This document shows positions 1 through 63,826 of a DNA stretch of 63,826 bases, piece by piece; the first letter of the stretch is position 1; the number at the start of each line of letters is the position of its first letter. Position numbers and translations under genes: made by a program. The notes beneath the pieces were generated by a model, which ran no database searches, was not told the origin of the DNA, and saw only the letters and a program-made list of their open reading frames with translations. The stretch comes from Mustelus asterias (Eukaryota), in contig NW_027591183.1 of NCBI RefSeq assembly GCF_964213995.1, positions 175 to 64,000 of the forward strand, given 5' to 3'.

Positions 1-12410: not shown

Positions 12411-12777
12411 TATTTCTAATTAATTGTAGGTGTTATTGATGCATATGCCATCTCACAGGAACCGTTTTATGACAACGTTTGAAGGAGATTCGGTAATGAA
12501 TGATTTCAGCAATTCGACCACAGCTAATTCATATTGATTACAGCTGCACTGTCAGGATCAGGAAAAAGCCCCCACATTCTTGATCCACATCCCTAAATAT
12601 GGCGATGTTTTCAGACCAGACCAGAGGGAGTGGGGACTCAATTTTCTGCATCTATTAAAAATTGTCAATGTTATCAAGTTAACGGAATTGTTTGCAAGCA
12701 GTGGAAAAACAGATAAACGGGTGATTTCCAAATCCGTATCGCAAGCAAAGTGAAACTTATTCAATTTCGGAACTTGC

Positions 12778-12829
12778 CAGTTAAGTGCTCTGCAGCTGTG
12801 ACGATTTCTGCAAAGGTAACATTTAATAT
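12778..12829 (-). pseudogene. Orphan decayed leader exon of a V8-family gene
   Basis: 52 nt, the same length as the V8 leader. ILNVTFAEIVTAAEHLT aligns to MSPVTLSLFLTAAALLT; ATG>ATA and GT>GC donor. Matching promoter at ~14480-14630. Confidence 0.6.
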
Positions 12830-12857
12830 GTTCACAGAGCTGATGCTGGATCTGAAC

Positions 12858-14395
12858 GCCAGTTTAAAGTCCAACAGGGTTTATTTGGTAGCACAAGCTT
12901 TCGGAGTGTCGCTCCTTCTCCAGGTGAGTGAGGAGCTGTGTTCACAAACAGGGCATATACAGACACAAACTCAATTAAAACGATAATGGTTGGATTGCGA
13001 GCCTTTACAGGTAATCAAGTCTTAAATGTACAGATAACGTGAGTGGAGAGGGGGTTAAACACAGGTTAAAGAGATGTGTATTGTCTCCAGCCAAGACAGT
13101 TAGTGAGATTTTTCAAGCCCAGGCAAGTCGTAGGGGTTACAGATAGTGTGACATGAACCCAAGATCCCGGTTGAGGCCTTCCTCATGTGTGCGGAGCTTG
13201 GCTATCAGTTTTGCTCAGCGATTCTGCGTTGTCGTATGTCGTGAAGGACGCCATGGAGAACGCTTACCCAAAGATCAGAGGCTGAATGCCCGTGACTGCT
13301 GAAGTGTTCCCAACAGGAAGAGAACACTCCTGTCTGCTGATTGTTGAGCGGTGTTCATTCATCTGTTGTCGTAGCGTCTGCATGGTTTCCCCAATGTACC
13401 ATGCCTCGGGACATCCTTTCCTGCAGCGTATCAAGTAGATAATGTTGGTCGAGTCACAAGAATATGTACCGTGTACCTGGTGGATGCTGTTCTCACGTGA
13501 GATGATGGCATCCGTGTCGATGATCCGGCACATCTTGCAGAGGTTGCTATGGCAGGGTTGTGTGGTGTCGTGGTCACTGTTCTCCTGAAGGCTGGGTAGT
13601 TTGCTGCGGACAATGGTCTGTTTGAAGTTGTGCGGTTGTTTGAAGGCAAGAGGTGGGGTGTGGGGATGGCCTTGGTGAGATGTTCGTCTTCATTGACGAC
13701 ATGTTGAAGGCTCCGGAGAAGACGTCGTAGCTTCTCTGCTCCGGGGAAGTACTTGGCGACGAAGGGTACTCTGTCCGCCGTGTCCCGTGTTTGTTTTCTG
13801 AGGAGGCCGGTGCGGTTTTTCGCTGTGGCGCGCCGGAACTGTCGATCGATGAGTCGAGCGCTATATCTTGTTCCTATGGAGGGTGTCTTTCAGCATCTGT
13901 AGGTGTCTATTGCGATCCTCCTCATCCGAGCAGATCCTGTGTATTCGGAGGGCTTGTCCGTAGGGGATGGCTTCTTTAACATGTTTAGGGTGGAAGCTGG
14001 AGAAGTGGAGCATCGTGAGGTTATCCGTGGGCTTGCGGTACAGTGAAGTGCCGAGGTGACTGTCCTTAATTGAGATGCATGTGTCCAAGAATGCAACCGA
14101 TTCCGGAGAGTAGTCCATGGTGGCTGTCCTGTCTGGAGACAATACACATCTCTTTAGCCTGTCTTGATGCTCTCTCCACTCACATTGTTTGTATCTTAAA
14201 GACTTGATTGGCTGTAAGTATTCGCATTCCAACCATTATTCATGTAAATTGAGTTTGTGTCTTTATAAGCTCTGTTTGTGAACAGAATTCCCACTCACCT
14301 GAAGAAGGGGCTTGGAGCTCCGAAAGCTTGTGTGGCCTTTGCGACCAAATAAACCTGTTGGACTTTAACCTGGTGTTGTTAAACTTCTTACTGTA
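12858..14395 (-). mobile_element. Penelope-like element, 5'-truncated, with inverted pLTR
   Basis: RT C-terminus (FLD...LYRKPTD...HPKH...IPYGQALR) at 13861-14120. GIY-YIG endonuclease (NIIYLIRC...YIGET...L..NEH) at 13264-13533. Terminal segment 12858-13090 is repeated inverted at 14133-14395. Confidence 0.9.
14296..14332 (+). ncRNA. Minimal type I hammerhead ribozyme motif in the Penelope pLTR
   Basis: CAC-CTGAAGA-A-GGGGC/GCTCC stem II-GAAA-GC-TT-GTG. Confidence 0.65.
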
Positions 14396-15041
14396 AAAAC
14401 TAACAGACAGCAGTCTCGCCGAGCTGGTGCTGGATCTGAACTCAGTGAGTTCAAACTGTTTTAGTTCAGAGTTCAGAAGATGGTGAGTAATATCCGGCCT
14501 CACTGGCGATTGGTTCATTCCTGACAAAGAGCCAGCAGGAGGCACCCAATCAGCTCACAGCTTCTCTGTCCTACATTTCATCCAATCAGCTCAGAGAGTC
14601 TTTGTTCTCCAATGCATGACGTCAGAGCGAGGAGCCGGAACCATTCGAATCTGTTCTCAGACAATGAACTGGACTCGAAGAAGCGGAACGACCGAATGGT
14701 GATGTCGCTCTTTGACAAAGTGAGGGCATGGAAACGAATATTGGTCATTTTCCGGAGTTCATCTTTGAGATAAGACACAGATGGATCTTGGTTAACGTTG
14801 TGGCAACAGCGGCAGAGTTTTCCATTGGAAGAGTTGCTCCAAAGGGCTATAAAAATGGAATTTATATAGAATGGCACATTCAGCACCATGGAAAGAGAGC
14901 ATTCGGGCTAACTCTTCTTTATAATATTGTTTGTTAATATTAACAGTTTACAATCCAGCTCACAGATCCGATTCAGTGAGAGGAGGTGAGAGTGCCTTTG
15001 CAGGTTTTTGTACGGGCTGACTGTGTCTCTGTAACAGTGTG

Positions 15042-15479
15042 GGGCTCAGCGCACAGTGATACACGGCACAGTCAGAGACATGGACACCGGTGATTGTTAA
15101 AGGAACTGTTTTCTTGTCCTTGTCCAAATCAGCAGAAAACCGGTCAGGGAAATCTGGAGACTTTTCTCCGCCACCCGTGCCATATTTCTGCAGTAAATAT
15201 CTCGGAGCTTCCCCGGGATACTGGATGTACCAGAAGAGATTTGGAAAAGCATTTTTTGCTGTGTAATTACAATTCACTGTTACGTTCAATCCTTCCTGAA
15301 CCGTTAATTCAGCCGGGTCCTGGGAAACTGAATCTTGGCCATTGATTCCTGCAACAAAATGTAGAATGTGTGAGAAATCTGTGAACAAATATAACCCATG
15401 AAACACACACTGAGGATTTGAGCTCAGACTCACCGGGCAGCGTGGCCATTATTATCAGTAAAGCACACAGGGAACACAT
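15042..15479 (-). CDS. TRAV: V5: TCR alpha/delta V segment, apparently functional
   Basis: Leader 15479-15434 (MCSLCALLIIMATLP), 85-bp intron, V exon 15348-15042 ending DCAVYHCALSP. RSS CACACTG-23-ACAAAAACC at 15041-15003. CRE at ~15633. Confidence 0.95.
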
Positions 15480-15647
15480 GGTTCCTGATAGGACAGTAAG
15501 CAGCGACAATGTTTACAATAAGTTGCTGCCTCGAGTCTTATATCACAGAGTCAACTCAGATCAGAGGCAGCTTCTATTATTAGGAAACTGGGAGGCGTTT
15601 CTCAGTGCTGCGATTGGCTCATCTCCCTGAGCTGACGTCAGCTGCGA

Positions 15648-16505
15648 ATCATAAAATCCCTACAGTGCAGAAGGAGGCCATTCGTCCCATCGAGTCTGTA
15701 CCGGTCACAATCCCACCCAGGCCCCACTCCCGCAACTCCGTGTATTTACTTTACCTGAGACTCGGGTCAATTTAGAATGGCCAAGCAACCCAACCTGCAC
15801 ATCTTTGGACTGTGGGAGGAATCAGCAGCAGCCGAAGGGGACCCACGTCGACACGGGGAGAACATGCAAACTTCATACAGAAAGTGATCCGAAGCCGGAA
15901 TTGAACCCGGGTCCCTGACACTGTGAGACAGCAGCGCTGACCCTTGTGGCATCATGCCGCCCCGTAACCAGTGAAGCAATCACTGTTAGTTAATGATTTA
16001 ATATAGCTGGCACTTTCCAATCACATTCCTTCCCTGGCCGTAAACGTATTTCTAAGTTCCTTGCTCTCTCTCTGCTCTCTCCCACATAACCAGTTATTCT
16101 GTCTCATTAACTGGTGAACTCGCTTTCCTCAGAACTCAGTCCATCAATCTTTCTGAAGGCAGATCCTTTTTTTCTAATTCAGGTGAAAAGTGAAACTAAT
16201 TTAATCATTTATGGGTGACACGGTGGCGCAGTGGTTAGCATTGCTGCCTCACAGCCCCAGGGACGCAGGTTCGATTCCAGCCTCGGGTCACTGTCTCTGT
16301 GGAGTTTGCACTTTCTCCCCGTGTCTGCGTGGGTTTCCTCAGGTGCTCCAGTTTCCTTCCACACTCCTAAACTGTGCAGGTTTGCTGGATTGGCCACGCA
16401 AGATTGCCTTTAGTGTCAGGGGATAGCAGGTTAAATATGTGGGTTACGGGGATAGGGCCTGGGTGGGATTGTTGTCGGGACAGGCTCGTTGATCCTAATG
16501 GCCAT
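15648..16505. mobile_element. Two HE1-type SINEs (15648-15963 on -, 16213-16505 on +)
   Basis: V-SINE head and core as in 1068-1409. Confidence 0.85.
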
Positions 16506-16591
16506 GACTCAACATAATCAATAGTTAGTGCTGTAAGTGTACCGGGGATAAGTCGTCACTCAACTCTGCACCAGGAAATATTTCACGGACT

Positions 16592-17060
16592 CATAACATA
16601 GAAACTAGAAGCAGGAGCCTTCTCCGCCAATCATCGTAATCATGGCTGATCATGGAATTCAATATCCTGATCCCCCTTCCCCCTCGCCCATATCCCTCGA
16701 CCCCTTTAGCCCCAAGAGCTATATCAAATTTCTTCTTGAAATCAGACAACGTTTTGGCCTCAACTACATTCGGTGGTACTGAATTCCATGCATTCAACAC
16801 TCTCTGGATGAAGGAATTTCCCTTCACCTCAGTTTATCCCTTACCTTCAAAAGATGACGCCTAGTTCTGGATTCCACCATTGGGAACAGTCTCCTGAATC
16901 CACCCTGTCTAACCCTGTTAGAATTTTATAAGTTTCTATGAGATCCCCTCACACTGATCGAAACCCCAGTGAATATAATCCTAACGGATTTAATCTCTCC
17001 TCATATGACAGAGCTGCCATCCCAGGAATCAGCATGGTAAATCTTCACTGTACCCCTCTA
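16592..17060 (-). mobile_element. CR1 LINE 3' fragment
   Basis: ORF F.QRVLNAWNSVP..VVEAKTLSDFKKKFD followed by the 3' tail. Confidence 0.8.
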
Positions 17061-17488
17061 TTCCCCAAATAGAAAAGCTCTGATTTCAAGCAGTTATTAT
17101 TTCTGCTCCACGGACTTGAAAATGGGACAATTCTGAGGCAGCATTTGACAATAGATCACTTTTAAAATGTGTTGCCTGGCAGATAGGCACCGAATCCAGA
17201 ATCTTTCTAAGTACAGATTAAGGAAGTTATTCACCCGGGATAATCTGCAGATTTTGTGCGGATGGGGTCGGAGAATGGTTGGATTTGATCCGGGAATAAT
17301 AGGACGGCAAATGTGACATTTCACAACACTGACAATGGCTGAGCTCAGTGGGGGAATATTATTCAGCTGGGGCTGTATTGTGGCCTTCATTTTCTGCGCA
17401 TTTTCGTTGAGATCCGACTCTTTTTCTCTGACCCTGAAACGTCTGCGTCACTTTTTGTCTGAGGCCCGCGGGAGCCTCACTCACTGTG

Positions 17489-17959
17489 GGTCTCAGTGCA
17501 CAGTAATACACGGCGCTGTCTCTCATCTTCAAATCTTTCATGGACAAGTGAAAAGTGCTTTGTGTCTGGTTGAGATTCCCGCTGAAGTGTCCAAAGCCGG
17601 GAGCCGTATCGGTAAACCCATAACTATTGGCTCTGAGCAGATACTGAGGAGCTCGGTGTGGATACTGGCGATACCAGAACAGGTGATGCTGTATAACTGA
17701 ACTCGGCACAGAGTAACTGCAGGGTATTGCTGAATCTTCACCCTCTGCTGCTTCAACTCCTGGTTCTGACTGGAACACTGAGTCTCCATTACTCATCTCT
17801 GAAAATAAACAGCGGACGCACAGCGGGTTAGGAGTCAGAGGAAGACGATAGTCACACAGCGCTGGGAAAGGGAAATTGCACAAGGTTTGCAATATACTTT
17901 ACAATCTGTGACCAGAATCACTGACCTGGGATCAGTGCAATAACTAGAATCAGGAACAT
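17489..17959 (-). CDS. TRAV: V6: TCR alpha/delta V segment; open, with a short leader from a downstream ATG
   Basis: Leader MFLILVIALIP at 17959-17926 (the position of the paralogue's start, 17971, is CTG). V exon 17798-17489 ending DSAVYYCALRP. RSS CACAGTG-23-ACAAAAAGT at 17488-17450. Confidence 0.88.
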
Positions 17960-18279
17960 TTTCACCCCCAGCGTTCCAGTCTGAGCTCCAGAAACGGAAA
18001 CAATGATCTCTCTCTGTACCGGACCTGGAATGTGAGAAGTTGAAAGAGTCAACAAGGTGTGGTGCGATTGGCTGGGGTTTATTTCCCCACCCATTTTTAT
18101 ATCTGCAAATAGTCACTCTCTGCAGAAGGCAACTGTGATGTTCGGTAAGTGATCAGAGAGCGCCCTCCCGTGGACATTACAACCGCATTGGGAACAGACG
18201 CAGAAACAAGAGCCCAGATATCCACACGCCGAGAAATATAAAGACCCAGAAATACCCAGTACAGCTACAACACGGACAC

Positions 18280-18910
18280 GAGGAACAATTCGCTCCACAT
18301 CCACACCGTTAATACCCCTTATGGTTTTAAAGGTTTCAATTAAGTTATCTCTGAGTCTTCGAAACTCAAGTGGATACAAACCCAACATCAATATTCTTAC
18401 CGCGGATACAGATAACCCGCACGTACCTGGATACTATTATAGCAAACCTTCTCTGAACGTTTTTTAACGCATTACCATCTTTCTTTAGATAAGGAGATAC
18501 GTATTGTCCGCAATACTCCAGGTGTGGTCTCACCAATGCCCCGTACAACGGAAACATACCCTTCCTATTTTATAATAGATCCCCTCGTAGTGAATGATCA
18601 TATTTTATGACTTTTTTAATTAATTACTATACCTGTACCTTAGCCCCTTTCGATTCGTGCCCTAGGACAGCCCAGTCCCTCTGTACCTCAGAATTTTGTA
18701 ATCTTTCACCGTTTAAATATTAAGTGTATTTTATATTCATCCTGCCAATATGGACATTTTCACATTTGACCACATTATACTCAATTTGGCGGAGCTTTGC
18801 CAATTCACTTAACCTACTTATGTTTCTTTATCGTATCCTTACACGCACTTTATCATTTATCGTCCTACCTATCTTTGTGTTGTCTGCAAATTTAGCATCC
18901 ATATCTGCTC
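18280..18910 (-). mobile_element. Decayed CR1 LINE RT/3' fragment
   Basis: LYGALVRPHLEYC.Q..SPYLKKD motif. Confidence 0.8.
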
Positions 18911-20472
18911 TGTAAATATTACAGTGTATTCTAACAATTAATCCAGTTCTCCTTGATTACTGCTCTGCTACATATCATCGTGTATTCCAACAATTAAAGC
19001 AGAGTTCTCCTGCATTACTGCTCTCTATCCTTTAACCGGGTAATTGAATAATTCATCCTGTTCTCTTGGATTGTGGCTCCCCAACATATCAATGTGTTAT
19101 GGAACCTGCTCCTGAAACAGTGAACACAAAAACACGGTGAGGGATCGCCCTCTGGTGGTGATGTGAGGTAAATGGGAGATCAGTGAATTCTCAGATTACT
19201 GAAGGATCTTGTTGCAGGATTTTGCTGCTGTATTTTTTCTTGTTCTCATGATTCTTATTATAATATACTTAAATTCAGGTGGACCCATGCACGGAACTAA
19301 TACGAACTTCAGTCTGAATCCTCATCAATTAATTGCTTTATCTGTTTTGAGTGTTCCAGGCCTTTCTGTTAAACTATATTCGTGTTACAACATTTGAAAC
19401 CACAGCAATACTGCTAAGATTCGAACTCTCAATAAAGTTCTCTCCACACATCGAAAGGATGTAAATTTGACTCCAACCTCACATTTATCTGACAGATTGT
19501 CGGATTTCAGTGCACCTGCTTCAAGTTTAAACTTTCCTCAGAGTTGTCATGATGATATTTTGGCTAACACATCAGCTGTCCCCTAATGGGGCTTGGGGAA
19601 TTTATTGAAAGAGGAGACTGGGAGAAATTGCATGTTCTAAATTCTGCACGTTGCTGGAAAACGGTTGAGGGAGAGAGGGGCTTTGAGACACAGAGATAGG
19701 AGACAGACATTAGCCGCCAAAATATTGAGAGTGCAGGATGGACACCGAGGTGAACAGAGAACCAGAGGCGCAGAGAAAGACAGGCAGGGGCAGGTAAAGT
19801 TATTGGGCTACAACCAATGTTGTTCGGTGGCCAATTCTTGACAACACTGAGAAACAAGCCAATCCTGTCATTGGGTAACGCCTCTTAGTCCCCCAATAAA
19901 TGAGGACTGCCCATGATATAAAATTACTTCTTCACATCAGAGTACAAGAGTTGACATAATTTTACAATTCTGCTGATTTTGTGGAATTTTTAACTTGCAA
20001 CTATACTAAAAATACATTTACAGTTCCTTAACTCACGCTTCAACCTTTGATGACATTTTCTTGCCTGTGTGAATTATTGTGCAGCACTTTCCCCATCTTC
20101 ACTCTCCTTTTCAAGGTCTCTTTGATCAAAGGGTCTATCTGATCAGAGTATTTTGCTGCCTAAGGGACAGCTTATATTGGCATATACATTTCGCAAGGTT
20201 GTCATTGTGCTATTTAAAACAATCACTGAGAACAGGTTGCCATCAATGTTCATTCTCATTTTGAATGTCTGTCAAATGTTTTCTGACACAATTCACAACC
20301 CAGTGTTTCTCTGTTACAATAATCAGACCAGCGACTTCATCCCCACCCCTGGCCCCCAACAATGTAGCGATTTTCCTCACAAGCACACTGATTATATCTC
20401 AGCTTGGGATATTTCTGCTCACTGAAATCCAGGTCTCCTGCAACAGGACTAAAAACACCACTGCGACACATG

Positions 20473-21150
20473 TTTTTTTTTAATTTCAAAAATATACTTT
20501 ATTCACAAAAAAAAACTCTCCAATAAAACATTGCAAAATGACAGATCCAAAAGTCATAAACAGTGCAAAAAAGAATCATTTTTACAGTACAATACAGTGC
20601 TTATTTACAAAAACATTACATTTTGTTATATTTCATTTCTTAAAACTATATACATGTGTCCGAGTTTACTGTGTGCCGTTATTTTTCAGGTTGGCACACA
20701 GTTATGCAGGCCGAGGGTATTCTGCAGTTACCCGGCCCTCGGTCTGCCTCGGTTGAGACGCTTTACACGGTGGCCTTTCCCCATTGTGCCTTGGCGGCGG
20801 CTGCCCCAAGCTTGAGCGTGTCCTGAGCACCTAGTCCTGGACCTTGGAATGTGCCAGTCTGCAACACTCGGTCGAGGACAATTCTTTCAGCTGGAAGATC
20901 AGCAAGTTTCGGGCGGACCAAAGCGCGTCCTTCACCGAGTTGATGACCCTCCAGCAGCAGTTGATGTTTGTTTCGGTGTGCGTCCCCGGAAACAGCCCGT
21001 AGAGCACAGAGTCCTGCGTCACCGAGCTGCCCGGGACGAACCGCGACAAATACCACTGCATCTCACTCCAGACCTTCTTTGCAAAGGCACATTCCACAAG
21101 GAGGTGTGCGAGCGTCTCATCAGCCCCGCAGCCGCTTCGAGGGCAGCGTG
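20473..21150 (-). mobile_element. 5'-truncated Tx1/L1-clade non-LTR retrotransposon
   Basis: C-terminal Zn finger CPRSGCGADETLAHLLVEC...W.ARN, 3' UTR with AATAAA and an A-tail. Absent from the paralogous site at ~38100. Confidence 0.85.
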
Positions 21151-22588
21151 TACGTAAGCTGAGAGGATCCAGTGACACTATAGCAGTTTAATGCGAGTGC
21201 GGATTGGAACGAGGTTTTACTTGCTTCAACTTCCCTTTTACAGAGAGAACAGCGACAATGTGGGAAGGCAGCAACTGGGTGTTCTGGGGGTGGGGAGGGG
21301 GAATTTCAGATAGGCAATTGTGGAATAAACACATTTAAAGTAATTTCCCAATCGCGATTTCAGTCTAAAGTTTAAACACACTCCGATATGATTGATTCGT
21401 GTTTGAACATGTATTTCAGATCTGAGTCCTGGAAATTATGTCACTTACTTATTGTCCTCAAATGATGAGACAGAAACAGAAGTAGTTTTTTTTTCAAGTT
21501 TCAAACATGATATTGCAAGGATTGTCTTTGTTTTATTCTGGAACTCACTGATCAATATCAGCTTTATGATATTGAACTGCGCTCGCAGGAAGTCTTACTC
21601 ATGTTTGCAGACAATCGTGAAACAAACAACAGCAACAGCACCGGTCAGGCAGCCAAACCTCTCCATCTCCAGCTGGAGAAATTGGACTCTGAAGAGATGA
21701 TCCGAATAAGGACTCACTTACGGAATTTATGATGGAAACCAATCCAACCCCGCACTTTGCATTGTGTTCGGGAGCTCCTGTCTGTTGGATTGTAAAATAG
21801 TAATTGCTTAACGTTGCAAAGCCAATGCGCAGAGCGGACTGGCCAAGCCAGAATCCATCTCCTAATTGCCCCCAAAACCAATTCAAATTGAATCTAATTC
21901 ATGGTCCTCGCAAAAAATCCAAGCTGACATGAAAGAGCATCGCACCAGATCTTGGGCTCGATTTGATGCTTGATCCGAGCCCAAAGACCGAGGTGCCTGC
22001 TTTCTGTTTTAGTTATATCCAATCAAAAACCGAATTGGTCCACTCAAAGGTCGCTGCAAGAGAGACATTGCAGATCGAAGCTGACAACACAGGGCCCATT
22101 CTTCCAGTCTTGGGCTTGATTAACAACATCCTAGCTGATTGGAGTAGGTATTATATTCCTTCCTGTGCTTGACCTGAGCTTCATCTTAGCAAAAGGCCCA
22201 GATGGCGTTTTATTAAAAATTGATTCAAACGAAACCTCGATGTAACCTTATTGATTTCTATCAAGTGCAGGATTAGCAAATTACACTCGATGTTAGACAA
22301 TGGCTAGAATCTGGATAGATACAGCCACTGTGAGCAGTGCTGTTCTCAGCCGCATAAAACACACACCCAGCGGGAACCACATTAACCTCGGACTAAACAT
22401 TCACCCATTTTTATTCCAGTCATGACTGAGAAAATTAACTGCAGAATCCGATCAGACCGGCAGATCCGCCATCAAATCAGTTTACAGGTTAAACCAGTTT
22501 CTGATCAGTTGTAAATTCCCACAAACTCAGGGCTGGATATTCAGATCAGCTCCGGGAGAGATGTTTCTGTCCCTCAGACCAGACCCAC

Positions 22589-22707
22589 TGACGTCAAAGG
22601 GCTGCATGGTGACGCCGCACATGCCCGCATTCTGACGTCACAGTGCCGGATACTCTGATGTCACAATGTCTGTTGCTCTGACGTCACAATGCGGGACGCT
22701 CTGACCC
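22589..22707 (+). promoter_or_regulatory. Tandem CRE (TGACGTCA) array upstream of V7
   Basis: Perfect or variant CREs at 22589, 22610, 22633, 22656, 22679 and 22702. Confidence 0.75.
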
Positions 22708-22916
22708 TTGCGCACGCTCCTCCCCCACACCCTATCGATGCTGGAGCTCCCTCACTATTTCACTCCCTGATCAAAAGTCCCAGAGATCCAGCTCTGGTCG
22801 CGAGAGTATAACTGGTGTTGGGCTCAGATTCATGTCCAATAGCTTTGCGTTCCCAGGAGCTTTTCCTGTCCTGAGATCTTTCTACAACTGTTTTACAAGT
22901 GTCGATAGGATCCGAC

Positions 22917-23435
22917 ATGAAGCTCAGCTTCGCTTCAGTGATCATCTCCCTGGATTTCTTACTCTTCCCTCAGTGTAAGTGTGGTCGCTATTTCTGACAG
23001 CGATATTTCACACATTAGCAATGCTATGTTCTGTTAAATAGTATTCTGTTTTGTTGTGTTATCTTGTATTATGCATTCAATTGTACTTCATTGTGCAACA
23101 TTGTATTGCAGTATGAGATTTTAATTTTATGATGTTGTTGCATATCTACATATCCTTCCCAGATGCCGCTGGTAGTGAAGAGGTATCACAGTCCCCAGAG
23201 TCTGTGGTGGTTACCGAGGGAGACCTAGCATCGTTGAACTGTTCCACTACAGCAGCTGGACTGGTCCTACAATGGTACAGACAATACCCGGACCGAACCG
23301 TGCAGCACCTGGTGAGCGGTACCAGCGATCAGGGCAGGATCAGGGCTCGGAACATTGTTGCAGAGAAACGCAGCGTTCTGAGTGTCGGCGACACTCGGGT
23401 GACAGACACTGCTACCTATTTCTGTGCGGTGGGCG
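22917..23435 (+). CDS. TRAV: V7: TCR alpha-type V segment with a very short CDR2, apparently functional
   Basis: Leader 22917-22974. V exon 23163-23435 (EVSQSP...LNC...LQWYRQ...DTATYFCAVG). RSS CACAGTG-23-ACAAAAACC at 23436-23474. Confidence 0.95.
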
Positions 23436-23676
23436 CACAGTGTTGTAAAGATCAATACGAGTCGTACAAAAACCGATAGAGGAGCAGTCCTGACAGTTTG
23501 CCGCCTGTGCTTCATCAAAGAGATAGACATTTTATAAACTTTATTGTAGTAAATCCACTGAAACAACACAGCCCTCCAAATCTATAGCAAATCATTTCCT
23601 TCGCAAGCCGTATCGGGAGATATCAGCAGAAGTAGTCGTGTTTCATAAGTCATTTGCATCTGTTTGCGATTTTCTG

Positions 23677-23748
23677 GGTTCTGTGGTGTAATGGGTATTA
23701 CTCTTGACTTTGAATCCAGCGATCTGAGTTCAAATCTCCGCAGGACCT
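23677..23748 (+). tRNA. tRNA-Gln(TTG)-like gene, divergent and possibly pseudo
   Basis: 72 nt. Acceptor stem GGTTCTG/CAGGACC fully paired, A box TGGTGTAATGG, anticodon loop CT-TTG-AA, B box GAGTTCAAATC, TTTT downstream. One mismatch each in the anticodon and T stems. Confidence 0.8.
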
Positions 23749-24051
23749 TGCTTTTCTTTGTCAATGCCGATGATTGCTTTGCTGAAGGACATTCCGCTTA
23801 AAGTTTTCACCAAGTGCGAATCGAGAGGACAGTTTGCCAGCCTATTCCACTGCTATTACAATGCACATTGCTGGGCCTCTGTCGACAGATGCCCGCAACA
23901 TCAGTGTTTCTCTTTCTCATTTTCACTCCTCTTTAACGCTCTGTCGATAGAAAGGAGCAGTTGGTGTCAAACAGCAACAACCCTTATTGACCAAGAATGT
24001 GTATGTGTGAGATCTGAGTGAAAGACCTCCTGCCTTATACTGGCGCCTGTT

Positions 24052-24123
24052 GGTTTCATGATGTCACGGTGAGCACGTTGGACTTTCAATCCAGCAGTCT
24101 GAGTCCGAGTCTCGGTGGAACCA
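24052..24123 (+). pseudogene. tRNA-Gln-derived pseudogene; anticodon now reads TTC
   Basis: GGTTTCATGATGTCACGGTGAGCACGTTGGACTTTCAATCCAGC...GAGTCTCGGTGGAACCA aligns to vertebrate tRNA-Gln; A and B boxes are damaged. Confidence 0.75.
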
Positions 24124-24236
24124 CGATTCTCATCGTCCCAACTCCTGTTTATCTTGGGACTCCTGTTTACCCTGTTCATGTTGAGTGAGGTTTTGAGGGT
24201 TTTTGTACAGGTTCAGCCCAGCTCTGTGTCTCTGTG

Positions 24237-25127
24237 GGTCTCAGTGCGCAGTAATACACCCCGGAGTCTGCCAGCTCTGTTTTAGACATTTTCAGCGGGA
24301 CCGTGCGGGTTGTATCATTGAGCTCCGCTGATAAACGGTCTCCTGGGAATCTCTCTTTGTTCCCGGTATATTTGCTTCTCATCAGTAGATACTCCATGGA
24401 TCCGCTGGGATACTGACGGTACCAGAATAGGTAATAATTGTCAGTGCTTGCAGTTGTATAATTACAGAATAACTGAACATCATCTCCTTCACTCACTGTG
24501 ACTGCAGCCGGGATCTGTGAAACTGGATCTCCTCCACATTGTCCTGTAAGAGCCAAGAGTAATGCGAAATTAAACGATGTCAGTTCACTTTGTTTAATGG
24601 CCGGATTCGGCCCGTCACCCTGGCCAATAATCTGAAAAACGAACCACAGCATCTAAACAGGAATATAAATCCCGCAACACGCAGGTTGTAACGGGAACGT
24701 GTTTGTCGCGGTTAAATGACACTCCGTTAAATGAACACCTTCGAAGGAGATCAGATCCTCGCCTTCGTTTCACGTTATTTGATGGGGAAACTAAACTGTC
24801 CGTGGGTTTTAGATCTCGGGTTTGTCAAAGCTTTCATCCAGATTTTATCAAGTTTGTCAAAGTCCCTCAGCGGCTCCGGTGGGGCCTGCAATCCCACCTT
24901 AACTCTTCACTCTCATTCAGCTGAGGTATTTTGCCTCCTCCCTTGCTGAAACAAAGATGATTCTAATTGATATTAGAATCAATATATATTTTAATAGTGC
25001 GTTAATCGAACTGCTCAATTGAATGCAGTGAATGGTAAATATGTGAAACGCAGAGTTTGTAACTTGTGAACCTACCGGTTAGTAGAGCTGCAGCTGTGAG
25101 GAATAAGCTCAGAGTCACAGGAGACAT
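24237..25127 (-). CDS. TRAV: V8: TCR alpha/delta V segment, apparently functional
   Basis: Leader 25127-25076 (MSPVTLSLFLTAAALLT). V exon 24543-24237 ending DSGVYYCALRP. RSS CACAGAG-23-ACAAAAACC at 24236-24198. Confidence 0.95.
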
Positions 25128-25439
25128 GTTTGCAGAGAGGTCGAGGGGGATGTGAGCAGAGAGGGTTGAAGTTAACATTTTAATTGTCAAGAGCTGGTGA
25201 GAAGTTGAGTTACATCCGGGCCGCTGTTGATTGGTTCATTCCTGACAACGTCACTCATTGACAGCCAACCGTAGAATTCCATTGTCTTCAAATGACCCAA
25301 TCAGCGCTCGGCTCCCTTGGCTCTCAGCGTCGGGAGAAATAAACTGAGGAGTTTGTTCCCCCCTCGGGGACCTGGACAGGGATGAGACCCAAACTTGTCC
25401 AGTTAATCGCTTCAACCTGTAAGGCGGAGTGAGAACAGG

Positions 25440-25915
25440 AAATCGGTTAATTTTTAACTGTTCTCTTCCTTTTATTCCTTTATTGTCTTTCTTATCCACC
25501 TCCTACGCTTTCCCCTTTCCTTATCTTTTCTCCTCCTTTGCTTCCCTTTCCCCCCGTTTTCTCAATTTTACCTCTTTTCCACCCATCTCCCCCCTCCCTC
25601 CTTATCTTCATCTGTCACAGCTTACCCTCTGATTTCAGTTTCTCTGTCGTTTGGCCATTCACACCTATTATTCTCTCTTTGGACTGCCATTTGCAGCTTT
25701 TCCCTTTGTTTTTGTGGCTATGACTCATATTTCATTCCCTCATCAAAAAGTATAAACATCTCCCACTTCTCATGCCTTTTAGCTTTGACAAAGGGTCATC
25801 CGGACTCGAAACGTCAGCTCTTTTCTTTCCTTATAGGTGCTGCCAAAGCAGCAGAGATATTCCAGCATTTTTCTTTTGGTTTCAGATTCCAGCATCAACA
25901 GTAATTTGCTTTTAT
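25440..25915 (+). mobile_element. Decayed Penelope-type 3' terminus with pyrimidine-rich tract
   Basis: TTGACAAAGGGTCATCCGGACTCGAAACGTCAGCT (a degenerate hammerhead-like core) followed by GCTGCC...TTCCAGCA...TTTCAGATTCCAGCATC. Similar remnant at ~2370-2490. Confidence 0.5.
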
Positions 25916-26238
25916 TTTAAATTAGTTAATGGTGTTCCTGAATCATAGCCGGAGCCCAAATTAAAAGAGCTGATCTGGAACTGTGAAAACTCCCCGTAGC
26001 TGATGCAGGAGGCCACTGAGTCCTGAGAGAATTGAATACAACAATGTGGTCAATAGCCAAACACCATCTTTTAAATGGGATGAATGGAGGGCTAGAATTA
26101 GCTATTTAACAGATTTACGCAGAATGAGAGTGGATGGACATTCCATGTAGACCTGACCTTAGGATCTCGATCACTTGCAATATTCGCAGCATTGTTACAC
26201 AAAAAATCGTGTTCACGGTAAAGGGGTGGTTCGTCCAA

Positions 26239-26839
26239 ACTATGTTTCTGCATTTGTTCCTTCAATCAAATTTTCTTCAATCAAGACACGCGCTCCGATA
26301 ATGAACTTAATACAATGTCCTTCTGCCCTCTCCTGGTGGAAAAAAGCACTACAATATACAACTTTAATCGGTATTTTGTCAGAATTAACACTGGCTGTGT
26401 TTCATGATGTTAGATCCAGTTTCCACTATTCCCCCCAACCCGCATCTTGTATTAGAAATAGATTTTATGTCATCCATTCTACTTCTACCTGAACTCCTGA
26501 AGATAGAGGTGGAGTGACACAATATCCATGATCCGCTCTAAAAAGATTGTTGGAACATCGGATGATCAATGAGTTCCAACAATGAAAATCAGATTTAATA
26601 CCTCCAGGCGCAATCAAAAAGAAAAGAAAGTAAAAATATACTTCATACTGAGGAGACTGATCAGCAGTTGTTGGAATCAATCTTGATTCCAAAAATGAAA
26701 CAGGTTGTTTTAAAGCTGTATATTGTAGTGCTTTTTTTCCACCAGGAGAGGGAAGAAGGACATTGCATTAAGTTCATTATCGGAGCGCGTGTCTTTATTG
26801 AAGAAAATTTGATTGAAGGAACAAATGCAGAAACATAGT
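26239..26839. repeat. Foldback/MITE-like structure with ~128-bp inverted repeats
   Basis: 26239-26366 is the near-perfect reverse complement of 26711-26839. Confidence 0.85.
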
Positions 26840-27480
26840 GTTAACACTGATAACAAACTTATTATTTTTTGAAATATTCTTATGAATTGTCAATGTTGCC
26901 ACTCCTGTAGTTATGTAACATACATTCGATGGATAGACTAGTTCCCATTGCACAAGTTCCCAAATTATCGAACGATATTTTAGGACTAACATCAGGACCT
27001 TCTTCTTGTCAGACCGGGACTGGTCACAGTGTGGAATGAAACTTCAGAAAGAACGAGAGAGCAAAATGCACTGCAATCGTTGGATCGTAGAACAGAAGGA
27101 ACGTTGTAAGCTCTCCCGCAATGAAAGAGCTATAACAAGAAGGAGGAAACAGCTCTTCTCATTTATAACTATCTCGTGAACTGCAACTTGTCGAAGATCC
27201 AAGTGAAGAATTGCACCCTGGAATTACCAGTATTCACCAGTAGAGAGCAGTGTGTCGCGTGAGAAATATTTAATCTGGGCGTGTCAGGTGTGTCCTCAGA
27301 GGTTGTGTGGGCCTGTGTCAGTGTGAAACGCTCAGTATGGGTGGCTAAAGTAGAACCCGCCTAATGTTGTCAGTTCAACATAAACACGGCACTGAACTGA
27401 ACCCGAAGAGAATACTTGGTTCCGGGTTAATTTCCATCTCCTGGTTCAAAGCTGATCTCGGTGTTGTGTGTGAACTGAGA

Positions 27481-27813
27481 ATGGTCAGGATTTGCATCGA
27501 CGTTTTGTTGTTTATCACTCTGATCTGCACGGGGATGACCGGAGAAGCTGAGTTGCTGCAGCTCCCTCCACGGATGGTTATCAGTGAAGCGAGAAATATA
27601 TCCATGAACTGCACTATTTCCATTACGTTTGACATCGTGCGTTGGTATAAACAGCTCCCGAATCAGTCACCCCAGCATCTGGTGATGGCCACAAGAGGAA
27701 CCGATCAACATGGGAGGATCACTGCTTCGATCGGTGAAGGCAGCAAACTCAGCATCCTGACTGTGAGGGACGTACAGGTTTCAGACACTGCCACCTATCT
27801 CTGCGCCGTGAGG
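27481..27813 (+). CDS. TRAV: V9: intronless (single-exon leader+V) TCR V segment with RSS
   Basis: Continuous 111-codon ORF MVRICIDVLLFITLICTG-MTGEAELLQ...MNC...WYKQ...DTATYLCAVR. RSS CACAGTG (27814)-23-GCCAAAACC (27844-27852). Confidence 0.92.
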
Positions 27814-28211
27814 CACAGTGTAAAAAACACAGGCAGGTCCCGTGCCAAAACCTGCACCGCTTTCAAAAACCGCTCCGCAGAAATATCAGTGTTTCAACAA
27901 GCGCGGTATTAAATTCCAATGGTAAGGGGAATGAGAGCGAAACATTTCTTGAATCAGAAAATTTTAAAAAGCTTAAAATGAAGAGAGTTGGGAATGTATT
28001 CAAAGAAAATGGAAGAGGTTACATGCAAATCAGAATGAAAGAAAGACAAAGCGAAAAAGTGCAGTAAGAATACGTAAAGAGCCGGACTGTATGACCTGAA
28101 GCCAACAGACAGCACGGCCTCCCAGTCTTTCCTGTCGTCTATCACGCAAGTCTTGGACGACGGCGAGCGGGAGAGCCTGACAGACCGGTAGCTCTGGATG
28201 AGCTGACAAAG

Positions 28212-28435
28212 TCCCGTGTCTGCGTGGGTTTCCTCCGGGTGCTCCAGTTTCCTTCAACAGTCCAAAGATGTGCAGGTTAGTTTGATTGGCCATGATAAAT
28301 TGACCCTAGTGTCAGGGGGATTAGCGGGGCAAATGTATGAGGCTACGGGACTAGGGCCTGGGTAGACTTGCGATAGGTACAGACTCGGTGGGCCGAATGG
28401 CATTTTTCTGTACTGTACAAATTCTATGATCTATG
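28212..28435 (+). mobile_element. 5'-truncated HE1-type SINE
   Basis: V-domain core and CR1-like tail. Confidence 0.8.
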
Positions 28436-28653
28436 ATTCTATTATGTGGATATGTGTCAGTCTTTCCAGGTGACCGTGCGTGAACCTGTTTCCAATATGC
28501 GGCAGTGCTGTCCACGGGAGGGCGCTCTCTGATCACTTATGAAAAATCACGATTCCCTTCAGAGGGAGCGACTTTTTGGTTGACTTTGGTTGACTTTTTG
28601 GTTCGGTTGATTGGCCATGCTAAAATTGCCCTTAGTGTCCTGAGATGTGTAGG

Positions 28654-28950
28654 TTAAACACAGGTTAAAGAGATGTGTATTGTCTCAATACACAATAGAC
28701 AATACACATCTCTTTAACCTGTGTTTAATGTTCCCTCCATCCACATTATCTGTACCTTTAAGACCTGGCTGGCTGTAGAGATTTGCATTCTAATTAGTAT
28801 TCTGTAACTTGATTTCTGTGTCTCTGTGCACTGTTGGAGAACAGATTTTCACTCCATCTGACGAAGGAGCAGCGCTCCGAAAGCTAATGGTATTTGCTGC
28901 CAAATAAACCTGTTGGACTTTAACCTGGTGTTGTGAGACTTCTTACTGTG
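28654..28950 (+). mobile_element. Penelope terminal fragment replacing the V10 promoter and the start of its leader
   Basis: Shares CCAAATAAACCTGTTGGACTTTAACCTGGTG with the 12858-14395 element; perfect 32-bp hairpin at 28654-28728. Confidence 0.85.
28854..28890 (+). ncRNA. Minimal type I hammerhead ribozyme motif
   Basis: CCAT-CTGACGA-A-GGAGC-AGC-GCTCC-GAAA-GC-TA-ATGG: stems I and II paired, core intact, palindromic AGCT in place of stem III. Confidence 0.75.
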
Positions 28951-29394
28951 ATTATCCTGATCACAGGTTGGTCATTTTGAACCTTTGACTGAAATCCGCC
29001 AATCACCATATTCATTCCCCATTTCCATTTCTAGGCGATTATTCCGTTGTTGTTACTCCTTCTAAACCGCTGCGCGTCTGTTGTCTATTTTCAGAGATGA
29101 GCAATGGAGACTCAGTTTCCCAGGAGTTGACGCAGCAGAGGGTGAAGATTCAGCAATACCCTGCAGTTACTCTGTGCTGAGTTCAGCTACAGTCTATGTC
29201 CTGTTCTGGTATTGCCAGTATCCACACCGAGCTCCTCAGTATCTGCTCAGACCCGATAGTTATGGGTTTACCGATACGGCTCCCGGCTTTGGACACTTCA
29301 GCGGGAATCTCAGCCAGACACAAAGCTCTTTTCACTTGTCCATGAAAGATTCCAAGATGACAGACAACGCCGTGTATTACTGTGCACTGAGACC
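28951..29394 (+). pseudogene. TRAV: V10: V6-family pseudogene with intact RSS
   Basis: Only 28951-28966 of the leader remains. A 10-nt deletion near the start of the V exon (which begins at 29095) causes a frameshift. RSS CACAGTG-23-ACAAAAACT at 29395-29433. Confidence 0.9.
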
Positions 29395-30360
29395 CACAGT
29401 GAATGAGGATCCCGCGGGCCTCGTACAAAAACTGGCTCAGGTCCACAATCAATGGTTCCTTGTCCGCAAAACACATTGCGTTGAATTTCAGAGAAAATGC
29501 GCAGATCATGACCCTGACAATGCAGCCCCAGCTGAGTGGCTTTCAGTCCCTAACGTCAGTGATTGTCACTGTTGGGGAAATGTGACATTTGGTGCTCAGT
29601 TTATTCCTGGATAAATCCAATCATTTCCTGATCCCAATCACACAAAACCCACAGATGTCCCGGGTGAATAACTTAATAAATCAGTACTTCCAATCTTTCT
29701 GTATCAGATGCCTATCTGTCAGGGGACACCTGTTAAATGTGATCTAATATCAAAGGCACACTGAGAGTTGTCACATTTTGAAGTTTCTGGACAGAAATAA
29801 TGACTGATTGAAATCAGTACTTTCCCAGTATAAGAGTAATCCCAGTGGAAACGCAAGTCAATGTGGACTTGGGTGATGACTTATCCCCGGTATAAATAAA
29901 GCAGTAACTACTATTATGTTCATGCAGTGGATGCACTCATTAATACCCGCAGAGTAAATGAGTGTAAATTATTTATTTCACTTTTAACTTTATTTAGAAA
30001 GTAAGATCTATCTATAAAAAGGGGGACATTGAGTTCGAACGAAAGAGGGTTAACCGAGAAAGCGACAGTGTAACTGATAATGTTATTCACCTTTCATGGA
30101 GAGAGAAAGAGAGTGAGAAAAACACACACAGCCCGAGATGGAATGTGTTTGGAGGGAGCCAGCTGTGTTTAGTCCTCCATCAACAGGGTTTGGTCCACAG
30201 CTGACGTCATCTCAAGGGGACCAGCCAATTGCAACACTGAGAAAAGCCCCCAATTTGCCTATTGTTGAAGTTGCCTCTGATCTGAGTTGACTCCGTGATA
30301 TAAACTAGAAGCAACAACATATTTTAAACAGTGTCGCTGTTTACTGTCCAATCAGGATCC

Positions 30361-30805
30361 ATGTGTTCCCTGTGTGCTTTACTGATAATAATGGTCATGC
30401 TGCCCGGTGAGTCTGAGCTCAAATCCTCAGTGTGTGTTTCATGGGTTATATTCACTCAGATTTCTCACACAGTCTATATGTTGTTACAGGAACCAGTGGC
30501 CAAAGTTCAGTTTCCAAGGAGCCGCCTGAATTAACGGTTCAGGAAGGACAGACGGTAATTTTGAACTGCAGTTATAAAGCAAAATACGTTGACCAAACTC
30601 TATTCTGGTACATCCTGTATCCCGGAGAAGCTCCGAGATATTTATTGAAAAGTTACGGCAAGGGGAAGGGGGCTAAGTCTCCCGATTTTTCGGACCAGTT
30701 TTCTGCTAATTTGGACAGAGACAAGAAAACAGCTTCATTAAATATGACCGGGGTCCGTGTCTCTGACTCTGCTGTGTATCTGTAACAGTGTGCGCTGAAC
30801 CGCAG
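30361..30805 (+). pseudogene. TRAV: V11: V13-family pseudogene with scrambled 3' end and heptamer
   Basis: Leader 30361-30406. V exon from 30490 is open to DSAVYL*. Heptamer position reads ACCGCAG; spacer and nonamer (30829-30837) are intact. Confidence 0.92.
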
Positions 30806-32231
30806 TTACAGAGACACAGTTAGTCCGTACAAAAACCAGCAAAGGCATTCTCACCTCCTCTCACTGAATCCGATCTCTGAGCTGGATTGTGAACTGTTAA
30901 TATAAACAAAATCATATCATTAAAACCAGTTAAACCGAATGATCACGTTCTTTGTGCTGAATGTCTGTCAGTGTATGTAAAATCCCTCTTTATAGTAGTT
31001 TCTGTGGTTTACGAGCAACTCTGAATAGGAGACGCTGGTGCTGTTATTACAACATGAAATAAAACTCATCAGAGTCATATCTCAAAAATCATCTCAGTCA
31101 AACCCCTACATTCGCTTTAATGCGCTCTATGTGTCAAAGAGAGCGATGATTATACAGTCGTTTGATTTCTTGAAGACAGTTGATGGATTTGTGGATATTC
31201 AGGGAAATAACGGATATCGAGGTAGTCATAGAGGTTTACAGCATGGAAACAGACCCTTCGGCCCAACTTGTCTATGCCATCCTTTTTTTAACCACTATGC
31301 TAGTTCCAATTGCCCGCGATTGGTCCATATCCCAACAAAATATTTGTCTGAGCAGAAAGACTTATCCCGCGGTTTCGATTTCCCAAAGTACTTCTGGTGA
31401 TTACAGCAGACTTTTAAAGAAAGACTTCCGGGTATGTGGGTGTTGCTGGCTCGGCCGCTATTTATTGCCCATCCCTAGTTGTCCTTCAGGAACTTTCTGA
31501 CGCTCTTTTCAATTAGGGTTCTGCATTCAGTCGATTTTCTTATCAAATGTTCCAGTGTCTAGAGTACACCAAACCTGTTCTTAGAGATAATTTACTTATT
31601 AATCATTGTTCATTGGATTCTAAGCATGCATTGAAATAAACTTCTGTACCTTTACTGTTAAGAATTCTTAGTTTTAATATGTGTCAAGTGTTCATTGTGT
31701 TAATATGAGTCACATTTTTCCGAACTCTTTCCAATGAAGTTTCTCTTCGATTCCCAGTTGATATTTTTATTTCATTACTGTAACATTGAGAGATGTTTAA
31801 TCATGCTGATGTGATTATGAGGATTTGCCTCAGCAGGCGGGCATCAGTTTACACTATTGACTGACATATCAAACCAAACAGCATTGGTTTCTTTGCCCCG
31901 AGTGTTTTTTGAAACATCAGAACAAGGGTACAACTAGTTCAAGGCTACCCTGCAGCATTTTGAATTCTCAACATTAGTGCCGATTTCCCGGTGATTCCAA
32001 ATAAACAACAGCTAATTCTTCCCTCGCACGGTGAATGTAACAATCAGACGGAATCTGTGAACGATTTTAGATGGTGTTTGTGTGAATTGTGGGCTGGTTT
32101 GCGTTCACAGGAATGTATTGACGTGTCAGTGTATAACCCGCTGTTAGAAACAGCTCTTGACAGACAGCAGCTGTGACTCAGAAACCTGCGGCAGTTTTTG
32201 TACGAGGATTTCACTCATTTTCATCACTGTG

Positions 32232-33631
32232 AGACTCTGTGCACAGTAATAGACCGCAGTGTCAGACAGCAGCAACTCCGAGACAGTCAATCGGTACAAC
32301 TTGTCTAACTGCTGGACTGAATCAGAAAACCGGGTCCGAGCGAAATCCGCCTTTAATTCAAAACCGCCGTTCTTGTCTCTCCGGACTGCAAACTCGGGCT
32401 GTCTGCCTGGATATTGACGGTACCAGAATAAATAATAGGCATCGTCGGTAAAGGTGCAGTTTAAAGTGACATCTTCTCCCTCTGTCCGTGTGAGTGAGGA
32501 TTCCCGCCGAGTAACAGAATCTCCATCGCTCAGATCTGGAACACACGGTTAAAGAAAAAACATTGTTTCAAAGTTCAATTGAACTCAGAGAGAAAATTCA
32601 CTGACAGTGTAACATAAAAATATGTATTGAATCATACCACATTCTCTCCAACTGATCTACGTTCCCGTTTACAATCCCCAGGAGATTCCTCCCTCTCGCC
32701 TCTTCTCAATGCATCTGTCCGTTTCTTCCTCAGCTGTTTAGTTTCTCATCATAGAAATCATAGAAACCCTACAGTGCAGAAACAGGCCATTCGGCCCATC
32801 GAGTCTGCACCGACCACAATCCCACCCAGGCCCTACCCCCATATCCCTACATATTTACCCGCTAATCCCCCTAACCTACGCATCTCAGGACACTAAGGGG
32901 CAATTTTAGCATGGCCAATCAACCTAACCCGCACATCTTTGGACTGTGGGAGGAAACCGGAGCACCCGGAGTAAACCCACGCAGACACGAGGAGAATGTG
33001 CAAACTCCACACAGACAGTGACCCGAGCCGGGAATCGAACCCAGGTCCACTGGAACTGTGAAGCAGCAGTGCTAACCACTGTGCTACCATGCCGCCCAGT
33101 TTAGTTCACCTTTAAATTAGTCTTTGCTCCTCTCCTCAAGTGTTCATTGTGTTAATATGAGTCACATTCTACCCAACTCTTTCTAAAGATGTTTCTCTCC
33201 GATTCCCAGTTGATCTATTTGTTTCATTAGATTCATGGGACAGATATTTGGAATCCTTCCACAAGTGGAATCATCCTCTCCCCGTCCACCACACCAATCC
33301 TCGATATCATTATAAATAGATCAGTCAGATTTGCGTTAGTTTCCTTGGTCAGTCGAGAAAGTAATCATAACCTTGCATTCTGATAGCTCTCATCTCCCAA
33401 TCCGGGTACCATCTCTCGAAATCGCCTCTGCAGTGTGCTTTTCGAAACTATTTTCAAAAGACTAAAACCACTCGCAAGGATTCATTTCTGTTCTACGGCA
33501 GATCCAATACCTGTGTAACACGAATGTCCTGCTTTTCAACTTTATCTCTCCAGAAAATAACTCATTTTTAAAGTGTTAAACTCACCAACAATGAATGTCA
33601 CCCAGATCAGAGAGAAAACGGGGAGCCGCAT
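32232..33631 (-). CDS. TRAV: V12: V4-family V segment, apparently functional
   Basis: Leader 33631-33586 (MRLPVFSLIWVTFIV). Open V exon 32535-32232. RSS CACAGTG-23-ACAAAAACT at 32231-32193. Confidence 0.93.
32748..33098 (-). mobile_element. Full-length HE1-type SINE in the V12 leader intron
   Basis: Reverse complement of the 1068-1409 family; absent from the V4 intron. Confidence 0.9.
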
Positions 33632-34194
33632 TGCTGCTGCTCCTGGATTCGGCTCCGAAAGCTGTAGAAGATCGAACAAGATAAAGCAGAGAGCATTGGC
33701 TGGTCTGACGTCACACCCTGCAGACCCTATGGTCGGAAGAGTGGAGATCACTGAATAGAGAATAAAGAGCTGATTGGATATCACAATCCACAAGTTGATT
33801 TATTCCTGACAGCGTCATCAGGTGATAATCCAATAAGCTCCTGGGGTCTTTACTCTGGATTCATCCAACCAGCCGAGAGCTCCTTTCTGCTCTAATTCAT
33901 GACAATAAGAAGCCTCACAACACCAGGTTAAAGTCCAACAGGTTTATTTGGTAGCACAAGCTTTCGGACCGCTGCTCCTAGGGAATCAGACAAACTGTGA
34001 GCACCAGCTCAGTACAATATATTTTCAGCATTCTTAATATCGCAATCCGTCATCATAGTTTAAAATTTAAGAAAATGCTCATTAGAATGAATGCCTCTAT
34101 TTCAGGTTTTATTTCTCTCATTGTTTTTCTGAATTAAATAACTGAATATTGTTTCAAGAGATGTGAAGGAGGAATTGTCTTGGGTTTGGGTAAA

Positions 34195-34620
34195 TTTGAT
34201 TTGATTTGATTTATCATTTTCACATACACTGGTATACAGTGGAAAGTGTTGTTTCTTGCATGCTATACAGACAAATGCTATACACCGAGAAAATAGTGGA
34301 GAAGAACAGGAGAGGGTGCAAGATGCTGTGTTACAAGTATAGCCAGGGTGGAGAGAAAGAAAAGCTTAATGTATGTTAGACCCATTTAGAAGTCCGATGG
34401 CAGCAGCGAAGAAGCTGTTCTTGAATCGGTTGGTATGTGATCTCAGACACCTGTTTCTTTTTCCCAACGGAAGAAGGTGGAAGAGCGTATGTCCGTTGTG
34501 CGTGAGGTCCTTGATTATGCCGGGCGCTTTTCCGAGGCAGCGGGAAGTGTAGACATAGTCAGCGGATGGGCGGCTGGTTTGCGTGATGGACTGGGTTTCT
34601 TCAGAACTCTTTGCAAAGAG
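34195..34620 (-). mobile_element. Rex1/Babar-like LINE 3' fragment
   Basis: IIKDLTHNGHTLFHLLPLGKR...T.RFKNSFF motif and (ATCAA)n tail. Confidence 0.7.
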
Positions 34621-34920
34621 CAGAGATGTGGAATTATTTGTACAGCTCATGCGAAGTAATGGCACAAGCACAATGGGCCAACAGACTCCTCCTTGTCTGT
34701 ACGGTGCACAGATCTCCGTCTGCAACTGAAGTGACTGAACTAATAACTGCTGTTGGTGCAGACCTGGCTCAATATCGCGGTGTTGATATTAATTTGGATT
34801 AACCTTTCCCGCACAAGAGTCAAGAGCTAAAGGTTAACAAAATCGAAATCAAGAGATGTAAAATACTGACAGGTTTCAAACGGCCCGAGTAACAATTTTC
34901 CTGAGGAATGGCTAGCACCA

Positions 34921-36752
34921 TAGAGTCATAGAGGTTTACAACATGGAAACAGGCCCTTCGGTTCAACTTGTCCTTACCGCCCTTTTTTTTAAACCCGGAA
35001 GCTAGTCCCAGTTGCCCGCATTTGGCCCATATTCCTCTGTACCCATCTTACTCAAGCAACAGGCTAAATGCTTTTTAAAAGACAATATTGTACCTGCCTC
35101 TACTACTACCTCTGGCAGCTTGTTCCAGACACTCACCAACCGTTGTGTGAAAGAAATTGCCCCTCTGGACACTTTTGTATCTCTCTCCTCTCACCTTAAA
35201 CCTATGCCCTCTAGTTTTAGACTTCCCTAACTTTGGAGAACGATATTGACCACATAGCTGATCTGTGCCCCTCATTACTTTATAGACCTCTATAAGATCA
35301 CCCCTAAGCCTTCAACGTTCGAGAGAAAAAAGTCCCAGCCTATCCAACCTCTCCTTATAACTCAAACCATCAAGCCCTGGTAGCATCCTAGTAAATATTG
35401 TCTGCACTCTTTGTAGCTTAATAATATCCTTTCTATAATTGGGTGACCAGAACTGTACACAGTATTCCAAGTGTGGCCTTACCAATGTCTTGTACAACTT
35501 TAAGAAGACGTCCCAACTCCTGTATTCAATGCTCTGACCAATGAAACCAAACATGCTGAATGCCTTTTTCACCAATCTGTCCACCTGTGACTCCACTTTC
35601 AAGGAGCTATGAACATGTACCCCAGGATCTCTTTGTTTTATAACTCTCCCCAACGCCCTACTATTAACTGAGTAAGTCCTACCCTGGTTCAACCTAACAA
35701 AATGCATCACCTCACATTTATCTAAATTAAACTCCATCTGCCATTCGTCAGCCCACTGGCCCAATTGATCAAGATCCCATTGCAATCCGAGATAACGTTC
35801 TTCACTGTCCACTATGCCACCAATCTTGGTGTCATCTGCAAACTTACGAACCATGCCTCCTATATTCTCATCCAAATCATTAATATAAATGACAAATAAC
35901 AGTGGACCTAGCACTGATCCCTGAGGCACACCGCTGGTCACAGGCCTCCAGTTTGAAAAACAACTCTCTACAACCACCCTCTGGCTCCTGTCATCAAGCC
36001 AATTTTGTATCCATTAAGCTACCCACCCTGGATTCCATGAGATTTAACCTCATCCAACAACCTACAATGCGGTACCTTGTTAAAGGCCTTGCTAAAGGCC
36101 ATGTAGACAACACTAGCTGCACTGACCTCATCTACCTTCTTGGTTACCCCTTCAAAAAACTCAATCAGACTTGTGAGACGTGATTTTCCACTCACAAAGC
36201 CATGCTGACTGTCCCTAATCAGTCCTTGCATCTCTAAATGCCTGTAGATCCTGACTCTCAAAATACTTCTAACAACTTACTCAACACAGGTGTGAGGCTC
36301 AGTGGCCTGTAGTCCCCAGGCTTTTCCCTTCAGCCTTTTTTAAACAAAGGCATAACATTTGCCACTCTCAAATCTTCAGGCACCTCACCTGTGACTATCG
36401 ATGATTGAAATATCTCTGCTAGGGGACACACAATTTCCTCCCGACCCTTCCACAATGTCCTGGGATACACTTCATCACGTCCCGGGGATTTATCTACCTT
36501 GATGCGCTGTAAGGCTTCCAACACCTCCTCCTCTGTAATATGTACACTCCTCAAGACAGCACTATTTATTTCCCCAAGTTCCCTAACATCCATGCTTTCC
36601 TCAACAATAAATACTGACGAGAAATATTCATTTAGGATCTCACCCATATCTTGTGGATCCGCACATCGATGACCTTGTTGATCCTTAACTGGCCCTACTT
36701 TCTCCCTTGTCACTCTTTTGCTCTTTATGTATTTGTAGAAGCTCTTTGTATT
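34921..36752 (-). mobile_element. CR1 LINE ORF2 (RT) fragment with 3' end, disrupted
   Basis: SGVPQGSVLGPLLFVIYINDL...FADDTK...LVRPHLEYCVQFWSP; QHGF..GKS.LT. Confidence 0.93.
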
Positions 36753-36829
36753 CACCAGTAGTTCACAACTTATTGAAGGGAGCAGCGGCAGCTGTGAGAA
36801 TTGTGTACTCTCAATGACTGGGACGCTGT

Positions 36830-37494
36830 GTTTTTTGCAAAAAAAAACTTATTCATAAAATATCTGAAAGTACATTACACAATATTTCAAAATGGCCATA
36901 ACACCAAGTGCAATAACATTCAAGTTTTCGACAATGAAGCTGTTGCACTCTGTGTACAATTAAAGGAACATTACAGAACGTTTCAGAATAGTCTTTACAG
37001 AAAGTGCATTGACGTTTAGGTTTCGTACACAGATAATTTTGCACGCTGACGTGCTTCAACACATTCAATGAAACATTACAAAACTTTGCAAAATGGTTAT
37101 TTCAGAAAGTGCAGTGATACTGAAGATTTCTGCAAAGGTATTGTTGCGCATTGAAGATGTTCAGTACAATCAATGGAACATAATACATATTTTAAGATCG
37201 TCAATACAGGAAGGACGTTGTCATTTAGGTTGTCTACGTTGAACAATGTGCACTCTGAGGTGCTTCACTAGAATTGCGAGACGTGTAATATTCACTGCAT
37301 TCCTTCAATGTGAGTCCTACAGCAAGAGGGGCTCAGAATGAGTTCTGCTCCTCTCAGTTCACAAGGGCCGAATGGTCTCAGTCAGCGGGGTTTCCCCCAT
37401 TGCGCCTTTGCAGCAACTGCCCCAAGGTTTAGTGCGTCCATCAGCAGGTAGTCCTGCGCCCTGGAATGTGCCAGTCTGCAACACTCGCTCGAGG
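36830..37494 (-). mobile_element. Second Tx1/L1-like 3' fragment
   Basis: 37390-37494 is homologous to 20775-20878 (GGAATGTGCCAGTCTGCAACACTCG); AT-rich 3' UTR and tail. Confidence 0.65.
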
Positions 37495-38458
37495 GCGCTC
37501 CCACACTGATAAACAGAAGTAAATATTTTGTCTCGACAGTGATAGTCACAGGGTCATAAGCAAAATATCAAAACAAAACACAACACTCAACACGAACGGC
37601 TGAGCCACAGTTGAATTTTTAACTTGCAACTATACTAAAAATACATTTACAGTTCCTTAACTCACGCTTCAACCTTTGATGACATTTTCTTGCCTGTGTG
37701 AATTATTGTGCAGCACTTTCCCCATCTTCACTCTCCTTTTCAAGATCTCTTTGATCAAAGGGTCTATTTGATCAGAGTATTTTGCTGCCTAAGGGACAGC
37801 TTATATTGGCAAATACATTTCGCAAGGTTATCATTGTGCTATTCAAAACAATCCCTGAGAACAAGTTGCCATCAATGTTCATTCTCATTTTGAATGTCTG
37901 TCAAATGTTTTCTGACACAATTCGCAACCCAGTGTTTCTCTGTTACAATAATCAGACCAGCGACTTCATTCCCACCCCTGGCCCTAACAATATAGCGATT
38001 TTCCTCACAAGCACACTGATTATATCTCAGCTTGGGATATTTCTGCTCACTGAAATCCAGGTCTCCTTCAACAGGACTAAAAACACCACTGCGACACATG
38101 TACGTAAGCTGAGAGGATCCAGTGACACTATAGCAGGTTAATAAGAGTGCGGATTGGAACGAGGTTTTACTTGCTTCAACTTCCCTTTTACAGCGAGAAC
38201 AGTGACAATGTGGGAAGGCAGCAGATGGGTGTTCTGGGGGTGGGGAGGGGGAATTTCAGAGAGGCAATTGCAGCAACAGCTTAGAAATTGTCGGGTGTGG
38301 TGTAGATAGAGGCATGGCTGCGTGCGTCAATAACTGTGACTGAGTGCATTGGAAACAGTGACATAGTTGAGTGAAGCAATAACTAAGTAAAGACCAATTG
38401 TAGTATATACAGAGGGATGGCCCCATGCATTAAGAAGAGAAACTGTATCTAGTTTATA

Positions 38459-38750
38459 GGGGTGGCGCAGTGGTTAGCACTGCAGCCTCTCAGCGCCAGG
38501 GACCCGGGTTCGATTCCCGACTTGCGTCACTGTCTGTGTGGAGTCTGCATGTTCTCCCCGTGTCTGGGTTTCCTCCGAATGCTCCGGTTTCCTCCCACAG
38601 TCTGAAAGACATGCTGTTCGGTGGATTGGCCGTGCTAAATTCTCCCTCAGTGAAGCCGAACGGCGCCGGAGTGTGGCAACTAGGGGATTTTCACAGCAAC
38701 TTCATTGCAGTGTTAATGTTAGCCTACTTGTGACACTAATAAATAACATT
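38459..38750 (+). mobile_element. V-SINE with an alternative tail; related copies at 39897-40110 (+), 43463-43757 (+) and 61035-61243 (-)
   Basis: V-domain core plus tail GGCGCCGGAGTGTGGC.ACTAGGGGATT...CTAATAAATAA. Confidence 0.85.
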
Positions 38751-39358
38751 GAAACTGTATAAAGTGTTATATACACAGATACAGTGCTGAGGTAAAGAGA
38801 AATGGAGACATGCTCCACATTCATTACCCAGACATGGTCTAGTTTATTTTTTATAAAGAGTGACATGGTTAAATGCAGTGATAATTGAAGCAGGTTCCCT
38901 CCCTAACAGCACTGTGGGTGTACCTACACCACATAGACAGCAGCGGGTTCAAGACGGCAGCTCACCACCACCTTCTCCAGGGCAACTAGGAATGGGCAAT
39001 AAATGCTGACCTAGCCAGTGACACCCACATCACAAGAATCAATAAATATTCATCTAACCCAGCACACTGTCCAATGAAATATCAATCCATACATGGTATT
39101 AATACAGTGAGAACTCAAAAAGGGTTGATTGTAGTGTCCACAGCAGCATGGTGTAATGTAGTATTCACTGAGACAACTGAGCGTATAAACAGCGACTGGG
39201 TTGAGTGCAGTGATAACTGGGAAAGGAGCGACTGTCCGGGATTCTCCGGCTGTTCACTCGTGGGGAATTCTCGGCTCTGGTTCCCCTGCCTCTGGTTTCC
39301 TGCTAGCGTGAGGTGACTTCAATGGGAAATCCCATTGACAGCGACAGGACCAAAAACT

Positions 39359-40252
39359 CATAATTAAGGACCTCATGCACACATTCTCTCTTCCACCTTC
39401 TTCCGTCAGGAAAAAGATACAAAGTCTGAGATCACGTACCAACCGACTCAAGAACTTCCCGGCTGTCCTCAGACTTTTGAATGGACCTGCTACATATTAG
39501 ATTTATCTTTCTCTACACCCTCCCTATGACTGCAACACTACATTCTGCACCCTCTCTTTTACTTCTCCCCGATGTACTCTATGAACGGCATGTTTTGTCT
39601 GTACAGCATACAAGAAACAATACTTTTCACTGTATCCCAATACATGCGACAATAATAAATTAAATCAAATCAAATCAAAATCCTCCCAATTCTTTCCTCC
39701 ACGATAGGTCGCAGCATTTAAAGAACACGCCCAGGGCCCAGTGCTGAGTCTGAGGGTATCTGACTACAGTAAGGTGAGTGATACAGGAGGGTGTCACTGT
39801 CTGAGGGAGGTGAGTCTTAGCCGGGGGTGCGTGAGTGACCCAGGTTAATCTGACACTACAGGGACAGTTGGAATGGAGCTTTCCCCCGGGCTGTCCCCTC
39901 CCCGTGTCTGCGTGGGTTTCCTCCGGGTGCTCCGGTTTCCTCCCACGGTCTGAAAGATGTGCTGGTTAGGGTGCATTGGCCGTGCTAAATTCTCCCTCAG
40001 TGTAACCCGAACAGGCGCCGGAGTGTGGGCGACTAGGGGATTCTCACAGTAACTTCATTGTAGTGTTAATGTAAGCCTACTTCTGACACTAATAAATAAA
40101 CTGAAACTGAAGGTCAAGGTGCTGCTGTGACAATGCACTCTTGTTTAAACACTCTGCAATGCTGAGACTGGGAGAAGTGACCAACAGGGGGCAGCATTGC
40201 AGCTTCTGTCCCCCTATTGAAACTGGGATTGTTGCTCCATCTGCTGCACAAT
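39359..40252. repeat. ~0.9 kb segment with an inverted copy at 60889-61778
   Basis: Near-identical reverse complement; ORF MDLLHIRFIFLY... appears at both 39481 (+) and 61656 (-). Confidence 0.92.
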
Positions 40253-40563
40253 CGGTGCATTTTCACCGAGATGACCTTTGAGATATGATGCTGATGGGTT
40301 TTATTTAATGTTGCAATAACAGCACCAGGGTCTCCGATTCAGAGTTGCTCGTAAACCACGAAAACTACTATAAAGCGAGATTTTACATAAACTGACAGAC
40401 ATTCCGCACCAAAATGTGATCTTTCGAACTCACTGATCTGTATAATATGATTTCATTTATATTAGCAGTTCACAACCCAGCTCACAGACCTGATTGAGTG
40501 AGAGGAAGGGAGATTGCCTTTGCTGGTTTTTGTACGGAGTGACTGTGCCTCTGTAACAGTGTG

Positions 40564-41001
40564 GGGCTCAGCGCACAGTGATACACGGCAGAGTCAGAGA
40601 CATGGACACCGGTGATATTTAATGGAGCTGATTTCTTGTCTTTGTCCAAATTAGCAGAAAATCGATCCGAAAAATCAGGAGATTTATCCCCCTTCCCGTT
40701 GCCGTAACTTTTCAATAAATATCTCGGAGCTTCTCCGGTATACAGGATGTACCAGAAGAGAGTTTGGTCAGCGTATTTTGCTTTGTAACTGCAGTTCAAA
40801 ATTACTGTCTGTCCTTCCTGAACCGTTAATTCGGGCGGCTCCTGGGAAACTGAAGTTTGGTCACTGGTTCCTGTAACAACATATAGAATGTGTGAGAAAT
40901 CTGTGAACGAATATAACCCATGAAACACACACTGAGGATTTGAGCTCAGACTCACCGGGCAGCATGACCATTATTATCAGTAAAGCACACAGGGAACACA
41001 T
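40564..41001 (-). CDS. TRAV: V13: TCR alpha/delta V segment, apparently functional
   Basis: Leader 41001-40956. V exon 40870-40564 ending DSAVYHCALSP. RSS CACACTG-23-ACAAAAACC at 40563-40525. Confidence 0.95.
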
Positions 41002-41689
41002 GGTTCCTGATTGGACAGTAAACAGCCACACTGCTTAAAATACGTTGCTGTTTCTCGTCTTATATCACAGAGTCAACTCAGATCAGAGGCAGCTTCAATT
41101 ATTGGGAAGCTGCGGGGATGGGGTCATTTTTCACTGCTGCGATTGGCAGTCTTCCTGAGATGACGTCAGCTGTGGACCAATCACTGTTCGTAGAGGAGTA
41201 AACTCAGCTTCAATCACTTTCCACCCCCGGCTGTGTGCATCTTTCTCACCCTCTTTCTCTCTCCATGGAAGTTTTATAAGATTATCAGTTATACTGGCTC
41301 TTTGTCGGTTTAACTCTCTTCCTTTCGAACTCATTGTCCCTGTTTTTTGCATAGCACTTTCTCTGTATCTGAATTTAAAAGTGTAATGAATAAGTTACAT
41401 TCATTTATTCCGCGGGTATAAATAAGTGCATCCACGGCATGAACATAAATAGTAGTTGCTGTTTTAAGTGTACCGGGGATATGTAGTCAGCCAACTCCAG
41501 TTTGTCGGTGCAGGCTTGAAGGGGCGAAGGGCCTATTTCTGTGGTGTAAATTTCTTTGTTCCACATTGAGATGCGGTTCCACCGGGGTTATTTGTTTCCC
41601 GGGAAAGCAATGATTTCAATCAGTCAATATTTCAATCCAGAAACTTCAAAATGTGACAACTCTGGGCGTGCCTTTGATGCTAAACCACA

Positions 41690-42150
41690 TTTGGCTTATG
41701 AGGAGTGACTGAGTAGATTGGGTCTATACTCATTGGAATTCAGAAGAATGAGTGGAGATCTTATAGAAACATAAAGATTATGAAGGGAATAGATAAGAGG
41801 GAAGCAGGGAAGTTATTTCCATTGTCAGGTGAAACAAGAACAGCGCTGACTGTCATGGCCTCAAAATAAGGGGGATTTAGGACTGAGTTGAGGAGGAAAT
41901 TCTTCACTCAAAGGTTTTGAATTTGTGAAATTTCCTGCCCAGTGAAGCAGTTGAGGCTACCTCATTGATTATTTTTTAAGACAAGAATAGACATTTTTGA
42001 ACAGTAAATAAATGAAGGGTTATGGTGCGCGGGCGGCTAAGTGGAGCTGAGTCCACGAAAAGATCAGCCATGATCTTATTGAATGGTGGAGCAGACTCGA
42101 GGGGCCAGATGGCCTACTCCTGCTCCTTGAGCTTATGTTCTTATGTTATG
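41690..42150 (+). mobile_element. CR1 LINE 3' fragment
   Basis: LGLYSLEFRRM.GDLIETYKI coding remnant and TTATGTTC tail. Confidence 0.8.
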
Positions 42151-42446
42151 TTCTTATTAAACAGATCTCCACTGACAGATAGGCATCTGATACAGAAAGA
42201 TTAAAAGTACAGATTGATGGAGTTATTCGCCCGGGCGCTCTGCGGGTTTGTGTGATTGGGATGGGAAATGATTGGATTTGATCTGGGAGTAATCTGAGCG
42301 ACAAATATTACACTTACCAAGTGGAAATCATTGACCTCAGGGACGGAAAGCCACTCAGATGAAGCTGCACTGACGGATTCATTCTATGAACAGTTTCTCT
42401 GTAATTCAACGTCATGTGTTTCCCTGACAACAGACTCTTGATTCTG

Positions 42447-42930
42447 GGTCTCATTGCACAGTAAGTCACGACTCTGTCTGTCAGCTTCAAACCTTTCTTG
42501 GACAAGAGAAAAGTGCTTTGTTTCAGGCTGAGATTCCCGCTGAAGTGTTCAAAGCCGGGAGCCTTATCGGTAAACCCATAACCACTGTTTCTGAGCAGAT
42601 ACTGAGGAGCTCGGTGTGGATACTGGCGATACCAGAACAGGTAATTTTGTTGTGCAGCTGTACTCGATACAGAGTAACAGCAGGGAATTCGTGAATGGTC
42701 ACCCTCTGCTGCTTGGATTACCGGTACTGACTGGGACACTGAGTCACCATTGGTCATCTCTGAAAATAACAACGGACACAAAGCGGGTTAGGTGGAATAA
42801 CAACAACGGAATAAAATCGCCTAGAGATGGAAATGGGCGATGAATATGGTGATTGATGGATTTCAGAGGTTTAGAATGACCGACCTGTGATCAAGACAAG
42901 AACCAGAGTCAGATAGAGTTTCACCCCCAT
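42447..42930 (-). pseudogene. TRAV: V14: V6-family segment with an open frame but the RSS deleted
   Basis: Leader 42930-42885 (MGVKLYLTLVLVLIT). V exon 42759-42447 ending DRVVTYCAMRP and joined directly to post-RSS flank. CRE, GC box and CCAAT upstream. Confidence 0.9.
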
Positions 42931-44507
42931 GGTTCCAGTCTGGACTCCAGAAACAGAGGCAGTGATCACTGACTATACCAGACCTGCAATTAGAGAAGTG
43001 GAAACAGCCAGGGGGATGCAGTGACGTCAATGCGATTCCCTGTCCCCGCCCATTTTCACATGTTCAACCAATCGCTTCCTCTCGAAGGGGATCGTGATGT
43101 TTCATAAGTGATGAGAGAGCGCCCTCCCGTGGACAGCACAGCCGCATATTGGAAACAGACACACACACAGCCACGTGCAAAGGCCAACACATAAAGACAT
43201 ATAAAACCGTCCAGATATATGCCCAGACACAGATATCAATTCCGACGTTCCTAATCATTAAGGCAGAAAGCAGGAGTGTTCTGGAGATATTTGACACATA
43301 TTGGTCTGAGTTGCTGACGATGACGGTATGTGAATAACTCCACCTTTCGTGTTCGCGGCAGGCCTCGTATCCAGCACCGAATCAACACAAGCATCGACAG
43401 AAAGACAAATAAAAACTGTGAAAGATTCCCAAACCGATCCACTCAAACATCGATACAGGACAGCATGGCGGCATAGTGGTGAGCGACGGTGCAACACAGC
43501 TCCAGGGACCCGGGTTCAATTCCCGGCTTGCTCTGTGTGGAGTCTGCATATTCTCTCCGTGTCTGTATGGGTTTCATCCGGCGACACCGGTTTCCTCCCA
43601 CAGACCGAAAGACTGCGCTGGTTAGGTGAATTCGCCGTGCTAAATTATCCCTCAGTGTACCCGAACAGGCGCCGGAGTGTGGCGACTAGGAGATTTTCAC
43701 AGTCGCTTCATTGCAGTGTTAATGTTAGCTTACTTGTGCCAGAAATAAATAAACTTAAACAGAGATCATCATTGAGGAAGAAAAGCAAAGAGATTAATTA
43801 ATTGATTAATTAATAGACAAAAGAGAAATGCAGTCTTTGACAATGTTAAAAACGTTGGACCTTCCAGAGTCTGCTTTGTGAAAAGGAATTCCCTGAGGTT
43901 ATGTCAGTGCAGCAACAAATACCAGACATGCGAGCAAATATAATACAAGACATTTACACGTGGTTCATTATATACAAACGCACACGTGAAGAACGGTGTG
44001 GCACAACACCAGTATGAATTGAGAAACTGCAATGACACCCTATCTGTCTAGTGAGTGCAATGTGCTGTGTAATATTGATTACATTAGTCCTCTCTTTCAA
44101 CCTCACTCAGTTGACAGTTTGTTGAAACATCGCCCCTAATGTTTGAACCAACTATTTCGTACTTAAAAATCTTCAAAGGCGCTTTACAATCAACGAATCT
44201 GACATCAAGCACAGTGACACTGTAATGAAGGAATTATTATTTACACAGAGGGAGGCTGAAAGGTTTAATTATTTATCCGAAAGTTTTATCAAACTGGCAT
44301 TATCACGAATAAAGGAATGGAGGAATCGGGTATTTTCCAGATTATTTCAATTTGGATTAATAATGAGACGAACATCGGTTCACAAATTATCACCATATTA
44401 TAACACCTCCCTTTGACATGTCGAGGAGCAGTTCTAATTAAACTCAATATTAACCTTCTTCTTCGGAGTAGCCAGTTTCATTGGACCATGAAATGCAAAC
44501 GTACAGT

Positions 44508-44843
44508 GGAGGCCTTGGTGTAATTGTATTATCGAGAGACAATGAATCCAGAGGTTCAGCTAATCTCCTGGGGACCAGGGTTTGAATACCGCCACGGCAA
44601 GTGATGGAATCTGAATTCATTTTTTAAAATTCTGGAATTGGGACTCTACTGACGACCATGAAACTACTGTGGATTGTTTGTTTAAAAAAAAAACACCTGG
44701 TTCACTCAACCCTTTAGGGAAGGAAATCTGTGTCATTGCCTACACAGCAATGTGGTTGACTCACAACATTTCCCCAAGAGCAAATAGGGATGAGCAATAA
44801 ATTCTGCCCAGCCACTGATTCCCATATCCCACGAATGAATACA
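44508..44843 (+). mobile_element. SacSINE1/DeuSINE-like SINE
   Basis: tRNA-like head, GACCATGAAAC...CTGGTTCACT...CCTTTAGGGAAGGAAATCTG core and tail GCAATAAA...CCCATATCCCACGAATGAAT. Confidence 0.7.
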
Positions 44844-45369
44844 AGAAGGTTCACTGTCTAAATCTCCTTTATCATAAAGCCTGCAATTTGGATGCAAGCT
44901 CCTCCGTTAAATGCTCTGTCGTATGAAGTGTTGCCTCCAGGCAACGATATTTCCTGCAATCCCAACTGTCACCTGTGGTACCAATAAACTGATGCTATCG
45001 GATATTTTTGGCCACATCTAAAGTCCTGGAGCGCCATCCAGTGGAATCCAGTCGAAAGCCTCTTCCTTTCTATGCAAATATTACGACATGATATTTTATA
45101 GAATGATTATTAATGCTGGTTTATTATTACTGCTCTCTTCTTATCCTTTCTTCTCCCGTTTGGAACAGTTGCTTATTTGCATAACGTCTGCGATTAATGG
45201 TTTCAGGTTGCTGGTATTCAATGTCATAATGCGTGTTTATTTTATTCATATAGGGCTCTGTATTGGGACCTCTGCTGTTTGTGATTTATAGAAACGATCT
45301 AGAAGAAGGTGTAACTGGGGTGATCAGTAAGTTTGCGGACGACACGAGACAAGGTTAACGCTATTAATT

Positions 45370-45978
45370 AGAACATAGAACAGTACAGCACAGAACAGGC
45401 CCTTCGGCCCACGATGTTGTGCCGAGCTTTATCTGAAACCAAGATCAAGCTATCCCACTCCCTATCATCCTGGTGTGCTCCATGTGCCTATCCAATAACC
45501 GCTTAAATGTTCCTAAAGTGTCTGACTCCACTATCACTGCAGGCAGTCCATTCCACACCCCAACCACTCTCTGCGTAAAGAACCTACCTCTGATATCCGT
45601 CCTGTATCTCCCACCACGAACCCTATAGTTATGCCCCCTTGTAATAGCTCCATCCACCCGAGGAAATAGTCTTTGAACGTTCACTCTATCTATCCCCTTC
45701 ATCATTTTATACACCTCTATTAAGTCTCCCCTCAGCCTCCTCCGCTCCAGAGAGAACAGCCCTAGCTCCCTCAACCTTTCCTCATATGACCTACCCTCCA
45801 AACCAGGCAGCATCCTGGTAAATCTCCTCTGCACTCTTTCCAGCCCTTCCACATCCTTCTTATAGTGAGGTGACCAGAACTGCACACAACATTCCAAATG
45901 TGGTCTCACCAAGGTCCCGTACAGTTGCAGCATAACCCCACGGCTCTTAAACTCCAACCCCCTGTTAATAAAAGCTAA
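45370..45978 (-). mobile_element. Young CR1 LINE 3' end; close relative on + at 47866-48212
   Basis: Open 170-aa ORF LVRPHLECCVQFWSP...TRGH...FFTQRVV.VWN with intact tail. Confidence 0.92.
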
Positions 45979-48380
45979 TTAGAAACATTGCACTGATATT
46001 TTCCTACAGACTACCCTGTGACCGTTCGCCATGAAATGCAATGGTTTACAAAGTTCACTCTCTAAGTCTCTTCTGCCATAACATTGACAATTCATCACAG
46101 GTGCTTGTCCTAAATATACCACTGTTCACAGTGAAATGTCACTTCGCAACATTATTTCCTGTAATTTACAGCTGTCACCTGTGAGAGCGGTGAACTGTAG
46201 TTTTATGTAGTTTCGGTTAAACATAAATTCTTGGAGAGCCACCTGGTGGAATGATCTGTGTAAACACAAATATTCTCGAATATTGCGGTATGATGTTACT
46301 AAAATATTACTGTGCCCGATTATTACGGATGTTATTGCTTTGATTTTATAATTCCTGCTGCTTATGCCTTTTTCATTGTTTTACTTTTGTTACGTTTACT
46401 ATTTAATATTAATTCCGACATTAGTTTCCTCGTTTGCTGCCAACCAAAGTAACTAAAATTGAAACAGTACCATTTAATCTCGAACGAATGTGTGAACAGG
46501 GGGTCTATTTACATAATTTGTATGTGTTGGTATTTTAAAGTCGTGATTTCATTGGGATCTTGGCGGATTCATATTGCTAAAACGAGCTTCTTGGCCCAGA
46601 ATGGCTGAGGCATTACAATAAATCGGCAGGGTTTAAAATAAAAGTGGAATTTTCTCTCATGTTCACTGCATTCATAGAAATCATAGAAACCCTACAGTAC
46701 AGAAAGAGGCCATTCGGCCCATCGAGTCTGCACCGACCACAATCCCACCCAGGCCCTACCCCCATATCCCTACATATTTACCCACTAATCCCTCTAACCT
46801 ACGCATCTCAGGACACTAAGGGCAATTTTTAGCATAGCCAATCAACCTAATAATAACAATAATAGCAATAATAACAATATGTGCAAGAATAATGCGGCAA
46901 AATCATGTAACAACATCTTTCAGGAACTTGAGAATTCGGTGAATTTCCAGGAATTAGCCTTAGATAGCCACTAGATGGAGCTGCCTCACCATGTTTGTGT
47001 GTTTACTGCTGCGGGTTACAGTTTCATAAATACATTTATTTGGTATAATGCGGGCAAACGAAGGTATTACACTTTAAAACTTTGTGAGGTCTCAGCAGAA
47101 TATATTATATTGCATGAAAATATAAACATTAGCTGGGCAGCAGCTGCGCAAATTTTATTTTTTGCAATCAATACAATTAATGTTAGAAAAATCAAAGCAA
47201 CTAATTGTTTCCCTGGAGCTTCACATGAAATATAAATCTTACCACACTCCAGTGTAATGCAGAAAGCACGTAGATTTTCTGATTGAAATGCATATAGCAC
47301 CAAAAGGTCTGCTGTTTGCCATTTACTATCCCGTCCTTGCAGCTATCGGGATTCCAGGTAAGGTCTGTTAGTTCGCTTTATCTCATTAATGACCCTCTCG
47401 TAATGTAATGCAGGCTAATAATAGGAATATTCTTTTTATGGTATAAGTGATACATTTGCTCATTGACCTATATGAATTCTAATGATTTACTGATGTAACT
47501 TCCACTCTTTTAGAGTTTCATGTTTCACTTTTTGGCATTACTTCCCGAATTTTTTCCTCCCTCCAACAGTGTCTTCCATTTATCTCTACACTCTCACATG
47601 TAAAGTGCACTCTTGTGTTATTGGAAATACTGCCGTGGGAGTATTATTTTTAGGTTGTGGGTTGCAAAAATTGTCCATTTGGCATTACTGGTGTTGATGA
47701 ATTCTCACTTGGATATCACTGCATCCGTACAAATGGCTGGCGCTATGTTTGTGGGTGAATTCCGACAGTTGCATCACTGTTAAATTATTGATCTTGTTTA
47801 TCGCTGACATTGACAGTGACGAAGTACATTGCATAACTGGTTCAAGGTTTGAGGGATTAGTAATATAGGTTTATAAAATGATGAAGGGGATAGATAGAGT
47901 GAACGTTCAAAGACTATTTCCTCGGGTGGATGGAGCTATTACAAGGGGGCATAACTATAGGGTTCATGGTGGAGATACAGGAAGGATGTCCGAGGAGGTT
48001 CTTTATTCAGAGAGTGGATGGGGTGTGGAATGGACTGCCTGCAGTGATAGTGGAGTCAGACACTTGAGGAACATTTAAGCGGTTATTGGATAGGCACATG
48101 GAGCACACCAGGATGATAGGGAGTGGGATAGCTTGATCTTGGTTTCAGATAAAGCTCGGCACAACATCGTGGGCCGAAGGGCCTGTACTGTGCTGCACTG
48201 TTCTATGTTCTATACACCCTGAATCCACTCAACATCAAAATCTGAGCGTGTAATTAAAAAGCATTTGCCGACAAGACGGCGCCAAATTCAAACCCCAGCG
48301 TCACAACTTAAACCTGTGTGGATGGTAGGCTCGTGAGGTCACGATGGACTCCTCCCCCCCGCTCCCCAACCCCCACCGCC

Positions 48381-48411
<31 letters not shown>

Positions 48412-48502
48412 TCACTGCAATCAGCTGAACCAAGCCCGGGTTCTCTCCTTCTCAGTCTCTGACTCATTCCATTCCCAGTCACTGAGGGGGATTCACTCAG
48501 AC

Positions 48503-48991
48503 ATGTTTCTGATCATACTGGCGGCGCTCTTGCACAGTAAGTACTGGAAAACGTTCACCAAGCCAGATAAACATATTGATGGCAACTTAATTAACCATCT
48601 GAAATATCCCTGTAATGCGTAGAATAGGTTCCTCAAACTATCGCAGATACAAGCACATTTACATTAACTCTTGACATTTAATTCCTCTATCTTCGCAGGC
48701 GGACTGTGCGCAGATCCAGTAACTCAGTCACCGGTGACAAAAACCGCATCAGAAGGGGATTCGGTGCAGTTGGATTGTAACTATACAGACAAGGGTATGT
48801 ACAGCATGCAATGGTATCAGCAGAAACCAGCACAGCCACCGACATGGATTATTTCTAAAATATTAGCAACGAAGGATGATGAAGTTTCAGGACGATACCT
48901 GGCGGCTGCTGACAGGTCGAAGCAGAACGGTTACCTCAATATCAGCGCCCTCAGTGTGGAGGACGGGGCGGTCTATTACTGTGCAGTGAGG
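48503..48991 (+). CDS. TRAV: V15: TCR alpha/delta V segment, apparently functional
   Basis: Leader 48503-48536 (MFLIILAALLH). V exon 48699-48991 (DPVTQSP...LDC...WYQQKP...DGAVYYCAVR). RSS CACAGCG-23-ACAAAAACC at 48992-49030. Confidence 0.95.
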
Positions 48992-49444
48992 CACAGCGTT
49001 AGATTCCAGCTAAACCCCCGTACAAAAACCTCAGCGAGTATTTACAGCTCCACTAAGTTTCCTTCTGCGCGAATGCGGTCCGGTGTATTTACCGGGTATT
49101 TTGTCCTGATTGAGATCGGCAGTGGAGCGGTTTGGGAAAACTCGATGCTAATCCCAATGCCGCGATTTATGTAGTAAACAGAAACAATGAGTATCTCGCT
49201 ACCAGCTCAAGGATGCACTTAGAAGTGGAGTTAATATGGCAGAAAATTTGCAGGCTGTTCTTTCTGAATTGTTAGCTCCAATAAGCCCAAGGACATCTGT
49301 AACAAAATGCAGAACAGACAAAAATCTACTGTCGTATTTAACAAATGAGATGTCGAATAGCCGCCACAGAGACTCACCCAGCAACACGACTATTATTACA
49401 ACTCTGGGACACAGAAACTCACCCAACAGCACGAAGATAGTCGA

Positions 49445-49810
49445 GTGTATTGTGTGGTGGTGAGCTGCCTTCCTGAAGCTCTGCGGTCCCTGAGGTGCAG
49501 GTACACCCACTGTGCTGTTAGTGAGGGAGTTCCAGGGTTTGACCCAGTGACGGTGAAGGAACAGCGATATATTTCCAAGAAAGGATGTGGAATAACTTGG
49601 AAGGGAATCTCTAGGTGGTGATGTTCCCATGTGCCCGCTGCCCTTGTCCTCCTAAATGGCAGTGGTCGTGTTTTTGGATTGTGCTGCCTAAAAAAAGTTT
49701 AGTGAGTTGTTGCTGCAGTGTTTCTTGTAGATGGTGCACACGGCTGCCACTGTTCGTCGCTGGTGGCAGGAATGGATGTTTACGGAATAGTGAACAATCA
49801 AGCGGACTGC
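49445..49810 (-). mobile_element. LINE (L2/CR1 group) 3' fragment; related piece at 38890-39045 (+)
   Basis: HQRRTVAAVCTIYK and WNSL.NSTVGVP...FRKAAHHH coding remnants. Confidence 0.65.
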
Positions 49811-50139
49811 TTTGTCCTGTATCATGCAATGGTTCAAAGAGATGCAAAAGGGCATCGTGGACAGGCCTCCATACACAAAGTGTGTTTATAATCTGTCCAT
49901 CACTACCACAAGGGAAGCTAAACAAAGAGATGATGCAGAAAGAAATGGATGGAAATTCTGAGAGATTGAGACGAAGTCAGGCGAATTACGCTCTCGAGGA
50001 TGTAAAACAGACAGATCAATTTTGTAGAAAGTTTATTTTTCTAAGGTCTGTACTCCAACTTTTTGTATGTGATACTAACCACTAATTGTCACATTTCAGT
50101 TCAGTTGATTATTTGCAGTTTTTTAACCGTGTGTTCCAG

Positions 50140-50200
50140 ATCAGAGCGATGGAGATTCTGTTACTCAGCGGGAATCCTCAATCACACCGCCAGAGGGAAA
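50140..50200 (+). pseudogene. TRAV: V16: 5' fragment of a V4-family exon
   Basis: TTAACCGTGTGTTCCAG acceptor followed by DQSDGDSVTQRESSI..PEG, then homology ends. Confidence 0.8.
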
Positions 50201-50509
50201 ATAGACAAGGATCCTTCGAATATTGACTCACCGAATAGCACGATGATTTCAATCTGGAAGCACCGTGGAACACGTGCTCCCCGGATGACATTTCCACAGA
50301 AAATAATCGAACTTAAATGTATTTTGTCCTTTCTCTTTTGATATTAAACAGTAAACCCAAATCAGGGACAGGTCTCGCTGATCGGGTGACTGTGGCGCGT
50401 ATCCAAGGGAGAGAGTGATTAAAGTCCCAGCTCTCTACACAGGCTGTACACGTTCCGGGTGATCGCCGCAGGTTTTTGTACGGCCCTGTATGGTCTTTGC
50501 TACACTGTG

Positions 50510-51012
50510 CCTCCATCGCACAGAAATAGGTGGCGGTGTCTGTCAGCCGAGCTTCACTAACATTCAGAACGCTGCGTTTCTCTGAGAAACTGTACTGAGC
50601 CGTGATCCTGCCCTGATCGCTGGTACCGCTCACCAGGTGCTGCACGGTTCTGTCTGGATTTTGTCTGTACCATTGCAGGATCTGTACAGCTACTGTGGCT
50701 GAACAGTTCAACGATGCAGTGGCTCCCTCGGTAACAACCACTGACTCCGGAGACTGTGATAGCTCTTCACTGCCAGCGGCATCTGGGAAGAATATGTACA
50801 TTTGCAGTAAGAACATATCGTACTATAATGTAGCACAATAAAGTACCATTGTATTCACAATTCGAGATAATACAATAAAGCTGAGTACAATTTAACAGAA
50901 CATAACATTGCTGAGGTGTGAAATATTGCTGTCAGAAATAGTGACCACACTTACACTGAGGGAACAGTAAGGAATCCAGGAAAATAATCACCAAAGTGAA
51001 GCTCAGGAACAT
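50510..51012 (-). CDS. TRAV: V17: V7-family short-CDR2 V segment, apparently functional
   Basis: Leader 51012-50955. V exon 50782-50510 ending DTATYFCAME. RSS CACAGTG-23-ACAAAAACC at 50509-50471. Confidence 0.95.
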
Positions 51013-51240
51013 GTTGGATCCTATCGGCTTGTGTGAAACAGCTGTCAGCAGATCCCAGGCTGAGAGAAGCTCCTGGGAAAGCAATGCTATTGGATATCAA
51101 ACCGAGCCCCAAACCAGTCACAGAGTGTCGGTGAGAGCCGGGTCTCTGGGACTTGTGATCACAAAGTGAATCAGTGAGGGAGCTTCAGCATTGATAGTGC
51201 GGGGGAGGAGAGTGCGCATGTGACAGAGCATCCGGTATTG

Positions 51241-51753
51241 TGACGTCAGAAGTTCCGGCATTCTGACGTCAGAGCATCCGGCATTCTGACGTCAGAGCAT
51301 CCGCGTCATTGGAACCTCATCGAATCATAGAATGCCTACAGTGCAGAAAGAGACCATTCGGCCCATTGAACCCGCACCGACCACAGCCCCACCCAGGCCC
51401 TCTCCCCGTAACCTCACATCTTTACCCCGCGAATCCCCCTGACACGAGGGGGCAATTCAACATGGCCAGTCAACCTAACCCGCACATCTTGGGACTGTGG
51501 GAGGAAACCGGAGCACCCGGAGGAAACCCACGCAGACACGGGGAGAACATCCAAACTCCAGACAGACAGTGACCCGAGGCTGGAATCGAACCGGGGGTGC
51601 TGTGAGGCAGCTGTGCTAACCACTGTGGCACCGTGACGCCCAACGTCAGAACATCGTGTATTGTGACGTCGGAATGCGGATATGTGTGGCGTCAGAATGT
51701 GTGACGTCACCCTGTAGCTCATGTGACGTCACTGTGAATTGCGAGTGACATCA
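51241..51753 (-). promoter_or_regulatory. Tandem CRE array upstream of V17, split by an HE1-type SINE (~51318-51641)
   Basis: TGACGTCA at 51241, 51264, 51287, 51702 and 51724; variants at 51664, 51687 and 51746. Confidence 0.75.
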
Positions 51754-52864
51754 GTGGGTCTGGATTGTGGGTCAGAGACATCTCTCCTGGAGCTGATCTG
51801 AATATTCAGCCCTGAGTTGATGGGAATTAACAGCTGATCTGAAACATCTCTCCCGGAGCTGATGTGAATATCCAGCTGTGAGGTTGCGGAATTAAGATCT
51901 AATCAGAAGCAGGGAGGTCCTGCCTTCATGTGGGCCAGTGGTACAAGCAACACCGGGATCCACAGCCAAGGCTTATGAGAAAAAAGCTCTGTTTTGAAAC
52001 AAATATAAGGAAGGTTTTGCGAATACAGGTCTCCCAGTAGAATCTGTCTACCAGTTAAGCTTCCTTTTCTGCTTCCCATAAATTGTTTATTCCTTTAAAA
52101 CCAAGGTTTGATGTTCAGGTCAACTCCGGGAAAGTGTTTCCGCCGGCAGAACTTGGAAAACACAAGCGTCTACTTCAGGAGGGGAGAGGGCAATGGAAAG
52201 ATTAGATTAATTGATTACTCTCCGATTTGTTAAACTTGGAAGGTGATCATCGGATCCCTACAGTGCAAAAGGAGGCCATTCGGCCCATCAAGTCTGCACC
52301 GTCTCTTATCTAGGCCCTATCCCTGCGGTGTTGAAAGAGATGGCGGAAGAAGAGATAATAGTAAGTTTTAGAAGGAAATGAGAGATAAGTTGAAAGCAGA
52401 AAAATGTCCGTGACTGTGAGAGATTCGAGGTTTGAAAGATGAATTGAAGAAATCTGTCAACTCTGAAATCTGTTAGGCAAAGATACCATGGGCCGAGTGG
52501 CCACATCTCCTGCATTGATACGCTATGTTTCTATTTTGTTCATGTCCCTGGCCCCGTAATGCCCCTCCCTCTTTATTTCTTCTCAGTCACTTGGACAGTG
52601 AGCAGGTGCAGAATGGTGACAGATTCCGGAGATGGAAGTCTCGCTATTTCTGTTCCGGGTGCAGCTGAAGTTGCCGCACACGTCACTCAATATTTTGTCT
52701 ACTGCATCCCCGCCCACGACTTCCGTTTTCTGCTCTCGTGATTGGACGGATTGCTGCCGCTGCTCCATTCCTCTCATTGGTTGGATCAGCAGTGCAGTGG
52801 AACAGTGTCTTTCTGTCTCTGACAGGATTTCTCTCATTGCAGAGTTACAGACTCAGGAAGCATC

Positions 52865-53362
52865 ATGGTGAACTATCTCACTCCGATCCTCATCATTCTC
52901 TCACTTCTCAGTAAGCATTTTCTTCCCAGTAAAACTACAAGCTCTTCCTGACTGCTGTAACCCAGATATTCTTGTTGATAAAACAATAGTGATGATGATA
53001 ATTGTATCGTTTAATCTGAGGCTAACTCTGATTGTCATATTGCTGTTGTTTCTGTTAGAACGGAGTCACCAAGACGAAGTGGAACAATTGGATGCTGTAA
53101 AAAAGGTTAAAGAGGAAAATGATGTCACACTAACCTGCGCTTTGAAAACAAGCGATTCCAGCCCTAATGTGTACTGGTACAGTCAGCAGCCCGGGAAAGC
53201 TCCAGTGTACATGTTTCAGCTTATTGGAGAGAATGTACAAAGGAACACCGACCTCAATGATCGGTTTTCTTCCAAATTTGATAAAAAGAACAAGACTACC
53301 GAGCTGACGATCAGTAACACACTGATTTCCGACAGCGCCGGGTATTTCTGTGCCATGAAGCC
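52865..53362 (+). CDS. TRAV: V18: TCR alpha/delta V segment, open, 24-bp RSS spacer
   Basis: Leader 52865-52910 (MVNYLTPILIILSLL). V exon 53059-53362 ending DSAGYFCAMKP. RSS CACACTG-24-ACAAAAACC at 53363-53402. Confidence 0.92.
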
Positions 53363-54269
53363 CACACTGCTGCAGAGACAGAGCCAATGCCGTACAAAAA
53401 CCCCACACTGGCAGTTCCAGTTAGTGCCCAGCAGGGTGCGCGCGCACACACGCGGGTAATTCAGTTTCCACAGAGAGAGTGACAGAGATTCTTAACATTG
53501 CAACAAAAGACAACTCTCAAAAACAGCAACTGGTGTGGTCCAGTTGCAGTTACATTAGTTAATGGTCGGAGCTTACATTTGCAATATCGATCTGAGATAC
53601 TTCAACACATTTTTTTTCGTTTTCGATGCCTTTCTCTGCCTATTTGTTCCAGACTGTCCTTGTCTGCTGATTTATGGAAATTGTGCACATTTCCTTTCCC
53701 ACTCTTTAACGTAAACATTAAAGCTTTTTCTGTTCCCTTGTACATTAATTCAGGACCTCTCCAATCTGGCTGCTCAGCTATTCGGTCCCATTTTCAATCC
53801 ACATCACTGATGAGGATTTCGCTTTGTATTGAATCACTTACTAACCCGATACTCCTGATGCAAGAATGCTGGTCCGCAGTATGGAATGGACATTCAGCTG
53901 CCTCTCATATAGAGAGGCAAAGTTACAGAATTTCCAATTTGACATTGTTATTGAGTTCAGCTCCTTGCAGATAAATCCTAGCTGTCACCACACTGCCTAT
54001 GGTAGCCCCACCCACAGTTTTCCTGTGCTGTTCGCACTCTGACCCGTCTCTCCTGTGCTGTTTTCTTGGATATTTCATTGGAGATATTGATCTTTGCTGC
54101 TTTTCCCTGTTTGGCACTGATTGGATCAGCAGTCCAATGGGGAGACAAGCTATATTTCCATTCTGAAAGAGGATTTGACAGACTGCAAAATTACAAATTG
54201 AGAGAACATCATATGGAAATATCTCAGACCATTCATTGTTCTGTCACTTCTTATGAGGTAGATGTTTTG

Positions 54270-55087
54270 ACTAAGAGATGGAATGCATCCCAGGGTACTG
54301 AAAGAAGTGGCAGAAGTAATAGAGGATGCGTTGGTTGTAATTTATCAAATTTATCAAAATACACTGGACTCTGGGGAAGTGCCGGCTGATTGGAAAACAG
54401 CTAATGTGACACCACTGTTGAAAAAAGGAGGTAGACAAAAGGCGGGTAACTACAGCCCGGGTTAGCTTAACGTCCGTAGTTGGGAAATTGCTGGAATTCA
54501 TCATTAAAGAAGAAATAGCAGGACACCTGGAAAAAAATGGTTTGATCAAGCAGACGCAGCATGGATTCATGAAGGGAAAGTCGTGTTTGACGAATTTGCT
54601 GGATTTTTATGAAGATGTAACGAGTGCGGTTGACAGAGGGGAACCAGTGGATGTGGTGTTTTTGGATTTCAGAAGGCGTTCGATAAGGTGCCTCACAAAA
54701 GGTTGCTGCAGAAAATTAGGGTGCACGGAGTTGGGGGTAAAGTGTTAGCGTGGATTGGGGATTGGCTATCCAACAGCAAGCAGAGAGTTGGAATAAATGG
54801 GTGCTTTTCTGGTTGGCAGTTGGTGACTAGTGGCGTGCCGCAGGGATTGGTGCTGGGGCCTCAACTATTTACCATATACATAGACGATCTGGAGGAGGGG
54901 ACCGAGTGTTGGGTAACAAAGTTTGCGGATGACACAAAGATGAGTGGGAAAGTGAATTGCGTGGAGGATGCGGTAAGTCTGCAGAGAGATTTGGATAGGC
55001 TAAGTGAGTGGGTGAGGATCTGGCAGATGGAGTATAGCGTTGGTAAGTGTGAGGTTATCCACTTTGGAAGGAATAATAGTAAAATGG
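54270..55087 (+). mobile_element. CR1 LINE RT fragment, truncated at a duplication junction
   Basis: QHGFMKGKSCLTNLL, SGVPQGLVLGP and FADDTK motifs. Confidence 0.9.
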
Positions 55088-55326
55088 AAGCTGCAATGCT
55101 GCCCCCTGTTGTTCACTTCTCCCAGTCTCAGCATTGCAGAGTGTTTAAACAAGAATGGCACATTCAGCACCATGGAATGAGAACATTCGGACTAACTCTT
55201 CGTTATACAATTGTTCTGTTTGTATTAACAGTTCACAATCCAGGTCACAGATCTGATTCAGTGAGAGGAGGTGAGAGTGCCTTTGCAGGTTTTTGTACGG
55301 GCTCACTGTGCCTCTGTAGCAGTGTG

Positions 55327-55764
55327 GGGCTCAGCGCACAGTGATACACGGCACAGTCAGAGACATGGACACCGGTGATATTTAAAAGAACCGTTTTCTT
55401 GTCCTTGTCCAAATCAGCAGAAAACCGGTCAGGGAAATCTGGAGACTTTTCTCCGCCACCCGTGCCATATTTCTGCAGTAAATATCTCGGAGCTTCCCCG
55501 GGATACTGGATGTACCAGAAGAGATTTGGAAAAGCATTTTTTGTTGTGTAATTACAATTCACTGTTACGTTCAATCCTTCCTGAACCGTTAATTCAGCCG
55601 GGTCCTGGGAAACTGAATCTTGGCCATTGATTCCTGCAACAAAATGTAGAATGTGTGAGAAATCTGTGAAAAAATATAACCCATGAAACACACACTGAGG
55701 ATTTGAGCTCAGACTCACCGGGCAGCGTGGCCATTATTATCAGTAAAGCACACAGGGAACACAT
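55327..55764 (-). CDS. TRAV: V19: duplicate of V5, apparently functional
   Basis: Leader 55764-55719; V exon 55633-55327; RSS CACACTG-23-ACAAAAACC at 55326-55288. Confidence 0.95.
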
Positions 55765-57778
55765 GGTTCCTGATAGGACAGTAAGCAGCGACAATGTTTA
55801 CAATAAGTTGCTGCCTCTAGTCTTATATCACAGAGTCAACTCAGATCAGAGGCAGCTTCTATTATTCGGAAACTGGGAGGCGTTTCTCAGTGCTGCGATT
55901 GGCTCATCTCCCTGAGCTGACGTCAGCTGCGAATCATAAAATCCCTACAGTGCAGAAGGAGGCCATTCGCCCCATCGAGTCTGTACCGGTCACAATCCCA
56001 CCCAGGCCCCACTCCCGCAACTCCGTGTATTTACCCTGCGTATCCCCTGAGACTCGGGTCAATTTAGCATGGCCAATCAACCCAACCTGCACATCTTTGG
56101 ACTGTGGGAGGAATCAGCAGCAGCCGAAGGGGACCCACGTCGACACGGGGAGAACATGCAAACTTCATACAGAAAGTGATCCGAAGCCGGAATTGAACCC
56201 GGGTCCCTGACACTGTGAGACAGCAGCGCTAACCATTGTGGCATCATGCCGCCCCGTAACCAGTGAAGCAATCACTGTTAGTTAATGATTTAATATAGCT
56301 GGCACTTTCCAATCACATTCCTTCCCTGGCCGTAAACTTATTTCTAAGTTCCTTGCTCTCTCTCTGCTCTCTCCCACATAACCAGTTATTGTGTCTCATT
56401 AACTGGTGAACTCGCTTTCCTCAGAACTCAGTCCATCAATCTTTCTGAAGGCAGATCCTTTTTTTCTAATTCAGGTGAAAAGTGAAACTAATTTAATCAT
56501 TTATGGGTGACACGGTGGCGCAGTGGTTAGCATTGCTGCCTCACAGCCCCAGGGACGCGGGTTCGATTCCAGCCTCGGGTCACTGTCTCTGTGGAGTTTG
56601 CACTTTCTCCCCGTGTCTGCGTGGGTTTCCTCAGGTGCTCCAGTTTCCTTCCACAGTCCTAAACTGTGCAGGTTTGCTGGATTGGCCACGCAAAATTAGC
56701 CTAAGTGTCAGGGGATAGCAGGTTAAATATGTGGGTTACGGGGATAGGGCCTGGGTGGGATTGTTGTCGGGACAGGCTCGTTGATCCTAATGGCCATGAC
56801 TCAACATAATCAATAGTTAGTGCTGTAAGTGTACCGGGGATAAGTCGTCACTCAACTCTGCACCAGGAAATATTTCACGGACTCATAACATAGAAACTAG
56901 AAGCAGGAGCCTTCTCCGCCAATCATCGTAATCATAGCTGATCATGGAATTCAATATCCTGATCCCCCTTCCCCCTCGCCCATATCCCTCGACCCCTTTA
57001 GCCCCAAGAGCTATATCAAATTTCTTCTTGAAATCAGACAACGTTTTGGCCTCAACTACATTCGGTGGAACTGAATTCCATACATCCAACACTCTCTGGA
57101 TGAAGGGATTTCCCTTCACCTCAGTTTATCCCTTATCTTCAAAAGATGACCCTTAGTTCTGGATTCCACCATTGGGAACAGTCTCCTGAATCCACCCTGT
57201 CTAACCCTGTTAGAATTTTATAAGTTTCTATGAGATCCCCTCACTCTTCGAAACCCCAGTGAATATAATCCTAACGGATTTAATCTCTCCTCATATGACA
57301 GAGCTGCCATCCCAGGAATCAGCCTGGTAAATCTTCACTGTACCCCTCTATTCCCCAAATAGAAAAGCTCTGATTTCAATCAGTTATTATTTCTGCTCCA
57401 CGGACTTGAAAATGGGCCAATTCTGAGGCTGCATTTGACAATAGATCACTTTTAAAATGTGTGGCCGGGCAGATAGGCACCGAATCCAGAATCTTTCTAA
57501 GTACAGATTAAGGAAGTTATTCACCCGGGATAATCTGCAGATTTTGTGCGGATGGGGTCGCAGAATGGTTGGATTTGATCCGGGAATAATAGGACGGCAA
57601 ATGTGACATTTCACAACACTGACAATGGCTGAGCTCAGTGGGGGAATATTATTCAGCTGGGGCTGTATTGTGGCCTTCATTTTCTGCGCATTTTCGTTGA
57701 GATCCGACTCTTTTTCTCTGACCCTGAAACGTCTGCGTCACTTTTTGTCTGAGGCCCGCGGGAGCCTCACTCACTGTG

Positions 57779-58249
57779 GGTCTCAGTGCACAGTAATACA
57801 CGGCGCTGTCTCTCATCTTCAAATCTTTCATGGACAAGTGAAAAGTGCTTTGTGTCTGGTTGAGATTCCCGCTGAAGTGCCCAAAGCCGGGAGCCGTATC
57901 GGTAAACCCATAACTATTGGCTCTGAGCAGATACTGAGGAGTTTGCTGTGGATACTGGCGATACCAGAACAGGTCATGTTGTATAACTGAACTCGGCACA
58001 GAGTAACTGCAGGGTATTGCTGAATCTTCACCCTCTGCTGCTTCAACTCCTGGTTCTGACTGGAACACTGAGTCTCCATTACTCATCTCTGGAAATAAAC
58101 AGCGGACGCACAGCGGGTTAGGAGTCAGAGGAAGACGATAGTCACACAGCGCTGGGAAAGGGAAATTGCACAAGGTTTGCGATATACTTTACAATCTGTG
58201 ACCAGAATCACTGACCTGGGATCAGTGCAATAACTAGAATCAGGAACAT
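57779..58249 (-). CDS. TRAV: V20: duplicate of V6, open
   Basis: Leader 58249-58216 (CTG at 58261); V exon 58088-57779; RSS CACAGTG-23-ACAAAAAGT at 57778-57740. Confidence 0.88.
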
Positions 58250-60514
58250 TTTCACCCCCAGCGTTCCAGTCTGAGCTCCAGAAACGGAAACAATGATCTC
58301 TCTCTGTACCGGACCTGGAATGTGAGAAGTTGAAAGAGTCAACAAGGTGTGGTGCGATTGGCTGGGGTTTATTTCCCCACCCATTTTTATATCTGCAAAT
58401 AGTCACTCTCTGCAGAAGGCAACTGTGATGTTCGGTAAGTGATCAGAGAGCGCCCTCCCGTGGACATTACAACCGCATTGGGAACAGACGCAGAAACAAG
58501 AGCCCAGATATACACACGCCGAGAAATATAAAGACCCAGAAATACCCAGTGCAGCTACAACACGGACACGAGGAACAATTCGCTCCACATCCACACCGTT
58601 AATACCCCTTATGGTTTTAAAGGTTTCAATGAAGTTATCTCTGAGTCTTCGAAACTCAAGTGGATACAAACCCAACATCAATATTCTCACCGCGGATACA
58701 GATAACCCGCACGTACCTGGATACTATTACAGCAAACCTTCTCTGAACGTTTTTTAACGCATTACCATCTTTCTTTAGATAAGGAGATACGTATTGTCCG
58801 CAATACTCCAGGTGGTGGTCTCACCAATGCCCCGTACAACGGAAACATACCCTTCCTATTTTATAATAGATTCCCTCGTAGTGAATGATCATATTTTATG
58901 ACGTTTTTAATTAATTACGATACCTGTACCTTAGCCCCTTTCGATTCGTGCCCCGGGACAGCCCAATCTCTCTGTACCTCAGAATTTTGTAATCTTTCAC
59001 CGTTTAAATATTAAGTGTATTTTATATTCATCCTGCCAATAGGGGCATTTTCACATTTGACCACATTATACTCAATTTGGCGGAGCTTTGCCAATTCACT
59101 TAACCTATTTATGTTTCTTTATCGTATCTTCACACGCACTTCATCATTTATCGTCCTACCTATCTTTGTGTTGTCTGCAAATTTAGCATCCATATCTGCT
59201 CTGTAAATATTACAGTGTATTCTAACAATTAATGCAGTTCTCCTTGATTACTGCTCTGTGACATATCACTGTGTATTCCAACAAGCAATGCAGTTCTCTT
59301 ATATTTCTGCTCTGTAACATATCATTGTGTAATCCAACAATTAAAGCAGAGTTCTCCTGCATTACTGCTCTCTATCCTTTAACCGTGTAATTGAATAATT
59401 CATCCTGTTCTCTTGGATTGTGGCTCCCCAACATATCCATGTGTTATGGAACCCGCTCCTGAAACAGTGAACACAAAAACACGGTGAGGGATCGCCCTCT
59501 GGTGGTGATGTGAGGTAAATGGGAGATCAGTGAATTCTCAGATTACTGGAAGATCTTGTTGCAGGATTTTGCTGCTGTATTTTTTCTTGTTCTCATGATT
59601 CTTGTTATAATACACTTAAATTCAGGTGGACTCATGCACGGAACTAATACGAACTTCAGTCTGAATCCTCATCAATTAATTGCTTTATCTGTTTTGAGTG
59701 TTCCAGGCCTTTCTGTTAAACTATATTCGTGTTACAACATTTGAAACCACAGCAATACTGATAAGATTGGAACTCTCAATAAAGTTCTCTCCACACATCG
59801 AAAGGATGTAAATTTGACTCCAACCTCACATTTATCTGACAGATTGTCGGATTTCAGTGCACCTGCTTCAAGTTTAAACTTTCCTCAGAGTTGTCATGAT
59901 GATATTTTGGCTAACATATCAGCTGTCCCCTAATGGGGCTTGGGGAATTTATTGAAATAGGAGACTGGGAGAAATTGCATGTTCTAAATTCTGCACGTTG
60001 CTGGAAAACGGTTGAGGGAGAGAGGGGCTTTGAGACACAGAGAGAGGAGACAGACATTAGCCGCCAAAATATTGAGAGTGCAGGATGGACACCGAGGTGA
60101 ACAGAGAACCAGAGGCGCAGAGAAAGACAGGCAGGAGCAGGTAAAGTTATTGGGCTACAACCAATATTGTTCGGTGGCCAATTCTTGACAACACTGAGCA
60201 ACAAGCCAATCCTGTCATTGGGTAACGCCTCTTAGTCTCCCAATAAATGAGGACTGCCCATGATATAAAATTACTTCTTCACATCAGAGTACAAGAGTTG
60301 ACATAATTTTACAATTCTGCTGATTTTGTGGAATTCTTCAGCTGGAAGCATGTTCTCCCAATGTTCTTCACTACTTTGTCTAGGAAACAATGACTGAACA
60401 CAGGGGGTGAATGTGAGAAGCTGAAGTTTCCACTTGAAGACATTCCCAGTGTCTCTGAGCAGCTGAACTGGGGAAGCCTTTGGGCAGAGACTGTGCTGCT
60501 GCTGTTGCCCTTCC

Positions 60515-60840
60515 TGGCCACCAGGCGTCGCTGTAACGCTCCCGGGGGGGGGGCTGCTCCTCCCAGTGTCACCTCTTGCCCACTCCGGCCCATGCTCGTT
60601 GGCGGGACAACAGGGGGGGGGGTCAGTCGAGGGGGCGGGGCTATCTGTGCGCATGTGCGGGACGGGAATGCTCCCAGAGGTCAGCGCGCGCGGACGCCGC
60701 CGCATTGATGCCGTCTCCCCTGGCAACGCAAGATGGTCGCCGCCGTCTCCCTTGGCAACGGAATATGGCCGCTGGCCGTCTCCCTTGGCAACGGAAAATG
60801 GCCGCCGGCGGTGGGTGTCATTGCGGCGCACGCGCAGTGA
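60515..60840. promoter_or_regulatory. CpG island with promoter motifs: GC box, NRF1-like sites, 3 x [RFX X-box + YY1-like]
   Basis: GGGGCGGGGC, TGCGCATGTGC and GCGCACGCGCA. GTCTCCC(C/T)TGGCAAC at 60713, 60745 and 60778, each followed by AA(G/T/A)ATGG(T/C)CGC. Confidence 0.7.
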
Positions 60841-61459
60841 GGTGTGTCTGCAGCCATTGTCCAGGTTGCCCCCAGTGGATGGGGTTGGGATTGTGCAGCA
60901 GATGGAGCAACAATCCCAGTTTCAATAGGGGGACAGAAGCTGCAATGCTGCCCCCTGGTGGTCACTTCTCCCAGTCTCAGCATTGCAGAGTGTTTAAACA
61001 AGAGTGCATTGTCACAGCAGCACCTTGACCTTCAGTTTCAGTTTATTTATTAGTGTCAGAAGTAGGCTTACATTAACACTACAATGAAGTTACTGTGAGA
61101 ATCCCCTAGTCGCCCACACTCCGGCGCCTGTTCGGGTTACACTGAGGGGGAATTTAGCACGGCCAATGCACCCTAACCAGCACATCTTTCAGACTGTGGG
61201 AGGAAACCGGAGCACCCGGAGGAAACCCACGCAGACACGGGGAGGGGACAGCCCGGGGGAAAGCTCCATTCCAACTGTCCCTGGAGTGTCAGATTAACCT
61301 GGGTCACTCACGCACCCCCGGCTAAGACTCACCTCCCTCAGACAGTGAGACCCTCCTGTATCACTCACCTTACTGTAGTCAGATACCCTCAGACACAGCA
61401 CTGGGCCCTGGGCGTGTTCTTTAAATGCTGCGACCTATCGTGGAGGAAAGAATTGGGAG

Positions 61460-62100
61460 GATTTTGATTTGATTTGATTTATTACTGTCGCATGTATTGG
61501 GATACAGTGAAAAGTATTGTTTCTTGTATGCTGTACAGACAAAACATACCGTTCATAGAGTACATCGGGGAGAAGTAAAAGAGAGGGTGCAGAATGTAGT
61601 GTTGCAGTCATAGGTAGGGTGTAGAGAAAGATAAATCTAATATGTAGCAGGTCCATTCAAAAGTCTGAGGGCAGCCGGGAAGTTCTTGAGTCGGTTGGTA
61701 CGTGATCTCAGACTTTGTATCTTTTTCCTGACGGAAGAAGGTGGAAGAGAGAATGTGTGCATGCGGTCCTTAATTATGCTGGCTGCTTTTCTAAGGCCGC
61801 GGGAAGTGTAGACAGAGTCAATGAATGGGAGGCTCGTCTGCGTGATGGACGGGGCTACATTCACGACCTTTTGTAATTTCTTGCAGTCTTGGACAGAGCA
61901 GAAACCATACCAAGCCGTGATACAGAAAGGATGCTTTCTATGGTGCATCTGTAGAAGTTGGTGAGAGTCGTAGCTGACATTCCAAATTTCCTCAGCCTCC
62001 TGAGAAAGTAGACGTGTTGGTGGGCTTTCTCAATTATAGTGTCGGCATGGGGGGACCAGGACAGGTTGTTGGTGATCTGGACACCTAGAAACTTGAAGTT
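61460..62100 (-). mobile_element. Rex1/Babar-like LINE 3' fragment
   Basis: FKFLGVQITNNLSW..H...KAHQHVYFLRRLRKFG...FYRCTIESIL and CITAWYG. Confidence 0.8.
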
Positions 62101-62124
62101 GAGACCCAAATGACAAGTTGTCAT

Positions 62125-63508
62125 AGTGTCATAGATGTTTACAGCATGGAAACAGGCCCTTTGGCCCAACTTGTCATGCTGCCCTTTTTCTTTTAACCCC
62201 TAAGCTGGTCCCAATTCCCCACATTTGGCCCATATCCCTCTATATCTATCTTACCTATGTAACTGTCTAAATGCTTTTTAAAAGATAAAATTGTGTCCGT
62301 CTCTACTACTACCTCTGGCAGCTTGTTCCAGACGCTCATCACTCTCTGTGTGAAAAGATTGCCCCTCTGGACACTTTTGTATGTCTCCCCTCTCAACTTA
62401 ATCCCATGCCCTCGAGTTTTAGACTCCCCTACCTTTGGGAAAAGATATTGACTATCTATTGTGTGTCAACCATAGAATAGCCACAGAATGAAGGAGGCCA
62501 TTCAGCCCATTCAGCTGGTGTCGACTCTCTGCTAGAGCAATCGAGCCAGTCCCACTGCTCCACCTTGTCCCTGGAGCCCTGCAAATCTTTTCCCATCAGC
62601 TTCCCATCCCATTTCCTCCGGAAAGACAGCGAGGAGCAGAGAGGAAAGAGGGACTTGGGGAATGGGAGGTTTCATCTGATGTTCTTGTTGGCAGATGCTC
62701 TGTGGCGGATAAAGCTGGCAGCCTCCTCCAGAAAGCAGCACAGAGTGAATGGAAGGGGCAGAATGTGAGTGAGATGAGACACGAGAGAGAGAGAGAGAGA
62801 GGTGAAAGCTTTCTGTTTGTCAGCAAAAAGCACAATGGTGGCCCTGTGTCCTTCAGGGAGCGGCCCAGGCCTCGCTCAAAGCCTGCCCTGTCCTCACACT
62901 CACTGGGAGACGGCCATTTCTAACATGTTGTCCATGCTTCTGAGCTGACACTGAGACAAACACAACAACAGCAGCCACTATCCGGACAAGTCATCACGGA
63001 GAATGAAATGTCCAAAGCCACTTCAAAGGAAGATTGCGCGGCAGGATATGTCCCCGAGCTGCGGAGGGAGAGATTTGGATGGATGACCAGAAGCTGGGTC
63101 AGTGAGGTTGTGTTTTAGCAATGGAGGTCCAGAGAACAGAAAAGGCCCTTCGGCCCATTGCATCTGTGCCGGTCAAAGACAAACCACCCAACTTGGCTCA
63201 CGGCCTGGTAAGCCTTGGCATTGCAAATGCATAGCTAAGCACTTCTTAAACGTTCTGAGGGTCTCTGCCTCCACCACCCTTTCAGGCAGAGAGTTCCAGA
63301 CTCCCACCACCCTCTGGGTGAAAAAGGTTTTCCTCACATCCCCTGTAAACCTCCTGCCCCTTACCCTAAATCTATACCCCCTGGTCATTGATCCCACCAC
63401 CAAGGGGAAAGCTTTCTTCCCGTCTACTCTATCGATGTCCCTCATAATCTTATCCATCTCCATCATGTTCCCCCTCAGCCTCCTCTGCTCCACGGAAAAC
63501 AACCCCAG
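62125..63508 (-). mobile_element. CR1 3' fragments (62125-62460 and 63135-63508)
   Basis: FTQRV..VWN.LPE.VVE motifs and tails. Confidence 0.8.
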
Positions 63509-63672
63509 GGTGGAATCTTATCACCGTTCAGGCCGGCAGGATTTTCCCATCCCACTGCAGTGAAAGGAGATTTGGCTGGTCACCAGATTCTCCGACCTCG
63601 CTGAGCGGGAGTGTGGCGTCAACAGGTGGTAAGATCACACCCTCAGTCTATAAAATCTCTCTTCAGTTCGAG

Positions 63673-63826
63673 TGGCGGCACGGTAGCACAGTGGTTAGCA
63701 CTGCTGCCTCACAGCGCCAGGGACCCGGGTTCAATTCCGGCCTCGGGTTACTGTCTGTGTGGAGTTTGCACATTCTCCCCGTGTCTGCGTGGGTTTCCTC
63801 CGGGTGCATTGTCCATGCAAAATTGC
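63673..63826 (+). mobile_element. V-SINE 5' part, internally deleted and running off the window
   Basis: GGCGGCACGGTAGCACAGTGGTTAGCACTGCTGCCTCACAGC head. Confidence 0.85.

Follow-up and report, generated by a model that had tools for sequence, protein, structure and literature searches.

An unrearranged shark T cell receptor V gene with leader and V domain in one exon, and the intronless family to which it belongs

The single-exon gene V9

V9, located in a window of 63,826 nucleotides (the whole stretch of Mustelus asterias DNA that was analysed), is an unrearranged T cell receptor (TCR) V gene in which the leader and the V domain are encoded in one exon. Its open reading frame (27481-27813) contains both conserved cysteines and the tryptophan, and is directly followed by a recombination signal sequence (RSS) with a 23-nt spacer (27814-27852), in agreement with what had been proposed from the sequence alone. 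The features of V9, and of the two intron-bearing genes used for comparison, are as follows:

27481..27813, + strand: leader and TCR V domain of TRAV type in a single coding exon of 111 codons (stop-free open reading frame)
27481..27543, + strand: predicted signal peptide of ~21 amino acids, its cleavage site placed by analogy
27528..27533, + strand: site (27532/27533) at which the phase-1 leader intron usually lies; reads CACGG/G, no acceptor
27610..27612, + strand: first conserved Cys (Cys44), from the V9 translation
27643..27645, + strand: conserved Trp (Trp55), from the V9 translation
27802..27804, + strand: second conserved Cys (Cys108), from the V9 translation
27814..27852, + strand: 23-spacer RSS, CACAGTG-23-GCCAAAACC, from a pattern search
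27315..27480, + strand: probable unspliced 5' UTR of V9, from RNA-type contigs of a related species
22917..23474, + strand: V7, sister gene with intron, for comparison; leader exon of 58 nt, intron of 188 nt, V exon and 23-RSS
50471..51012, - strand: V17, another sister gene with intron, for comparison; leader exon of 58 nt, intron of 172 nt

The heptamer of the V9 RSS matches the consensus and the nonamer has two mismatches to it; across the window, the 23-RSS pattern was matched three times versus 0.01 matches expected. Of the characteristics of a TRAV segment, the open V frame, both cysteines, the tryptophan and the 3' 23-RSS are present in V9, and the split leader is absent. The nearest Atlas clusters are TRAV, and the best TCR matches in the PDB are TCR alpha chains, ranked below two antibody constructs. 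V9 is not joined to a D or J segment and its RSS is intact, unlike V genes of the germline-joined type. The predicted signal peptide has a basic n-region, a hydrophobic core (hydropathy 3.34 for residues 8-15) and small residues preceding the mature domain, and the leader is in register across the subfamilies of the V9 family and in a bamboo shark protein. The 5' UTR of V9 contains an in-frame ATG at 27364, which is lacking in the tandem copies found on contig C71, where an in-frame stop is located immediately 5' of the main ATG. Many copies of the family carry an in-frame stop shortly 5' of the ATG.

At 77 nt 5' of the Cys44 codon, V9 reads CACGG, whereas all 12 other V genes of the window that could be parsed and have an intact FR1 read YAG. 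A leader exon of 34-58 nt with a phase-1 GT donor was located for 10 of these 12 intron-bearing genes, and for the remaining two (at 11.4 kb and 32.4 kb) the best leader candidates are 46-nt exons farther upstream. V7 and V17, already named from the sequence as the closest intron-bearing relatives, are indeed nearest to V9 among the V genes of the window (38-39% identity), and in their family exon 1 measures 58 nt and the intron 171-189 nt. Several intron-bearing V genes of the window, the V7 family included, contain an in-frame ATG within the 3' end of the intron that reads as a pseudo-leader. Hydrophobic pseudo-leaders of this kind occur at 53007-53070 (+), 6309-6440 (-) and 23129-23162 (+); they may mislead gene prediction and could serve as an alternative start. 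Because intron-bearing genes also give such pseudo-leaders, a hydrophobic in-frame read-through alone is no proof of intron loss. The sequence-only reading had taken the read-through of V9 as its sign; the loss itself stands, based on the missing AG, the conservation across the family and the RNA-type contigs, but the read-through does not carry it.

Copies, relatives and transcripts of the V9 family

We searched the genome (3.68 Gb in 5313 contigs), and scored 150 of 1248 candidates. By hand count, about 71 of the 150 scored matches begin at residue 9 or before it and cross the junction without a change of frame, with 58-100% identity. V9, at first regarded as a lone event, is therefore one of approximately 70 family members. 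Most of these matches, with three duplicate loci dropped, form a set of 64 copies on 35 contigs, which is a count of assembled copies in which near-identical ones may partly be haplotype duplicates. The intron and the junction AG are absent in all 64, making a local assembly slip unlikely. The family consists of at least four subfamilies. Twelve single-exon V genes are arranged in tandem with ~2.45-kb spacing on one contig (C71:19363811-19397248, L016-L027); they vary mainly in CDR1 and most have consensus nonamers.

The 48 leader bases of nine representatives show ~0.24 differences per site versus 0.19 in FR1, whereas the intron end of the sister family shows ~0.47 differences per site versus 0.16 in its FR1. 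Thus, the leader of the V9 family diverges about as much as FR1, and the sister's intron end about three times as much as its FR1, indicating that the leader evolves at a coding-like rate. The leader pN/pS of 0.71 is weak evidence of purifying selection. Judged from this divergence, the V9-family leader is real coding sequence, with a predicted role as signal peptide. One subfamily has 58 nt between ATG and junction, which is also the length of exon 1 in the sister family, and the others have 52 nt. Upstream of the ATG, strong splice-like motifs were observed at ~105 nt in L038 and L043, and L016 has a donor-like motif at ~190 nt and an acceptor-like motif at ~30 nt, which suggests a 5' UTR intron in two subfamilies. 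One family match, L069 (C14:97891534-97891692), was considered as a retrocopy of a rearranged transcript and rejected, as it has neither a J nor a poly-A. What is left of this family V gene is its 3' half, in decayed form; it is an orphon, flanked by SINEs and lying at a great distance from the locus on a chromosome-scale contig.

In a tree of the V domains of this genome, the V9 family is monophyletic (support 95/94) and the V7/V17 family is its sister (99/99). This tree contained one non-V junk row, which was omitted from a later tree with outside proteins obtained by a representative search. In the latter, the V9 family is supported at 99/98 and includes GCC41311.1 of the bamboo shark Chiloscyllium punctatum, which matches at 53% across leader and V. 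A second bamboo shark gene model also has the family leader, and the independent contig ORF P0003, open from the leader through the RSS, belongs to the family as well. Two single-sequence protein searches gave no matches, and an alignment-based protein search gave 8 proteins. A V of the elephant shark is placed with V7 (94/75) and has its best matches among V7-family genes; when this protein is included, the support for joining the V9 family with V7 drops to 80/65. For the Scyliorhinus P0100 family, no orthologue was found at E<=1e-15 among the 150 scored candidates, and a metagenome scan yielded 2 loci, neither of which is a V9-family member at useful length. Since the V9 family is sister to an intron-bearing family, the absence of the intron is derived, as the sequence-only reading had supposed. 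One ancestral intron loss, predating the split of the subfamilies, is likely from this topology, and it would be common to the bamboo shark if the bamboo shark models are single-exon.

Transcript evidence came from run X1, which consists of contigs from a related species that are ~90% identical; a further run, X2, looks like the same data set. The RNA nature of X1 is inferred from a splice-site control: X1 contigs end their alignment within 4 bases of the acceptors of four intron-bearing V genes (15349, 17801, 23162 and 24542), indicating that X1 is spliced RNA, and that the V9 relative in it is unspliced at the junction. One 406-nt contig is colinear with V9 over 27468-27774, with a loose 5' end that resembles the sequence upstream of V9. 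Another covers 27315-27446 and continues with homologous letters, and a third runs past 27812 into J sequence with FGxG. No X1 contig covered the sequence past the V9 RSS. A leader exon spliced in from upstream had been named beforehand as the observation that would speak against a single exon, and what was found instead is a contig that crosses the V9 junction unspliced. These X1 contigs stem from one study of another species and are compatible with pre-mRNA. In the 5' region where other subfamilies carry splice-like motifs, the X1 contigs of the V9 subfamily are unspliced. The X1 joint table is dominated by repeats, and none of the 15 joints listed (there are 121 more) is of the GT-AG type. 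A 140-nt skip in the DNA-type run X3, with AG..GG ends, was discounted.

Rearranged TCR-alpha cDNAs from nurse shark thymus and spiral valve have been described (Ott et al. 2018, PMC5931798), and by eye 7 of the 447 rows of the cDNA table look like the V9 family. These are rows 391-394 and 400-402 of supplement 3, labelled 'aV9.1', which share the FR1, FR2 and FR3 motifs and a short CDR2. Row 403 resembles the V7 family rather than the V9 family. The label 'aV9.1' spans at least four unrelated V types in rows 385-403 of that supplement, so the V9 family has no clean name in the nurse shark data. Unlike V9, the nurse shark rows begin at the mature V and are uninformative on leader and intron, and the word 'intron' is absent from the main text of that paper. 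V-J transcripts, which the sequence-only reading had pointed to as a way to follow V9 up, were hence found at the family level, as the X1 contig that enters J and as the nurse shark alpha cDNAs recognized by eye. At this level, and in related species, the V9 family is an old, expressed TRAV family that rearranges to J-alpha.

Origin of the single-exon architecture

We consider it probable that one in-place, in-frame fusion of the leader exon with the V exon produced a founder gene, from which the large shark family descends. The founder would have lost its leader intron in this fusion by genomic deletion or by cDNA-templated conversion, two routes that would be inseparable. Tandem and segmental duplication would then have spread the intronless founder, and the members would recombine via their 23-RSS to J-alpha, splice J to C only, and use the family leader as an ordinary signal peptide. 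The loss had been called precise, a term that the leader does not bear out: it is equally near to the sister's exon 1 (identity 0.374) and to the 3' end of the sister's intron (0.372), with slid controls reaching up to 0.40. Local alignments of the leader with the UTR, exon 1 and intron of the sister family gave no consistent match, and the T content is 0.49 in the last 30 nt of the leader, 0.46 in intron ends and 0.41 in exon 1. A DFLLF match between V7 exon 1 and the leader was discarded, being limited to one subfamily and shifted by 4 codons. So was a presumed relic of exon 1 5' of the ATG, which was not above shuffles (sister family and 3/8 control families compared). The RSS spacer of the V9 family resembles that of the sister family, indicating that the RSS was inherited. 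The earlier proposal of a cDNA that ran through the RSS is hence not supported. An in-place loss leaves the RSS untouched and needs no such cDNA, so sterile V transcription in germ cells, which had been deduced from it, does not follow from the intron loss of the V9 family.

Recruitment of the intron end as a leader, which we regard as doubtful, would likewise leave a single exon: the 3' acceptor would have been lost, an in-frame intronic ATG and the pyrimidine tract would have become the signal peptide, and the old exon 1 would have decayed. In this case, product and function would be unchanged, but there would have been no clean removal of an intron. The junction reads YACNG in 58 of the 64 copies, one base off a YACAG acceptor and in exact register, the leader resembles intron ends in being rich in T and poor in AG, and the sister family and several other V genes hold an in-frame ATG in the intron end. 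Furthermore, the leader matches the intron end of the sister family better than shuffled sequences do (p=0.008), and better than in any slid register. However, the sister's exon 1 scores equally, equally high values are reached by the intron ends of unrelated families (0.37-0.40), genuine first exons also end in T-G or P-G, and no relic of exon 1 was found upstream. The Thr codon at the junction is ACG in 29, ACT in 11, ACC in 3 and ACA in 0 cases (n=43) and ACA-type variants were seen at all 4 other NCG sites, which hints at selection against re-forming the acceptor, although avoidance of ACA is expected with any origin and the 4 control sites are non-independent. That the pyrimidine tract in the intron of an expressed shark TRAV family was turned into the signal peptide of this family, with selection keeping the acceptor from re-forming, seems rather unlikely to us; if true, V genes could become intronless without reverse transcription, which might account for the bird families as well.

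The in-place fusion also has to be weighed against a retrocopy, in which a sterile V transcript, spliced and extending through the RSS, would have been reverse-transcribed in germ cells and reinserted. The loss at the canonical phase, the normal leader length and the LINE-type ORFs in the locus would fit such an event, and the marsupial TRMVj has been proposed to be retro-derived (Parra et al. 2008, PMC2275272). Nevertheless, it is improbable, as the copies lie within V arrays amid ordinary V genes and the sister-like RSS requires no RSS in a cDNA. The TSD or poly-A flanks that had been suggested as a trace of retrocopying were not observed, neither a TSD pair flanking V9 nor a poly-A of more than 8 behind six RSSs; this is weak evidence, since after so long a time marks of this kind would no longer be expected. 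Still less probable is an ancient single-exon TRAV lineage common to sharks and birds. All but 3 of the 48 chicken TRAV1 genes are single-exon according to Fruh et al. (2024, PMC10972964), and forcing the V9 family together with two avian QVQQ Vs (curlew and sparrow models) costs 8.1 log units, which the AU test does not reject (p=0.0555). In contrast, the maximum likelihood (ML) tree sets the avian Vs near an intron-bearing shark family (weakly, 76/90), they score 100-109 with the best intron-bearing shark families and 58-96 with the V9 family, and the V9 family nests beside its intron-bearing sister; the assignment of the two avian gene models to TRAV1 is based on the motif only. The idea of an ancient single-exon lineage shared with sauropsids thus stands as far as the old lineage is concerned, whereas the sharing with sauropsids is disfavoured by the ML tree and the scores, and not rejected by the AU test. 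Hardly credible, finally, is an assembly artefact or a pseudo-leader with the true leader exon upstream. Many copies are 98-100% identical and possibly haplotype duplicates, but the intron is lacking in all 64 copies on the 35 contigs, including subfamilies with identities as low as 58%, P0003 and the two bamboo shark models carry the leader in register, and an unspliced contig spans the junction.

Comparison with known systems and the surrounding locus

A split leader is described as canonical and universal in antigen-receptor genes in a 2025 paper (PMC12227049). V9 resembles such genes in the hallmarks of its V domain, in its 23-RSS with a related spacer and in leader length, and differs in lacking the leader intron. 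The architecture is known from chicken, where nearly all TRAV1 (V-alpha1) genes and the majority of TRGV1 genes have a single exon (PMC10972964). Like the V9 family, chicken TRAV1 is unrearranged, has leader and V in one exon and an RSS, and forms a large family of 48. The V9 family is unlike it in being a shark lineage that is separate from the avian gene models on the ML tree and has no QVQQ near the V start, and, in this comparison, in having an intron-bearing sister family in the same locus. The intron loss is probably convergent with that of the chicken family, as the tree suggests. The leader intron is also absent from the marsupial TRMVj (PMC2275272), a single gene already joined to D and J in the germline, whereas V9 is unjoined with its RSS retained and is one member of a large family. 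No report of single-exon V genes in sharks was found in the literature searched, and a single-exon family is apparently unreported in sharks, although papers on the nurse shark locus or their supplements may mention one. Among unrearranged V genes, the known exception to the split leader is that of chicken, to which sharks would add a second one, probably independent and old. V genes can thus expand and be used without a leader intron, and annotation that requires an acceptor would miss or miscall ~70 shark V genes. The V9 family and its intron-bearing sister in the same locus form a natural pair to probe the role of the leader intron in expression, rearrangement and hypermutation.

The window contains ~19 V-like segments in both orientations. 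Among them are damaged V genes or relics at 8522-9040 (+), 9859-9960 (-), 29084-29433 (+), 30480-30850 (+) and 42449-42772 (-), with stops, a frameshift, a lost heptamer or a lost leader exon. Elsewhere in the genome, a TCR alpha-type unit is multiplied, being found at C106:666000-694100 (L051-L054) and at 18 further places. A Pfam DUF1968 search for C-alpha gave no matches, with the controls also silent. The C106 unit comprises 5 J segments in 20 kb, an intact C Ig exon at 688.1 kb, a connecting-peptide exon at 691.2 kb and a transmembrane (TM) exon at 693.8 kb, followed by V genes in mixed orientation. The stretch with the TM exon occurs at 19 places with 96-100% identity, three of them on C71 (7.14, 11.05 and 12.27 Mb). 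This repeated unit could represent a multi-cluster TCR-alpha arrangement (a translocon has been reported for sharks), or partly haplotype duplicates. Inside the V array of C106, on the minus strand at about 748000-748950 (L059), lies a 314-aa single-exon ORF, which we take to resemble a G-protein-coupled receptor.
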